Assembly: GCA_963722125.1 (NCBI GenBank)
Contig: CAVRJW010000005.1
Location: forward strand, 1,075,206-1,139,205
Length of the DNA stretch: 64,000 nt
Origin: an uncultured Alphaproteobacteria bacterium
GTDB taxonomy: Bacteria > Pseudomonadota > Alphaproteobacteria > Rhizobiales > Xanthobacteraceae
Reading direction: 5' to 3'
Positions 1-64,000 of this stretch are shown here, in pieces. Position numbers and translations under genes: made by a program. Within the stretch, counting starts at the first letter, position 1; every line of letters starts with the position of its first letter. The notes beneath the pieces were generated by a model. The model had not been told where the DNA came from. It did not search any database and saw nothing but the letters and a program-made list of their open reading frames with translations.

Positions 1-121
1 GGGTGGCTTAACGCGCCAAAAGGACTTCGCGCGCTTTCAGGCATAGTGAGTCGGCGGTAAGCGGATTCCCGACAATTGAAGCTATTCGCCGCAGGACCCA
101 CCGAAACGATTGGCGCCGAGG

Positions 122-2593
122 CTATTGGCCGCGCGGCTTGGCGCGGCGGGTGGCCGGCGCCGTCAATGGATCGTCCGGCCAGGGATGCCTCGGATAACGG
201 CCGCGCAGGTCGGTCCGCACGTCTTTGTAGCTGCCCCGCCAAAACCCCGGCAGATCGCGCGTCACCTGAACCGGCCGCTGCGCCGGCGACAAAAGCTCGA
301 CCAGAAGCGGCACACGGCCGCCGGCGATCGTTGGGTGAACGGCCAGCCCGAACATTTCCTGCACGCGGATCGAAAGTTTCGGGCCTTCTTCGGCTTCATA
401 GTCGATGGGGACTTGCGAGCCGGACGGCGCCGTAAAATGTGTCGGCGCCTCGGCGTCGAGACGTTTACGCAGGTTCCACGGCAGCAAGGCGTCGAGCGCC
501 GCCGCGAGATCGTCCGCGCCGATCTGCGAGAGCGCGGTCTTACCGGCAAGATAAGGTGCCAGCCATTCGGTGGAAGCGGACGTCAACGCGTCATCGGACA
601 GGTCAGGCCATGCATCGCCCTCGGCGCGGCGCAGGAATATGACGCGATTGCGAAGCTGAAGCTGGGCTTTGCTCCACGGCAACTTGCCGATGCCGAGCGC
701 AGCGACGCCCTCCGCCAATAGCCTCGCGCTGTCGGCATCCGGCGCGACCTGTTTCGTCTGCTCGGCCAGCACCACGGCGCCGAGACGCCGGCTCCGCCGC
801 GCACGCAATGCGGCGGAAGCGCCGTCGAAGGTCACTGCTTCGCGATCCTCGATCTGGCTTGAGAAACGCGCCTCGATTTCGGCGAGCGTTATCGGCGCGG
901 CCAGCACGATGCGGCTCGCGCGCCGCAGCGCCGGTCAGTTCGGCTATCACCAGAAACGGCTCACGCGCGAGCACCGACGCGGGATCGACCACGCCGCCAC
1001 GGCCATTTGCCAAGAGAAACGTCCCGCCACCACCGCCGCGATTGCGAGCGATGCGGTCCGGGTAGGCGAGCGCGAGAAGCGAGCCGGCAGAATCGTCGCC
1101 GACCTCTTTTTTGGCACCGGCCGTTTCAGCCCACCGCTTCACCATTGCACGCGCATCTTCTGCACGGCGCGAGCGATCGCGCCGAAATTGATCGAGGCGA
1201 TGCCGCAGATCGACGTCATCGCCGCCCAAGCCGCGTTCGGTGAGAATGGCGGCGATATTTGCAGCGAGCCCGCCGGCACCTTCGACGGCGGCGTCGACCA
1301 CCATGCGCGCAAGCCGCGGCGGCAGCGGGAGCGCGCGCAGTTTACGGCCCTCCTCGGTAATGCGGCCGTCGGCGTCGGTCGCACCAAGCTCAACAAGGAG
1401 GGCCCGCGCTTCGCTGAGCGCCGCCTGCGGTGGCGGATCGAGAAACGCCAGTTTTGACGGGTCGACTCGCGCCCCACTGCGCCAGATCGAGCAGAAAAGA
1501 CGACAGGTCGGCAGACAAGATTTCCGGGCGCGTATAGGGCTCTAGCGAGCTTGTCTGCGGTTCGTCCCACAAACGATAACAAACGCCCGGTTCAGTGCGT
1601 CCGGCGCGGCCGCGGCGTTGGTCGGCGGCGGCGCGCGAAACGCGCACCGTTTCGAGGCGGGTTACGCCAACATCCGGTTCATAGCGCGGCACGCGCGACA
1701 GGCCACTGTCGATCACAACGCGCACGCCCTCGATGGTGAGAGAAGTTTCGGCGATCGAGGTCGCCAGCACCACCTTGCGCCGGCCTGCCGGTGACGGCGA
1801 AATAGCACGGTCCTGCTCGCGAGCATCAAGCGCGCCAAAAAGCGCGACGATGTCGGTATTCGCAGTCGGTCACGCGTTCCTTCAGCAGTGCTTCGGTGCG
1901 GCGGATTTCGCCCGCACCCGGCAGAAACACGAGGAGCGAGCCGCTCTCGGCGCGCAGCGCGCGCACGGCTGCCTCCGCCACCTGCCGCTCGATTGGCGCA
2001 CGGGCGTCACGGCCGAGATAGCGCGTGTCCACCGGATACGCCCGGCCTTCGCTTTCGACCACCGGAGCATTGCCGAGCAACGTCGCGACACGGGCGCCAT
2101 CGAGCGTTGCCGACATCACCACCAGCTTGAGATCGTGGCGCAGGCCCTGCTGCACATCGTACGCAAGAGCCAGCCCGAGATCGGCATCCAGCGACCGCTC
2201 GTGGAATTCGTCGAACAGCACCGCAGCAATTCCCTCGAGGGATGGATCGTCAAGTACGAGCCGCGTGAAGACGCCTTCGGTCACAACCTCAATACGCGTG
2301 CGCTTGGTCACCTTCGACCCGAAGCGCACGCGCAAGCCGACGGTATCGCCAACTTGCTCGCCCAGCGTCGAGGCCATGCGTGCCGCGGCGGCGCGGGCCG
2401 CGAGCCGGCGCGGCTCCAGCACGAGAATTTTCTTGTCTTTCGCCCATGCTTCTTCGAGCAGCACCAGCGGCACGCGCGTGGTTTTGCCCGCACCGGGCGG
2501 AGCGACCAGCACGGCGGCATGATTGCCGGCAAGCGCGGCCGTCAAATCCGGCAGCGCCGCGTCGATTGGCAGAGATGTGTCGAAGGTTCGCAT
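122..2593 (-). pseudogene. hrpB: ATP-dependent RNA helicase HrpB, full length (2472 nt) but split over four frame segments by three frameshifts
   Basis: Four minus-strand ORFs tile one HrpB-like protein. 1826-2593 holds the N-terminus with the GAGKTT P-loop and DEFHERS. 1390-1773 holds VLATSIAETSLTIEGV and QRRGRAGR. 603-1304 continues with MVVDAAVEG...LLALAYPDRIARNRG. 122-907 is the C-terminus. Frame (end coordinate mod 3) goes 1,0,2,1, with junctions near 1855-1866, 1464-1472 and 908-920. Confidence 0.85.
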
Positions 2594-2676
2594 TGACTTT
2601 CAGAGCTATCATCCGCGCCAACGGATGATCCAGTAACCGCGGGATATCAGAGTGACGCGAAGTCGGTGATTACCGG

Positions 2677-2709
2677 GTCCCCCGCGCGAGCGGGGGACGA
2701 CAACTTTTT
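2677..2709. terminator. GC-rich stem-loop (gtcccccgc / gcgggggac, GCGA loop) between ugd and hrpB
   Basis: Perfect 9-bp inverted repeat at 2677-2685 / 2690-2698. The T-run (2705-2709) lies on the + strand only, while both flanking genes are on the minus strand, so its role as a terminator for ugd is uncertain. Confidence 0.3.
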
Positions 2710-2732
2710 GGCAATGAGGATTGCGGCTGTCA

Positions 2733-4043
2733 TCAGGTGCGCGCCCGGCCAATGCTCTCGTAAATGAAGCCGTGTCGGGCGATTTCATCCGGTCGATAAA
2801 CATTGCGCAAATCAACCAGCACCGGCTGCGCCATGATCATCTTCAGGCGTTTGAAATCCAGCGCCCGGAATTGCTCCCACTCGGTGACAATCACCAGCGC
2901 CGAGGCGCCTTCGGCACAGGAATAGGCGTCGTTACAAAATGTAACGTTGGTGAGGCTGCTCTTGGCCTGCTCCATACCGATCGGATCATAGGCGCGCACC
3001 TTCGCACCCATATCCTGCAACGCAGTGATGAGCGGGATCGACGGCGCTTCGCGCATATCGTCGGTGTTCGGCTTGAAGGTGAGCCCCAGCACTGCGACCG
3101 TTTTCCCGCGCAGTTCGCCGCCAAGCGCCGAAGACACCTTGCGCGCCATCGCGCGTTTGCGGGCGTCGTTGACCGCCGCCACCGCCTCGACGATGCGCAG
3201 CGGCGCGGCATGGTCCTGCGCCGTCTTGATCAGCGCCACGGTATCCTTGGGAAAGCACGAACCGCCGTAACCGGGGCCGGCGTGCAAAAATTTTGAGCCA
3301 ATGCGATTGTCGAGGCCGATGCCGCGCGCGATTTCCTGCACGTCCGCGCCGACTTTTTCGGCGAGATCGGCAATCTCATTGATGAATGTGATCTTGGTGG
3401 CGAGGAACGCGTTGGCGGCGTACTTGATCAGCTCGGCCGTGCGCCGGTCGGTGAACAAAATCGGCGAGCGATTGAGATAGAGCGGCCGGTACAATTCACT
3501 CATGACCTCGCGCGCGCGCGTATCCGCGCTTCCGATCACGATTCGGTCGGGATGTTTGAAATCCTGGATCGCGGCGCCTTCACGCAGGAATTCAGGATTG
3601 GAAACCACCGCACATTCGGCGTCGGGCCGCGTCTCGCGAATGATGCGCTCGACCTCGTCGCCGGTGCCGACCGGTACGGTCGACTTGGTGATCACCACTG
3701 TAAAGCCGTTCAGCGCGCGCGCAATCTCGCGTGCCGCTTCATGGACGAAGCTGAGGTCGGCGAAGCCATCGCCGCGGCGCGAGGGCGTGCCCACCGCGAT
3801 GAAAACCGCATCGGCAGCGGCAACCGCGCCCTGAAGTTCTGTCGCGAATTTGAGGCGGCCGGCGCGCGTATTGGCCGCGACCATGTCGTTAAGCCCGGGC
3901 TCGTAAATCGGCATTTCGCCACGAACCAGGGCCGCAATCTTCGACTTGTCCTTGTCGACGCAGGTCACCTCATGGCCGAAGTCGGCGAAGCAGGCGCCGG
4001 AAACAAGTCCGACATAGCCGGTGCCGATCATGGCAACGCGCAT
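2733..4043 (-). CDS. ugd: UDP-glucose 6-dehydrogenase
   Basis: 436-aa ORF. N-terminal Rossmann motif MRVAMIGTGYVGLVSGACFA, and GGSCFPKD around the catalytic Cys. Length is typical for the family. Confidence 0.93.
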   Translation of the reverse strand: MRVAMIGTGYVGLVSGACFADFGHEVTCVDKDKSKIAALVRGEMPIYEPGLNDMVAANTRAGRLKFATELQGAVAAADAVFIAVGTPSRRGDGFADLSFVHEAAREIARALNGFTVVITKSTVPVGTGDEVERIIRETRPDAECAVVSNPEFLREGAAIQDFKHPDRIVIGSADTRAREVMSELYRPLYLNRSPILFTDRRTAELIKYAANAFLATKITFINEIADLAEKVGADVQEIARGIGLDNRIGSKFLHAGPGYGGSCFPKDTVALIKTAQDHAAPLRIVEAVAAVNDARKRAMARKVSSALGGELRGKTVAVLGLTFKPNTDDMREAPSIPLITALQDMGAKVRAYDPIGMEQAKSSLTNVTFCNDAYSCAEGASALVIVTEWEQFRALDFKRLKMIMAQPVLVDLRNVYRPDEIARHGFIYESIGRART

Positions 4044-4151
4044 GGAATATCCATCATGAAGGTGACAAACCGTTTCCGGTCAAAGCCGAATGCGACTGCA
4101 TAGCAGACGTAATCCACAGTGGCGAGAGGTGCAGGACAATAAGCATTTTCT

Positions 4152-7100
4152 GTGGCCACAAATTCTGGCGGATTGATTAACGCAGCGTCCGGGGCCACAT
4201 TCGAAGCCATGCCAGCCCCCGCCAAATCCAATACCGCCAAATCAAAGACGAAAACCGTCGCGCCAACGTCCGTTCCAGCGAACCCTCGCCCGCTCAAGAA
4301 GGGCGATCACGTGTTCCTGGTGGACGGTTCCGGTTACATCTTCCGCGCTTACCACGCGATCCGGTTCGAGCCGCGCGCGCCGGACGGGACGCATGTGAAT
4401 GCCGTCTACGGCTTCTGCAGCATGCTTTGGAAGCTCCTCAAGGAAATGAAGCCGGATGAGCGGCCGACCCATCTCGCCGTGATTTTCGACAAGTCGGAAA
4501 AGACCTTCCGCACCGAGATGTACAAGGAATACAAGGCGCATCGGCCGCCTCCGCCCGACGACCTCATTCCGCAGTTTCCGCTTATCCGAGATGCAGTGCG
4601 CGCCTTCGATATCCCGTGCCTCGAGCAAGCCGGCTATGAAGCCGATGACTTGATCGCGACTTACGCACGCATCGCCTGCGAAGCCGGTGCGACCGCCACC
4701 CTCGTGTCATCCGACAAGGATCTCATGCAGCTCGTGAACAAATGCGTGGTCATGTACGACACCATGAAGGATGTCCGCATCGGCATTCCGGAAGTGGTCG
4801 AGAAATTCGGCGTGCCGCCGGAGAAGGTCATCGAGGTGCAAGCGCTGATCGGCGATACGTCCGACAATGTGCCGGGCGTGCCGGGCATCGGCGTGAAGAC
4901 CGCGGCGCAGCTCATCGGCGAGTATGGCGATCTCGAAACGCTGCTCAAGCGTAGCGGTGAGATCAAGCAGGACAAGCGCCGCCAGGCGCTCATCGACAAT
5001 GCTGAATCGGCCCGGATCTCGAAAAAACTTGTCACGCTTGACGATAAGGTGCCGCTCGAGGTGCCGGTTGAACAGCTCGGCGTGCGCGAACCGGACTACA
5101 AGAACCTCATCGCCTTTCTTAAATCCATGGGATTCAAGACCCTGACGCAACGCGTCGCCGACAAAAGCGGCATCGACGCGAGCCAGGTAAGCGCAGATGC
5201 AAAATCGTCGGCAGGTTCGCCGCCGTCCGCCGATACGACGGCATTACCGGAAACGCCGGATAGATCCGCCGCGAAGACGGCGCCCCCGCTGCCACTTTCA
5301 GGCGGCGGCAACCGAATCCGACGGCGAGCTCACCCCGATCGCGCTGGTAACCGCGCGCAGCGAAGTTGCACGTTCAGCCAAGATCGATCGCAGAAAATAT
5401 GAGACGGTCCGCACGCTTGCGCGCCTCAAAGAATGGGTCGCACGTGCACACCAAATGGGTGTAGTCGCGGTCGACACCGAAACGACAAGCCTCGACGCCA
5501 TGCGCGCGCATCTCTGCGGCTTCTCCCTCGCGCTGGCCCCCAATGAAGCCTGCTATGTGCCCCTCGGGCATCGCGAGGGCGGTGGCGAAGGCAAAGGCGA
5601 TTTGTTCTCGCCGGAAGCCAAATTGTGCGAAGGGCAAATCCCGGAGCGCGACGCGCTGGCCGTGCTCAAGCCGCTGCTCGAAGATAAAGCAGTCCTCAAA
5701 GTCGCTCAGAACATGAAATATGACTGGCTGGTGTTTGCGCAGCGCGGTATCCAGATCGCCGGCTACGACGACACCATGCTGATCTCTTACGTGCTGGACG
5801 CCGGCAAAGGCGGCCACGGCATGGACGATCTCGCCAAGCGCTGGCTCAACCACGACACGATCCATTTCCACCACGTTGCCGGCTCCGGAAAGACGCAGGT
5901 GACCTTCGATTGCGTCTCGATCGAGAAGGCATCCGAATACGCCGCCGAAGACGCCGATGTGACGCTGCGGCTCTGGTACGCGCTGAAGCCGCGCCTTGCC
6001 GCCGATCGCGTCACGTCCGTGTATGAAACGCTGGAGCGCGCAATGCCGTCGGTCCTGGCGCGCATGGAGCGGCGCGGCATCTCCATCGACCGTCAGGTCC
6101 TTTCGCGCCTTTCGGGTGAATTCGCGCAGGAACAGGCGCGGCTCGAAGATGAGATCAAGACGCTTGCCGGCGAGCCGCTCAATCCGGGTTCACCCAAACA
6201 GCTTGGCGATATTCTGTTCGGCAAAATGAGGTTGCCGGGGGGGACAAAGACCAAGACCGGACAATGGTCGACTGGCGCGCGCGAACTGGAAGATCTCGCC
6301 GAACTAGGCCACGCACTGCCGCGGAAAATTCTTGATTGGCGGCAAGTATCAAAACTCCGGTCCACATATACCGAGGCGCTGCCCAATTACGTCAATCCGG
6401 ACACTAAACGAGTGCACACCAGCTACGCGCTGGCATCGACCAGCACCGGTCGGTTGTCGTCGTCCGATCCGAATTTGCAGAACATCCCGATCCGTACGGA
6501 AGACGGACGCAAGATTCGCCGCGCCTTCGTTGCCTCACCCGGCATGAAGCTCGTCTCTGCCGACTATTCGCAAATTGAGTTGCGGCTGTTGTCGGAAGTC
6601 GCCGAGGTGCCTGCGCTGCGCAAGGCTTTTCAGGATGGCGTCGACATTCACGCGATGACTGCTTCAGAAATGTTCGGCGTGCCGGTGAAAGATATGCCGC
6701 CCGACGTGCGCCGTCGTGCCAAAGCCATCAATTTCGGCATCATTTACGGTATTTCGGCCTACGGCCTCGCCGCCCAGCTCAGCATCGACAAGAACGAGGC
6801 CGCCACCTACATCAAAAAATATTTCGAGCGTTTCCCCGGCATCCGCGACTACATGGACGAGACGCGCGAGTTCTGCCGCGACCACGGCTACGTCCTGACG
6901 TTGTTCGGCCGCAAGTGCCACTACCCGGACATCAAAAACAGTAACCCGTCGATCCGCTCATTCAACGAACGCGCGGCGATCAACGCGCGGCTGCAAGGCA
7001 CCGCCGCCGATATCATCCGGCGCGCCATGATCCGCATCGAACCCGAACTCGAACAGGCCAAGCTCAAGGCCCAGATGCTGCTTCAGGTGCATGACGAGCT

Positions 7101-7248
7101 GATCTTCGAGGTGCCCGAAGCAGAAGTGAAAGACACGATCACTATCGTCAAAAGCGTAATGCAGGACGCGCCCCACCCGGCTGTCGCGCTCCATGTGCCG
7201 CTCCAGGTCGATGCGCGTGCAGCCGCCAACTGGGACGAGGCTCATTGA
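4152..7248 (+). pseudogene. polA: DNA polymerase I, interrupted by one frameshift in the linker between the 5'-3' exonuclease and 3'-5' exonuclease domains
   Basis: ORF 4152-5402 (frame 0) encodes the 5' nuclease domain (HVFLVDGSGYIFRAYHA, GDTSDNVPGVPGIGVKTA). ORF 5197-7248 (frame 1) encodes the 3'-5' exonuclease and polymerase domains (VAVDTETTSLD, RRAKAINFGIIYG, QVHDELIFE). The two overlap at 5197-5402; the sense switch is most plausibly near 5280-5315. The true start may be the ATG at about 4209. Confidence 0.85.
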
Positions 7249-7298
7249 GCCTCGTCGCCTCACCGGGATAATGTTTTCGCAGTCAGCGTGCGAATCGT

Positions 7299-7781
7299 CT
7301 ACCGGCGCTTCTTTCTCGACGCCTTGCTTTTTTTCTTCGCACCACGCTTGGCGCTCGCTGCCTTCGCCGGGGCTTTCGCAGGCAATATCGCAATGGCCTC
7401 GATCTCAAATAGCGCGCCGGGACGCGCCAGCTGCGATATCGCTACCGTCGTGCTTGCCGGCGGCGCCGACATATTAAAGTGCGCATCGCGCACCTCGCGG
7501 AAGATCGAGATGTGCGTCATGTCGACGAGATAATTGTTGATCTTCACCACGTCCTTGATGGTGGCGCCGGCGTCGGCGAGGGCCAGCTTCAGATTCTCGA
7601 TTGCCTGGTTCGCTTGCGCGCGAAAATCGCCCGCCATGCCAACCAGTTTGTTGTCCATATCGAGCCCGAGCTGGCCGGCGATATAGATCAACCGGTTCGG
7701 GCCTGTCGCCTCGACCACATAGCTATAGCCCGGTGGCTTCGCGAGCGTATTTGGATTGGAAAAGCGCACATTCGCAGCCAT
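7299..7781 (-). CDS. RidA/YjgF family reactive-intermediate deaminase with a 27-aa lysine/alanine-rich C-terminal tail
   Basis: 160-aa ORF with RidA-like core (IYIAGQLGLD..., ALFEIEAIAI) followed by LPAKAPAKAASAKRGAKKKSKASRKKRR. Confidence 0.85.
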   Translation of the reverse strand: MAANVRFSNPNTLAKPPGYSYVVEATGPNRLIYIAGQLGLDMDNKLVGMAGDFRAQANQAIENLKLALADAGATIKDVVKINNYLVDMTHISIFREVRDAHFNMSAPPASTTVAISQLARPGALFEIEAIAILPAKAPAKAASAKRGAKKKSKASRKKRR

Positions 7782-7809
7782 GGAACACCTCCCTGCAATT
7801 GTCGTGAAC

Positions 7810-9186
7810 TCAGCTTTGCTTCCGTTTTGTTTGTGGCCGCCTGGTTTCTTCCAGGAGGCCTAAGGCTCCTCCGAGCCATTTTGTCGTGGGCGCCTGTATC
7901 AAGATCGTCAGCAAAATGGCGATGAATGTGACCGATGCGATGATCTGGGCACCGGGCGCTTTCATGCCAAGCAGCAGACCGGCGAGCGCCGCCGGAATGA
8001 CCCCCGTCTCGCGCGTCCAGCACATGAACAGCATCTCGTTGAAGCTCCATTTCGCACGCCGATCAGGCAGCGCGCAAAGAAAAACCGTCAGCGGCCGAGC
8101 GATCAACATAAGGACGATGACGACTATTACGCCTCCCCACCAGTATTGCGCCATGAGATGGAAATCGACCTGGGCGCCGAGGAGAATGAAAATGAACAGC
8201 CGCATGATGAATGCCGTCGTCAAGACGTATTCGTCGAGCCTCTGCTGCTCACCTGGCCGCATTTTGAAACCAAACGAATCCTTGTTCCCGATCATGATGC
8301 CGAACACGAACACCGCCATGAAACCGCTGGCTTGGAGTCCGTCGGCAGCAAAATAGGCGCCGATCACAGCTACCAGAGTAACAACGGGCGCATATTCGGC
8401 GAGAAAGGCCCAGCGTTCATGCGCGATCAACAACGCCGCAAGATATCCGAGTAGCGCGCCAGCGATGATGCCGACCGTCGATTGCTTCAGAAGATCGAAC
8501 AGAGATGACATTATTGACACGTCAGCAGAGCCCAGGGCGACGGCCAGGACTCCGAACGTCACAATTGCGCCCATGGCATCGTTAAAAGCCAACTCGCTCA
8601 TGACCGTTTGGGCCACGCGGTCCCGGATTTTGATTTGCCGGAAAATTGGCACCAGCGTTGCCGGATCGGTAGAGGCAAGCGCCGCGCCTAGTAAAAGTGC
8701 GACAATCCAGGGCACTCCCAAAACAGCATACGCCGCAATTCCGGTCACGATCCCGGTAATGAGAACGCCGATAGTCGATATGACAACGATCGTGATCCAC
8801 ACCCGTTTCAAAACTTCGAAGCGGAGCGATGCCCCACCATCGAAGAGGATGTAACTCGCGCCGAAAAGAAGAATGATCTGATAGAGCGCCGAGTCCGCCT
8901 TGATATTAATGAGTCCCAAAGCGGCTGGACCGATCGCGATCCCGACAACCAAAAATAGGGCCACATCGGGTATCTTGCATTTTTGAGCGATAAATCCGGT
9001 GACGGTACCGATGGCGAGGACAAGCGCACCAGAAAGCAATGTTTGTTTTGCGATCTCGATCGCGGGTGTCGCGTCCACGTCAGTTCCCCAAGACGATGCC
9101 AGCCGAAACCGTTGCGCAGAATGCTGCACGAGGCCCTGTGAAATAACAAGGCGCCGCACTAACCGCAGGCCGCGCCCGCGGCGCAA
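7810..9186 (-). CDS. Cation:proton antiporter (CPA1, NhaP-like)
   Basis: Polytopic membrane ORF with a Na+/H+ exchanger-like sequence (LFDGGASL, ASTDPATL). The first ~36 codons are Arg-rich and not membrane-like. A GTG at 9078 preceded by GGGGA is a plausible real start. Confidence 0.8.
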   Translation of the reverse strand: MRRGRGLRLVRRLVISQGLVQHSAQRFRLASSWGTDVDATPAIEIAKQTLLSGALVLAIGTVTGFIAQKCKIPDVALFLVVGIAIGPAALGLINIKADSALYQIILLFGASYILFDGGASLRFEVLKRVWITIVVISTIGVLITGIVTGIAAYAVLGVPWIVALLLGAALASTDPATLVPIFRQIKIRDRVAQTVMSELAFNDAMGAIVTFGVLAVALGSADVSIMSSLFDLLKQSTVGIIAGALLGYLAALLIAHERWAFLAEYAPVVTLVAVIGAYFAADGLQASGFMAVFVFGIMIGNKDSFGFKMRPGEQQRLDEYVLTTAFIMRLFIFILLGAQVDFHLMAQYWWGGVIVVIVLMLIARPLTVFLCALPDRRAKWSFNEMLFMCWTRETGVIPAALAGLLLGMKAPGAQIIASVTFIAILLTILIQAPTTKWLGGALGLLEETRRPQTKRKQS

Positions 9187-9242
9187 CCTTCCATGCCGCC
9201 AGACGTTACATTACCGCACATGCAGGGACACAGAAGCAGGCC

Positions 9243-9983
9243 ATGTCGGTTCGTGGAAACCAGTTTATTTTGCGGGCCGGTCTCGCTCTTGTCGGCGGGG
9301 CTCTCGTTGCGACATTGACATGGTCTACGCCGGCCTCGGCAGGATTCTTCGATCGCCTTTTTGGCGGCTTGCGCCACACATTTGAAGCGCCACATCCGCC
9401 CAGTGTGCAATCCTATGCGGATCCAGCAACCGACGGCGGAATGGCAAACGCGCCCTCCGAACGCGGCAGCGGTCCTGCTTCCGCCTATTGCGTGCGAAGT
9501 TGCGACGGGCGCTACTTCCCGGTGAGGGCACAGCCAGGATTGAGCGCAGCTGACGCGTGTCACTCATTCTGCCCGGCAAGCCAGACACGGCTCTATTCCG
9601 GCAGCACCATCGACAGTGCTGTCGCGACCAATGGCAGCCGCTATGCCGACCTTCCGACCGCATATGTCTATCGCAAGGAGGTCGTCAGCGGCTGTACGTG
9701 CAACGGCCATGACGCTTTCGGGCTTGCCCATATCGACCCGAGCAGCGATCCGACGCTGCGCCCGGGTGACGTTGTTGTGACCGGGACCGGGCTCGCCGCT
9801 TACACCGGCGGTAAAGGCAATGCTGCCGCCTTTACGCCGGTCGGAAGCTACGCGGGCCTGCCCAAGGGCGACCGCAACAAGTTGTCTGAGCTGAGAATTT
9901 CGCGGACCGCGCCGATGGCGTGGGCGACGACACCCAGCGGCGGACACGAGCCCGACGACCGCAACGCCCAACTCGAAAAATAG
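9243..9983 (+). CDS. Secreted DUF2865-family protein
   Basis: Signal peptide, GFFDRLFGG, and a Cys pattern (YCVRSCDGRYFPV...CHSFCPAS) that I recall as characteristic of DUF2865. Confidence 0.7.
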   Translation: MSVRGNQFILRAGLALVGGALVATLTWSTPASAGFFDRLFGGLRHTFEAPHPPSVQSYADPATDGGMANAPSERGSGPASAYCVRSCDGRYFPVRAQPGLSAADACHSFCPASQTRLYSGSTIDSAVATNGSRYADLPTAYVYRKEVVSGCTCNGHDAFGLAHIDPSSDPTLRPGDVVVTGTGLAAYTGGKGNAAAFTPVGSYAGLPKGDRNKLSELRISRTAPMAWATTPSGGHEPDDRNAQLEK

Positions 9984-10072
9984 CCGCTTTTCTGCCATAA
10001 CCCTCCCCGGCAATTGCATTACATGCCTTGCCGCGATTGACATATTGAACTTCCCAGCACACGGAATGAACG

Positions 10073-11302
10073 ATGCGAAAAACGGCGTTGGCGCTTGCGG
10101 TCCTCGTGCTTGGCGGTGTCGCTTCAGGGCAAGCCTGGGCCGCCACCTGCAGCAGCACCGGCAGCTATGAGCGTTGGCTTGAGGACTTCAAGAAGGACGC
10201 TGCCGCCCAAGGCATTTCCCCGCGCGTCATTGCCGCAGCAACGCCGAGCATGACATTTGATCAAGCGATCATCCGTCGCGACCACGGCCAGGCGGTGTTC
10301 AACCAGACTTTTCTGCAATTTTCCGATCGCATGGTCGGCGGCGCGCGCATCCCCAATGGACTTGCCAAGATCAAGCAGCACGCGGACCTGTTCAAGCGTG
10401 TCGAGGAAAAATACGGCGTTCCCGCGCCGGTGCTCACCGCGTTTTGGGGACTCGAAAGCGACTTCGGCGCCAATTTCGGCAACTACAATATTTTGGGTGC
10501 GCTGGCGACGCTCGCTTATGATTGCCGCCGGCCCGATTTCTTCCGCCAACAATTACTCGACGCACTGCGCATCATCGAGCGCGGTGATCAGCATGTCGAA
10601 GATATGATCGGCGACTGGGCCGGCGAATTCGGCGGCATGCAATTCACCGCCTCCGACTATCTCAAGAATGCCGTCGATTTCGACGGCGACGGCCGCCGCG
10701 ACCTCATTCACAGCATCCCGGATACACTCGCGTCCGCCGCAAACTTCCTTGTCACGCTCGGTTGGCAACGGGGCCAACCGTGGCTGCAGGAGGTGCACGT
10801 GCCAGCCAACTTGCCGTGGCAGGAGGCTGACGTGAGCATCCAGCACCCGCGCTCGAAATGGGTGGCTTGGGGCGTGACGGTTGCGAACGGCTCCTTGCCT
10901 TCGGATGACCTGCCGGCGTCGCTCATCCTCCCGATGGGACGCCGCGGTCCCGCTTTCCTGGCCTATCCGAATTTCAAGGCGTTCCTCGGCTGGAATTCCG
11001 CGATGGTCTATTCAACGACCGTTGCCTATTTCGCCACCCGCCTGGCCGGCGCGCCAAATGTCGACCACGCGGGCGCAGCGACGATTGCACCGCTGACCAC
11101 GCAGCAGGTCATGGAATTGCAGACCTTGCTGACCAAGCAAGGCTATGAAGGCGTCGGCGAAGCTGATGGCAAAGTCGGCAACGGCACCCGCAGCGCAACC
11201 AGGAAGGCACAGATGAAGCTGGGACTGCCGGCGGATTCCTATCCGACCGCCGAACTCATCGAACGTCTGCGCGCAGGCGGGAATAGCACTTCAAAACGTT
11301 AA
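10073..11302 (+). CDS. Lytic murein transglycosylase (MltB family) with C-terminal peptidoglycan-binding domain
   Basis: Signal peptide, an SLT_2-like core (FWGLESDFG, GDWAGEFGGMQF), and a C-terminal PG_binding_1-like repeat (LQTLLTKQGY...DGKVGNGTRSA). Confidence 0.85.
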   Translation: MRKTALALAVLVLGGVASGQAWAATCSSTGSYERWLEDFKKDAAAQGISPRVIAAATPSMTFDQAIIRRDHGQAVFNQTFLQFSDRMVGGARIPNGLAKIKQHADLFKRVEEKYGVPAPVLTAFWGLESDFGANFGNYNILGALATLAYDCRRPDFFRQQLLDALRIIERGDQHVEDMIGDWAGEFGGMQFTASDYLKNAVDFDGDGRRDLIHSIPDTLASAANFLVTLGWQRGQPWLQEVHVPANLPWQEADVSIQHPRSKWVAWGVTVANGSLPSDDLPASLILPMGRRGPAFLAYPNFKAFLGWNSAMVYSTTVAYFATRLAGAPNVDHAGAATIAPLTTQQVMELQTLLTKQGYEGVGEADGKVGNGTRSATRKAQMKLGLPADSYPTAELIERLRAGGNSTSKR

Positions 11303-11487
11303 TTCGTTCGCCGCGAGTGGCTAATTTTTGAGCGTACGCCTCGAGATTTCTCGCTGGTCGAGCGCGATAATTACAAGACCTTCATCTTCGATCACATCCG
11401 AAAGATTGACCGCCGGGTTGGTGAACCACCGGCCGTTTAATCAGTTGTAGGACGGAACCACGTCCTGCACGTGGTGGAGGATAAACT

Positions 11488-13314
11488 ATGATCAATCGCA
11501 CGAAGATTTTGTTGCTGGCAACGACGCTGGCCGTTGCCCTGCCGATGAGCGCTAACGCGCAAATACAGCAAGGCGCGCCGGCAAAAGCTGCCCCGGCAAG
11601 GGCAGCTGCTCCGCGTGCCGCGGCGCCCGCGCCGCACATGGCGGCGCCACAGCGCATGGCGGCGCCACAGCGTACGGCTGCGCCACAGCGCATGGCTGCA
11701 CCACAGCGTGCAGCCCCACCACCGCGGATGGCAGCACCATCACGCATGGCGGCGCCGCATACTGCACCTGTTGCACGAGCCGCAACGCCGCATATCGCAC
11801 CGCAACACGCGACGGTCCCACAAAATCGATCGGCTGCGGTGAATTGCAGCGTGCAGCGGAACGAACGCAATGTGCAGCAGAACGAGGTCCGCCAGCAGCG
11901 GGCCCTGCGTCAGCATGGCGCGCAGCCGACCGCGCAAGCACGGACAAATATCCAGGCGCAGCCTCAGGCGAATACGCGTCAAGCGCTGCGCACTGAACGC
12001 AATCTGCGCCGAGGCGAAGCTCGCGAATTGCGCCGCCTACCCGCGTCACAGCGGGCGCAACGACTTGAGCAGATCCAGCAGTCACGCCAGCAACGCGCAC
12101 TGTCGCGGCAACAGCTGGCGCAACCAAACGCTCTGCAATCGCGGTCGAACGCAGCGACCTTGCGTGCCAACCGCCGCGACGGCAGTCCACGCGTGACGGC
12201 TGACGCTGCACGTCAGGGCCGTTTCGCCTCGCGCTTTTCTCAACAAGCCGGCGGCGTGAATGGCGTTAACGGGCGCGATCGCTTTGCTCACGTCGCCGCG
12301 CAACGCGCCTGGCAGCGCGGCCTGCGCGCGGCCTTCGTGCCGTGGTACGGCCCGGTGTTCTGGCCATACGCGTACTCTGACATCTTCGATTATGCATTCT
12401 GGCCCACCGGTTATGACGATGGTTTCTGGGCCTATGCCTATGACGACTTCTTCGACGGCGTATTCTGGGGGCAGTCCGGCCCACCGCAAGGCTACGCTCT
12501 GGACGACTCCTATGGTGGCAGCCCACAAGCCGGAGGCTCTCCGGCCGGCGCCTCAATCGCGGGTGCACCTGCTTCGGCGCAGGCGAGCTATGCCTCCGTG
12601 CAGGAGCTGTGCAAACAACCCGGTAGTGGCATCACTGCGTGGCCCTTCGCCGATATCGAACGCAAGGTCGGGCTCAATGGCGACCAGAAGCAATTGCTCG
12701 GCGATGTGCGCAAGGCGAGCTTGGATGCGGCCGCCGTCTTCAAAGCGTCTTGCCCGGCGGACAATGCCTTCCCTCTGACGCCTCCGGGCCGTCTGGGCGC
12801 GATGACAGCACGGCTTGATGCGACCTTGCAGGCCGTGGAAACGGTGCGGCCGGCGCTGGAGAAGTTCTACGACTCGCTCAACGACGAGCAGAAGGAGCGC
12901 TTCAACGAACTGGGGCCGAAAAACACGGCAACCAACCCCGAGGCCAACTCTGCCGCACAGACCGCAGATGCTTGCAAGCAGCCTAAGCAAGGTCTCTCCA
13001 ACCTGCCGATCGAGAAGATCGAGGATGCCCTCAATCCAACCGACGCGCAGGCAACCGGGCTGAACAACTTGCAGGAAGCGACCAACAAAGCGGTTTCAAT
13101 CATGCAAGCGGCCTGCCCCGACGAAACGCCGATTACGCCGCCGGGACGTCTGGATGCAATGCAGACGCGCCTGCAAGCGATGATCGATGCGGCCAAGACC
13201 GTGAAGCCGGCACTCGACAGCTTCTACGCCTCGCTTACCGGTGAGCAGAAGGCACGCTTCAATCGTATCGGACAGCAGCTGTCGGAGACAGTGGGACAGT
13301 CGAGCAAAAACTGA
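11488..13314 (+). CDS. Periplasmic Spy/CpxP-like (LTXXQ-motif) protein with long repetitive N-terminal region
   Basis: 608 aa, arranged as: signal peptide; MAAPQR hexapeptide repeats; a Q/R-rich segment; an aromatic/acidic segment (FWPYAYSDIFDYAFWP); then two copies of a module containing L(N/T)xxQ motifs (LNGDQKQL, LNDEQKERF, LNPTDAQATGL, LTGEQKARF). Confidence 0.7.
   Translation: MINRTKILLLATTLAVALPMSANAQIQQGAPAKAAPARAAAPRAAAPAPHMAAPQRMAAPQRTAAPQRMAAPQRAAPPPRMAAPSRMAAPHTAPVARAATPHIAPQHATVPQNRSAAVNCSVQRNERNVQQNEVRQQRALRQHGAQPTAQARTNIQAQPQANTRQALRTERNLRRGEARELRRLPASQRAQRLEQIQQSRQQRALSRQQLAQPNALQSRSNAATLRANRRDGSPRVTADAARQGRFASRFSQQAGGVNGVNGRDRFAHVAAQRAWQRGLRAAFVPWYGPVFWPYAYSDIFDYAFWPTGYDDGFWAYAYDDFFDGVFWGQSGPPQGYALDDSYGGSPQAGGSPAGASIAGAPASAQASYASVQELCKQPGSGITAWPFADIERKVGLNGDQKQLLGDVRKASLDAAAVFKASCPADNAFPLTPPGRLGAMTARLDATLQAVETVRPALEKFYDSLNDEQKERFNELGPKNTATNPEANSAAQTADACKQPKQGLSNLPIEKIEDALNPTDAQATGLNNLQEATNKAVSIMQAACPDETPITPPGRLDAMQTRLQAMIDAAKTVKPALDSFYASLTGEQKARFNRIGQQLSETVGQSSKN
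11638..11763 (+). repeat. Seven tandem 18-nt units encoding (M/T/A)AAP(Q/P/S/H)R inside the CpxP-like gene
   Basis: Units begin at 11638, 11656, 11674, 11692, 11710, 11728 and 11746. The first two are near-identical (atggcggcgccacagcgc / ...cgt) and later units degrade. Confidence 0.9.
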
Positions 13315-13333
13315 TCCCGGTTATCATAAAATG

Positions 13334-13363
13334 AAAAGGGCGGCCGCAATGGCCGCCCTTTTT
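13334..13363. terminator. Bidirectional rho-independent terminator between convergent CpxP-like gene and pckA
   Basis: aaaa-gggcggcc-gcaat-ggccgccc-ttttt: an 8-bp GC stem flanked by an A-run and a T-run. Confidence 0.8.
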
Positions 13364-13379
13364 CTATCGTTAGACTGAA

Positions 13380-14999
13380 TTACTCCGCAGCGATCCGCAC
13401 TTCCGGTGCTGCCGCCTTGATGTCGGGCGTGACATGCTGATCGAACTTGGCAAAGTTCTTTTGGAACATGCCGACCAGATCGCGCGCGGTCTTGTCGAAC
13501 TCAGCTTTGTCCTTCCAGGTCTTGAAGGGGTTCAGCAGGTGCGGCTCGACGCCCGGCACTGAGGTCGGCACGGAGAACCCGAAATACGGGTCGGTGCGGA
13601 AATCCGCATCCTTCAGGGAGCCGTCGAGCGCGGCCGTAAGCAAAGTCCGCGTCGCCTTGATCGGCATGCGCCGGCCCACACCGTATTTCCCACCGGTCCA
13701 GCCGGAATTGACCAGCCAGACATCGACGTTGTGCTTGTTGATATAGTCACGCAGCAGATCGGCATACACCGACGGATGCCGTGGCAGGAACGGCGCGCCA
13801 AAGCAGGTCGAGAATTCCGGCTGCACGCCCACCAGGCCCTTCTCGGTGCCGGCGACCTTCGCCGTGTACCCTGAAAGGAAGTGATACATCGCCTGCGTCG
13901 CCGTGAGCTTCGCGATCGGCGGCATGACGCCGAAGGCGTCGGCCGTGAGGAAAATGATGTTCTTCGGATGGCCGGCGCGGCCGCTGCGCGATGCATTCGG
14001 GATGAAGTCGAGCGGATAGGCTGAGCGCGTGTTCTCGGTCTTCGAACCGTCATCATAATCGGGCACGCGCGTGACCGGATCGAACGCGACGTTCTCCAGG
14101 ACGGCGCCGAAGCGGTTGGTGGCGTCCCAGATCATTGGCTCCGCTTCCTGCGAGAGCTTGATGGTCTTGGCGTAGCAACCGCCTTCGAAATTGAAGATCC
14201 CGTCCGGGCCCCAACCATGTTCATCGTCGCCGATGAGAATGCGGCTCGGGTCAGCCGAGAGCGTGGTCTTGCCGGTGCCGGAGAGGCCGAAGAATAGCGC
14301 GCTCTCGCCTTCGTGGCTGACATTGGCCGAGCAGTGCATCGGCACGACGTTGCGTGCAGGCAGATAGAAATTGAGTGTGGTGAACACCGATTTCTTCATC
14401 TCGCCGGCATAGGACGAGCCGCAGATCAGCACGATCTTGCGCGTGAAATCGATGGCGACCATCGTGTCCGAACCGTCGCGGCCACCGTGACGCTTGGCGT
14501 CGGGTTTGAACGAAGGCAAATCGACAATGGTAAGTTCTGGAACGAAGCCTGCGAGCTCCTTGAGCTCGGGACGAATCAGCAGCTGCCGGATGAAGAGCGA
14601 GTGCCAGGCGAGTTCGGTAAAGACCCGGACCTTGATGCGGTAGGTGTGATCGGCGCCGCCATAGAGATCCTGCGCGAAGAGCTTTTTACCTTCGGCATGC
14701 TTGACGAAGTCGGCGAGCATGTTGTCGAAGTTCTCCTTCGACATTTTGCGGTTGCCGTCCCACCACACTGAATTGCAAGTGAGATCGTCGACGACGGTAT
14801 GTTTATCCTTCGGGCTGCGGCCGGTGTGGTGCCCGGTTTCGGCGCAGAGCGCGCCCCCCTCGACCATCGACGCCTCGCCCTGGGAGATGGCGTATTCATA
14901 GAGTTTCGGCGCGGTCAGGTTCCAGCGCACCTCGGCCAGATTTTTGAAGCCGAATTTGTCGGCGCCATAGGCACCGTTCCGAACACCCTGCTCTTGCAC
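13380..14999 (-). CDS. pckA: Phosphoenolpyruvate carboxykinase (ATP)
   Basis: 539 aa with [13 protein letters not shown] (kinase-1a) and [11 protein letters not shown] start preceded by GGGAGGA. Confidence 0.95.
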
Positions 15000-15250
15000 G
15001 CGATTCCTCCCAACTACTCAGGCCGCTTTGTTGCCAGACCCCTCAATGGGCGTTTTGGGTCCGGGCCGCGGCTCCTCAGACGCAAGTATAGCCCCTAGCC
15101 TGAAAGCGGGCGAGCATATGCACCAACGGCCCGGAAATGCCAAGGATAAATGCCATGCAAGGTTGCCGATCGACATTGCGCTGCATCAATGTCTCCGGGA
15201 TAAAATTTCGAGGGGGGAACCGGCCTGTTTACGAATTTAACCGCCGGTAA

Positions 15251-16285
15251 TTACTCGACCAAACCCTTGTCTGTCAGCCATTTTTGAATCAGGTCGGCAA
15301 TCTGACCGTTGTTTTTGTCCATCATCATCATATGGGAATTACCCTTGATGCCGACCTCGGGCAGATTAACCACATCCGCTTTTCCCCCCGCAGCGCGAAT
15401 GGCTTCCGCATAGTCGAGGCCGATCTGCCGCATTTTCGGCCAGCGACTGTCGAGCGGGATGTAATCGCCGTAGACGACCAAAGTCGGGATGTCTTTCAGC
15501 TTGCCGGCCTGCGCCTTGTCGCCAGCGACCGCCGGCTCGACCGCCACAATCGCCTTGATCTTGTCGGGCCGTGCCTGCGCCACGGTGAATCCGAAGCCGC
15601 CGGCCTGGCTGTGAAACAAAAGAACGCAGGGACAGATTTTATCGACCAGCGCGATATAGGCGGCAACGATCGCTTCGTCGGTATTCGTCCACCGCGGCAC
15701 GATCTGTTTCGTGAAATTGTCGTAGGCCTCGACCGGGAACTGGCTGCCGACGTTCACTTTCATCTTGGCAGGGTCTGCATTCCATGACCCCAAGCCCTGC
15801 CCGATGCGGAAGCGCTCGAACGGATTCGCCGTGGTCAGAAAATTCGGCTCGCTTTTCCATACGTCCGGTGGTGCGAAGCCGGAACGGCCACGCTCGACGG
15901 CATCCGAATTGTAAACGTCCCAACCTTTTCGGATGAACATATTGAGCCAGCCTTCACGGCCGTCGGGGGTGCTCTCATAAGTGACGCCAGTGAGGCCGCC
16001 GCCATGCCACATCAGCAGCGGATATTTCCCCTTGCGATTCTGCGGCAGGAAGTACTGCACGTACATCTGCTCGACCTGATAGAGGCCGTTTGGATCGATC
16101 TTGGCCGGAACGCCGCCGGCGCCAAGCACGAGTTCCTTGATCGGCTTGCCGGAAATTTCGACGACGCGGCCGCCGATATGGAATGAGCCCATGTCGCGCA
16201 ACGCGATCGGCTCGCCGGCGGATGCTGCATTCATGGCGCAAACCGTAGCGGCGCTCGCCACGATGGAAAACAGGATTTTACGCAT
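15251..16285 (-). CDS. Secreted alpha/beta-hydrolase (esterase-like)
   Basis: Signal peptide, an HGGG-like oxyanion motif (LMWHGGGLTG) and a nucleophile elbow (FHSQAGG). Confidence 0.75.
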   Translation of the reverse strand: MRKILFSIVASAATVCAMNAASAGEPIALRDMGSFHIGGRVVEISGKPIKELVLGAGGVPAKIDPNGLYQVEQMYVQYFLPQNRKGKYPLLMWHGGGLTGVTYESTPDGREGWLNMFIRKGWDVYNSDAVERGRSGFAPPDVWKSEPNFLTTANPFERFRIGQGLGSWNADPAKMKVNVGSQFPVEAYDNFTKQIVPRWTNTDEAIVAAYIALVDKICPCVLLFHSQAGGFGFTVAQARPDKIKAIVAVEPAVAGDKAQAGKLKDIPTLVVYGDYIPLDSRWPKMRQIGLDYAEAIRAAGGKADVVNLPEVGIKGNSHMMMMDKNNGQIADLIQKWLTDKGLVE

Positions 16286-16419
16286 TGTTTCGCTCCCGGA
16301 CTTTTATCGTTGAGCTTAGTCTGACTCATCCAGACGAGCTTGGCGATCAAAAGAGAGATTGGCGACAATCGCGGTGCCCACCTGCACGCGGGGTGCACCG
16401 AACGTGGGCCCCGGCCCCT

Positions 16420-17151
16420 TCAACGCGCCCGTGCTTGCTCGGCGAGTTGTTTGAGGACCGCACGCAACGGCCCAGGCGCGTTGACGCGTTGCGGAAACGG
16501 GAGCCGCCAAGCCGTGCGACCGCTCTGCAATTCGATGCCGTCGGGATCAATGCCGACGCAACGCCACTCACCATCGGGCGCACCCAGCAGCCTGGTCGCG
16601 TAGAGCCGACAGGCGTCGGCGTGGTCGACATTCATGTGCGCAATCGCATCGGCTTCCGCCTCGATCAGCGGCTGTGCATTGGAGATGTCGGTGAGGATGT
16701 CTTGCGGCTTGAGATCGACGATGCGGCCGAAGCCGGCGACGAGGTGTGCGCGCGCGATCTCCATTCGGTAGAACGCAAAATCGGCGAAGTTCACAAACAT
16801 CTCGGCATCCGGATGACGGCGTAGATAGGCGACCGCGGCCGAGGAACCGGATTTCTCCGAGTGTTGGGTGCACGTTCCCATCAGCATTATGCGAGCACCC
16901 TGCAGCGGATCGCCCTCCTTTCGCTCATCCAGCATCAGCGACACCCGCGCATCCGCCATGATGTTTTTGGTGTGAAGAGCCAAAGTCGACAGCAAAAACA
17001 GCGGGGCGCCATCGACCGCGGTGGCAACGTTGACCAGTGAGCAGTAAGGGTCGCCCGAGCCCGCGGCTAGTGTCGCCAAAGCGCCGGAACGCCCTTCGCG
17101 CAGCAGCTTCTTGCCCCCCTGGCGCGGATTGAAGGCGTCGTTGGATGCCAT
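16420..17151 (-). CDS. HugZ/HutZ-like pyridoxamine-5'-phosphate-oxidase-fold protein with DUF2470-like C-terminus (putative heme utilisation)
   Basis: The sequence resembles HugZ-family proteins (GALATL...GDPYCSLVNVA...FLLSTLALHTKN; DFAFYRMEI). The start is taken at MASNDAF (17151); the ORF is open to 17202. Confidence 0.7.
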   Translation of the reverse strand: MASNDAFNPRQGGKKLLREGRSGALATLAAGSGDPYCSLVNVATAVDGAPLFLLSTLALHTKNIMADARVSLMLDERKEGDPLQGARIMLMGTCTQHSEKSGSSAAVAYLRRHPDAEMFVNFADFAFYRMEIARAHLVAGFGRIVDLKPQDILTDISNAQPLIEAEADAIAHMNVDHADACRLYATRLLGAPDGEWRCVGIDPDGIELQSGRTAWRLPFPQRVNAPGPLRAVLKQLAEQARAR

Positions 17152-17312
17152 TGCAGTGGCTCGTACGTTAAGGATGCCGGTCCCAAAGCCACGAGATTTC
17201 ACGCCTTGGGGTTGAATTCGCTACCGAATCACATAGTTGTTGCAAAGAGGCCACATTTCAGACCCCGTTTGTGGGGTTCAAAACGTGCGGGACGTCACGC
17301 AAGAGGGGCTCC

Positions 17313-18011
17313 ATGCCGACAATCGCTCTCGTCGACGACGACCGCAATATCCTGACCTCCGTGTCGATGGCTCTTGAAGCCGAGGGCTATCGCATCATGA
17401 CATATACCGACGGCGCCTCGGCGCTCGACGGTTTCAAGACGTCGCCGCCTGATCTCGCCATCCTCGACATCAAGATGCCGCGCATGGACGGAATGGAGAC
17501 GCTCAGGCGGTTGCGCCAAAAATCCGATATTCCGGTGATCTTCCTCACCTCGAAAGACGAGGAGATCGACGAGATGTTCGGCCTCAAGATGGGGGCCGAC
17601 GATTTCATTCGCAAACCGTTCTCACAGCGCCTCCTGGTCGAGCGCGTGAAAGCGGTGCTGCGCCGCGCCAGCCCCAAAGACGGACTCGCGCCCAAAGAGC
17701 CCGATTCCACCAAAGTGCTCGAGCGCGGCCTCCTGCGCATGGACCCCGAACGACATACCTGCACCTGGAAAAATGAGCCGGTCACCCTCACAGTTACCGA
17801 ATTCCTCATCCTGCAAGCACTCGCCACCCGTCCCGGTGTTGTGAAAAGTCGCAATGCACTGATGGACGCGGCCTACGACGACCAGGTTTACGTTGACGAT
17901 CGCACCATCGACAGCCACATCAAGCGACTACGCAAGAAATTCAAGGTCGTTGACGACGATTTTGAGATGATCGAGACGCTCTATGGCGTCGGCTATCGCT
18001 TTAAGGAATAA
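17313..18011 (+). CDS. chvI: OmpR-family response regulator ChvI
   Basis: [26 protein letters not shown]...[36 protein letters not shown] is near-identical to rhizobial ChvI as I remember it. The sensor gene follows. Confidence 0.9.
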
Positions 18012-18113
18012 TGAATTCTTGATGTTGCAGGCCATTGGCCGGCCTGACGGAGCGTCGCGGCTTGCGGTAAAATGTCGAGGTCGACTTAAGACCTTCGTCT
18101 CCACCCGGCTGGA

Positions 18114-19922
18114 TTGAACGACGTGCTCGATCGAACTGCGGAAATCATGGCGCAGAAAGCCGAAGCCGACCGGCCCGGCGAGGAGACTTCGCGTCCCGAG
18201 CCCAAACAGGCTGGCGCCATCTGGCGCATGGCGCGCTCCGTCTGGCAACTCTTCGTTGCGCAAAGCTTCTCAAGCCTCACCAGACGCATCGTCTTCCTTA
18301 ATCTTGCCGGCCTGGTCGCATTGCTCACCGGCGTACTTTATCTTTCGCAATTTCGTGCAGGCTTGATCGATGCCCGCGTGCAGAGCCTGCTGACGCAAAG
18401 TGAGATCATCGCCGGCGCGATCGCAGCGTCCGCCACCGTGGAAACCGATTCCCTTACAATCGACCCCGAACGTCTGCTCGAGCTGCAAGCGGGCGAAAGT
18501 TATGGCCCGTCCGATGACACGCTCTCCGGCATCGAATTCCCAATCAATCCCGAGCGCGTGGCGCCAGTTTTGCGGCGCCTCGTCTCGCCAACGAAAACAC
18601 GTGCGCGCATTTACGATCGTGACGGTGTGCTTATTCTCGACAGCCGCAACCTCTACGGCCGCGGCGACGTACTGCGCTTCGACTTGCCGCCGCCGAATGC
18701 GGAAAAGCCCGGCCTTATGGAGCGTGCATTTATCGCGATGCGCCGATGGTTCGGGCGCGGCGACTTGCCGCTTTACAACGAACTCGGCCCTGAAAACGGC
18801 AAAGGCTATTCCGAAGTGACCCAAGCGCTGAACGGCCTGCACGCCAGCATGGTTCGGGTTAATGATCGCGGCGAGGTAATCGTTTCGGTCGCCGTGCCGG
18901 TCCAGCGTTTCCGTGCCGTGCGCGGCGCGCTGATGCTGTCAACACAAGGTGCAGACATTGACGACATGGTGGAAGCTGAACGGCTCGCCATCGTGAAGGT
19001 ATTTTTGGTGGCCGCCGGTGTTATGGTGGTTCTCTCGATGCTACTCGCCGGCACCATCGCCGGTCCGGTGCGGCAACTCGCCGACGGCGCGGAGCAAGTC
19101 CGCCGCCGGATTCGTACGCGCGTCGAGATCCCCGATTTTACCCGGCGGCGCGATGAAATTGGCGATTTGTCGGGCGCGTTGCGCGATATGACCAACGCGC
19201 TCTACACGCGTATCGAAGCGATCGAGAGCTTCGCGGCCGACGTTGCACACGAACTTCGCAATCCTCTCACGTCTTTACGCTCTGCGGTGGAAACACTTCC
19301 CGTGGCCAAGACTGAGCAAAGCCGCCAGCGCCTGCTTGCGGTTATCGAGCACGACGTGAAGCGACTTGACCGACTCATCTCCGACATTTCCGACGCCAGC
19401 CGGCTCGACGCCGAACTGCAGCGGCAGGAAGCGGCGCCTGTCGATCTCTCTAAATTGCTCGACGCGATCGTGAAGGCCGCCAACGAAATTCGTAGCGACG
19501 ACGTCAGCGTGACGCTGGCGTTCGAAGGCGCGCCGCAATCGAACTTCAAGGTGCCCGGCCACGACTCGCGGCTCGGCCAGGTCGTCAGCAATCTGGTCGA
19601 CAATGCCCGATCATTTTCACCGCCGGGCGGTACCGTGCGCATCACATGTCGCCGGCTTAGAAATGATGTCGAGATCGTGGTCGACGATGATGGCCCTGGC
19701 ATCCAGCCGGAAGCGCTCGACAAAATTTTCGAACGTTTCTACACCGACCGTCCGGCGCAAGGCTTCGGTCAGAATTCGGGTCTCGGCCTTTCGATTTCCA
19801 GGCAAATTGTCGAAGCTCACGGCGGGACAATTCGCGTCGAGAACCGCACCGTTGTCGCCGGTCCCGGTGACGAGCTGCGCGTGCTTGGCGCTCGCTTCGT
19901 GGTGCGCTTGCCGGCGACGTAA
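18114..19922 (+). CDS. chvG: Sensor histidine kinase ChvG/ExoS
   Basis: Two TM segments, a periplasmic domain, HAMP, an H-box (FAADVAHELRNPLTSL), and N/G boxes (VSNLVDNA, DDDGPGI, GLGLSISRQIV). The start codon is uncertain (TTG 18114, GTG 18123 or ATG 18147). Confidence 0.85.
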   Translation: MNDVLDRTAEIMAQKAEADRPGEETSRPEPKQAGAIWRMARSVWQLFVAQSFSSLTRRIVFLNLAGLVALLTGVLYLSQFRAGLIDARVQSLLTQSEIIAGAIAASATVETDSLTIDPERLLELQAGESYGPSDDTLSGIEFPINPERVAPVLRRLVSPTKTRARIYDRDGVLILDSRNLYGRGDVLRFDLPPPNAEKPGLMERAFIAMRRWFGRGDLPLYNELGPENGKGYSEVTQALNGLHASMVRVNDRGEVIVSVAVPVQRFRAVRGALMLSTQGADIDDMVEAERLAIVKVFLVAAGVMVVLSMLLAGTIAGPVRQLADGAEQVRRRIRTRVEIPDFTRRRDEIGDLSGALRDMTNALYTRIEAIESFAADVAHELRNPLTSLRSAVETLPVAKTEQSRQRLLAVIEHDVKRLDRLISDISDASRLDAELQRQEAAPVDLSKLLDAIVKAANEIRSDDVSVTLAFEGAPQSNFKVPGHDSRLGQVVSNLVDNARSFSPPGGTVRITCRRLRNDVEIVVDDDGPGIQPEALDKIFERFYTDRPAQGFGQNSGLGLSISRQIVEAHGGTIRVENRTVVAGPGDELRVLGARFVVRLPAT

Positions 19923-20377
19923 TGGCGGCGAACAATTCCACAATCCATGCCTCTGCCGTGCTCGTTGGCGCCAAGGCTGCACTCATCCGCGGTCCATCCG
20001 GCGCGGGCAAATCGCGGTTGGTTTGGAATATTCTGACCGCTGCTGCGCAAGGCGCGCTTCCCTTCGCGCGACTGGTCGCAGACGACAGGGCCCACGTGGA
20101 ATGTTGTTCTGGGCACTTATTGGTTCGCCCAGCGGCGTCGCTCTCCGGCCTGATTGAGATCCATGGGGTCGGCGTTCGGCGGATTGCGTACGAACCCGTG
20201 GCCGTGGTCGGTTTGATTGTGGATCTGGCAGCTGGCGACGCGAGCCGGCATCCGGAGCGGGAAGCCAAAAGCACCAAAATTGCCGGGGTTATAGTCCCGC
20301 GACTTGCCGTCGCAGGCGGGATGGATCCATTACCGCTGATGTTGGCCGGTTTGCTTATCCCCCGGGTGGGGAATTGA
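19922..20377 (+). CDS. hprK: Truncated HPr kinase/phosphorylase (C-terminal domain only, alphaproteobacterial type)
   Basis: 151 aa with P-loop GPSGAGKS and LIEIHGVGV. The ATG overlaps the chvG stop (TAATG). Confidence 0.8.
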   Translation: MAANNSTIHASAVLVGAKAALIRGPSGAGKSRLVWNILTAAAQGALPFARLVADDRAHVECCSGHLLVRPAASLSGLIEIHGVGVRRIAYEPVAVVGLIVDLAAGDASRHPEREAKSTKIAGVIVPRLAVAGGMDPLPLMLAGLLIPRVGN

Positions 20378-20613
20378 CCCGCGCCCGTTAGTTGGCTACC
20401 CCCTGCGCCCTCGACATGATCGAGGAAAATTAACCACAACGGGCCTAGGATTGCGTCGCCGAAAACGCACCCTCCGAGCCCCCTTTGGCCCCATCTTTCC
20501 GCAGTGCAACAGAGCGCCTATATAGCGGTGGAAGCCCTTGCATTGGGGCTCCGGTTGGGCGTGAATGCGCGCCCTATCGTGCGGCGCAGCGTAGCGCCCG
20601 CGAGGAGTTAGGG

Positions 20614-21015
20614 ATGATCGGCCTCGTACTCGTCACTCACGGGCGGCTCGCTATCGAGTTCCGCTCAGCGTTGGAGCATGTGGTAGGACCCCAGCGCCAG
20701 ATCGAAGCCATTACGATTGGCCCTGACGATGACGTCGAGCAGTGTCGCAAGAATATTCTCGACGCCGTAAAACGGGTGGATAGTGGCGAAGGCGTTGCAA
20801 TCCTCACCGATATGTTTGGCGGCACGCCGTCCAACTTGGCTATTTCGGTGATGAGCCAGCCCAAGGTAGAAGTCCTGGCCGGTATCAATCTACCGATGCT
20901 GATAAAGCTCGCAAAAATACGGGAAATCAGCCCCCTGCAGGATGCGGTTGCGGCGGCGCAAGAGGCCGGACGTAAGTACTGCACCATCGCCAGCCGGGTG
21001 CTCAACGGTAAATGA
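20614..21015 (+). CDS. PTS EIIA component, mannose family (EIIA-Man/ManX-like)
   Basis: MIGLVLVTHGRLAIEF...DMFGGTPSN is typical of EIIA-Man. The longer ORF from 20485 adds a non-protein-like extension. Confidence 0.85.
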   Translation: MIGLVLVTHGRLAIEFRSALEHVVGPQRQIEAITIGPDDDVEQCRKNILDAVKRVDSGEGVAILTDMFGGTPSNLAISVMSQPKVEVLAGINLPMLIKLAKIREISPLQDAVAAAQEAGRKYCTIASRVLNGK

Positions 21016-21311
21016 GCCCGCGAGCGTCAGCGGACGACACGCCCGTCGTGCGCGAAGTGGACATCGTCAACAAGAAGGGCCTGCACGCCCGCGCCTCCGC
21101 CAAATTCGTGCAGACAGCAGAACAATTTGACGCTGCCGTCACCGTCACGCGCGGCCACGAAACTGTAGGCGGTACGTCAATCATGGGCCTGATGATGCTT
21201 GCCGCCGGTCCCGGCGCCACCATCATCATTAAAGCGACTGGCAAAGATGCCGCCGTAGCGGTGGAAACGCTTTACCAGCTGGTGGCGGGTGGTTTCGGGG
21301 AAGAGGACTGA
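21012..21311 (+). CDS. ptsH: Phosphocarrier protein HPr/NPr
   Basis: NKKGLHARASAKFV (active-site His) and GTSIMGLMML (regulatory Ser region). ATGA overlap with the EIIA gene. Confidence 0.85.
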   Translation: MSPRASADDTPVVREVDIVNKKGLHARASAKFVQTAEQFDAAVTVTRGHETVGGTSIMGLMMLAAGPGATIIIKATGKDAAVAVETLYQLVAGGFGEED

Positions 21312-21434
21312 CCGTCCCCAGCGTCCTTCACCCTACATAAAGAAATCTTTATATATGCGTTGCGGCTTCCCCTCCGGCCTGTTATAGGCACGACCAACCC
21401 GTTCACCCCTGTTCGTGTCTGTAAAAGGATTGCC

Positions 21435-22865
21435 ATGACCGCTGCCATGCTGAAGGCCAAAACCGGCGACTACATCGTCAAAGACATCTCGCTCGCCGAA
21501 TTCGGCCGCAAGGAAATCTCGCTCGCCGAAACCGAGATGCCCGGCCTGATGGCGACGCGCGAGGAATACGGCCCCAAACAGCCCCTGAAGGGCGCGCGTA
21601 TCGCCGGCTCGCTGCACATGACGATCCAGACCGCGGTCCTCATCGAGACGCTGGTCGCGCTCGGTGCCGACGTGCGCTGGGTGTCGTGCAACATCTATTC
21701 GACGCAGGACCATGCCGCAGCGGCGGTCGCCGCCGCCGGCATTCCTGTGTTTGCGATCAAAGGAGAGAGCCTGAAGGACTATTGGGACTACACCGCCAAG
21801 CTGTTCGAATGGCACGGCGGCGGCACCCCGAACATGATCCTCGATGACGGCGGCGACGCCACCATGTTCGTGCACCAGGGCTACCGCGCCGAACACCACG
21901 ACCCCATGTTCCTCGATCAGCACAACTCGGAAGAAGAGGAAATCTTCTTCGCGCTGATCAAGAAGACGCAGAAGGAAAAACCGAAGGGTTACTTCGCCGA
22001 ACTCGCCAAGAACATCAAAGGCGTCTCGGAAGAGACCACCACCGGCGTGCACCGGCTCTATGACATGCAGAAGGCGGGAACGTTGTTGTTCCCTGCGATC
22101 AACGTCAACGACAGCGTCACGAAGTCGAAATTCGACAACCTCTACGGCTGCCGTGAATCTCTGGTCGACGGCATCCGCCGCGGCACCGACGTCATGATGT
22201 CGGGCAAGGTGGCGATGGTCGCGGGCTTCGGTGATGTCGGCAAAGGCTCGGCTGCCTCACTGCGCCAGGCCGGCTGCCGGGTGATGGTATCTGAAATCGA
22301 TCCGATCTGCGCGCTGCAAGCGGCGATGGAAGGCTATGAAGTTGTCACAATGGAAGACGCCGCACCCCGCGCCGACATCTTCGTGACCGCTACCGGCAAC
22401 AAGGACATCATCACCATCGAACACATGCGTGCGATGAAGGATCGCGCCATCGTTTGTAACATCGGTCACTTCGACAACGAAATTCAGATCGCGCATCTCA
22501 AGAACCTGAAGTGGACCAACATCAAGCCACAGGTCGACGAAATCGAATTTCCCGACAAGCACCGGATCATCCTGTTGTCGGAAGGCCGGCTGGTGAACCT
22601 CGGCAATGCCATGGGCCATCCAAGCTTCGTGATGTCGGCGTCGTTCACCAACCAGACGCTGGCGCAGATCGAACTGTTCGCCAACAACAAGAACGGCAAG
22701 TACAAGAAGGAAGTTTACGTTCTGCCGAAGTCGCTTGACGAAAAGGTTGCGCGGCTACATCTGGCGAAAATAGGCGTCAAGCTGACCGAACTGCGTCCCG
22801 ATCAAGCGAATTATATCGGCGTGTCACAGGCCGGACCGTTCAAAAGCGACCACTATCGATATTGA
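21435..22865 (+). CDS. ahcY: Adenosylhomocysteinase
   Basis: 476 aa: [33 protein letters not shown] (NAD site), HFDNEI, and C-terminal SDHYRY. Confidence 0.95.
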
Positions 22866-22886
22866 GCTTCAGTCCGTTTTCGTCGT

Positions 22887-22920
22887 CATGCCCGGCATCG
22901 TGCCGGGCATGTGCGTTTTT
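22887..22920 (+). terminator. Rho-independent terminator after ahcY
   Basis: catgcccggca-tcg-tgccgggcatg (11-bp stem) followed by tgcgttttt. Confidence 0.75.
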
Positions 22921-22938
22921 GCGCCATCAATTTCGACA

Positions 22939-24456
22939 TCACCGATGGGGCGGGACGATCAATATCTTGTAGCGTTGCGGAATTCCCGCGATACGAAAAA
23001 AATTGCGAACAATCTCAGTCTCGACCTGCTTGGCATCCGGATCGGACGACGACAAATGTCCCTGGCAGATCTTATCCTCGGCCAAACACAATAATACAAA
23101 TCCATGCTTCGTAATATCGGCGCGGCTCGGCTGCGGCAGTGCCGTTAAGGCGCGCGGCCGATCGGCTGCGTATGTGGTCACGCCGTAAGCGAGATCAGCA
23201 TCGCCGCCAACAAAACGTAGCGGCCGCGGCGTCGTCAGATGCCAAAGCCGCTCGACCTCGTTCGCTAACAGTCGTGTCTGCGCGGCAGCTGGCGCAGGGC
23301 CGGCGACTTGCGCCATAATCGCGATTGCTGGCGATGCGATCAGCATCACGATCGGCAAAAGCGCAGCCCCAAACAGAACACGACGTGCGTCGATGGCGCG
23401 CACCGTCATCTCTGTCGATGACAACAGCACGACCGAGAATAGCGAGAAGACCGGCATCGACCATAGCGAATTAATGTCGGCTCGTCCCACCACTGCTCCG
23501 ACGACCGGCAGCAATAGCGGGGCCCAGAATGCGGTCGCTACAACGCGCCGTTCGTTTTCGCGCGGCCATAAAATATCAGCGAGTGTCTTTCTGTTCGGCC
23601 AGGTAATCGCAAACGCGATCATGATCGGCACGGCCACATAACCGAATGCACCCCCGAGATAACCCACCGCGCTGGAGAACGCCTCACCGATCGGTTTATC
23701 GCCATGCACAATCAGCGCGTAGGAGAACGGCTCAAATTCGGTATCAAACAGCCAGATGATGTGCGCCCATAGTGCAAACAATCCCGCCGCGATGGTAATC
23801 CACGGCGCTGTCGAGCGGAAATAACGAAATCGGTGCCTGTCGACCAGCGGGGCCAAGGCCAACCCCGCAACCAAAAAGATCGACCAATATTTTCCCAGCA
23901 TGGAAGCGGCTGCGGCGATGCCGGCGAGCGCGGCATAAATTGGGTCGCGGGAGCGGATCGAACGCAAGAAAAAAAACGTCGTTGCCGCCCATAACGGCAA
24001 CAGCACCGTATTCACATTGAACTTCAGCGCATGAAAATTGAAAAACGGCACAAAGGTCAGAATCGCCAACCCAACGATGCGTTTTTCAATGTCGAGATAA
24101 TCCGCCGATATTCGCCAGATGATCCACAATGCGATTCCCGGCATAAGCATCGCTAATAAATAGTAAGACCACTCGGTAAGCGGAAAGACCGAGAACCAAA
24201 GCCACACCAGCCACGCGGCAAAGGGCGGATGCTTGAGATAACCGAGGCTAAGATCGCGCGACCATGCGACAATCTCGGTCATGTCAGGATGCAGGCCCTG
24301 ACTGCTCTTGGCGACGATGGCATAGATGGTCCACAGCAATACGTAGACGACGAGCGATGCGAGAACCGTGCGCTCGCGGCGCGCCGGGTCGACGATCGCA
24401 TCGTGCCAGCGGCTGACCCGCCGGCTGGCAGCGTAAAAGGGCGCAGAAAGTTGCAT
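22939..24456 (-). CDS. Glycosyltransferase family 39 (ArnT/PMT-like) membrane protein
   Basis: 505-aa polytopic protein. The N-terminal region (DMTEIVAWSRDLSLGYLKHPPFAAWLVW) resembles the GT39/PMT_2 family. Confidence 0.75.
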   Translation of the reverse strand: MQLSAPFYAASRRVSRWHDAIVDPARRERTVLASLVVYVLLWTIYAIVAKSSQGLHPDMTEIVAWSRDLSLGYLKHPPFAAWLVWLWFSVFPLTEWSYYLLAMLMPGIALWIIWRISADYLDIEKRIVGLAILTFVPFFNFHALKFNVNTVLLPLWAATTFFFLRSIRSRDPIYAALAGIAAAASMLGKYWSIFLVAGLALAPLVDRHRFRYFRSTAPWITIAAGLFALWAHIIWLFDTEFEPFSYALIVHGDKPIGEAFSSAVGYLGGAFGYVAVPIMIAFAITWPNRKTLADILWPRENERRVVATAFWAPLLLPVVGAVVGRADINSLWSMPVFSLFSVVLLSSTEMTVRAIDARRVLFGAALLPIVMLIASPAIAIMAQVAGPAPAAAQTRLLANEVERLWHLTTPRPLRFVGGDADLAYGVTTYAADRPRALTALPQPSRADITKHGFVLLCLAEDKICQGHLSSSDPDAKQVETEIVRNFFRIAGIPQRYKILIVPPHR

Positions 24457-24556
24457 GCGCGGCTCCTATCGCATGCATAGTGATATTCGTCTATGATACG
24501 CGGAATAAACGCCCGTTCGGCTTGAAGCTTGCAACTGCGGGTGTTATCTCGCCGCC

Positions 24557-26362
24557 ATGACGGCGTCTCCTATCCAAAATATCCGTAACTTCTCCATCGT
24601 CGCGCATATCGACCACGGCAAATCCACGCTCGCCGACCGGCTGATCCAGCTTACGGGCGGCCTGGAAGAGCGCGAGATGAAAGAGCAAGTGCTCGATTCC
24701 ATGGACATCGAGCGTGAACGCGGAATCACGATCAAAGCACAGACCGTACGGCTCAATTACAAAGCCCGCGACGGCAAAAACTACGTGCTCAACCTCATCG
24801 ACACGCCTGGTCATGTCGACTTCGCTTACGAGGTCAATCGCTCGCTCGCCGCTTGCGAAGGCTCCCTCCTCGTCGTCGATGCGAGCCAAGGCGTCGAGGC
24901 GCAAACGCTGGCGAACGTCTATCAGGCGATCGATAACGGCCACGAAATTGTTCCGGTGCTCAATAAAGTCGACCTGCCCGCCGCCGAGCCGGCAAAGGTC
25001 AAACAGCAGATCGAGGACGTGATCGGGCTCGACGCCAGCAACGCTATCGAGATTTCCGCCAAGACCGGGCTGAATGTTCCGGAAGTGCTGGAGGCGATCG
25101 TCACCCGCCTGCCACCGCCAACAGGCGACCGAGATGCTCCCCTGAAAGCATTACTGGTCGACAGTTGGTACGACGTCTATCTCGGCGTCGTCGTGCTGGT
25201 ACGCATCGTCGACGGCGTCCTGAAGAAGGGGCAGCGCATCCGCATGATGGGCACCAATTCTGCCCATGACGTGGATCGCACCGGTGTGTTCACACCAAAG
25301 CTCACGCCAGTGGACGAGCTCGGCCCCGGCGAGATCGGCATGCTCACCGGCTCGATCAAGGAAGTGGCCGACACGCGCGTGGGCGACACCATCACCGACG
25401 ACCGCAATCCGGTGGATAAGCCCCTGCCCGGCTTTCGCCCGGCGATCCCCGTTGTCTTTTGCGGCCTGTTCCCGGTTGACGCCGCACAGTTCGAAGAATT
25501 GCGAGCGGCCATGGGCCGGCTGCGTCTCAACGATGCGAGCTTCACCTACGAGATGGAAACCTCGGCCGCGCTCGGCTTTGGCTTCCGCTGCGGCTTCCTC
25601 GGGCTGCTGCATCTGGAAATTATCCAGGAACGCCTATCGCGCGAATTTAATCTCGACCTCATCGCGACTGCACCATCGGTCATCTACAAGATCAAGCTGA
25701 CGACTGGGAGCGAGCTCGAAATTCACAATCCGGTCGACATGCCGGAGCCAAACCACATCGAAGAGATGCAGGAGCCCTGGATCGAAGCGACGATCCTGAC
25801 GCCGGACGAATATCTCGGCTCGGTGCTCAAGCTATGCCAGGACCGCCGCGGCGAGCAGAAAGAGCTGACCTATGTCGGCAATCGCGCGATGGTGAAATAC
25901 GACCTGCCGCTGAACGAGGTGGTATTCGATTTTTACGACCGGCTGAAATCTGTGTCGCGCGGCTATGCGTCTTTCGACTATCACCTCACCGACTACAAGC
26001 CGGCCGACCTGGTGAAACTGCAGATGCTGGTGAATGGCGAACCGGTCGATGCGCTGGCTATGCTTGTCCACCGCACGCGCGCCGAGAGCCGTGGACGTGC
26101 CATGGCGGAAAAGCTCAAGGAACTGATCCCGCCGCACATGTTCCAGGTGCCGATCCAGGCGGCAATCGGTGGCAAGATCATTGCCCGCGAAACGGTCCGC
26201 GCCTTCCGCAAGGACGTCACCGCAAAATGTTACGGCGGCGACGCGACGCGCAAGCGCAAGCTTCTGGAGAAGCAGAAGGAAGGCAAGAAACGCATGCGGC
26301 AATTCGGAAAAGTGGATATTCCGCAGGAAGCGTTCATCGCTGCGCTGAAGGTCGACGTCTAG
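24557..26362 (+). CDS. lepA: Elongation factor 4 (LepA)
   Basis: 601 aa with the G-domain motifs [14 protein letters not shown] and NKVD, plus the LepA C-terminal region ([24 protein letters not shown]). Confidence 0.97.
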
Positions 26363-26454
26363 GGGTCCAGCGCCGCAACCGTATTTCCGGCTGGGATGTG
26401 TTAATATATATATGCTGACAGGCGAAGTCGGAACGGAACCGCTGGACCGGAGAC

Positions 26455-27453
26455 GTGATGTTCGCTCGTACAATGACCTTATTTGCCTTTTTTGGCTTGA
26501 TGTCGGGCGCGATCGCTGCGTTCGACGGCATGGCCGTTGCCCAAACGCCCGCAAGCGCTGCGCCCTCACCGCTTCCGGCGCCAAAACCGGCCATGACGGA
26601 ACAGATGCGAGAGAAAACGCTCTCTGCCAAGGAGCTGTTCAGCGGCAAGCAGTTGCCGTCGGCTGGCAAGTCGATGGCGATCGGCTATTACCCGCGTGGC
26701 TGCCTTGCCGGTGGCGTCGAACTCCCGGTAAATGGGCCAAACTGGCAAGTGATGCGGCTATCGCGTAACCGCAATTGGGGCCATCCCAGTCTGATCCAGT
26801 TCCTGGAAAAATTTGCCCCACTCGCCAGCAAAGCGACCGGCTGGAATGGCATTTTGGTCGGAGATCTCGCCCAGCCGCGCGGTGGTCCGGCGCCGTCTGA
26901 CCATGCAAGCCATCAGACCGGCCTTGATGTCGATATCTGGTTTTTGCCGATGCCGGATCGCTCGTTGAGCAAGGAAGAGCGCGACACCCTTCCAGCCATC
27001 AATCTCGTGTCCGCGGACTGGAAACATCTCAACCCGCAGACCTGGACGCCGCAACATATTGCCTTCATCAAAACCGCCGCCCAGCAACCCGAGGTCGAGC
27101 GTGTTCTGGTGAATGCGGCCATCAAAAAGGAATTGTGCCGCGTCGAAGACAAGGCACACGATAGCTGGATGGCCAAAATTCGCCCCTGGTACGGCCATCA
27201 CGACCACATTCATGTTCGGTTGCGGTGCCCGGCAAACTCGCCAACCTGCCGCGTGCAGCCGCCAGTCCCGGGCGGCGATGGCTGTAGCGCAAAAGAGCTC
27301 GACTATTGGTTCTCCGACAAGGTGTTGAATGTCGTGAAATCCAAACCGTCCCAGCCGGCAAAACCGGTCATGCTCGCCGATTTGCCGGCCGCATGTAAAA
27401 CTGTACTGGAAGCGCCCGACAACACGACCAGCATGGCCCACGACAAACGCTGA
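26455..27453 (+). CDS. mepA: Penicillin-insensitive murein endopeptidase
   Basis: Signal peptide, RNRNWGHP, HASHQTGLDVDIWF and HHDHIHVRLRCP. These are MepA-type zinc ligands. Confidence 0.85.
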   Translation: MMFARTMTLFAFFGLMSGAIAAFDGMAVAQTPASAAPSPLPAPKPAMTEQMREKTLSAKELFSGKQLPSAGKSMAIGYYPRGCLAGGVELPVNGPNWQVMRLSRNRNWGHPSLIQFLEKFAPLASKATGWNGILVGDLAQPRGGPAPSDHASHQTGLDVDIWFLPMPDRSLSKEERDTLPAINLVSADWKHLNPQTWTPQHIAFIKTAAQQPEVERVLVNAAIKKELCRVEDKAHDSWMAKIRPWYGHHDHIHVRLRCPANSPTCRVQPPVPGGDGCSAKELDYWFSDKVLNVVKSKPSQPAKPVMLADLPAACKTVLEAPDNTTSMAHDKR

Positions 27454-27496
27454 TCCCTTTCCGCGTAACGCAAACCGGTTAGCCCTCCAAACGCCG

Positions 27497-29920
27497 ATGC
27501 CCCCATCCACGGCCACTGCAAGCGCGAACGATGCCAAAAAGCTGCAGGTGCTTGCCGCACTCGAACGCAAGGTGCTTTGGCTTGCGAGCTGGATGATTCA
27601 CAGCGCCAATCATCTGCGGGAAAGTGCCGATGGATTGAAGGTTGGCGGCCACCAGGCATCAAGTGCCTCGCTCGCCACTATCATGACCGCACTCTATTTC
27701 GACGTGCTGCGGCCACAGGATCGCGTCGCTGTGAAGCCGCATGCGAGTCCGATCTTCCACGCAATCCAGTATTTGTTCGGCAAGCAGACACGCGAACGGC
27801 TCGAGGCTTTCCGCGGCTACAAAGGCGCGCAGAGTTACCCATCGCGCACAAAGGACACCGACGATGTGGACTTCTCCACCGGTTCGGTCGGCCTCGGGGT
27901 CGCGCAGACATTATTCTCATCGCTCACGCAAGATTATGTTCGTGCGCATGGCTGGGGCCTTGATCGCCCGGAAGGACGCATGATCGCGCTGGTCGGCGAC
28001 GCGGAACTCGATGAGGGAAATATCTTCGAAGCCCTGCTGGAGGGGTGGAAACAAGGCCTGCGCAATTGCTGGTGGATCATCGACTACAACCGCCAGAGTC
28101 TTGATGCTGTCGTGCGCGAAGGCCTGTGGGCACGCTATGAGCAACTCTTCAAAAATTTCGGTTGGAACGTCGTTATCCTGAAGTACGGCTCGTTGCAGCA
28201 GGCCGCGTTCAAGGAGCCCGGGGGTGACACGTTGCGCGGATGGATCGATAGTTGCCCGAACCAGCTTTATTCTGCGCTCGTTTTCGCGGGCGGCGCTGCC
28301 TGGCGCAAGCGGCTCAACGACGAGATCGGCGACCAGGGCGATGTCAGCAAACTGATCGACAAGCGCAGCGACGATGAGCTGGCGGCCTTGATGAACAATC
28401 TCGGCGGACATGACATGCCGTCCGTCCTCGAGGCATTTCACAATGCGGATCCTGAAAAGCCGACCTGCTTCATCTGCTACACGGTGAAGGGCTTCGGATT
28501 GCCGTTCGCCGGCCACAAGGACAACCATGCTGGGCTGATGACGCCGCCGCAGATGGAGACGTTTCGCGAGGCCATGCACGTCCGGCCCGGCCACGAATGG
28601 GAAAAATTCGAGGGCCTGAGCGTGTCGCAGGAGACGCTACAGACATTTCTCGATGCTGTTCCGTTTGCGTCCATCGGAACGCGGCGCTTGAGCGCACCAA
28701 CACTGGACGTACCGGATACGCTTCCCGTCACGATTGCTCCGGTGATGGCGACGCAAACCGGGTTCGGCGCGATCCTGAACGAAATCGGCCGTGGTGACAG
28801 TGATTTCACGCGTCACATTGTGACGACATCGCCTGACGTCACCGTGTCTACAAATCTCGGCCCCTGGGTGAACCGGCGCGGCCTGTTTGCGCGCCAAGCC
28901 ATGGCCGACACTTTCAAAAGTGAACACATCCCATCGACATTCAACTGGGAATTCTCGCCCAAGGGCCAGCACATCGAACTTGGCATCGCCGAGATGAACT
29001 TGTTCATTCTGCTCTCGGCACTCGGCCTGTCGCACAGCATCAATGGGGAAAGGCTCCTGCCAATCGGTACGCTCTATGACCCGTTCATCGCGCGCGGCCT
29101 CGATGCACTGAATTACGCTTGTTACCAGGATGCGCGGTTCATTCTTGTCGCAACGCCATCCGGTATCACGCTTGCCGGCGAAGGCGGTGCGCATCAGTCG
29201 ATCGCGGAACCTTTGATCGGGCTTGCGCAAGACGGGTTGGCCAGCTTCGAGCCCGCCTACGTCGACGAACTCGCGGCCATCATGGCCTGGGCATTTACCC
29301 ACATGCAAAAAGACGGTGATGCGGCGCCGTCAGAACGCAATTGGCTTCGCGACGAGACGGGCGGCTCGATTTATCTCCGCCTGTCGACCCGTCCGATCGA
29401 ACAAATCCAGCGGGAAATGACAACAGAGCTACGACACCAGATCGTCGATGGCGCATATTGGCAGCGAAAACCGGGACCCAATTGTCAGGTGGTGGTCGCC
29501 TATACCGGCGCGGTAGCGCCTGAAGCGATCGAAGCTGTTGGATTGATGGCGGAAGACCGCCGCGACGTCGGCCTGCTGGCGATCACTTCTGCCGATCGCC
29601 TCAATGCCGGATGGACTGCCGCCCAACGCGCGCGCGAACGCGGACTGGTGCACGCGCGCTCTCATATCGAGCGGTTGTTCGCCGACGTCCCGCCGCATTG
29701 CGGCATCGTGAGTGTTCTTGACGGGCATCCCGCGACGCTCGCCTGGCTCGGCGCGGTCGCCGGCCATCGCACACGCGCCCTCGGCGTCGAGCATTTCGGC
29801 CAGACCGGCTCGCTCGCCGAACTCTATCGGCACTATGGGATCGACGCCAATGCCATCGTGGCGGCAGCGCAGGCAATTGCACCGGGCCGCCCGATCCGTC
29901 ATCTCAAGGCGCTGCCCTGA
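27497..29920 (+). CDS. Homodimeric-type (AceE-like) thiamine-diphosphate-dependent 2-oxoacid dehydrogenase E1 / transketolase-like protein
   Basis: 807 aa: LKVGGHQASSASLATIM, GDAELDEGN (TPP-binding GDG-like motif), and a C-terminal transketolase-like region. No E2 or E3 gene is adjacent. Confidence 0.75.
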   Translation: MPPSTATASANDAKKLQVLAALERKVLWLASWMIHSANHLRESADGLKVGGHQASSASLATIMTALYFDVLRPQDRVAVKPHASPIFHAIQYLFGKQTRERLEAFRGYKGAQSYPSRTKDTDDVDFSTGSVGLGVAQTLFSSLTQDYVRAHGWGLDRPEGRMIALVGDAELDEGNIFEALLEGWKQGLRNCWWIIDYNRQSLDAVVREGLWARYEQLFKNFGWNVVILKYGSLQQAAFKEPGGDTLRGWIDSCPNQLYSALVFAGGAAWRKRLNDEIGDQGDVSKLIDKRSDDELAALMNNLGGHDMPSVLEAFHNADPEKPTCFICYTVKGFGLPFAGHKDNHAGLMTPPQMETFREAMHVRPGHEWEKFEGLSVSQETLQTFLDAVPFASIGTRRLSAPTLDVPDTLPVTIAPVMATQTGFGAILNEIGRGDSDFTRHIVTTSPDVTVSTNLGPWVNRRGLFARQAMADTFKSEHIPSTFNWEFSPKGQHIELGIAEMNLFILLSALGLSHSINGERLLPIGTLYDPFIARGLDALNYACYQDARFILVATPSGITLAGEGGAHQSIAEPLIGLAQDGLASFEPAYVDELAAIMAWAFTHMQKDGDAAPSERNWLRDETGGSIYLRLSTRPIEQIQREMTTELRHQIVDGAYWQRKPGPNCQVVVAYTGAVAPEAIEAVGLMAEDRRDVGLLAITSADRLNAGWTAAQRARERGLVHARSHIERLFADVPPHCGIVSVLDGHPATLAWLGAVAGHRTRALGVEHFGQTGSLAELYRHYGIDANAIVAAAQAIAPGRPIRHLKALP

Positions 29921-29927
29921 GCTGCGG

Positions 29928-30491
29928 TTATGTCATGCCCATCCCTAAAAACATCGCGGGAACGGTGAAGATAATGACCCAAAGGATGATGGCGCAGACG
30001 ATAACGGCGATCGTGTAAATCAGCGCCTTGTCCGCTGGCGGCTTCATCAGTGCGGCGATGCCTGTGTGCAGCAAATAGAGGCTATACAGCCCGAGAATTC
30101 CCAGGATCGCGAGCGCGGGAATGATGTTGAACACTCCAGCGAGCCACGCAGCCGTCGGCGCGTAGGCCGACACCTTCATCGCGTTGCCCAGATCTTTCCT
30201 CGCGCCGAACGTGCCGGCGAGGAAGTCGATGATATACGCAGCGACAAAAACGCTGACCAGGGAAAGAATATAAACGACGATCGCGCGCAGAAGCCCGCCG
30301 AAGATACCGATGCGGTAAGGACCGAACCCGATGATCGAGGTCCCGATGAACGTACATATGGCCGGAACGGCGGCGACAATCATGACATAGTTGGGAAACA
30401 GAAAGCCGGGCTCGCCCAATTCACGTTCGATCGCCGCCCATTCCGATTTTGGCTGCAGCAAGATTCCTTTAATTCGTTCCACGAGATTCAT
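29928..30491 (-). CDS. Yip1-domain membrane protein
   Basis: MNLVERIKGILLQPKSEWAAI followed by five hydrophobic helices. The ORF is open to 30521, directly abutting the upstream stop codon. Confidence 0.65.
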   Translation of the reverse strand: MNLVERIKGILLQPKSEWAAIERELGEPGFLFPNYVMIVAAVPAICTFIGTSIIGFGPYRIGIFGGLLRAIVVYILSLVSVFVAAYIIDFLAGTFGARKDLGNAMKVSAYAPTAAWLAGVFNIIPALAILGILGLYSLYLLHTGIAALMKPPADKALIYTIAVIVCAIILWVIIFTVPAMFLGMGMT

Positions 30492-30521
30492 GACACACCC
30501 CCCATTTGATCCGCGGTTCAA

Positions 30522-32153
30522 TTATAAACGCTTTTGATCGTCCAATATCATCGCCGCTCCTTTTTCCGCAATCATCATGGTCGGCGAATTGGTGTTGCCG
30601 GACGTAATCGACGGCATAACGGACGCGTCGATGATACGCAGGCCATCGATTCCAATCACGCGCAGGCGTGCATCGACCACCGCCCGCGCATCATCATCGC
30701 GGCCCATGCGCGCAGTGCCAACAGGATGGAAAATCGTTGTGCCGATATCGCCAGCCGATCTCACGAGCCGGGCTTCGTCATCGTTGCGCACCTGCGTTCC
30801 AGGCAGATACTCGACCGGAGAGTATTTTTGCAGTGCCGGCTGGGCCACGATCTTGCGCGTGACACGGATTGAATCGGCAGCGACGCGCCGGTCTTCCGGC
30901 GTGGCAAGATAGTTCGGGCTGATCGCCGGCGGCTGCGAAGGATCTTTTGATTTAAGCGTCAGCGCGCCGCGGCTGGTTGGGCGCACGTTGGTGACGCTGG
31001 CCGTAAATGCGGGAAACGGATGCAACGGCTCACCGAACTTGTCGAGCGAGAGCGGCTGGACATGATATTGGATGTTGGCGCTGCTCTGCGAGGGGTCGGA
31101 CTTGGTAAAAGCGCCAAGCTGCGATGGCGCCATCGTCATCGGCCCGCGCCGGCGCAGGGCGTAGTTGAGGCCCATCCCGAGGCGGTTGAACAACGAAGCA
31201 TATGTCTCATTCAGGGTTTTCACGCCCGAGACCTTGAAGATCGTGCGCAGCTGCAAATGGTCGTGCAGATTGGCGCCGACACCGGGTTTGTCGAGCATGA
31301 CCGGAACGCCGAATTGCGACAACTGCGCCGCCGGCCCGATCCCCGAAAGCATCATGATATGCGGCGAGCCGACGGCGCCGGCAGAGAGGATCACCTCGCC
31401 ACGGCATCGCGCACTGCGCAGCGTGCCGTTTTGGCGCCAGCGCACGCCGGTCGCGCGCTTGCCGCTGAAGTCCAGTGCCTCGACGAGGCACCCGGTTTCG
31501 AGCTGAAGGTTTTTCCGAAACAGCACCGGCTTGAGAAATCCGCGCGCGGCCGACCAGCGGCGGCCGCGTTTCTGATTGACGTGAAAATAGCAAATCCCCT
31601 CGTTGTCGCCAGTATTGAAATCCTCGACCGTCGGAATGCCATACTGGTTCGCTGCAGCACGGAACGCGTCAAGAATTTCCCAAGTCAGGCGCGGATACTC
31701 GACCCGCCATTCGCCGCCGGCTGCATGGTGTTCGGTTTTTAGAAAATGGTCGACGTGCTTGCGAAAATACGGCCGCACGTCGTCCCACGACCAGCCGGGC
31801 AGGCCGAGCTGGCGCCAGTGATCGTAGTCGCCGGCCTGGCCGAGCATGTAAATCATGCCGTTGATGGCCGAGGAGCCGCCAATTACTTTACCGCGCGGGT
31901 AATTCAGGCTGCGGCCATTGAGACCCGGCTCCGGCTCGGTTTTGAGGAGCCAATCGGCGCGTGGATTTCCGATTGCAAACAAATAACCGACCGGAACGTG
32001 AAACCAGATCCAGTTGTCCTTCCCACCCGCCTCCAGCAGCAGCACGCGTTTTGAGGAATCCGCCGACAACCGGTTGGCCAATACACACCCCGCCGAGCCA
32101 GCGCCCACGATGATGTAATCGAACTCACCTTCGATGGGTGTTGCGACTGCCAT
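30522..32153 (-). CDS. GMC-family FAD oxidoreductase (choline dehydrogenase-like)
   Basis: FDYIIVGAGSAGCVLANRLS, GGSSAINGM, and C-terminal HPVGTARMG...VIDASVMP. Confidence 0.88.
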   Translation of the reverse strand: MAVATPIEGEFDYIIVGAGSAGCVLANRLSADSSKRVLLLEAGGKDNWIWFHVPVGYLFAIGNPRADWLLKTEPEPGLNGRSLNYPRGKVIGGSSAINGMIYMLGQAGDYDHWRQLGLPGWSWDDVRPYFRKHVDHFLKTEHHAAGGEWRVEYPRLTWEILDAFRAAANQYGIPTVEDFNTGDNEGICYFHVNQKRGRRWSAARGFLKPVLFRKNLQLETGCLVEALDFSGKRATGVRWRQNGTLRSARCRGEVILSAGAVGSPHIMMLSGIGPAAQLSQFGVPVMLDKPGVGANLHDHLQLRTIFKVSGVKTLNETYASLFNRLGMGLNYALRRRGPMTMAPSQLGAFTKSDPSQSSANIQYHVQPLSLDKFGEPLHPFPAFTASVTNVRPTSRGALTLKSKDPSQPPAISPNYLATPEDRRVAADSIRVTRKIVAQPALQKYSPVEYLPGTQVRNDDEARLVRSAGDIGTTIFHPVGTARMGRDDDARAVVDARLRVIGIDGLRIIDASVMPSITSGNTNSPTMMIAEKGAAMILDDQKRL

Positions 32154-32294
32154 TGCGTTTCCCTGCCATTCTGGAGGCAGACTTTACCCCGGTCCGCAGG
32201 ACTTGCTAGGCTCATCAACTTGCAGCGCGCTGTGCGCGCGCGGCATGCACCGGAACGGCGGTTCCGACCGAACATTCAGGCTTTTGCCCAAAGT

Positions 32295-32310
32295 GGCGCC
32301 ATTTGGCGCC
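32295..32310. promoter_or_regulatory. Perfect 16-nt palindrome ggcgcca-tt-tggcgcc just upstream of the modA ribosome-binding site
   Basis: 7+7 inverted repeat with a 2-nt spacer. It ends 15 nt upstream of the modA ATG (32325) and directly abuts the AGGAG at 32313-32317. Whether it functions as an operator is unknown. Confidence 0.2.
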
Positions 32311-32324
32311 GCAGGAGAACCGCC

Positions 32325-33110
32325 ATGACCGCACGGCTTTTCGTCTTAGTTGGCTTTATCACCGCACTCGCCGGCACGTCGCAACCGCTGATCGCACAAG
32401 AGCAGATTACGATATTCGCAGCCGCATCTTTGAAAAACGCGCTCGATGAAACCAACGCGGCCTTCACCAAGACGACTGGTACGAAGGTTGTCGCGAGTTA
32501 TGAGGCAAGTTCCGCACTGGCCAAACAAATCGAGCAAGGCGCACCGGCCGATGTTTTCATTTCGGCCGACCTGCGTTGGATGGATTACGCGGCCGAGCAC
32601 AAGATGATCAAGCCCGACACCCGCATCAACCTCCTTGGCAATAAACTGGTGCTGATCGCCCCTGCAGATTCGAAAATCGACCACATTGCGATCGACCAGG
32701 GTTTCGACCTTGCCAAACTTGCGGGCGACGCCCGCATCGCAGTTGCCGACGTGAAGGCCGTACCCGCCGGACTTTACGCTAAGGCGGCGCTTGAAAAGCT
32801 CGGTGCGTGGGCTGCAGCCGAGCCAAAGCTCGCCCAGGCTGAAAACGTTCGTGCAACGCTCGCGTTCGTCGCTCGCGGCGAGACGCCAATTGGTATCGTC
32901 TACGAGACCGACGCCAAGGTTGAGCCGAAGGTGAAAATTATCGGCACATTCCCTGACGGCTCTTATCCGCCTGTCACATATCCGGTTGCGGCAACCACCG
33001 ACACCAAGAAAGCAAACGTTGCGCAATACCTCGGTTTCTTGCGCTCGAGTGCGGCCAAGGCGATCTTTGAAAAATACGGCTTCAGCTTCCTGCTTAAGCC
33101 GGTTTCATAG
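32325..33110 (+). CDS. modA: Molybdate ABC transporter substrate-binding protein
   Basis: Signal peptide, then ITIFAAASLKNALDE...VFISADLRWMDY. modB and modC follow. Confidence 0.88.
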   Translation: MTARLFVLVGFITALAGTSQPLIAQEQITIFAAASLKNALDETNAAFTKTTGTKVVASYEASSALAKQIEQGAPADVFISADLRWMDYAAEHKMIKPDTRINLLGNKLVLIAPADSKIDHIAIDQGFDLAKLAGDARIAVADVKAVPAGLYAKAALEKLGAWAAAEPKLAQAENVRATLAFVARGETPIGIVYETDAKVEPKVKIIGTFPDGSYPPVTYPVAATTDTKKANVAQYLGFLRSSAAKAIFEKYGFSFLLKPVS

Positions 33111-33125
33111 GCGGTATTAAGAGTC

Positions 33126-33821
33126 GTGTTCGAGTTGTCTGCCCAGGATTGGACCGCGGTCCAGCTGTCGCTTCGGGTCGCGGCGGTGTCGACGCTGGTC
33201 GCGTTGCCATTCGGCATCGCAATCGCGACGTTGCTGGCCCGCAGGGATTTCTGGGGCAAGGCACTCCTGGACGGCCTTGTGCTCTTGCCACTGGTCCTGC
33301 CGCCAGTGGTGACAGGCTATCTGCTGCTCATCACCTTTGGCCGACGGGCGCCGGTCGGAGCCTTTCTCGCCGACCATTTCGGCATCGTATTCTCGTTTCG
33401 GTGGACGGGTGCAGCGCTCGCCTGCGGTGTGATGGCTTTCCCTCTGATGGTACGCGCTATCCGCCTCTCAATCGAAGCGATCGACACACGGCTGGAAGAT
33501 GCTGCAGCCACGCTCGGTGCCAACCCGATCTGGACGTTTGCAACCGTTACGCTACCACTTGCGCTGCCCGGCATCATCGCCGGCGCGATTCTGGCGTTTG
33601 CCCGCGCGCTCGGTGAGTTCGGCGCGACGATCACGTTCGTTTCTAATATTCCCGGCGAGACGCAGACGATTTCGGCGGCGATCTACACGTTGACACAGGT
33701 GCCGAACGGCGATGCGGACGCCATGAGGCTCGTGATCGTCGCCGTCGTCATCTCGCTCGGTGCACTTATGATATCGGAATGGCTGGCACGGCGTGCGACG
33801 GCGCGTCTGCACGGCGCATGA
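33126..33821 (+). CDS. modB: Molybdate ABC transporter permease
   Basis: 231 aa with an EAA-loop region (LEDAAATLGA...ALPGIIAG). Typical ModB length. Confidence 0.9.
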   Translation: MFELSAQDWTAVQLSLRVAAVSTLVALPFGIAIATLLARRDFWGKALLDGLVLLPLVLPPVVTGYLLLITFGRRAPVGAFLADHFGIVFSFRWTGAALACGVMAFPLMVRAIRLSIEAIDTRLEDAAATLGANPIWTFATVTLPLALPGIIAGAILAFARALGEFGATITFVSNIPGETQTISAAIYTLTQVPNGDADAMRLVIVAVVISLGALMISEWLARRATARLHGA

Positions 33822-33854
33822 CAGCAACCATGCGCCAACGTAAAAGAGACTGAT

Positions 33855-34541
33855 ATGTTGTCGGTTGATATTGAAAAGCAGCTCGGCGATTTTACGCTCA
33901 ATGCGGCGTTCGACGCGGAAGGCGGCGCAACAGCCCTTTTTGGCGCATCCGGCGCCGGCAAAACCAGTATCATCAACATGATCGCCGGTCTTCTTGCTCC
34001 TGACCGGGGACGAATCGCGCTCGACGATGAAATTTTGTTCGATCGGAAAGCACACATCAATCATCCGGCTTGGCGGCGGCACATCGGCTATGTCTTTCAG
34101 GAGGGCCGCCTCTTCCCGCACCTATCGGTGAAACGTAATCTCGATTTTGGCCGCTGGATGAGTGGACGGACGTCGGATGCCAAGGCCTTCGCGCACGTGG
34201 TCGAGCTGCTCGACATCGGCCGCTTGCTTGATCGCCGGCCAGGCAAGCTCTCGGGCGGCGAACGCCAACGCGTCGCTGTCGGGCGCGCCCTGCTGATGCG
34301 CCCGCGCCTCCTGCTGCTGGACGAGCCACTCGCGTCACTTGATGCCGCGCGCAAACGGGACATTTTGCCCTATCTGGAGCGCCTGCGTGACGAGGCACAT
34401 GTGCCTATCATCTACGTCAGTCATGACGCTTCCGAAGTGAAGCGCATTGCTAGCCGTGTGGTGTGGCTCAGTGCCGGAAAGGTCGTGAAGACGGGCGGAC
34501 CCGCGCTGCTCGACGCAGCACAGGCGGATATGCTTGCTTAA
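33855..34541 (+). CDS. modC: Molybdate ABC transporter ATP-binding protein (short form without TOBE domain)
   Basis: Walker A GASGAGKTS, signature LSGGERQRV and Walker B LLLLDEP. It is 228 aa, so there is no C-terminal molybdate-sensing domain. Confidence 0.85.
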   Translation: MLSVDIEKQLGDFTLNAAFDAEGGATALFGASGAGKTSIINMIAGLLAPDRGRIALDDEILFDRKAHINHPAWRRHIGYVFQEGRLFPHLSVKRNLDFGRWMSGRTSDAKAFAHVVELLDIGRLLDRRPGKLSGGERQRVAVGRALLMRPRLLLLDEPLASLDAARKRDILPYLERLRDEAHVPIIYVSHDASEVKRIASRVVWLSAGKVVKTGGPALLDAAQADMLA

Positions 34542-34544
34542 GGG

Positions 34545-35342
34545 ATGTTTCCCCCTGAGCGAATCGTTTGCCTGACTGAAGAAACCGTCGAGACACTTTA
34601 TCTTCTCGGCGAGGATCGCCGAATTGTCGGCGTCTCTGGTTATGCGGTGCGGCCGCCGCAAGTTCGGCGCGAGAAGCCACGGGTATCAGCCTTCATCTCC
34701 GCCGACGTGCCTAAAATTCTCGCGCTCAAGCCAGATCTGGTTCTTACTTTTTCCGATTTACAGGCCGACATCGTCGCGGACCTCATACGGAATAACATTG
34801 CCGTTTACGCCTTCAATCAGCGCGACGTCGCCGGGATCCTGGATATGATCCGGACGCTCGGTGCGCTGGTGGGCGTCGCGGACAAAGCCGCAGCATTGGC
34901 GGATTCGCTGGCTGCACACATCGATAAGGTGCACGTGGGCGCGTTACAGCTGCCGCGCCGGCCGCGCGTCTATTTCGAGGAATGGGATGAACCGATGATT
35001 TCCGGCATCGCCTGGGTGTCGGAATTGATCGCCGCGGCGGGCGGTATTGAAGTGTTCCCACAGCTTGCCGTGCGCAAGAATGCAAAGGACCGCATCGTGT
35101 CGACGAGTGAAGTCATTGCGGCGAGTCCGGACATTATTGTTGGATCCTGGTGCGGCAAAAAATTTGTGCCGGCCAAAGTTGCTGCGCGTCCCGGCTTCTC
35201 CAAGGTGCCGGCAGTTGCCAGCGGCTGGTTGCGTGAAATCAAATCCACATTGATTCTTCAGCCCGGCCCCGCCGCCCTTACCGATGGGCTCGACCAGCTC
35301 GCGGGAATTATCTCGGAATGGGTTGAAAAGCGCGCAAGCTAG
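34545..35342 (+). CDS. Class III periplasmic-binding-protein fold (BtuF/cobalamin- or metal-chelate-binding-like) protein lacking a signal peptide
   Basis: RIVCLTEETVETLYLLGEDRRIVGVSGY...LKPDLVLTF...IIVGSWCG resembles Peripla_BP_2. The N-terminus MFPPERIV has no hydrophobic leader. It starts 4 nt after the modC stop. Confidence 0.7.
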   Translation: MFPPERIVCLTEETVETLYLLGEDRRIVGVSGYAVRPPQVRREKPRVSAFISADVPKILALKPDLVLTFSDLQADIVADLIRNNIAVYAFNQRDVAGILDMIRTLGALVGVADKAAALADSLAAHIDKVHVGALQLPRRPRVYFEEWDEPMISGIAWVSELIAAAGGIEVFPQLAVRKNAKDRIVSTSEVIAASPDIIVGSWCGKKFVPAKVAARPGFSKVPAVASGWLREIKSTLILQPGPAALTDGLDQLAGIISEWVEKRAS

Positions 35343-35433
35343 GCCCATGAATGCAGAGCAGTTCGGACCGGTAGGAAATCCGGGCCGGGTTGTGCTATGA
35401 ACCGCGAAACGCAATGCACAGGACCTGACAGCA

Positions 35434-35979
35434 ATGCAGCCAAACAAGACCCGCGCCGACCTCTGGATGGACCTGCTGCTGGTGGCGTTTCTGATCGGTT
35501 TCGACGTCGCCGCTCGCCTGCTCCCGCATGCGTCGGGCGTTTGGCCGTTTGCGGCGAGTGCGCTGTTTGCCGGGCGGATGCTGCGAATCCCGGCGCTGGC
35601 TGTGGTTGTGCCACTCGTTGCGGTGCTGCTGAGCAACGTGGCGCTCGCCGGCGACGACTGGCGCGTTACGCTGGTGGTTTGCGCTGCGATCACGCTACCC
35701 GCATTCGGAGGCATGCTGGCGCGGCGTTGGCAGGGCGCAATCCCGGTGATAGCGGCAATGGTTTCCTGCTCGTTGATATTCTTCGCCGCTACGAATTTCG
35801 CGGTCTGGGCCTTCAGCGGTCTGTATCCGTTGACTTGGCAGGGCCTGGCGCAATGCTATGCGGCTGCGCTTCCGTTCCTGGACAAGACCGTGCTCGGCGA
35901 CCTGTTCTGGACCGCGGTGCTGTTTGGCGGCGCTTGGCTGGTGCAACGCGTCCCGGCTTTTTCGCGGCGCACGGCCTAG
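35434..35979 (+). CDS. Small polytopic membrane protein (DUF6580-like putative transporter component)
   Basis: 181 aa with about five hydrophobic helices. The N-terminal pattern (AARLLPHASGVWPFAASALFAG) resembles DUF6580 as I recall it. Confidence 0.55.
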   Translation: MQPNKTRADLWMDLLLVAFLIGFDVAARLLPHASGVWPFAASALFAGRMLRIPALAVVVPLVAVLLSNVALAGDDWRVTLVVCAAITLPAFGGMLARRWQGAIPVIAAMVSCSLIFFAATNFAVWAFSGLYPLTWQGLAQCYAAALPFLDKTVLGDLFWTAVLFGGAWLVQRVPAFSRRTA

Positions 35980-37754
35980 CTAAAATATTTCCGGATACGC
36001 TTCCAAAGCGTTTCGGCGTGACCAATGAGATCGGTCGACGCCTCCGGCTCGGCCAGTCTTAGGCCGACCGTGATCGCGCGACCGCTTTCGACCTTGTGTG
36101 CCAGCAGCGCGATCGGTCCCAACTCGACAACATCTCCGAGCTTGACCCGACGCCGAAGCTGTTCGCTGAAATAGTCTGCGAGGCTCACTTCGGTGTGGTC
36201 GGCGGCGACCTGCAGCCCGTAGATGTCAGCAAGCGCGCCGAGCGTTGCAGTCGCCGGCACAAAAAAGTCGCCGAGCAATGCCGGGTCCGGCGCCGTCGGC
36301 GGCGGCATTTTGACGAAGAAACGGTCGAGCGCCTGCGCTTTTTCGGGTGGCGCCAGAAGATAGACATAGTCACCTTCGCGCACCGGATGCGCCTCCGATG
36401 GCGTGAGAATTTCCTCTTTGCGAATGACCAATGTGGGGCGTGCCCAATTCGGAATGAGACCGCGCCGAAGGAATGGACTATTGGCGGGAACCGGATATCC
36501 AACGATCTCGCGGGCTAATTGTCCGGGCAGATCAAGTTCGACGCGGCGCGGGAGCGGATCGGCCCGCGCGAATGAAATATCGAGTTTGCGGGCAGCCAAT
36601 GCCACGGTCCATCCCTGTATCAGCAGAGACGACAGCACCACCACGAAGGCGACGTCGAAATAGAGATACGCTCCCGGCAACCCGACGAGCAGGGGGATCG
36701 AGGCGAGGAAAATCCCGACCGCGCCGCGCAACCCGACCCACGAAATGAACAGCATTTCTCGCCATTGAAACTTGAACGGCGCAAGACACAAGAATACGGC
36801 CGCGGGCCGCGCAAGCAGCATCAACACGAGTGCCACCGACACCGAGCCATACAGACTATCGGCGAGCCGATGCGGCCACGCCAACAGACCGAGAAGCACA
36901 AACATGACGATTTGCGCCAGCCAGGTGACGGCATCAAGAAAGACGACAACGGAATTATGCGCACGCGTTTGCTTATTGCCGACCACCAGACCGGCGAGGT
37001 ACACGGCAAGAAATCCCGAGGAGTGCACCGCATTCGCAAAAGCAAAAACGACCAGTGCGCTGACCGCGACAAACGGTGCATGCAGACCCTGCGCCAGCAC
37101 AAGCCAATTCAGCACGAAAGTGATGATCTGGCCGCCAACATAGCCGATCACGCAGCCCAAAATCGCGTCGCGCAAAAAGGTCGCGAGGGCATGCGACCAG
37201 CTCTGGTCGCCGCGCAGCAGCACTTCGACCAGAAGTAGCGCGAGGAAAATAGCGAAGGGATCGTTCGTTCCGGATTCCACCTCCAATACGCCACGCACGC
37301 GCGGGCGCAGGCGAAGGCCGCGCGCATTAATCAGGAAAAACACGGCCGCGGCATCGGTCGAGGCGACAACCGCCCCGATCAACAGCGCCTGCATCCAGCC
37401 AAGCCCGAGCACAAATTTTGCGACCGGCGCGGTGAGCAGCGCCGTGATCAACACACCCACGGTGGCCAGCGTGACCGAGGGAGCCAGAACATTGCGGAAA
37501 CTCGCGAAGCGCGTGCGCAAGCCGCCATCGAACAATATCAACGCCAACGCGATCGAACCCACCATATAGGCGGTGCCGACATCATCAAACTTTATGCCGC
37601 CCGGGCCGCCCTCTCCGGCCATCATGCCGACGAGGAGGAACACCAGCAGCAGCGGCGCTCCGAAGCGCAATGCGATCAGGCTGGACAAAATGCCGGCGAG
37701 AACCAACAAGCTGCCGAGCAAAATGGCGAGACTGACACTGTCAAGCGAGGCCAT
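35976..37754 (-). CDS. K+/H+ antiporter (CPA1, NhaP2/CvrA-like) with C-terminal TrkA-C-type domain
   Basis: 592 aa: an N-terminal exchanger domain (LFDGGLRT, VASTDAAAVF) plus a soluble C-terminal regulatory domain. Confidence 0.85.
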   Translation of the reverse strand: MASLDSVSLAILLGSLLVLAGILSSLIALRFGAPLLLVFLLVGMMAGEGGPGGIKFDDVGTAYMVGSIALALILFDGGLRTRFASFRNVLAPSVTLATVGVLITALLTAPVAKFVLGLGWMQALLIGAVVASTDAAAVFFLINARGLRLRPRVRGVLEVESGTNDPFAIFLALLLVEVLLRGDQSWSHALATFLRDAILGCVIGYVGGQIITFVLNWLVLAQGLHAPFVAVSALVVFAFANAVHSSGFLAVYLAGLVVGNKQTRAHNSVVVFLDAVTWLAQIVMFVLLGLLAWPHRLADSLYGSVSVALVLMLLARPAAVFLCLAPFKFQWREMLFISWVGLRGAVGIFLASIPLLVGLPGAYLYFDVAFVVVLSSLLIQGWTVALAARKLDISFARADPLPRRVELDLPGQLAREIVGYPVPANSPFLRRGLIPNWARPTLVIRKEEILTPSEAHPVREGDYVYLLAPPEKAQALDRFFVKMPPPTAPDPALLGDFFVPATATLGALADIYGLQVAADHTEVSLADYFSEQLRRRVKLGDVVELGPIALLAHKVESGRAITVGLRLAEPEASTDLIGHAETLWKRIRKYFS

Positions 37755-37832
37755 CGCGCGAATCTCCTTCCGCTATAGGAAGGTTTCGCGCGGGCAAGAG
37801 CAACGGGAACGTTGCCGCGTCTCAGCAGACCG

Positions 37833-38768
37833 TCAAAAAGCCACCTTATCGCCGCCCTTGAGTGAGAGGATTTCCCGCGCCTCATCGGCGCCCGCAATCT
37901 CTAGCCCGAGCCCCTCGAGAATTTTGCGGACATTGGTGACTTGCTGAGCATTCGACTCGGCCAGTTTACCGGCGCCAATCCAGAGCGAATCCTCCATACC
38001 GACCCGCACATTGCCGCCCATCGACGCCGCCATTGCCGCCACGCGCATCTGGTTGGCGCCTGCGCCTAATACCGACCAATGATAGTTGTCGCCCAGCAAT
38101 CGATCGGCCGTGCGCTTCATCATGATGATATCTTCCGGGTGCGCGCCGATGCCGCCGAGAATACCGAAGACCGACTGCACAAATAGCGGCGGCTTTACCA
38201 GGCCGCGGTCGAGGAAATGCCGCAGCGTATAGAGGTGGCCGATATCGTAGCACTCGATCTCAAAGCGAGTGCCATTTCCGGCACAGGTACTCAGGATGTA
38301 CTCGATGTCGGCAAACGTGTTCTTGAACATTCCGGCGCGCGACCGTTCCAGATAGGGCTCCTCCCAATCGTGTTTGAACTTGCCCTTGTAGCGCGGGATC
38401 ATCGGATAAAGTCCGAAGTTCATCGTCCCCATGTTGAGTGAAGCGACCTCGGGCTTGAACGTGGCGGCCGGGCGAACCCGCTCTTCGGCCGTCATTGTCG
38501 GAGCCCCGCCGGTGGTGATGTTCACGACGACATTGGAGCGTTGCTTGATCACCTTAAGGAACGGCGCAAAGGCTTCCGGCGTCTGGTCGGGACGGCCGTC
38601 CTGCGGGTTGCGTGCATGGAGGTGAACGATGGCCGCGCCCGCCTCCGCCGCCCCGATGGCGGCATCGGCGATCTCCTGCGATGTCACCGGCAAATGGGGC
38701 GACATCGACGGCGTGTGGATCGATCCCGTAACGGCACAAGTAATGATGACTTTCCGCGACTTCGCCAT
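37833..38768 (-). CDS. 3-keto-5-aminohexanoate cleavage enzyme family (BKACE/DUF849)
   Basis: VIITCAVTGSIHTPSMSPHLP...IVHLHARNP...VVNITTGG is the typical BKACE signature. Confidence 0.85.
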   Translation of the reverse strand: MAKSRKVIITCAVTGSIHTPSMSPHLPVTSQEIADAAIGAAEAGAAIVHLHARNPQDGRPDQTPEAFAPFLKVIKQRSNVVVNITTGGAPTMTAEERVRPAATFKPEVASLNMGTMNFGLYPMIPRYKGKFKHDWEEPYLERSRAGMFKNTFADIEYILSTCAGNGTRFEIECYDIGHLYTLRHFLDRGLVKPPLFVQSVFGILGGIGAHPEDIIMMKRTADRLLGDNYHWSVLGAGANQMRVAAMAASMGGNVRVGMEDSLWIGAGKLAESNAQQVTNVRKILEGLGLEIAGADEAREILSLKGGDKVAF

Positions 38769-38884
38769 GAGCTTTCCATCCCGATGAAGTGAGTGTTGTT
38801 GATTGGCAAATGGACTTCTTGGGCGATCCTAGAGTATCAGCCGTACCGAAGTCACGTGCTCGCCTTTTAAACCTTCTGGAGACC

Positions 38885-39781
38885 ATGGCCGCACCCGAGA
38901 AAGGGCATAGACCGACAATGATCGTCGGCATCGTGTGCGGCACGCTCGCAGCCCTGGCATGGGCCGCGGGCTTTGTCGTCGCAAAGCACGGAATCCAGAT
39001 CGGCTTTTCACCCGCCGATCTCGCGTTTCACCGCTTTTTCTGGTCCAGCTTATTGATGCTGCCGTGGATCGTTCGCGGCGGACTGCGCGACCTCAGCGGC
39101 ATCGGCTGGGGACGTGGGTCGGTGATGACCATCCTGTCGGGGCCGCCACAGTCGGTACTCGCCTATAGCGGCTTTATTCTGGTGCCGCTCGGCCATGGCA
39201 CCACGATTCAACCTGCGTGCGCGGCGCTGTCGGGACTTATCCTTGCCTCGCTCGTGCTCCACGAAAAAGCGACGCTTCAACGCTTTGTCGGCGGCGCGAT
39301 CATCATTGCCGGCCTGTTTATGTTTGGCGCTGAATTGCTTGCGACAATCGGGAACTCCGGTGTCGGGGGCGACCTCTTGTTTGCCACTGCAGGATTGTTC
39401 TGGGCGACATTTGGCACGCTTCTACGGCTTTGGAACGTGCCGGGCACACGAGCGGTAATGGCCGTGGGCGCCGTCTCGCTGATCGTGCTCGCGCCGATTT
39501 ATTTTTCCATATACGGCATTAGCGGACTGACGCAGCAAAGCTTGCTCGAGAATCTTTTACAGGCGGTCGTGCAAGGTGGGCTTGCCGGATCGTTGCCAAT
39601 TTATCTGTTCGCCCACGCAGTCATTGCGCTGGGCGGTGGGCGCGCGGCAACATTTCCCGCTTTGGTGCCGGTGTTCGGCGTGATTATCGGTTATCTGGCA
39701 CTTGGCGTGGTGCCGAGCCTGGCGCAGTTCGCAGGCATGTTAATCGTTCTTGTGGGCTTCCAATTCGCACTGCGTCGCTAA
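38885..39781 (+). CDS. DMT/EamA-family transporter
   Basis: Ten predicted hydrophobic helices with two EamA-like halves. The start is taken at the ATG at 38885; the ORF is open from 38789. Confidence 0.75.
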   Translation: MAAPEKGHRPTMIVGIVCGTLAALAWAAGFVVAKHGIQIGFSPADLAFHRFFWSSLLMLPWIVRGGLRDLSGIGWGRGSVMTILSGPPQSVLAYSGFILVPLGHGTTIQPACAALSGLILASLVLHEKATLQRFVGGAIIIAGLFMFGAELLATIGNSGVGGDLLFATAGLFWATFGTLLRLWNVPGTRAVMAVGAVSLIVLAPIYFSIYGISGLTQQSLLENLLQAVVQGGLAGSLPIYLFAHAVIALGGGRAATFPALVPVFGVIIGYLALGVVPSLAQFAGMLIVLVGFQFALRR

Positions 39782-39788
39782 ATCACGT

Positions 39789-41039
39789 CTATGCTTCCGG
39801 GCCGGCGTATTTTCCGGCGGTCTCGGGGAACATGTTTTTGATAATTTTGAATTTCGAGATATCGACCGTTGCGTCCATATGCATGAAGATCACGGCGTCG
39901 CGCAGCACCTTCTCGATGCCGAAATCCAGCATGATACCGTTGCCGCCGTGCAGCTCGACTGCATGCTGAGCGACCTTCATGATCTCTTCCGACGCGAACA
40001 TCTTGGCCATGTTGACCAAGGTCTCTGCCTCAGGCGCGTTTTCGTCGACCGCCTGTGCAGCGCGGTCCAGCAGCGCCCGCACCGCTTCGATTTTTGTTGC
40101 CATTTCAGCAAGCCGTAACGCCACAGCTTGATGCTTGATCAGAATACGACCGCCCTGGACGTAGTTCTGCACATACTCCGCCGTTGCTTCGAAGGCGCGC
40201 ACGCCAACCCCAAGATTCTTTGCAGCCTGAATGATTTTGCCCGGACGGAAATAAACGCCGGCCGAACCCATGGCGCTGTCCTGCACCAGGAGATGGTCGC
40301 CGGGGATAAACATGTCCTCGAAAACCATCTCGCCGTTGTTCATAAAACGGCAGCCGAGCGTCTCATTACAGCGCGCGACCGTGAAGCCTTTTGTTTCTCG
40401 CGGCACCAGGAACGATGAGGTGCCCTGCATCATGCCGACTTTGGGATTGGTGTTGGCGTAGACGACATAGAGGCTCGCGTCATAGCCATTGGAAATGAAT
40501 TGTTTGCGGCCATTGATAACCCAGCCGCCATTGGTTTTGACCGCTTTTGTCTGCATGGCCGCCTCGGGCACATTGTAAGGCAGCCAGCGATCTGAAGCGC
40601 CGCGCGGCTCGGTCAAACAATGCGCCATCAGGAATTGTGGCTCAGCGACGAGGCGCTTAAACCATTTCTCCTGCAGATGTTTGGGCGCGAACTGACGCAG
40701 CAACACGGACACTTTCCAGTTCTGCACCATCTTGTCGGCGAGGCCCGAGTTGCCGCGCGCAATCTCTTCCGACACCACGGCAAAAGTCTTGACCTCGGTG
40801 CCTTTCTCAAGTTCGACCCCGCCGTATTCTTCCGGAACGCCAAGCGTGCGAATCCCGATTTTTTCGGCTTCTTCCAGAATGCGAAGGGGCAATCGCTCTT
40901 CGGGAACCATCGACCATTCGAGCTTCCAGTTTTGCTTGATGAAAGGAAGAACGATGTCGTCGACGAAATCGCGGCAGCTCTGCCGCATCATGCGCAATTC
41001 TTCGGACAGACCCCGGTCTCTCGACATACGCTCCAACAT
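39789..41039 (-). CDS. Acyl-CoA dehydrogenase family protein
   Basis: ACAD-like domains (LTEPRGASD, FISNG, HGGNGI). The start is taken at M30 (41039), which leaves a 55-nt gap to the upstream gene. Confidence 0.85.
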   Translation of the reverse strand: MLERMSRDRGLSEELRMMRQSCRDFVDDIVLPFIKQNWKLEWSMVPEERLPLRILEEAEKIGIRTLGVPEEYGGVELEKGTEVKTFAVVSEEIARGNSGLADKMVQNWKVSVLLRQFAPKHLQEKWFKRLVAEPQFLMAHCLTEPRGASDRWLPYNVPEAAMQTKAVKTNGGWVINGRKQFISNGYDASLYVVYANTNPKVGMMQGTSSFLVPRETKGFTVARCNETLGCRFMNNGEMVFEDMFIPGDHLLVQDSAMGSAGVYFRPGKIIQAAKNLGVGVRAFEATAEYVQNYVQGGRILIKHQAVALRLAEMATKIEAVRALLDRAAQAVDENAPEAETLVNMAKMFASEEIMKVAQHAVELHGGNGIMLDFGIEKVLRDAVIFMHMDATVDISKFKIIKNMFPETAGKYAGPEA

Positions 41040-41094
41040 AGACGTGATCCTTTTTGAGTTTGCCCGGGCAGACTTGCCAATGCCAAATTGACCG

Positions 41095-42276
41095 TTACGC
41101 CGCTTTGCGGCTCGCGAGAAAATCACCCATGCGGGCGAGCGCCTTCAAGATATTTTCGGTCGAGTTGGCGTACGATAGTCGCACATAGCCTTCTCCAAGT
41201 ATGCCGAAATCGGGCCCACCGATGATGGCGACGCCGGCGTCTTCCAGAAGCGATGATGCGAGCGCCTTGGCCTTCCAGCCGGTACTTTTGACATTGGGAA
41301 AAGCATAAAAGGCGCCCTTTGGGATTGCGCATGAAACTCCGGGCAACTTGTTGAGCCCCTCGACCACCACTCTCCGTCGTTTGTCGAATTCAGCGATCAT
41401 CTTGTGCACTTCGTCCTGCGGTCCTTTCAGCGCGGCGAGACCGGCGTATTGCGCCGAAGCGTTGACGCAGGAATGCAGGTTGACCGCAAGCTTGCGCGCA
41501 TAGTCGTAAAGCTTGCCCGGCCACACCGCATAACCAAGCCGCCAGCCGGTCATGGCGTATGTCTTTGACCAGCCATTGAGCAGAATCAGCCGGTCGCGAA
41601 TCGAGGGATACGACAACAGACAAACATGCGTTTCCCCGTCGTAGACCATATGGTCGTAGATCTCGTCGGACATGACGGCAACGTCTGGCCATTTCTCGAG
41701 GCCGGCAACAAGTTTGTCGACTTCACCTTTTGGCGTAACACCGCCAGTGGGATTGGCGGGTGAATTCAAAATCAGCAATCGTGTGCGAGGCGTGATCAGC
41801 TTGAGTGTTTCTTCCGCCGAAAATGCAAAACCGTTCTCTTCGCGGATCGGCACCGGCAGCGGCTTGGCGCCGGTGAACTCGATCATCGATCGGTAGATCG
41901 GAAAGCCGGGATCGGGATAAAGGATTTCAGCACCCGGCTCGCCAAACATCAAAATAGACATGAACATAGTCGGCTTACCGCCCGGCATAATCATCACGCT
42001 GTCGGGCGAAACTTCAACTTTGAAGCGCTTGGCGAGATCCGCGGCGACCGCTTCGCGCAAGGCCGGAATACCATTCGCCGGCGTATAGCCATGATGACCA
42101 TCACGCAGGGCCTTGACGGCCGCTTCGACGATGAAGTCCGGCGTGCGAAAATCAGGCTGGCCGATGCCGAGATTAACAATGTCGCGACCTTGTGCGACCA
42201 GCGCATTGGCCCGGGCGAGCACGGCAAACGCGTTTTCCTCGCCTATCCGATCGAAGGCCGCGATTGTACGAAGCAT
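41095..42276 (-). CDS. Pyridoxal-phosphate-dependent aminotransferase, class I/II (aspartate aminotransferase-like)
   Basis: NLGIGQPDF, NSPANPTG and GWSKTYAMTGWRLGY (PLP-lysine region). Confidence 0.88.
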   Translation of the reverse strand: MLRTIAAFDRIGEENAFAVLARANALVAQGRDIVNLGIGQPDFRTPDFIVEAAVKALRDGHHGYTPANGIPALREAVAADLAKRFKVEVSPDSVMIMPGGKPTMFMSILMFGEPGAEILYPDPGFPIYRSMIEFTGAKPLPVPIREENGFAFSAEETLKLITPRTRLLILNSPANPTGGVTPKGEVDKLVAGLEKWPDVAVMSDEIYDHMVYDGETHVCLLSYPSIRDRLILLNGWSKTYAMTGWRLGYAVWPGKLYDYARKLAVNLHSCVNASAQYAGLAALKGPQDEVHKMIAEFDKRRRVVVEGLNKLPGVSCAIPKGAFYAFPNVKSTGWKAKALASSLLEDAGVAIIGGPDFGILGEGYVRLSYANSTENILKALARMGDFLASRKAA

Positions 42277-42409
42277 AACTGCACTCCTCCCACGCGGGCG
42301 CTGCTTACGCGACATATGCGCGGCGGCGCCTCCTCTGAGGCGTGCACTTCAGCCGATCAGAAGGCAAAAATCAAACACTGCCAGAACCTTCGCCCGGTAT
42401 GCGGTCAAG

Positions 42410-42673
42410 TCAGGGATCGCCACCGAAACGACCGCTCACATCGCGCCAGATCTGGAAGCGGATATTCGGGTCAGGGTCGTCGCCGAGATAAACACCGCTG
42501 TAATAAAGCGGCCCTGCGGGAAACAGGTTAGTCCCCCAATATTTGCCCTGAGTTGTCTCAGTCGCAGTTACTGCCTTTTTGTGCTTGCGCGACTTCGCGG
42601 CATCCGCCGGCGAACTCAGCGCGAATGCCGCAATCAACGTGGCAGCCAGCACTCTTAGCGGAAGCGATGACAT
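42410..42673 (-). CDS. Small secreted hypothetical protein
   Basis: 87 aa from MSSLPLRVLAATLIAAFALSSPADA (signal peptide). No recognisable domain. Confidence 0.5.
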   Translation of the reverse strand: MSSLPLRVLAATLIAAFALSSPADAAKSRKHKKAVTATETTQGKYWGTNLFPAGPLYYSGVYLGDDPDPNIRFQIWRDVSGRFGGDP

Positions 42674-42904
42674 GGCAATTCTCCATGACACGAGGTGATG
42701 TCCTCCGCTTAGCGAATTGGTGTGGCGGCGCAAAGCCAATGGCGCTCCAAAGCGATCACATCTCGGTGTCGGAATAACGAGGCACTTTGGGGGTTTCACG
42801 CCGTCAAACTGCGTGATCGGAACCGTCCGTTCGCCATGGCCGACATTGCAAACGTGACACTGTTAGAGGCATTGTTGCGTTTCGAGCATCTACAGGACCG
42901 GGCC

Positions 42905-43744
42905 ATGAGCGTTGCCGACAAATGCCGCGCATTCCGCGCGCTACACGAGAGCGGATGTTTCGTCATTCCAAATCCATGGAACGTCGGAAGCGCGCGCTAT
43001 CTGCAAGGTCTTGGCTTCAAGGCGCTAGCGACGACGAGCGCGGGTTACGCCCATTCCATCGGCTACTCGGACGGTGACGTGACCCGCGACATGGTGCTCG
43101 CGCATTGCCGCGAAATTGCGCAAGCGGCCGACATCCCGGTCAATACGGATTTCGAAGGTGGCTATGCCGATGACCCGGAAGGCGTCGCTGCGAATGTCCG
43201 GCTTTGCATCGACACGGGTGTGGCCGGATTGTCGATCGAAGACTTCACTGAGAACGATGCTGACCCCCTCTACGAATTTGAATTGGCAGTAAAACGCGTT
43301 CGTGCGGCACGCGACGCGATCGATAAAGCTGGTGGTGGCGTGGTGTTCACCGCGCGAACCGAAGGCTTCATTCGAGGCCGGCCCGATTTAACTGAGACGG
43401 TTCGCCGGCTGAAGGCATTTGCAGACGCTGGTGCCGATTGCCTTTACGCGCCGGGCATCAAGACACGTGAACAAATCGAAACAGTGGTCAAAGCCGTTGC
43501 GCCGTTGCCGGTCAACTTGTTGATGCCGGCACCGATGGGTTTCACGGTGGACGACGTTGCGGCCATGGGCGTCCGTCGGATCAGCGTCGGCGGCACCCTT
43601 GCCCGAGTTGCGATGCATGCCTTCATTCAATCCGCGCGACAGATCGCGCAAGACGGCAAATTCGACAGTTTCGCCGGTATCACGTCGAATGCGGAGTTAA
43701 ACAAATTTTTCCACGACGACCTGCCGCGGCGGCCTAAATTGTAA
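42905..43744 (+). CDS. Isocitrate lyase/PEP mutase superfamily protein (2-methylisocitrate lyase/oxaloacetate decarboxylase-like)
   Basis: FRALHESGCFVIPNPWNVGSAR...TDFEGGY...GLSIED. The start could instead be the ATG at 42836. Confidence 0.75.
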   Translation: MSVADKCRAFRALHESGCFVIPNPWNVGSARYLQGLGFKALATTSAGYAHSIGYSDGDVTRDMVLAHCREIAQAADIPVNTDFEGGYADDPEGVAANVRLCIDTGVAGLSIEDFTENDADPLYEFELAVKRVRAARDAIDKAGGGVVFTARTEGFIRGRPDLTETVRRLKAFADAGADCLYAPGIKTREQIETVVKAVAPLPVNLLMPAPMGFTVDDVAAMGVRRISVGGTLARVAMHAFIQSARQIAQDGKFDSFAGITSNAELNKFFHDDLPRRPKL

Positions 43745-43748
43745 CGAA

Positions 43749-44996
43749 ATGAATTCCGTCTCAGCCCTTCCGTCCGGCTTGATCCGGCAACGGCCATTCG
43801 TCCTGTTTTGGTTGGCGCGTCTCGCCTCGACCATGGGCTATCAAATGCTGGCCCTGACGATCGGCTGGCAGATCTACGAAATTACCAACAGCGCTTTTGA
43901 CCTTGGGCTCGTCGGCCTGATTCAATTCGTGCCTGCGGTGGTACTGACATTGCTGATCGGGCATGCCGCAGATCGGTACGACCGCCGCCTCATTGTCCGC
44001 ACGGCCCAGGGCGTCTATGCGCTGGCTGCCGTGATGATGACTGCGGCATTGGTGGCCGGCATCCTTGGACGCGAACTTCTCTTTGCCGCAGTATTCATGA
44101 TCGGCTGCGCGCGCGCTTTCGAACTGCCGACGGCGCACGCGATGGCGCCAACCCTCGTTCCCCCGTCACTGATCTCACGCGCAGTCGCAGCCTGGACATC
44201 CGCCAACCAGACAGCCGTAATTTGTGGTCCCGCATTAGGCGGTCTGATTTACGTAGCAAGCCCCGTGATGGTTGGCGTTGTTTGTCTGGCGTTCTTCGCC
44301 TGCTCAACCACCTTGGTGAGTTTTGTTCGCTCAGAACGACCGGCGCCACCCCGTGAGCCTCCGACCTTCGCTTCGGTATTTGCCGGCTTCGAATACATCC
44401 GCACAAGACGCCGGCTGTTGGGTGTCATTACGCTCGACTTGTTTGTGGTGATCCTCGGAGGTGCAACGGCACTCCTCCCCATCTATGCCAGAGATATCCT
44501 CAGCGTCGGCCCGATTGGCCTCGGCCTGTTACGCTCCGCGCCGGCGGCCGGCGCGTTGATCACATCGCTCGTGCTGGCGCGCTATCCGGTCGAACGCCAC
44601 ATCGGCCGCAAGATGTTCGCGGTTGTCGGCATTTTCGGCATTGCGACCATTGTATTCGGGCTTTCAACGTGGTTTCCGCTATCGCTGCTCGCGCTCGCGA
44701 TGCTTGGTGCGTCAGACGCGGTCAGCATCGTCATTCGCTTTTCGCTGGTACAGATTGAAACGCCGGATGAAAAACGCGGTCGGGTTAGCGCGATCAACTA
44801 TCTGTTCGTTGGTTCCTCGAATACGCTGGGCGAATTCGAGTCCGGAGCGATCGCGGCCTGGCTCGGTGCCGTGCCGTCGGTAGTAATCGGCGGACTAGGT
44901 TCTCTGCTGGTGGCGGCGATATGGATGACGTTATTTCCGGATCTCCGTCGGATTGATCGCTTTGAACCTGTGGACCGCAAGCAAGCGAGGACGTGA
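43749..44996 (+). CDS. MFS transporter (EntS/DUF894-like)
   Basis: 415 aa with 12 hydrophobic segments and GHAADRYDRR in loop 2-3. Confidence 0.8.
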   Translation: MNSVSALPSGLIRQRPFVLFWLARLASTMGYQMLALTIGWQIYEITNSAFDLGLVGLIQFVPAVVLTLLIGHAADRYDRRLIVRTAQGVYALAAVMMTAALVAGILGRELLFAAVFMIGCARAFELPTAHAMAPTLVPPSLISRAVAAWTSANQTAVICGPALGGLIYVASPVMVGVVCLAFFACSTTLVSFVRSERPAPPREPPTFASVFAGFEYIRTRRRLLGVITLDLFVVILGGATALLPIYARDILSVGPIGLGLLRSAPAAGALITSLVLARYPVERHIGRKMFAVVGIFGIATIVFGLSTWFPLSLLALAMLGASDAVSIVIRFSLVQIETPDEKRGRVSAINYLFVGSSNTLGEFESGAIAAWLGAVPSVVIGGLGSLLVAAIWMTLFPDLRRIDRFEPVDRKQART

Positions 44997-45973
44997 TGCA
45001 TATCCTGATTACCGGCGCCGCGGGGATGATTGGTCGCAAACTCACAGCAAGGCTGGTCAAAGACGGCGGCCCTGGCGGCAAACCGATCGACCGGCTCACG
45101 CTGATTGACGTCGTGACTCCGGAAAAGCCGGCCGGCTATGCGGGCGCAATAGACGTTGCAACCAGCGACCTCTCCGCACCAGGCGCTGCAGCCAAAGCCA
45201 TTGGCGGCGGGCCGGATGTGATATTTCACCTTGCTGGCGTCGTTTCGGGCGAGGCAGAAATCGATTTCGAAAAGGGATACCGGGTCAATCTGGATGGGAC
45301 CCGCGCGTTGCTGGAGGCAATCCGCGCCGCCGGTTACAAGCCGAAGGTCGTCTTTACCTCTTCGATCGCGGTATACGGCGCGCCGTTTCCGACTTCCATC
45401 CCCGATGACTTCCACCTCACACCACTCACGTCGTATGGGACGCAGAAGGCGATGAGCGAATTACTGCTCGCCGATTACACGCGGCGAGGTTTACTCGACG
45501 GCATCGGCATTCGATTGCCGACCATCTGTGTGCGGCCGGGCAAGCCGAACAAAGCCGCCTCGGGCTTTTTTTCAGGGATCATTCGAGAGCCGCTTGCCGG
45601 CCAGGAGGCGGTCCTGCCGGTCTCGGAAAGCGTACGGCACACGCACGCGAGCCCACGAGCTGCAGTCGGCTTTCTGATTCACGCGGCCGGTTTGACGCCT
45701 GAGCAACTTGGGCCACGCATCAATCTTGCGATGCCCGGTGTTTCATGCACGGTCGGCGAGCAAATCGAAGCGTTACGCCGCGTCGCCGGCAGTAAAATCG
45801 CCGCGCGTATTCGCCGCGAGCCGGATGAACTCGTCCAGAGAATTGTCTCTGGTTGGGCCGAGCGGTTAGACGCGAAGCGCGCACGTGAACTCGGATTTAA
45901 GGCCGAAGCAACTTTTGACGATATTGTGCGCGCCCATATTGAGGACGAGCTTAGCGGGAAAATAGCGAATTAA
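44993..45973 (+). CDS. NAD-dependent epimerase/dehydratase family protein (D-erythronate dehydrogenase-like)
   Basis: MHILITGAAGMIGRKL Rossmann motif and a YGTQK catalytic motif. The start overlaps the MFS stop (GTGATG). Confidence 0.7.
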   Translation: MMHILITGAAGMIGRKLTARLVKDGGPGGKPIDRLTLIDVVTPEKPAGYAGAIDVATSDLSAPGAAAKAIGGGPDVIFHLAGVVSGEAEIDFEKGYRVNLDGTRALLEAIRAAGYKPKVVFTSSIAVYGAPFPTSIPDDFHLTPLTSYGTQKAMSELLLADYTRRGLLDGIGIRLPTICVRPGKPNKAASGFFSGIIREPLAGQEAVLPVSESVRHTHASPRAAVGFLIHAAGLTPEQLGPRINLAMPGVSCTVGEQIEALRRVAGSKIAARIRREPDELVQRIVSGWAERLDAKRARELGFKAEATFDDIVRAHIEDELSGKIAN

Positions 45974-46026
45974 CACGCTCTATCTGTTCGCTTGCATAGC
46001 GCACCGCAAACCTTACATTGTTAGCT

Positions 46027-46851
46027 ATGACCTACGTCGACGCAGCCGTCGCCCCTTTACGAAAAACTGGCCAAATCAAGATTCACGGACCCGCCGCCTT
46101 CCAGGCGATGCGCGAGGCGGGCCAGCTTGTGGCGCGTTGCCTTGATATGCTGACCGAGCATATCCAGCCCGGCGTGCAGACCGAAAAAGTTGATAAGCTT
46201 GTTTTCGATTACGCGATGGATCACGGCGCTTTGCCGGCTACGTTGATGTACCGCGGCTACAAAAAATCGACCTGTACATCTCTCAACCACGTCGTGTGTC
46301 ACGGTATTCCTGGCGACAAGCCGTTGAAGGATGGCGATATTGTCAATATCGACGTGACGCTGATCCTCAATGGATGGCATGGCGATTCCAGCCGTATGTT
46401 TGCAATCGGCGAGATCCCGCGCCGCGCTGAACGACTGATCGAGGTCACACATGAGGCGATGATGCGCGGCATCGCCGCCATTCGGCCAGGTGCGACGAGC
46501 GGCGATGTCGGGCACGCAATTCAGACCTACGTTGAAGCGCAACACATGAGCGTCGTGCGTGACTTCTGCGGCCACGGTCTTGGGCGTTTGTTTCACGATG
46601 AACCGAACATCGTGCACGTCGGCCGTCCCGGTGAGGGCATCGTGTTGAGGCCGGGCATGTTCTTCACAGTGGAGCCGATGATCAATCTCGGACGCCCACA
46701 TGTGAAGGTGCTGTCCGATGGCTGGACGGCCGTAACGCGCGACCGCTCGCTGTCGGCTCAGTTCGAGCACACCGTCGGCGTTACTAAAGACGGCGTCGAG
46801 GTTTTCACCTTTTCGCCAGCCGGGCTGCACAAGCCACCATACAAGCGCTAA
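46027..46851 (+). CDS. map: Type I methionine aminopeptidase
   Basis: VCHGIP, DIVNIDVT, GHGLGR, FTVEP and QFEHTV metal-ligand motifs. The ORF is open from TTG 46018. Confidence 0.92.
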   Translation: MTYVDAAVAPLRKTGQIKIHGPAAFQAMREAGQLVARCLDMLTEHIQPGVQTEKVDKLVFDYAMDHGALPATLMYRGYKKSTCTSLNHVVCHGIPGDKPLKDGDIVNIDVTLILNGWHGDSSRMFAIGEIPRRAERLIEVTHEAMMRGIAAIRPGATSGDVGHAIQTYVEAQHMSVVRDFCGHGLGRLFHDEPNIVHVGRPGEGIVLRPGMFFTVEPMINLGRPHVKVLSDGWTAVTRDRSLSAQFEHTVGVTKDGVEVFTFSPAGLHKPPYKR

Positions 46852-46944
46852 AGCGCACTTCCCCGATTTACTGCCCGCTTTTCTCAAAGATTGTGTTTTT
46901 CTGATATACAATTATTACGTGTATATGCGCACAAATGCACTTTC

Positions 46945-47661
46945 ATGATCGACAAACGTGACAAGGCCACGCGGGCAGTCGGGACGCCGCCGCCGCACTA
47001 TCACGGGCACCGTGAACGGCTGCGCGGACGCTTCCGGCAGGCCGGCGCTGACGCCGTCAGCGACTACGAATTGCTGGAGCTGGTGTTATTCCGCGCAATA
47101 CCGCAGCGCGATGTGAAGCCGCTTGCGAAGGAGCTGATCGCTAAATTCGGCTCGTTTCCCGAAGTGATTTCGGCGCCGCCGGCCCGGCTTACGGAAATTA
47201 AAGGCGTCGGCGACGCCGCCATTACCGAACTCAAGATCGTGCACGCCGCAGCGAGCCGGCTGGCACGCGGCCAAGTACAAAAGCGGCCGGTCCTCTCGTC
47301 GTGGTCGAGCGTGATTGATTATTGCCGTACCACCATGGCCTTCGCCGATAAGGAACAGTTTCGAGTGCTGTTCCTCGACAAACGAAACCAGCTAATTGTC
47401 GACGAGTTGCAACAGGTCGGCACCGTCGATCACACGCCGGTCTATCCGCGCGAGGTCGTCAAACGTGCGCTCGAACTTTCCGCCACTGCGTTGATCCTCG
47501 TGCACAACCATCCGTCGGGCGATCCGACGCCATCGCACGCCGACATTCAGATGACGCAGACAATCATCGATGTCGCACGCCCGCTCGGAATCGCCGTGCA
47601 CGACCACATCGTCGTAGGCAAGGAAGGCCATGCCAGCTTCAAGGGACTGCGCCTAATCTAG
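46945..47661 (+). CDS. radC: RadC-family JAB-domain protein
   Basis: N-terminal [11 protein letters not shown] and a helix-hairpin-helix-like region. C-terminal JAMM motif [13 protein letters not shown]. Confidence 0.88.
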
Positions 47662-47662
47662 A

Positions 47663-48346
47663 TTATTGCCGCACCAGCGTGATCTGGTCGGCACTTTCGG
47701 GCACGCGGCGCCAGGTCGTGTTGTCGACCTCCTCGAAACGCCATGGACTGCCGCGCGACGGCACCAGCATCAATTCGTCGCGATCGATGGCCCATTGCGC
47801 GAAATTGAGCCGTGCGATCGCCGCGTCGCAGCCAGGCTTCACTGTCACGGCGAGGTTTTCGCCGGCCTTGGTCATACCGAGCGTCAGCACACAGATCGGT
47901 GGCCCAGATTTGCGAACTATCGCCCAATTTCCTGCGACCTGTTCCGGCGGCTTTGGCGGCGCGCCGGCGGCAGCCGCATTTTGCAAGAACAGCACGCCAA
48001 CACCGGGCGTCGGCGCTTCGAAAATTCCGTCCTCTACTTCGCTGAATTCGACGACCGACTTGCCACGCGCATCAAGCAGATAGAGCAAATCGTTGTCGGG
48101 GAATTTCCAACCCGCGACATCGCGTACCAGCGGGAACAGGTTGACGCAGTTAGAGTCGAATTCGATCTTGAAACCTGCCGGACCCGGATCACTCTTGAAC
48201 GTGGCTGTGCAAGTCCGGTCGCGGTCGGCATTAGAAAATTCCCAGCTGCCGACCATTCGTTGCGCAGAATCGCCGAGCGTCGCCGGCTGCGCGAGCGCAA
48301 CCCCGGCAATACTGACTGCCGCAAGACCGATCGAAAGACGGGCCAT
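47663..48346 (-). CDS. Secreted protein with two tandem Inh/Omp19-like (protease-inhibitor beta-barrel) domains
   Basis: Signal peptide, then two similar modules: GSWEF...CTATF...CVNLF...WKF...LLYLLDARG and GNWAIV...CVLTL...CDAAI...WAIDRDELMLVPSRG. Each has two Cys. Confidence 0.55.
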   Translation of the reverse strand: MARLSIGLAAVSIAGVALAQPATLGDSAQRMVGSWEFSNADRDRTCTATFKSDPGPAGFKIEFDSNCVNLFPLVRDVAGWKFPDNDLLYLLDARGKSVVEFSEVEDGIFEAPTPGVGVLFLQNAAAAGAPPKPPEQVAGNWAIVRKSGPPICVLTLGMTKAGENLAVTVKPGCDAAIARLNFAQWAIDRDELMLVPSRGSPWRFEEVDNTTWRRVPESADQITLVRQ

Positions 48347-48383
48347 TTGCAACCTATAGCACCAGCGCTTGCTAACCACGTCA

Positions 48384-49361
48384 CTAACGTTTCGGCGGCC
48401 AGGGCGTTTCCGGAACCGGCGTAAGCGGCGGCTTCCCGGCTGCCCATGCCAAAATATTGTCGACGACAAGCTGGTCCATCGCCGCCCGCGTCGCTTCGGT
48501 CGACGAGCCAAGGTGGGGAAATAGCACTATGTGATCCATCTCGATCAGTTCTTTCGGCACGCTGGGCTCGTTGGCAAACACGTCGAGGCCGGCGGAATAG
48601 ATCGTACGCTTTTTCAAAGCTTCGATAAGGGCCGGCTCATCCACCACCGAACCCCGCGCCATGTTGATCAGCACACCCCGCGGGCCCAGCGCTTTGAGCA
48701 CCTCGGCATTGATCATGTTCTTTGTGCTGGCACCGCCCGGTACAATGACCATCAGGGTGTCGACATCCCGTGCCATGTCGATGAGGTTGGGATAATGCTT
48801 ATAGCTTACGCCCTGTTGCGGGCTGCGGCTGTGATAGACAATCGGCAAGCCAAAGGCTTCGAGGCGTCGCGCAATGGCCTTGCCGATGCGGCCCATCCCG
48901 ACCATGCCGACCTTCCGATCGCGCAGAGTGGCTTTGGTGAGCGGATAGTGAGCGTCCGTCCATTTCCCGGCACGCAAATAGCGGTCTGATTGCGGCAGTT
49001 CACGCACGGTGCAAAGCAGAAGGCCGAGCGCGGTGTCCGCGACCTCTTCATTGAGCACTTCGGGCGTGTTGGTGACGACAATGCCGTGCTCCCCTGCCCA
49101 TTTGGCATCGATATGGTCGTAACCGACGCCAAAGCTCGAGACCTGCTGGAGGTTGGGAAACTGCTGAAGAAAATTACCGTCGACCTTATTGGCGGTGTAG
49201 GCAATCGCGATCGCTTTGATTTTGTTGCCGACGTCTTTGACAAGGGCGGCTTTATCCTTGGCGTCAAGCCAGTGATGGAGCGTCACCTTACCCTCAAGAC
49301 CCTTCATCATCACGGGCTTCTTGGCGCCGACCAGCAGCACGTCCGGCTTTTCGCCAGCCAT
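48384..49361 (-). CDS. D-isomer-specific 2-hydroxyacid dehydrogenase (glyoxylate/hydroxypyruvate reductase-like)
   Basis: GMVGMGRIGKAIARR NAD motif, and the catalytic R/E/H context (NMARG, FPHLGS). Confidence 0.88.
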   Translation of the reverse strand: MAGEKPDVLLVGAKKPVMMKGLEGKVTLHHWLDAKDKAALVKDVGNKIKAIAIAYTANKVDGNFLQQFPNLQQVSSFGVGYDHIDAKWAGEHGIVVTNTPEVLNEEVADTALGLLLCTVRELPQSDRYLRAGKWTDAHYPLTKATLRDRKVGMVGMGRIGKAIARRLEAFGLPIVYHSRSPQQGVSYKHYPNLIDMARDVDTLMVIVPGGASTKNMINAEVLKALGPRGVLINMARGSVVDEPALIEALKKRTIYSAGLDVFANEPSVPKELIEMDHIVLFPHLGSSTEATRAAMDQLVVDNILAWAAGKPPLTPVPETPWPPKR

Positions 49362-49376
49362 TTCAAATTCTCCTTG

Positions 49377-50696
49377 CTAAACCAGCGCCGTTACCGGCGA
49401 CTCGACAAATTTCTTGAACTCCGCCAGCAGTTCGGCGCCGAGCGCGCCGTCCACGACACGATGGTCGCACGATAATGTGACGGACATCTGACTCACGAAC
49501 TTCACGCTGCCATCCGCTGCCTCGATCGGCGCGCGGCGCGTAGCGCCGACTGCAAGGATCGTCGCGTGCGGCGGGTTGATGATCGCAGAGAACTCTCGCA
49601 CGCCATACATCCCCAGATTGGAGATCGCGCTGGCGCCACCCTGATATTCACTGGGCTTAAGCTTTTTGTGACGCGCACGATCGGCAAGATCCCGCATTTC
49701 CGCGGAGATTGCAGTGAGCGATTTCGTTTCGGCATTGCGCACAACAGGCGTGATCAGTCCGCCTTCGAGCGCGACTGCCACTCCAATGTCCGAATGTCGA
49801 AAACGAAGAATGCGATCGCCTGCCCACACGGCGTTCGCCGCCGAAATCCGCTGCAGCGCCGCCGCCCAAGCCTTGATGATGAAATCGTTCAGCGAAAGTT
49901 TAAATGCAGCCTGGCCGTCTTTGCCTTTCGGCGCGGCAGCATTCGCTTCCTCACGCATCGCAATCAGTCGCCCGACATCAAGATCCGCCGTGAGATAGAA
50001 GTGCGGGATTGTCTGCTTGGCCTCGACAAGCCGCGTTGCGATCGTGCGACGCATGGAATCGAGCGGCATTTCCTCGAAGTCGACCCCTTCGTACAGCGCT
50101 TTGACTTGGGTGGCGCTCGGGCCAACTGTCAGCGCCGGGGCGGCATGAGGCACGGCCATTTCCACGTCGTGCGCGACAATGCGGCCATGCGGGCCCGAGC
50201 CCGAAATCCGTGAGAGATCGATGCCTCGCTCCCCCGCGAGCCGGCGCGCAAGCGGCGTCACCGCAGTGCCACTCGCAAGTTTCGCGGGGCCATAGTTGCG
50301 CTCAGGCGAGCGCACTTCGCGGAAAGGGTCCATGGGAATCGATGGGCGACTGGGTGCTGGCGGCGGCACGAATGTCACGGCCGGCATCACGGAAGCTGGC
50401 GGCGACGTAGGTTTGGGCGGAGCGGGAGTCTTGGATGCTGTGGGAGCCGGGCTCGCCCCGGCGCCGGCGCCTGAAATCACGGCGACTACCGCACCGACTT
50501 TCGCTGTTTCGCCTACATTAAAGTGTATCTCAGTGAGCGTGCCGGCGGTCGTCGACGGTACCTCCATCGACGTCTTGTCGGTCTCGATTTCGAACAGGTT
50601 ATCGCCCGGCTTCACCGCATCGCCGGCAGCCTTGAACCATTTCGTGATTTTACCCTCGGCAACAGTCTCGCCGAGTTGCGGCATCAGAATGTCCAA
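49377..50696 (-). CDS. Dihydrolipoamide acyltransferase (E2) of a 2-oxoacid dehydrogenase complex
   Basis: Lipoyl domain (IETDKTSMEVPS), a Pro/Ala linker, an E1/E3-binding domain (TPLARRLAGERGIDLS) and catalytic DHRVVDG. Confidence 0.88.
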   Translation of the reverse strand: MDILMPQLGETVAEGKITKWFKAAGDAVKPGDNLFEIETDKTSMEVPSTTAGTLTEIHFNVGETAKVGAVVAVISGAGAGASPAPTASKTPAPPKPTSPPASVMPAVTFVPPPAPSRPSIPMDPFREVRSPERNYGPAKLASGTAVTPLARRLAGERGIDLSRISGSGPHGRIVAHDVEMAVPHAAPALTVGPSATQVKALYEGVDFEEMPLDSMRRTIATRLVEAKQTIPHFYLTADLDVGRLIAMREEANAAAPKGKDGQAAFKLSLNDFIIKAWAAALQRISAANAVWAGDRILRFRHSDIGVAVALEGGLITPVVRNAETKSLTAISAEMRDLADRARHKKLKPSEYQGGASAISNLGMYGVREFSAIINPPHATILAVGATRRAPIEAADGSVKFVSQMSVTLSCDHRVVDGALGAELLAEFKKFVESPVTALV

Positions 50697-50724
50697 CTGA
50701 TTCTCCCGAAGTGTCCGGCGTGAC

Positions 50725-52176
50725 CTACCACGTCACCGACACGTATTGCGTCTCTTGAAATTCTTTCATGCCTTCTTGGGCACCTTCGCGGCCCAAGCCA
50801 GACTGCTTCACGCCGCCGAATGGCGCCGCCGGATCGGACACCAGACCACGGTTGAGGCCGATCATGCCGAATTCGAGCTTCTCGGAGACGCGCATCCCGC
50901 GGCTCAGATCTTTGGTGAAGAGATAAGCAACCAGTCCGTATTCGGTGTCGTTGGCTCGCTTGATGGCTTCGGCTTCAGTTTTGAAGGTCTGGATCGAAGC
51001 CACCGGACCAAAGATTTCCTCGTTCAACATCTTGGCGTCATCGGACACGTTCGTGATGACGGTCGCGGGGTAAAAATAACCCGGCCCTTCGGGCGTCTTA
51101 CCGCCGGTCAGCACCTTGGCGCCTTTGCTGACGGCGTCATCGACCAGTTCGATCACCTTGTCGCGACCGTCTTTGTTGACCAGCGGCCCAAGATTGATGC
51201 CATCGTCAAGGCCGTTGCCCATTTTCAGCGATTTCATCTTGTCGGTGAGTTTCTTAGCGAACTCATCGTGCACCTTCTCGTGGACATAGAAGCGGTTGGC
51301 CGCCGTGCAGGCCTCACCCATATTACGCATCTTTGCGATCATGGCGCCGTCGATCGCCGCATCGATGTCGGCGTCCTCGAACACAAGGAACGGCGCGTTG
51401 CCGCCGAGCTCCATGGACGGCTTGAGAACCTGGTCGGCGGCCTCATGCAACAGCTTGCGACCAACTTCGGTCGAGCCGGTAAACGACAACACGCGCACGC
51501 GGGGGTCGTGCAGCATCGCGCTCACAACGGGACCGGAACGGCGCGACGGCACGACATTGACGACACCGGCGGGCACGCCCGCTTCTTCCAGTGCCGGCAT
51601 CAATGCGAGCATCGTGAGAGGGGTGTCGGACGCTGGCTTGAGCACCACCGGGCAGCCGGCGGCAAGCGCGGGTCCTATCTTGCGCGTCGCCATGGCGGCG
51701 GGGAAATTCCATGGCGTCACCAGGACTGCAATTCCGGCCGGCTTGTGCTGCGCGACGATGCGCGCGCCGGAGGCCGGTGCGGTCGAGATTTGCCCGATAT
51801 TGCGTACGGCTTCTTCGGCGTACCAACGAAAGAACTCGGCCGCATAGGCGACCTCGCCGCGTGAATCGGACAGCGCCTTACCATTCTCCAGCGTGATCAG
51901 TTTCGCGAAGCGCTCGGCGTCGCGCATGATCACCTCGAAGGCTTTGCGCAAAATCTCGGCACGCTCGCGCGGTTTACGTCCCGCCCAACCTTCGAACGCG
52001 GCTTCGGCGGCGTCGATCGCGGCCTTGGCGTCCTCGACCGAAGCGCTCGCAACCGACGCGATTTTCTTCTCGGTCGCCGGGTCGATCACATCGAAACGCT
52101 GATTGTCCGATGATTTGCGCCATTTGCCGCCGATCCACAGGTCGGTCGGAACATTGGCGAGAAGGTTTTCGTACAT
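50725..52176 (-). CDS. gabD: NAD(P)-dependent succinate-semialdehyde dehydrogenase-like aldehyde dehydrogenase
   Basis: ALDH motifs (VTPWNFP, ELGGNAP, catalytic EACTAANR). The ATG at 52176 has an AAGGAAG Shine-Dalgarno sequence. The ORF is open to 52203. Confidence 0.8.
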   Translation of the reverse strand: MYENLLANVPTDLWIGGKWRKSSDNQRFDVIDPATEKKIASVASASVEDAKAAIDAAEAAFEGWAGRKPRERAEILRKAFEVIMRDAERFAKLITLENGKALSDSRGEVAYAAEFFRWYAEEAVRNIGQISTAPASGARIVAQHKPAGIAVLVTPWNFPAAMATRKIGPALAAGCPVVLKPASDTPLTMLALMPALEEAGVPAGVVNVVPSRRSGPVVSAMLHDPRVRVLSFTGSTEVGRKLLHEAADQVLKPSMELGGNAPFLVFEDADIDAAIDGAMIAKMRNMGEACTAANRFYVHEKVHDEFAKKLTDKMKSLKMGNGLDDGINLGPLVNKDGRDKVIELVDDAVSKGAKVLTGGKTPEGPGYFYPATVITNVSDDAKMLNEEIFGPVASIQTFKTEAEAIKRANDTEYGLVAYLFTKDLSRGMRVSEKLEFGMIGLNRGLVSDPAAPFGGVKQSGLGREGAQEGMKEFQETQYVSVTW

Positions 52177-52288
52177 GACTTCTTCCTTTTTACCACTTGT
52201 CATGGCCCGGCTCGTCCGGGCCGTCTCGCTTAGGGGCGCGCTGCCTTCCTAAACGGGGTCACCAGGACAAGCCCGGTAACAACACAAT

Positions 52289-53269
52289 TCAGCTCCCCAG
52301 GCTCCGCCGCACCGTGTCTGCGATACGGTCGGCCGTCGGCAATACGATGTCTTCGAGAATGTCTGCTGCCGGCAGCGGAATATGCGGTGTGGTGATACGG
52401 ACCGGCGGACCGTCGAGGTCATAGAATGCCTCATCCGCCGCGATCGATACGATCTCGGCGCCCCAACCGCACAGCCGCGGATTCTCTTCGACGGTGAACA
52501 GGCGGTGCGTCTTCGCGATTGAACCGAGAATGGTTTGCGTATCGAGCGGCACCAGCGAGCGCACATCGACGACTTCGCAGTCGATGCCGTGTTCCGCCTT
52601 GAGCCTGTTGGCAGCCTCCAACGCGCGCGGGACCATCAGCGCCAGCGCAACGATCGTTGCATCTTTGCCGGGGCGAACGATCTTGGCCGTGCCGAGCTTA
52701 TCTACGATCTCGCCATCCGGCACTTCGCCCTTTGTCGCATAAAGCGATTTGTGCTCCAGGAAAATCACCGGATCAGGATCGCGAACGGAAGCGGCCAGCA
52801 GGCCGATGACATCGACCGGCGACGACGGCGCCACCACTTTGAGTCCCGGAATCATCATGCACCAGTTCTCGACGCTCTGGCTGTGCTGCGCCCCGAAGCG
52901 CGAGCCTGCGCCGTTGCCGGTACGCACCACCAGCGGGCACTTGGTTTGACCGTTCGACATATAACGGCTTTTGGGGAATTCATTGGCAATGTAGTCGAAG
53001 CACACCGCGAAGAAGTCAGAGAACATGATTTCCGCGATTGGCTTCAGGCCCGTCATCGCCGCGCCCATGGCGGCGCCAAGTATGGCCTGCTCGGAAATGG
53101 GCGTATCGCGAACGCGCAGCGGCCCGAATTGCTCATACAGCCCGACGGTCGCCTTGAACACGCCGCCGGCTTTCGCCACATCCTCGCCAAGAAATACCAC
53201 GTCCGGATCGCGCTTCATTTCTTGTGCGATGCCGCGGATAACCGCGTCCCGATAGCTCAGTTCCGCCAT
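52289..53269 (-). CDS. 2-oxoacid dehydrogenase E1 component, beta subunit
   Basis: MAELSYRDAVIRGIAQEM...RVRDTPISEQ is typical E1-beta. It overlaps the E1-alpha stop by 13 nt. Confidence 0.9.
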   Translation of the reverse strand: MAELSYRDAVIRGIAQEMKRDPDVVFLGEDVAKAGGVFKATVGLYEQFGPLRVRDTPISEQAILGAAMGAAMTGLKPIAEIMFSDFFAVCFDYIANEFPKSRYMSNGQTKCPLVVRTGNGAGSRFGAQHSQSVENWCMMIPGLKVVAPSSPVDVIGLLAASVRDPDPVIFLEHKSLYATKGEVPDGEIVDKLGTAKIVRPGKDATIVALALMVPRALEAANRLKAEHGIDCEVVDVRSLVPLDTQTILGSIAKTHRLFTVEENPRLCGWGAEIVSIAADEAFYDLDGPPVRITTPHIPLPAADILEDIVLPTADRIADTVRRSLGS

Positions 53270-54291
53270 GCCCAACCTCCATCGGCATAGACGTCGGTGG
53301 TCAGAATATCGAGCGGCGGGTTCGGCGCGGCCTTGCAAACCTCGGTCGCATCGTCGACTTCCTTGCGAACACTGGCGTCGATTTTCTCAATCGTCGCATC
53401 GCTGACGCCGAACTGCTTCAATCGCTCGCGGTAGATCTTGATCGGATCACGCAGCTTCCATTTTTCCAGTTCGCCCTCGGGACGATATTTGGCGGGATCG
53501 GCACGCGAATGGCCGCTATGGCGATAGGTCATGCACTCGATCAACGACGGTCCCTCACCGGCGCGCGCCTTAACATAGGCCTTCTGCGCCGCGCGATAAC
53601 ATTCATCAGCGTCATTGCCGTCGATTACGATGCGCTCGAGACCGTAGGCCGAGGCGCGGTCGGCGGCCGGATGCGGAACAGCCGTGACATCCGCGATCGG
53701 CGTGTACTCCATATAGAGATTATTTTCGCATACGAATATGACCGGTAGTTTCCATACCGCGGCGAAATTCAACGCTTCGTGAAATGCGCCGATGTTGGTG
53801 GTGCCATCGCCGAAGAAGCAGACCGAAACATCTTTGTCACCTTTGTACTGCGCGCGCCAAGCGGCGCCGCACGCGATAGGAAGGTGCGCGCCGATGATGG
53901 CATATGAACCCATAACGCCATGCGCTTCCGAGGTAAGGTGCATCGACCCGCCCTTCCCGCGCATCAATCCGTTGTCGCGCTGCATTAACTCGCCCAGCAC
54001 TTTCTCGACGGGAACGCCGCGCGCGAGCGTGTGGGCGTGGCCGCGATAGGTGCAAAAACTCAAGTCGCCCTTCTGCATGGCCTCGGCAAAGCCGGCAGCA
54101 ATCGCTTCCTGTCCGAGCGACAGATGGCTGGTGCCCTTGACCAGGTTTTCCAGGAACAGATCGTAGGCCCGTTGCTCGGCCTCGCGGATCACAACCTGCG
54201 ACCGGTACAGTTCCAGCCGCTTTTGCTCACCAATGTCGTCATTCAGTCCGGAGCCGGCCTTGGCCTGCGCGCGGTCCTTTGCTGTAGCCAT
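53257..54291 (-). CDS. 2-oxoacid dehydrogenase E1 component, alpha subunit (TPP-binding)
   Basis: YRGHAH, GDGTTNIGAFHEALN (TPP motif) and YRHSGHS. Confidence 0.9.
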   Translation of the reverse strand: MATAKDRAQAKAGSGLNDDIGEQKRLELYRSQVVIREAEQRAYDLFLENLVKGTSHLSLGQEAIAAGFAEAMQKGDLSFCTYRGHAHTLARGVPVEKVLGELMQRDNGLMRGKGGSMHLTSEAHGVMGSYAIIGAHLPIACGAAWRAQYKGDKDVSVCFFGDGTTNIGAFHEALNFAAVWKLPVIFVCENNLYMEYTPIADVTAVPHPAADRASAYGLERIVIDGNDADECYRAAQKAYVKARAGEGPSLIECMTYRHSGHSRADPAKYRPEGELEKWKLRDPIKIYRERLKQFGVSDATIEKIDASVRKEVDDATEVCKAAPNPPLDILTTDVYADGGWAWRN

Positions 54292-54367
54292 AAATGATCC
54301 TCAAAAGCTCAAAATCCGTGTAAGGCGGCGGCAACTTAGCCCCTAGACTGAAGGCCCCGCAACTCTC

Positions 54368-55289
54368 CTATTCCAGCGGGCCTTCGATCGCCGCCTCGCT
54401 CGTTGTGGACTTGCCTATCTGCCGCTCGCGATAGAGCAGGTAAAGCCCCGAACCTATAACCATGGCCGCACCCGCTATGGTCCAGCCGGTGGGCACGTGG
54501 TCGAACACCAGATAGCCCAGGATCACTACCCAGATCAGCTGTGTATAGATGAACGGCGACAACACTGAGGCCGGCGCCAACTTGTGGCCCGCGATGAGAA
54601 AAAAGTGGCCGGTGCTCCCGAGCACGCCGGTCATCATGAGCATGACTGCGATGCCCCAATTTGCCGGTGGCTGCCAGACGAATGGAATAACCGGCAGCAT
54701 GACAAGTGCGCCGATGAAGTTCGCGTAGAACAAAGACGTCTGGTTGGAGTCGAACTCGCGAGACGATGCGCGTGATCACTGCGTAGAAACCGTAACAGAC
54801 GGTCGCCGCCAGCGAGAGGACGGCGGCGGGATGCATCCCGCCAAGCCCCGGCCGCGTAATGAGCACTACGCCGGCAAATCCGAAGCCAATCGCCGACCAT
54901 CTCCGCCAGCCAATCCATTCGCCAAGCATCGGGCCGGAAATGATTGCGACGATGAAAGGGAAAGTGAAGATGATTGACAGCGCTTCGTCGAGTTGAAGCC
55001 ATCGCAGCGCCACGAAATTCAGCGCCGTGGATAGAACCAACAACACAGAACGAATGAGTTGAAGCTTCGGGTTGCGTGTTCGCAGCAGATCACGGTGCGT
55101 CAGCGGGTTGGAGACGATCAGCGTGAGCACGAATGCACTGGTGTAACGCGCCCACACGATCTCGAGCGAATCCATCCGAGTGTTGAGGTACTTCGCAGTC
55201 GTGTCGAGGCATGCGAACAGCGCCACCGCGCCGCACATTAAGGCAATGCCGATGAGCCGCTGCCGGCGCTGGTAGGAAGCATCGCTCAA
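54368..55289 (-). pseudogene. DMT/EamA-family transporter interrupted by one frameshift
   Basis: The N-terminal half lies in the frame of ORF 54336-55358 (up to ...YAVITRIVSR). The C-terminal half lies in the frame of ORF 54368-54733 (EFDSNQTSLFYANFIG...). The junction is at about 54757-54765. The start is uncertain (TTG 55289, overlapping the SDR stop). Confidence 0.75.
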
Positions 55290-56041
55290 TATGTCGCCCG
55301 GCCGCCTGAAATGTCGAAGACCGCACCGGTCGTGAAAGAACAATCGCTCGACGCGCAAAAGGCGACAAGACTCGCGATCTCCTCCACGGTGACGAACCGT
55401 CCACGCGGAATTTTCGACAACATGAAGTCGATATGCTCTTGAGTCATTTGGTCAAAGATCGCCGTTTTAGCGGCAGCCGGCGTTATGCAATTGACCGATA
55501 TGTCGTAGGACGCGAGCTCCTTGCCGAGCGATTTTGTCAATGCGATGACCCCGGCCTTCGATGCAGAATAAGCAGGTGCGTTCGGATTGCCTTCTTTGCC
55601 CGCGATCGAAGCGATATTGACGATGCGGCCGTATTTCTGCGCGATCATTGTCGGCGCCAAGGCTCGGCAACAATGAAACGGCCCATCGAGATTGACCGAC
55701 AGGACGTTGCGCCAGGCATCGAGCGGATATTCCCAGGTTTTGACATTCGGCCCAGCGATACCGGCGTTGTTGACCAGGATATCAACCCGGCCCAACGTCA
55801 TGATCGTTTCATCACGCGCGCGCTCGACGTCAGAGTAATCGATGACATTGACCGCAATGGGCACAATGCGACCGCGCTTTTGCAATTCCGCTGCAGTCTT
55901 TTTCGCAAGATCAATATCGCGGTCCCAAATCGCGACTGCGGCGCCCGAATCTAGAAATCGCTCGACAATCGCGCGGCCGATGCCTTGCGCACCCCCGGTG
56001 ACGACTGCATTGCGCGAAGCAAGATCGATTTTGTTGGCCAT
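55286..56041 (-). CDS. Short-chain dehydrogenase/reductase (SDR)
   Basis: VVTGGAQGIGRAI, NNAG and YSASKAG catalytic motifs. The start is at MANKIDL. Confidence 0.88.
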   Translation of the reverse strand: MANKIDLASRNAVVTGGAQGIGRAIVERFLDSGAAVAIWDRDIDLAKKTAAELQKRGRIVPIAVNVIDYSDVERARDETIMTLGRVDILVNNAGIAGPNVKTWEYPLDAWRNVLSVNLDGPFHCCRALAPTMIAQKYGRIVNIASIAGKEGNPNAPAYSASKAGVIALTKSLGKELASYDISVNCITPAAAKTAIFDQMTQEHIDFMLSKIPRGRFVTVEEIASLVAFCASSDCSFTTGAVFDISGGRATY

Positions 56042-56156
56042 GGACGCCTCCCACTTAATAACTAGCGAACGCAGCGTCCCATGGCGAGTGACGATAGTGG
56101 GGTGTGTAATGCGGCCGGCCTTGTAGGGCGCGGCGATGTGCTGTAAACACTCATTC

Positions 56157-56240
56157 GCGGGGCCCACGACGGTCGCCCCACGCTTCCAAGGCTTGCGAGC
56201 CCAAGCACCGTCTCCTTCGTTTGTGGAGGGGACTAATGCT
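56157..56240 (+). promoter_or_regulatory. Copy A of an ~84-nt structured leader element (candidate cis-regulatory RNA), upstream of the TauE gene
   Basis: 73 of 84 nt are identical to 57184-57267. It has three predicted hairpins, and the last pairs ctcc with the ggagg Shine-Dalgarno sequence. It ends in an ATG that opens only a 5-codon ORF (MLTAS). Confidence 0.45.
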
Positions 56241-56398
56241 TACTGCAAGCTAGCAACTCAGCAGACAATTTTGTAATTCGATTACGGCGCATTGGCCGCC
56301 GCGATCGTCAATATATTACGTTCGGGGTCTCGAGGCCTCCCCGTCAGATGCGACGCCGTCCATCCAAAGCGCTGACTGCTTTCACTCGGGAGTAATCC

Positions 56399-57139
56399 AT
56401 GGATGGCACGGTTCTGACGATTTTTCTCTTGGCGTCATTTTTGGGCGGTGTGACCTCCGGGCTCGCCGGTTTCGCCATGGGCCTGGTGGTGTCTGGCGTT
56501 TATTTGCACATCCTGACACCGATCCAGACCGCAGCTTTGATAGTCGGATACGGCTTCGTGACGCAAGGCTACGGCGTTTGGGCGTTGCGACATGCTGTCC
56601 GTTGGCGAAGTGCGGCACCATTCATCGCCGGTGGACTGTTTGGCGTGCCCGCAGGCACGATGCTGCTCACATATATCGACCCGGCCCATATGCGCTTTGG
56701 AGTCGGCTTGCTGCTGGTTATTTACAGTATCTACAGTTTAGCGAAGCCGGCGATAAAATTGACCCACGAAGGCGTTCCGACCGAAGTCGGCGTCGGATTT
56801 CTCAACGGCCTACTCGCCGGATTAACAGGCTTGGTTGGAATTGTCGTCGTGATTTGGTGCCAATTGCGCAACTGGCCGAAAGACGTCCAGCGCGCAATCT
56901 TCCAGCCGGTACTGCTCGCGACTATTTTGACCAGCACGGTATCGTTGAGTGTCGCCGGCGCCGTCACTGCTGAAACCGCCAAATTGTACCTGCTCGGCCT
57001 GCCTTGCATGCTGGCCGGGACATGGGCCGGTCTCAAACTTTACGGCAAACTCGACGACGCGGCCTTCCGCAAAGTGATCCTGATACTGTTGTTTGTGTCA
57101 GGCGTGTCGCTGGTCGTGCCGTTCTCGATGTTCCAATGA
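56399..57139 (+). CDS. TauE/SafE (TSUP) family sulfite/anion exporter
   Basis: 246-aa membrane protein with two TSUP-like halves (GGVTSGLAGFAMG..., GFLNGLLAGLTGL...). Confidence 0.85.
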   Translation: MDGTVLTIFLLASFLGGVTSGLAGFAMGLVVSGVYLHILTPIQTAALIVGYGFVTQGYGVWALRHAVRWRSAAPFIAGGLFGVPAGTMLLTYIDPAHMRFGVGLLLVIYSIYSLAKPAIKLTHEGVPTEVGVGFLNGLLAGLTGLVGIVVVIWCQLRNWPKDVQRAIFQPVLLATILTSTVSLSVAGAVTAETAKLYLLGLPCMLAGTWAGLKLYGKLDDAAFRKVILILLFVSGVSLVVPFSMFQ

Positions 57140-57183
57140 CAAGTCCGCTTGCCGTCGGGCATACGCTGCGATACCAATTCCAA

Positions 57184-57267
57184 GCGGGGCCTGCGACGGT
57201 CGCCCCGCGCTTTCAAGGCTTGCAAGCCCAAGCGCCGTCTCCTTCGTTCACGGAGGGGACCCATGCT
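57184..57267 (+). promoter_or_regulatory. Copy B of the structured leader element, directly preceding the rhodanese-ChrB gene start codon
   Basis: Same architecture as copy A. Its terminal ATG (57263) is the start codon of the downstream gene. Confidence 0.5.
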
Positions 57268-58088
57268 GTCTCCGAGCTATTCGATATCACCGAAAGATCT
57301 CTGGAACGCGATCGCGACGCGCAATGCGCCGCAACTCGTCGACGTACGGCGGCGCGATACCTACGAAGCATCACCGCACTTGCTGCCGGGCGCCGTCTGG
57401 CGCGAAGCCTCCAAAGCCCGAACATGGGCGACAGAATTTGATGTCACGCGCCCGATTGTCGCCGCGTGCAAAGCCGGTCACGAAATGAGCCAAAGCACGG
57501 TCGCACAGTTACGCGCCGACGGCATCGACGCCCGTGTGTTGGAAGGCGGGTATGAGGGTTGGGCGAAAGCTGGCCTGCCCTTTATTGCCAAAGCCGAACT
57601 TGAACGACTCGCGCCGAAGCGTCCGAGCATCTGGGTCACACGCCGGCGTCCCAAAATCGATCGCATCGCGTGCCCGTGGCTGATCCTCCGCTTTCTCGAT
57701 CCGCAAGCGCGCATCCTGTTCGTCGATCCCGATCAGGTTGTCAGTGCCGCGCGCGAAAGCGGCGGCGTTCCATTCGACATCAAGGATGTTGAGCTCAGTC
57801 ACGTCGGTGAACGCTGCTCGTTCGACACGATGCTCCAGCTATTCGGCCTGGAAGGTGAACCGTCCTTGGCGCGCCCTCGCATTGATCGTTCGTGGCGCCG
57901 ACACTGCGCGCCCCGACATTGCGGCGGAAGCGGCGGGATTGCACGCCATATCGCTTGGTCTTTCTGCGCTTGCAGGCGACGACGACCACGGACTGCTTGA
58001 TCGCGGCTTCATGGTTTACGATGCTTTATTCGCATGGCTGCGATTTGCCGCCGAAGAGCGTCATAATTGGCCGGCAAAGGCAGCGTGA
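57263..58088 (+). pseudogene. Rhodanese-domain / ChrB-C-terminal-domain fusion protein (chromate resistance-associated), one frameshift
   Basis: N-terminal rhodanese-like region (LVDVRRRDTYEASPHLLPGAVW...ACKAGHEMS). ChrB_C-like region (IWVTRRRPKIDRIACPWLILRFLDP). The sense continues in the frame of ORF 57738-58088 (LALIVRGADTARPD...) after the CCC run at 57874-57876. Confidence 0.75.
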
Positions 58089-58142
58089 CGAGCATGACAG
58101 CTGCCGAAGCAGACTGACCGACCGAGTTTCGCCGAAGCATTC

Positions 58143-59423
58143 ATGGTGTGGCTCAAGATCGGCTGCATCAATTTCGGCGGACCGGCCGGACAGATCGCGC
58201 TCATGCATCGCGTCGTGGTCGACGAAAAGAAATGGGTGGATGAGGCCCGTTTCCTCCACGCACTCAATTTCTGCATGCTCCTGCCGGGCCCCGAAGCGCA
58301 AAAACTCGCGACCTATCTCGGCTGGCTGCTGCACGGCGTTCGCGGAGGGTTGAGCGCCGGAATTCTCTTTGTTCTTCCGGGCGCCTTCGTCATGTTGGGC
58401 CTGAGCCTGCTTTATGCGCTCGGGCGCGGCGTCTCGGCCATTGATGGCGCATTGTTCGGCATCAAGGCCGCCGTGCTGGTCATCGTGGTTGAAGCGCTGA
58501 TCCGCATCGGCAAGCGCGCGCTTAAGACCACTCTTCTTCTTTCGCTGGCGGCCGCAGCATTTGTCGGCATTTTCTTTTTATCCCTTCCGTTTCCGCTGAT
58601 CGTCGCCGCAGCTGCCCTCATCGGCTATCTTGTCGCCCGCAAAGCCCCCAATCAGCTGGGATTAAGCCGAAAAGCCGAAAACGTGGCGGCACCGGCGGAA
58701 AATCGCTGGCGGCAGTTCATCATCGCGTCCGTGGTCGGCTTGATTGTGTGGTGGATACCGATCGCGCTTGCCGCCGTTGCGCTTGGCCCCACACATGTCC
58801 TCGTGAGCATCGGCGCTTTTTTCTCCAAACTTGCCGTCGTGAGTTTTGGCGGCGCCTATGCGCTGCTTGCTTATATGGCGCAACAGGCGGTGGAAACCTA
58901 CGGCTGGATGACGGCGCCAGAGATGGTTGACGGATTGGGACTTGCCGAAACGACGCCAGGTCCACTCATCCTCGTCACACAATTCGTCGGCTTTCTTGCC
59001 GCTTTTCGCGATGCAGCCCCTTTCTCGCCGATTACGGCTGGCGTGCTCGGCGCGGCAATGACGACATGGGTGACCTTCGTGCCGTCCATGCTTTGGATTT
59101 TTGCCGGCGCCCCGTTCGTCGATCCTCTACGAGCCAACCGGCAGCTTTCGGGAGCGCTCGCTGCGATTACCGCGGCCGTTGTCGGTGTGATCCTGAATCT
59201 ATCGGTGTGGTTCGCATTGCATGTGCTGTTCGGAAAAGTCACAGAAATGCACGCCGGGCCGTTACGCTGGTATGACTTTGACCCGCTGGCGCTCGATCTC
59301 CGCGCAGCTGCTTTGGCGGCGATTGCAGCGGTGCTGGCGTTCGGACTGCACCGCAGCCTGATCGAGGTCGTGGTCGCAATGGCTGCGCTCGGCGTAGCCG
59401 TGCAGTTGGCGCTCGGGAGCTAG
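58143..59423 (+). CDS. chrA: Chromate ion transporter ChrA
   Basis: Two CHR domains (FGGPAGQIALMHR..., SFGGAYALLAYM...). Conserved-looking residues (RPSFAEAF) lie in frame upstream of the first ATG, so the true start is unresolved. Confidence 0.88.
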   Translation: MVWLKIGCINFGGPAGQIALMHRVVVDEKKWVDEARFLHALNFCMLLPGPEAQKLATYLGWLLHGVRGGLSAGILFVLPGAFVMLGLSLLYALGRGVSAIDGALFGIKAAVLVIVVEALIRIGKRALKTTLLLSLAAAAFVGIFFLSLPFPLIVAAAALIGYLVARKAPNQLGLSRKAENVAAPAENRWRQFIIASVVGLIVWWIPIALAAVALGPTHVLVSIGAFFSKLAVVSFGGAYALLAYMAQQAVETYGWMTAPEMVDGLGLAETTPGPLILVTQFVGFLAAFRDAAPFSPITAGVLGAAMTTWVTFVPSMLWIFAGAPFVDPLRANRQLSGALAAITAAVVGVILNLSVWFALHVLFGKVTEMHAGPLRWYDFDPLALDLRAAALAAIAAVLAFGLHRSLIEVVVAMAALGVAVQLALGS

Positions 59424-60205
59424 CGTTCGCGCTCAATTGCGCTTTCGTGCCAGCGGCGCAGCACCAAATACGCAAACCCCGACAAAGCAAAAAAGATTGC
59501 AACACCGGCGAGCGACAACAGCAGCAAGGCCGCGAACATGCGTGGGACGTTGAGTCGATAACCGGACTCGGCAATACGGTAGGCCAAACCCGAGCCGGCT
59601 CCCGCAGAGCCCGCGGCAATTTCCGCAACCACCGCGCCGATCAACGACAAGCCCACCCGCGATGCGCAGCCCGGCGAGCATTTGCGGAAGCGCGGAAGGC
59701 AATTTCAGATTCCACAATACCTGCCAGCGCGACGCTTTGTAGAGCTCAAACAGCGCGAGCAGATTGTGATCGACCGAATTCAGCCCAAGCGTCGTATTGG
59801 CGAGGACCGGAAAGAACGCGACGATCCACGCACATGCCAGCACGGCCAGATGTTGCGGCAGATAAATCAGCAGCAGCGGCGCAACCGCGACGATCGGCGT
59901 CACCTGGAGAATGACCGCATAAGGGATAAAATGAATATTCGATGCGCCGCGACTGACTGAACAGGATCGCAAGGCCAATGCCGCCGATCGCTGCAAGCAA
60001 AAAACCTTCGAACGTCGTCTTCAGCGTAACCAGCAGCGAATTCCACAACAAGCTTCCATCGGAAATCAATGTGGCCAGAACCAAGCCGGGCCCCGGCAAG
60101 CACATAGGGTGGAATCGCGAACGCGCGCACTACCAGATGCCAAATGAGCACGCCGATTGCGAGGACCGCCAGCGGCAAAACAATGCGCAGGGTGCGATCT
60201 CTCAT
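59420..60205 (-). pseudogene. NitT/TauT-family ABC transporter permease broken by three frameshifts
   Basis: Four ORF fragments tile one permease. 59900-60253 gives MRDRTLRIVLPLAVL...IPPYVL. 59746-60105 gives PGPGLVLATLISDG...LFSQS. 59433-59996 gives PYAVILQVTPIVAVAPLL...LRIAGG. 59420-59656 gives LSLIGAVVAEIAAG...RRWHESA. Junctions are near 60091-60100, 59922-59945 and 59650-59662. Total length is 786 nt. Confidence 0.8.
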
Positions 60206-60969
60206 GGCGCGGCTTCCATAGCCTTGCCAAGCGCTTCTGCGACCTGGCGGCAAAAGGCTGCATAGTCAGGCGAAGTACGAAACCGCTCGTCGCGTGGATA
60301 CGGCGCGTCGATAGCAATCTCGGTAAATACGCGACCGGGTCTCGATGTCATCACCACGATGCGTTGCGACAAATAAACCGACTCGAATACCGAATGGGTG
60401 ACGAAGATCACCGTCCGCTGCAGCTCACGCCATACCGACAACAAATCGTTGTTGAGTTTGAACCGGGTGATTTCGTCGAGTGCAGCGAATGGCTCGTCCA
60501 TCAGCAGCAATTGCGGTTCGGTTACGAGTGCGCGTGCGATCGAGGCACGCATTTTCATGCCACCCGACAATTCGCGCGGATAAGCATTCGCAAATTCTGC
60601 AAGACCGACACGCGCAAGCGCTGGCATGACGGCCGCCTGCGATTGTGTTTCGTCTGCGTGGGCAAGTTTGAGCGGCAAGCGAACATTGGCGGCGACATCG
60701 GCCCAGGGCATCAATGTCGGCTCCTGAAATACAAAGCCGATGCGGCCGGCGCCATCCGGCCATTCGACCGTACCGGTCGACGCATCGCTCAGGCCTGCGA
60801 TGATGCGCAACGCGGTGGATTTGCCGCAACCGGACGGACCAAGCAGCGAGACGAATTCACCCTCGCCCACATCGAGATCAAAACCGGCGAGCGCAACCGT
60901 GCCACTGTCGAACGTCTTGCCGACGCCGCGCATTGCGACAATCGAATGCCTTATTGAAAGGCCGTTCAT
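60202..60969 (-). CDS. NitT/TauT-family ABC transporter ATP-binding protein
   Basis: Walker A GPSGCGKST, signature LSGGMKMR and Walker B LLLMDEPF. There are ATGA overlaps with both the upstream TetR gene and the downstream permease. Confidence 0.9.
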   Translation of the reverse strand: MNGLSIRHSIVAMRGVGKTFDSGTVALAGFDLDVGEGEFVSLLGPSGCGKSTALRIIAGLSDASTGTVEWPDGAGRIGFVFQEPTLMPWADVAANVRLPLKLAHADETQSQAAVMPALARVGLAEFANAYPRELSGGMKMRASIARALVTEPQLLLMDEPFAALDEITRFKLNNDLLSVWRELQRTVIFVTHSVFESVYLSQRIVVMTSRPGRVFTEIAIDAPYPRDERFRTSPDYAAFCRQVAEALGKAMEAAP

Positions 60970-61577
60970 GTTTCGATAGACCGCTTCGGCTTTTCGGTCG
61001 CACAATGTACCGCACGGACCATGAACTCTACAGCCGCTTCCCGATTTAATCCTCCCTCTTTCACGAGCGAGCGCCAAGTGTGAAAGCTGAGTGAAAGCCC
61101 AAGTGCGGCGTTTAGCTCACGGCTGAACCTCATCCCTTTGATGAGTGCGGCTTGAAAGGCTTCAATTCGCGTACCAATCCGCAGACGCACGATATCGTGG
61201 ATCAGCGGATCAACCTCAGCATCGCGCAAGACTCCGGCGGCAAGCTCAGCGTTGCGAGCATACCAGCCGTATAATTCTGTGAGACCGAGCCGCAACCGTT
61301 GTTTTTCATCGGCAATCTTGCGCCAAGTCTGCTCATCCGGCAGCGGGTCGCGCTCAAGCGCGTGACCAGAGCAGGCCAAAAATAACCCTCTTTCGGTCGG
61401 GAAATGCGCGTAAACGGTGTGCCTTTGGACTCCGGCCCGCTCCGCAATCGCGCTGATGCTTGCGCGCGCCGGGCCCACTTCGGCGTGCAGATCAATCGTC
61501 GCCTCGACAATGCGGCGGCGGGTATCGGCCTGATTTTCCGCCCGCCGGCTGAGCGTATAGCGGCGTTTTCGACTCAT
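60966..61577 (-). CDS. TetR/AcrR-family transcriptional regulator
   Basis: An N-terminal HTH (TRRRIVEATIDLHAEVGPARASISAIAERAGVQRHTVYAHF) and a helical C-terminal domain. Confidence 0.85.
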   Translation of the reverse strand: MSRKRRYTLSRRAENQADTRRRIVEATIDLHAEVGPARASISAIAERAGVQRHTVYAHFPTERGLFLACSGHALERDPLPDEQTWRKIADEKQRLRLGLTELYGWYARNAELAAGVLRDAEVDPLIHDIVRLRIGTRIEAFQAALIKGMRFSRELNAALGLSLSFHTWRSLVKEGGLNREAAVEFMVRAVHCATEKPKRSIET

Positions 61578-61688
61578 TGCACGATATTGTACTCCCATAT
61601 TGACAGGCGGCAACAAATTAATTACACACAACTGTGCATTCAATACAAAGCGGGCAAGGTCCGGCTTTGACAGATCCGGAGACGAAAA

Positions 61689-62000
61689 ATGAAGGCGTCG
61701 TCGTTGAGTTTCCCGGCCGCCGTTCTATTGGCAGTCGCAGGCATGGTGTGGGGAATTATCATGGCGATATCTGACGATCACTCGGCCATGCCCGCTCACG
61801 CACACCTCAATTTGCTTGGCTGGGTTTCGCTATTCTTGTTTGGGGTGTTTTACCACTTGCATCCGACAATCGACCGCACTCGCACCGCGCTCATCCAAGT
61901 CGGCACCTGGATCGGCGGCACCGTTATATTGACGGTCGGCGTTGGCTTGCTTCACACGGGCCATGAGTCGGCCGACCATTCGCAGCTGCTGGATCGTTGA
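61689..62000 (+). CDS. Small histidine-rich membrane protein, possibly C-terminally truncated by a frameshift
   Basis: Three hydrophobic helices with HSAMPAHAHLNLLGW and HLHP motifs. A further helix-like segment (AAAGSLITVIAMVLFGWLLV) continues in another frame from about 61973. Confidence 0.45.
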   Translation: MKASSLSFPAAVLLAVAGMVWGIIMAISDDHSAMPAHAHLNLLGWVSLFLFGVFYHLHPTIDRTRTALIQVGTWIGGTVILTVGVGLLHTGHESADHSQLLDR

Positions 62001-62114
62001 TCACAGTTATCGCAATGGTGTTATTTGGCTGGCTGTTGGTTCGGCGGGATCAGACGCAAGAACGTTTCATTCGTCAGCCGTTCCGGCAGAATAATAATCC
62101 CCTACAGCAAGCCG

Positions 62115-63111
62115 TCAGTTCTTCGGCCGCAGGTCGACGCCGACGCTTTTGTTGACGAACTGCAGCGTATAGGCACGCTTGTAGTCAACACTCGCTTTCA
62201 CGACACCGGCGTGCACCATCTTGTCGAAGAAACTCTTCCAGTGTGCGTCGGTCATGGCGCCAATACCCAGCTTCACCGAGTTCACCAGAATCGACGATGC
62301 CGTATTCCTTCATCTTCGCGATTGAATATGACAGCAACGCATCGGTCATTTCCGGGTTTTGTTTCTTGATCAGATCATTACCGGCCCGGCTATCGCCGTA
62401 GATGTAGTGATACCAACCGATCGCAGACGCATCGACGAAACGCTGCACCAGGTCGGGCCGCTTTTCCACCAGATCGCGGCGAGTTTCGATTAGCGTTGAA
62501 TATGCATCGAAGCCGACATCCGCGAGCAAAAACACCACCGGCTTGAACCCGGCCTGGCGTTCCACCGCGAACGGCTCCGACGTGACGTAGCCCTGCATCG
62601 CCGAATTCTTGTCGGCGAGAAATGGCTGCGCATTGAACGTGTATGGCTTCACCTTCGACTCATTGAAGCCGAAGTCTGATTTGAGCCACTGGAAATAGCT
62701 GGCCATGCCCTCCTTCGACACGAAGAGTGTTCGCGTCTTCAGATCGTCAAATTTTGTGACGTCCGGATGGGCGACGAAAACCTGCGGATCTTTCTGGAAG
62801 CTCGCCGCCACTGCGACAGTCGGAATATTTTGTTCGACCGCATCGAAGGATTGCAACGAATTGGCGCTCATGAAAAAATCGAGCTTGCCGACAGGCAGCA
62901 GAATGCGATTGTTCACATTCGGCCCGCCGGGCACGATGGTCACATCGAGGCCGTACTTTTTGTACGTGCCGTCCGCGAGCGCTTGATAGAAGCCGCCATG
63001 TTCCGCTTCCGCCACCCAATTGGTGCCGAAACGGACTTTGTCCAGCGGCTGGGCCTGCGCTGTCGCCAGCATTGCCCAAAAGCCCAATAAAATCGCGGTG
63101 AATTGCTTCAT
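62115..63111 (-). pseudogene. NMT1/THI5-like (NitT/TauT family) ABC substrate-binding protein, one frameshift near the C-terminus
   Basis: ORF 62185-63111 has a signal peptide and an SBP core. After ...YGIVDSG the sensible sequence (VKLGIGAMTDAHWKSFFDKMVHAGVV...RPKN-stop at 62115) lies in another frame. The span of 997 nt is 1 mod 3. Confidence 0.8.
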
Positions 63112-63243
63112 TTCAGCACTCTGTCACCGGCCAGACTGCCCCGGCAACAGCCTATGAGTAATGTTTGAACCTTTTCCAGAGTGGGCCCGACCAATCCATA
63201 TCGCGGCTGAAGGCCGCCCGAAATTAACCGGATGGAGACCGCC

Positions 63244-63504
63244 ATGACCAAATCCAAGATCACAGTAGCCACCCTGACCGCGCTCACACTGATCGGCACT
63301 CTCGCCGCTACCAGCGGCAGCGCGCAGGCCCATTCGCATTTAGGTTGGGGCATCGGCGCCGGCTTTGCCGCAGGCGCGCTGATCGGCGCAGCCGCAGCGT
63401 CTACCGGCCCCGTTTATGTGACGCCCGGCTATCGCGATTGCCGGCTTGTCGAGCGCTACGACCGCTGGGGCAATGTGCGCGTCATTCGGGTTTGCGACTA
63501 CTGA
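63244..63504 (+). CDS. Small secreted glycine-zipper-like protein
   Basis: Signal peptide MTKSKITVATLTALTLIGTLAATSGSAQA, a Gly/Ala-rich segment (GWGIGAGFAAGALIGAAAA) and a two-Cys C-terminus. Confidence 0.5.
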   Translation: MTKSKITVATLTALTLIGTLAATSGSAQAHSHLGWGIGAGFAAGALIGAAAASTGPVYVTPGYRDCRLVERYDRWGNVRVIRVCDY

Positions 63505-63557
63505 TTTCACCCGCTCAGATCGGCGCCTGCCCCGTCCAACCTTGCGTCGATCTAGAT

Positions 63558-63590
63558 GACCCGCCCGGCACGTCCCCGTCCGGGCGGGTC
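63558..63590. terminator. GC-rich hairpin between the convergent small-protein gene and the porin gene
   Basis: gacccgcccgg-cacgtccccgt-ccgggcgggtc (11-bp stem) followed by aactcttt. Confidence 0.7.
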
Positions 63591-63597
63591 AACTCTT

Positions 63598-64000
63598 TCA
63601 GAATCTGACGATCGAACGTACGCCCGTGACCTGCGCATCGGGATAGCGAACGCCCGTTCCGCTCGGATGCCAGATATATGTGTAAACCGGCTGCACGATC
63701 CATCCCGGCACAATCTGGGCGGCATATGTCAGCTCGAGATTGATCTCGTAATCGCGTGGCGGCGTGGCCAGATTGCCGAAGTTGATCTGGTCTTGATCGA
63801 AGGCGCGAACGCTGTCCGAAAAACGCGAATAGATCACGCTGGCGCCGAAACTGTCGTCCGGCCGCTTTGGAATCATCCCCGCAAAAACAATTCCGCCATC
63901 GATCTCAACGTTGACAAGATTACGATCCGATAGCGTGATCGCCGAGCGATTGAAAATGGAAATACCGCTGTTCGCATCACCGCCTTGCGGACGATAAAGT
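63598..64000 (-). CDS. OprB-family carbohydrate-selective porin, C-terminal part (5' end lies beyond the window)
   Basis: The frame is open to the window edge. The C-terminal beta-strand pattern ends ...YPDAQVTGVRSIVRF, with a terminal Phe. Confidence 0.7.
   Translation of the reverse strand, partial: LYRPQGGDANSGISIFNRSAITLSDRNLVNVEIDGGIVFAGMIPKRPDDSFGASVIYSRFSDSVRAFDQDQINFGNLATPPRDYEINLELTYAAQIVPGWIVQPVYTYIWHPSGTGVRYPDAQVTGVRSIVRF

Follow-up and report, generated by a model that had tools for sequence, protein, structure and literature searches.

In a 64,000-nt stretch of alphaproteobacterial DNA (referred to here as the window), a sequence of 84 nt occurs twice, in two neighbouring intergenic regions. 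The original prediction described it as a leader that masks the Shine–Dalgarno (SD) sequence, placed once before a TauE gene and once before a rhodanese–ChrB gene. The question raised by this locus is what such a repeat does, and whether it does so as RNA, as DNA or not at all. The explanation that we regard as probable, taken as a whole, is that both copies are cis-acting leaders of the chrB class, that they belong to a subtype scoring below the Rfam cut-offs, that a pseudoknot and an SD-masking hairpin exclude each other in them, and that they may operate by an ON mechanism.

The repeat and its neighbouring genes

Copies A (56157–56240) and B (57184–57267) align directly and without gaps with 73 identities over 84 positions, just as had been stated, and a repeat finder extends the pair to 96 nt (56157–56252 and 57184–57279, 84% identity). 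They lie 1027 nt apart and form, by far, the longest direct repeat in the window, in keeping with the earlier remark that they resemble each other more than any other intergenic pair noticed there. A degenerate pattern of the element matches the window exactly twice, at copies A and B, with 0.00 matches expected from 100 shuffles.

Downstream of copy B lies a gene for a protein with rhodanese and ChrB_C domains (57263–58088; Pfam PF00581 and PF09828; all features given here are on the + strand). In this sequence its reading frame is interrupted near 57875 by a +1 frameshift: the homologs have 274 residues, of which 1–204 align with 57263–57874 and 205–274 with 57876–58085 in the next frame. 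The gene that follows, probably in the same operon, encodes the chromate transporter ChrA (58143–59423, 426 aa; PF02417, E = 6.8e-70). Between the two copies, at 56399–57139, is the gene for a TauE/SafE-family anion permease of 246 aa (PF01925, E = 4.8e-28). TauE-family permeases and rhodanese point to sulphur oxyanions, besides chromate, as candidate signals.

A ChrB_C-domain protein is also involved in the regulation of the chromate-resistance operon of TnOtChr from Ochrobactrum tritici. There, ChrB binds its own promoter region, with DNA-binding residues (R18 and R23) in its N-terminal part and residues needed for chromate induction (R180, R187 and H229) in its C-terminal part (PMC3817168). 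In the window protein ChrB_C is retained, but a rhodanese domain stands where the N-terminal DNA-binding part would be, and TnOtChr, for its part, lacks a GC-rich structured leader.

Each copy is preceded by a promoter-like site with a 17-nt spacer: TTGTAG (56121–56126) and TAAACA (56144–56149) before copy A, spanning 56121–56149 and ending 7 nt before the first hairpin, P1, and TTGCCG (57149–57154) and TACCAA (57172–57177) before copy B, spanning 57149–57177 and ending 6 nt before P1. Among 70 elements of the rhodanese–ChrB class, the best −10-like hexamer ends 6–7 nt before P1 in 38, while control regions give a flat distribution. Since what identifies them is a match to the consensus only, both sites are putative promoters.

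Conserved pairing around the Shine–Dalgarno sequence

The leader occupies 56157–56233 in copy A and 57184–57260 in copy B (95.4 and 101.4 bits, respectively, with the R1 model). In both, P1 (56157–56163 with 56175–56181 in copy A, where C2 and A24 are mismatched; 57184–57190 with 57202–57208 in copy B) is followed by a short P2 (56190–56193 with 56198–56201; 57217–57220 with 57225–57228), a conserved CAAGC (56202–56206; 57229–57233) and the hairpin P3 (56210–56219 with 56224–56233; 57237–57246 with 57251–57260). The SD sequence GGAGG (56225–56229; 57252–57256) lies within the 3′ strand of P3, which masks it, and the ATG stands 2 nt past the stem, in CUAAUG in copy A and in CCCAUG in copy B (start codon 57263–57265). 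There is also a pseudoknot, absent from the original prediction, in which the P1 loop GACGGU (56168–56173; 57195–57200) forms 6 bp in both copies with (A/G)CCGUC just 5′ of P3 (ACCGUC at 56207–56212; GCCGUC at 57234–57239).

The 11 differences between the copies, at element positions 9, 10, 24, 30, 41, 51, 66–68, 78 and 79, fit this anatomy. Positions 9 and 10 belong to the loop of P1, 30 to a linker, 66 and 67 to the loop of P3, and 78 and 79 to the stretch that separates P3 from the AUG; position 41, a G/A substitution that had been assigned to the loop of the second hairpin, is indeed in the loop of P2. Both copies retain the pseudoknot pair of U17 with position 51, be it A or G, and the pair of G63 with position 68, be it U or C. 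Ten of the 11 differences are therefore in loops or linkers or preserve pairing, and the only one to break a pair is A24 of copy A, opposite C2 in P1.

These structures were examined in 117 distinct relatives, with 500 shuffles as controls. The proportion of paired cells is 97.9% for P1, 99.3% for the pseudoknot, 95.3% for P2 and 96.8% for P3, and sliding the partner strands out of register lowers pairing to 44–58%. Fourteen pairs change on both sides, a count reached by none of the shuffles, albeit one that overstates the number of independent events because the sequences are related. P1 and P3 together (96.9% of cells paired) contribute 13 such pairs, again reached in 0 of 500 shuffles, and P3 itself shows changes on both sides in 8 of its 10 pairs. 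G–U pairs on the sense strand make up 12% of all pairs. As for the pseudoknot, it was not part of the model that built the alignment; three of its six pairs were fixed by the search pattern that collected the metagenome sequences, and all three pattern-free pairs change on both sides. It is also 100% paired in a MAFFT alignment built independently from 18 genome sequences, and a covariation-supported pseudoknot in chrB RNA has been reported with CaCoFold (PMC7657543).

Covariation thus supports P1, the short P2, the SD-masking P3 and the pseudoknot as predicted elements of the leader. The original prediction of a structured leader holds in its first and third hairpins, which correspond to P1 and P3 and which the relatives retain with compensatory changes. 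Two other parts of it had to be rejected on the same sequences. Its second hairpin, gcttg-N6-caagc, shows no two-sided change, and its three inner pairs are broken in 20–55% of the relatives; what is conserved is a shorter helix, GGC(U)/(A)GCC, with CAAGC kept as sequence. Its long-range helix between cgcccc(a/g)cg and the SD region is paired in 77.1% of cells, compared with 77.7% in shuffles, and does not covary, and the 24:68 pair that had been taken for compensatory is unpaired in 32 of the 117 sequences.

The proposal of two exclusive pairings around the SD survives in another form: an alternative pairing does exist, and P3's competitor is the pseudoknot, overlapping it by three nt, rather than the long-range helix. 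The 3′ strand of the pseudoknot shares GUC with the base of P3, so that the pseudoknot and the full 10-bp SD hairpin are mutually exclusive. In the alignment, these are columns 84–86, for which the P1 loop and the 3′ end of P3 are alternative partners. At column 85 there is covariation with each of the two: read in the order pseudoknot partner, column 85, P3 partner, 68 sequences have A-U-A, 19 have G-C-G and 16 have G-U-A. Such covariation of one column with two exclusive partners is, at the level of sequence, the signature of a switch, and the leader resembles a riboswitch in having two exclusive, evolutionarily kept pairings that involve the expression platform. What the window adds for this RNA is comparative evidence of selection of the same three nt for two pairings, which offers a concrete, testable switching mechanism. 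When the pseudoknot takes its share, P3 goes from 10 bp (−13.7 and −15.4 kcal/mol) to 7 bp (−6.1 and −8.1 kcal/mol), and the pseudoknot duplex is worth about −10 kcal/mol. Single-sequence folding gives z-scores of −1.6 and −1.9 for the sense strand, which are unremarkable, and of −1.1 and +0.3 for the antisense strand. No terminator-like site (a GC-rich hairpin with a U tract) was found at copy A or B, so that neither has the layout of an attenuator based on intrinsic termination.

Control might then proceed as follows. The RNA would probably start a few nt upstream of P1 and fold into P1 (a GGGG/CCCC stem), the short P2, a single-stranded CAAGC and P3, with the SD as its 3′ strand. A signal – a small ligand or a protein – would stabilise the pseudoknotted aptamer; P3 would shorten from 10 to 7 bp, losing about 7.5 kcal/mol, and with greater ribosome access translation would go up. 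Copy B would control the rhodanese–ChrB(–ChrA) unit through this switch, and copy A would gate a mini-ORF of five codons, the SD of TauE being held by a second tandem element (56323–56375). An ON switch is suggested because the pseudoknot competes with a separate SD-masking hairpin; the assignment of the ON state is tentative, since 7 bp of P3 still cover the SD when the pseudoknot is formed, and the two structures could tune expression instead of switching it between two states. What the comparison shows is the class relationship, the helices, the pseudoknot, the double use of the shared nt, the surrounding genes and the tandem arrangement; where transcription starts, what the ligand is and whether the mini-ORF plays a part are, like the direction of switching, inferred.

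In the SAM-II and preQ1-II riboswitches, which are OFF switches, the ligand-bound pseudoknot itself buries the SD. With these the leader would share a compact pseudoknotted aptamer beside the ribosome-binding site and control at translation initiation. It differs from them in that its pseudoknot competes with a separate SD-masking hairpin, and it has no sequence or family relationship to either.

Relation to the chrB leader RNAs

The chrB-a and chrB-b motifs were described by Weinberg (2017) in alpha-proteobacterial 5′ UTRs of chromate-resistance genes, and no binding of chromate or related chemicals by chrB RNA was observed in vitro (PMC5737381). The literature searched yielded no chrB ligand after 2017. 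The motif, known since that year and linked to chromate resistance, ranks among the orphan riboswitch candidates and is still ligandless.

The suspicion that the repeat belongs to this class turned out to be well founded. Searches of both copies against Rfam return only chrB-b, the better match for each (RF03086; 25.0 bits for copy A and 28.2 bits, E = 0.0016, for copy B, below the gathering cut-off of 36.5) and chrB-a (RF03078; 15.4 and 19.5 bits, below the cut-off of 43.9). Both matches span the full model: positions 1–49 of 49 in chrB-b and, for copy B, the whole 80-nt chrB-a model up to the AUG. The relationship is visible only in E-value mode on short stretches, and the whole 64-kb window gives no Rfam match at gathering cut-offs; at that scale the chrB matches also drop off the E-value list. 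Likewise, none of the rhodanese–ChrB-proximal window-type elements in loci L001–L010 and L021 reaches the chrB-b cut-off, and a single relative of the window subtype passes it, barely (L029, 2372–2422; 36.8 versus 36.5 bits). Of 80 genome loci chosen only by their rhodanese–ChrB homolog, 77 have a leader built in the same way immediately upstream of the gene; these leaders grade from chrB-a via chrB-b into the window subtype, with CCAAG kept across subtypes. As far as sequence comparison goes, the 84-nt repeat is a diverged version of chrB leader RNA, the orphan riboswitch candidate described earlier, and represents a third sequence subtype, an abundant one, that escapes the Rfam models and that annotation at Rfam cut-offs does not see.

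With chrB-b, the window subtype has in common the GGGG/CCCC stem of P1, a short second hairpin, a conserved CCAAGC and a tail that pairs with the P1 loop, as well as its place in 5′ leaders of chromate-resistance-related genes of alpha-proteobacteria; true chrB-b elements even adjoin window-type elements within the same leaders. It differs in the sequence of the pseudoknot (GACGGU:ACCGUC rather than GCAGA:UCUGC), in that of P2 (GGC(U)/(A)GCC rather than GACGG/CCGUC) and in its longer P1–P2 linker. The resemblance to chrB-a extends over the 80-nt layout to the AUG: P1 is followed by an AGGC...GCC hairpin, (C/G)AAG, a tail that pairs with the loop of P1 and, a few nt upstream of the start codon, a last hairpin in which the SD is covered by the 3′ strand. 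An overlap of 2–4 nt between the strands of the pseudoknot and of P3 is also common to both. The chrB-a pseudoknot is, in contrast, UGCGAU:AUCGCG, and P3 of chrB-a, GCGUCC/GGACGC, encloses a long loop, compared with 10 bp and a loop of 4 nt in the window type.

Pseudoknots in other subtypes include GCGAU:AUCGC, GCAGA:UCUGC, UUGGC:GCCAG, GCGGA:UCCGC and UGCAA:UUGCA. Overlap of 2–4 nt between the 3′ strand of the pseudoknot and the 5′ strand of P3 occurs in at least 53 of 75 leaders, covering all subtypes, a count to be read as a lower bound and as a cross-subtype trend only, because the regular-expression parsers misplaced the CAAG anchor in several leaders of the window type. Few unpaired nt are common to all three subtypes (CAAG and portions of the P1 loop and of the linker), which narrows down where a ligand or protein would bind and makes the subtypes natural specificity controls for binding experiments.

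The TauE leader and alternative explanations

Copy B is a leader of the rhodanese–ChrB gene as originally described, but copy A does not stand in the same way before TauE: its ATG, at 56236, opens a mini-ORF directly 3′ of the SD hairpin (56236–56253, ATG CTT ACT GCA AGC TAG, MLTAS*), and TauE starts 163 nt downstream of it, at 56399. Homology between the copies continues for about 16 nt beyond the ATG (ATGCTTACTGCAAGCTAG versus ATGCTGTCTCCGAGCTAT), from which it follows that copy A bears a remnant of the first rhodanese–ChrB codons, and MLTAS* is what is left of the N-terminus MLSPSY... In a comparison aimed at dating the duplication or detecting gene conversion, copy A is 87% identical to copy B, 89% to L002p and 76–83% to the distal copies of other genomes. 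Between the mini-ORF and TauE there is a third, degenerate chrB-b-like element (56323–56375; 18.8 bits, E = 0.37, below the chrB-b cut-off of 36.5), followed directly by the SD of TauE (GGGAG, 56388–56392). A chrB-b element above the cut-off occupies the same position in L001, L005, L006 and L007, and lies between the distal copy and TauE in 17 of 19 sampled tandem loci; in the closest relatives, L148 and L169, the element before TauE is likewise below the cut-off. No convincing loop–tail pairing could be seen by eye within 56323–56375; its relatives have clear ones, GCGGC:GCUGC and GCGGU:ACCGU. Copy A is thus, as its surroundings indicate, not the immediate leader of TauE but the predicted gate of the mini-ORF and the first of two chrB-type elements in tandem. 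The locus in the window looks partly decayed, with a frameshifted rhodanese–ChrB gene, a weak third element and a mismatch in P1 of copy A.

Tandem riboswitch leaders are known for TPP and for SAM plus AdoCbl. As in these, two complete sensor elements of the same class would stand in series before one gene, TauE. Unlike them, the two elements here belong to different sequence subtypes, and each has an SD-masking platform and no terminator, the first driving a five-codon mini-ORF. This recurring layout before TauE would be an addition to what was known of chrB RNAs. Nearby pairs have also been noted for nhaA-I RNAs (PMC5737381). The spacer between the tandem elements gave no support for a Rho-loading, rut-like site (C/G 1.06, GC 48%).

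Could copy A instead be a neutral leftover of a duplication that carried along the leader and the first codons, with TauE controlled only by the adjacent chrB-b-like element? The homology that reaches the first 16 nt of coding sequence, the stop at the sixth codon and the C–A mismatch in P1 would agree with this, as would the mini-ORF peptides, which vary among relatives (MLFSG, MRAGP, MLIGR and others), and the absence of the canonical ATG in about 10 of 51 TauE-class elements. We nevertheless consider it quite unlikely, since the distal copy recurs in about 50 TauE loci, 130–212 nt upstream of the gene, and remains paired there (P1 98.8%, pseudoknot 99.1%, P3 94.6%) with extra pair types. 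Exactly five codons follow the canonical ATG in 28 of the 51 elements, and four to six in 33, despite stop codons that may be TAG, TGA or TAA; and the element that has decayed in the clade to which the window belongs is the proximal one rather than copy A. A reading to which we give rather more weight, while still holding it to be unlikely, is that the leader binds a protein: rhodanese–ChrB_C, whose gene lies just downstream, or another factor would sense chromate or sulphur stress, bind the pseudoknotted fold and set translation, much as happens with autoregulatory leaders. The failure of the RNA alone to bind chromate or an analogue in vitro (PMC5737381), the presence of the RNA before 77 of 80 rhodanese–ChrB homolog genes, and the retention in the window protein of ChrB_C, the part that carries the chromate-induction residues in TnOtChr ChrB (PMC3817168), speak in its favour. 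Yet ChrB_C has no known RNA-binding activity, invariant unpaired nt and a compact pseudoknot are typical of small-ligand aptamers, and ChrA-class loci with 9–14 kb of sequence have an intact RNA with rhodanese–ChrB present only as short remnants. A bolder version, marginally less likely still, is that chrB RNAs, the window subtype among them, sense no small molecule but are the target of rhodanese–ChrB_C, which would then be an RNA-binding regulator that senses chromate or sulphur stress and took the place of the DNA-binding ChrB of other bacteria. If true, it would explain why RNA alone binds nothing in vitro, and the TauE leader, with two tandem protein sites of which the first drives a mini-ORF, would be a two-stage translational gate.

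Action at the level of DNA, with the GC-rich inverted repeats serving as operator sites for a ChrB-type or other transcription factor, has very little probability. P1 and P3 are inverted repeats near a promoter-like site, and TnOtChr ChrB does bind its own promoter region (PMC3817168), but the TnOtChr operator is an AT-rich repeat that does not resemble the element, and the local ChrB_C protein lacks the N-terminal DNA-binding part. Moreover, the −10-like box precedes the element, the SD forms part of the element, its 12% of G–U pairs would be A–C mismatches in duplex DNA or on the other strand, and a pseudoknot and three-way covariation would be meaningless for an operator. A dispersed repeat of the REP or MITE type, present by chance in two neighbouring intergenic regions, has almost no chance of being correct, even though there are two copies 1027 nt apart, both with inverted repeats: it is refuted by the count of two matches in 64 kb and by the placement of the element elsewhere. 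Across 200 loci, essentially every true match is in sense orientation before a rhodanese–ChrB, TauE or ChrA gene; two further matches precede other ORFs (an MFS-like gene and an ORF without a Pfam match); the last two pattern matches are due to chance. The orientation to the downstream gene is fixed and no element is inside a gene, contrary to the scattering, genes included, that the original prediction had considered as its undoing. The cis-acting chrB leader that we favour is in this subtype found on at least 120 contigs from metagenomes and at about 13 loci in genomes; by downstream gene, 154 elements comprise 58 before rhodanese–ChrB, about 51 before TauE and 15 before ChrA, and one of these genes was detected downstream of 124 of the 136 metagenome pattern matches. 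The relatives come from Pseudolabrys and other Hyphomicrobiales.

The repeated element and the chrB class

The predicted duplication of an 84-nt leader is borne out: positions 56157–56240 (copy A) and 57184–57267 (copy B) align without gaps and are identical at 73 of 84 positions, and a repeat finder, which reports the pair as 96 nt at 84% identity, returns nothing comparable elsewhere in the window. A degenerate pattern of the element matches only these two copies in the window, where shuffled sequences lead one to expect 0.00 matches. The copies differ at 11 positions, of which ten fall in loops or linkers or leave pairing intact – A51 or G51 pairs with U17, and U68 or C68 with G63 – and the only one that breaks a pair is A24, in copy A. 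The surrounding genes are a divergent short-chain dehydrogenase gene (56041–55286, minus strand), the TauE gene (56399–57139), a rhodanese and ChrB_C gene starting at 57263 and the ChrA gene (58143–59423). The repeat finder also lists a 36-nt unit present three times, head-to-tail with 18-nt spacing, at 11622–11693 (GGCGGCGCCACAGCGCAT-like; family D2).

The rhodanese–ChrB_C gene (57263–58088) carries a +1 frameshift near 57875, an additional C in gcgcgccctcgc: residues 1–204 of its 274-aa homologue P0003 align with 57263–57874, and residues 205–274 with 57876–58085 in the next frame. Either the gene is a pseudogene or the assembly is wrong at this point.

At gathering cut-offs, no Rfam family matches anywhere in the window. 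In E-value mode on short stretches, and in agreement with the guess of a chrB motif, the only families to match the elements are chrB-b (RF03086, cut-off 36.5 bits) and chrB-a (RF03078, cut-off 43.9 bits), both below cut-off. Copy B scores 28.2 bits with chrB-b (E = 0.0016) and 19.5 bits with chrB-a, copy A 25.0 and 15.4 bits, and a third element (56323–56375) 18.8 bits with chrB-b and none with chrB-a; these matches cover the full model length. Elsewhere, a Rhizobiales-2 RNA match (RF01723; 63487–63590, plus strand) reaches 39.8 bits, slightly below its 40-bit gathering cut-off. The chrB-a and chrB-b RNAs are related motifs from alpha-proteobacterial 5′ UTRs of chromate-resistance genes, suspected to sense chromate, and bound neither chromate nor related chemicals in vitro (Weinberg et al. 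2017, PMC5737381); a literature search turned up no ligand reported since.

R1, a covariance model built for the window subtype, gives 55–102 bits for loci L001–L010, L021 and L028 and for the distal copies; no other leader exceeds 40 bits. Of the rhodanese–ChrB-proximal window-type elements that were scanned (L001–L010, L021), none reaches an Rfam cut-off, and a distal one in L029 lies barely above that of chrB-b (36.8 bits). The window elements therefore form a third sequence subtype bordering chrB-b, and both copies are members, in the wide sense, of the known orphan chrB class, of a subtype missed by the curated models. The L029 genome holds two subtypes: a window-type and chrB-b tandem before TauE (2368–2577), and chrB-b before rhodanese–ChrB (3402–3451).

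Leaders among relatives

Homologues of the rhodanese–ChrB protein are 274 aa long and mostly labelled Pseudolabrys. Among 80 loci from a scan of species-representative genomes, selected by protein without regard to the RNA, 77 have a leader of the same architecture immediately 5′ of the gene: two hairpins (GGGG...CCCC, then AGGC...GCC) are followed by (C/G)AAG, a tail and a further hairpin, which covers the Shine–Dalgarno (SD) sequence and ends 2–6 nt 5′ of the start codon. The subtypes among the 77 form a continuum. The leaders of L011, L013 and L014 (about 3390–3500) share this architecture, have GGGA/UCCC as P1 and a second hairpin that is far longer, and fall below the cut-offs of both Rfam chrB models; they suggest additional unmodelled chrB-class subtypes.

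An exact-pattern scan of metagenome contigs gave at least 120 loci and 136 pattern matches. Among the 136 listed, rhodanese–ChrB lies downstream of 58, starting directly after P3; TauE of 45, almost always starting 130–212 nt past the pattern; and ChrA of 15, with at most a short remnant ORF in between; the majority of these ChrA proteins are extended at the N terminus. A further ten lack a detected gene of these classes, and eight meet a contig end within 150 nt. The matches in L103 and L200 are due to chance, and two real elements among those listed precede other genes: one (L081, 3156–3246) lies about 130 nt 5′ of an MFS-family transporter (PF07690, E = 3e-16), and after the SD hairpin of the other (L136, 258–344) a 290-aa ORF without a Pfam match starts immediately. 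A dispersed repeat is refuted, as all true elements among the matches listed are in sense orientation and nearly all lie before these three genes. A looser rerun, with genome loci and the window, brought the set to 154 elements, the TauE class now numbering at least 51.

Pseudoknot and Shine–Dalgarno hairpin

Of the three hairpins and the long-range helix originally drawn, the first (P1) and the SD-masking one (P3) hold up. Across 122 model-aligned sequences (117 distinct), 97.9% of cells are paired in P1, 95.3% in P2 and 96.8% in P3; 13–14 pairs show changes on both sides, a number reached by 0 of 500 shuffles, and sliding the partners by 1–3 columns lowers pairing to 39–61%. Hairpin 2 as drawn (gcttg/caagc) fails, with no both-side changes and inner pairs broken in 20–55% of sequences; its CAAG is kept as a sequence across all subtypes, beside a hairpin that varies. 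Nor does the long-range helix from the P1 3′ strand to the SD region survive, at 77.1% paired versus 77.7% in shuffles, 415 of 500 of which attain its covariation score.

A helix absent from the original prediction is a pseudoknot between GACGGU in the P1 loop and (A/G)CCGUC, with 99.3% of cells paired. Three of its six pairs were set by the search pattern; the three left free all show both-side changes, the second pair, for instance, occurring as A–U 73, G–U 23 and G–C 19 times and never unpaired. The pseudoknot lay outside the alignment model and so had no influence on how the sequences were aligned, and a simple MAFFT alignment of 18 genomic sequences gathered without the pattern likewise shows it 100% paired. 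Other subtypes form it from different sequences (UGCGAU:AUCGCG, CGCAGA:UCUGCG, UUGGC:GCCAG, GCGGA:UCCGC, UGCAA:UUGCA, UGCGAA:UUCGCG). It is already known for the class, chrB RNA being listed as a case of a covariation-revealed pseudoknot (Rivas 2020, PMC7657543).

The pseudoknot 3′ strand ends in GUC (56210–56212; 57237–57239), which also supplies the first three nucleotides of the P3 5′ strand, and the middle nucleotide covaries with both its partners: in the order loop partner, middle nucleotide, P3 partner, 68 sequences have A-U-A, 19 G-C-G, 16 G-U-A and 7 G-U-G. Of 75 leaders of all subtypes that were parsed, 53 have the two strands overlapping by 2–4 nt – a lower bound, the parser being crude – through unrelated sequences (GCG in chrB-a, UGUG or UGCG in chrB-b). 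Ceding three pairs to the pseudoknot leaves P3 at -6.1 instead of -13.7 kcal/mol in copy A and at -8.1 instead of -15.4 kcal/mol in copy B, with about -10 kcal/mol for the pseudoknot duplex; the two states thus lie close together in energy, which is what a switch should show. Stabilising the pseudoknotted fold would loosen the SD hairpin, of which 7 bp across the SD still remain in that state, and may raise translation, a direction that would suit resistance genes.

The tandem TauE leader

Copy B ends at the rhodanese–ChrB start codon, as predicted, but copy A stops short of TauE: the ATG at 56236 opens a mini-ORF, MLTAS* (56236–56253), and TauE begins 163 nt further downstream. It is the third element (56323–56375) that adjoins the TauE SD and start codon on the upstream side. 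A chrB-b element above cut-off precedes TauE in L005, L006 and L007, which have no distal copy, and in L001, behind a window-type distal copy; it lies between distal copy and TauE in 17 of 19 sampled loci, which thus carry two chrB-type elements in tandem, about 30–100 nt apart. The window's proximal element, like those of its closest relatives L148 and L169, falls below the chrB-b cut-off; it reads CCAAAGC instead of CCAAGC and has no clear loop–tail pairing, and the proximal element seems to be decaying in this clade.

In the TauE class (n = 51), the ORF after the distal SD hairpin has five codons in 28 and four to six in 33. It corresponds by homology to the opening codons of rhodanese–ChrB, its peptides vary (MLFSG, MLCSG, MRAGP, MLIGR, MLTAS) and each of the three stop codons is used; no rut-like composition was seen in the spacer between the tandem elements. 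This tandem layout with its mini-ORF, the subtype, and the three-way covariation that identifies the two competing structures appear to be new, though part may already stand in the supplement of Weinberg et al. 2017.

The idea that copy A is a neutral duplicate or remnant is disfavoured by the pairing that distal copies retain in P1 (98.8%), the pseudoknot (99.1%) and P3 (94.6%). A leader bound by a protein, with rhodanese–ChrB_C as the sensor, would account for the negative in vitro binding assays, yet ChrA loci retain the RNA without a rhodanese–ChrB_C gene nearby, and we consider this reading rather unlikely. Against a DNA operator, also disfavoured, stand the sense-strand G–U pairs (12% of pairs) and the SD within the element, and the only characterised ChrB operator, that of TnOtChr, bears no relation to the leader, being an AT-rich repeat. 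Promoter-like sites occur 5′ of P1: the best -10-like hexamer ends 6–7 nt before it in 38 of 70 rhodanese–ChrB-class elements, against a flat control, with TTGTAG-N17-TAAACA-N7-P1 at copy A and TTGCCG-N17-TACCAA-N6-P1 at copy B.

In some ChrA loci (L165, at 2615–2840, L167, L199, L129 and L179), rhodanese–ChrB is reduced to a remnant ORF of 23–65 codons (MHSASYF...), preceded by a leader that is intact. The stop codon of this ORF runs straight into the chrA start (TGAATG) in L165, L167 and L199, a sign that the two may be translationally coupled.
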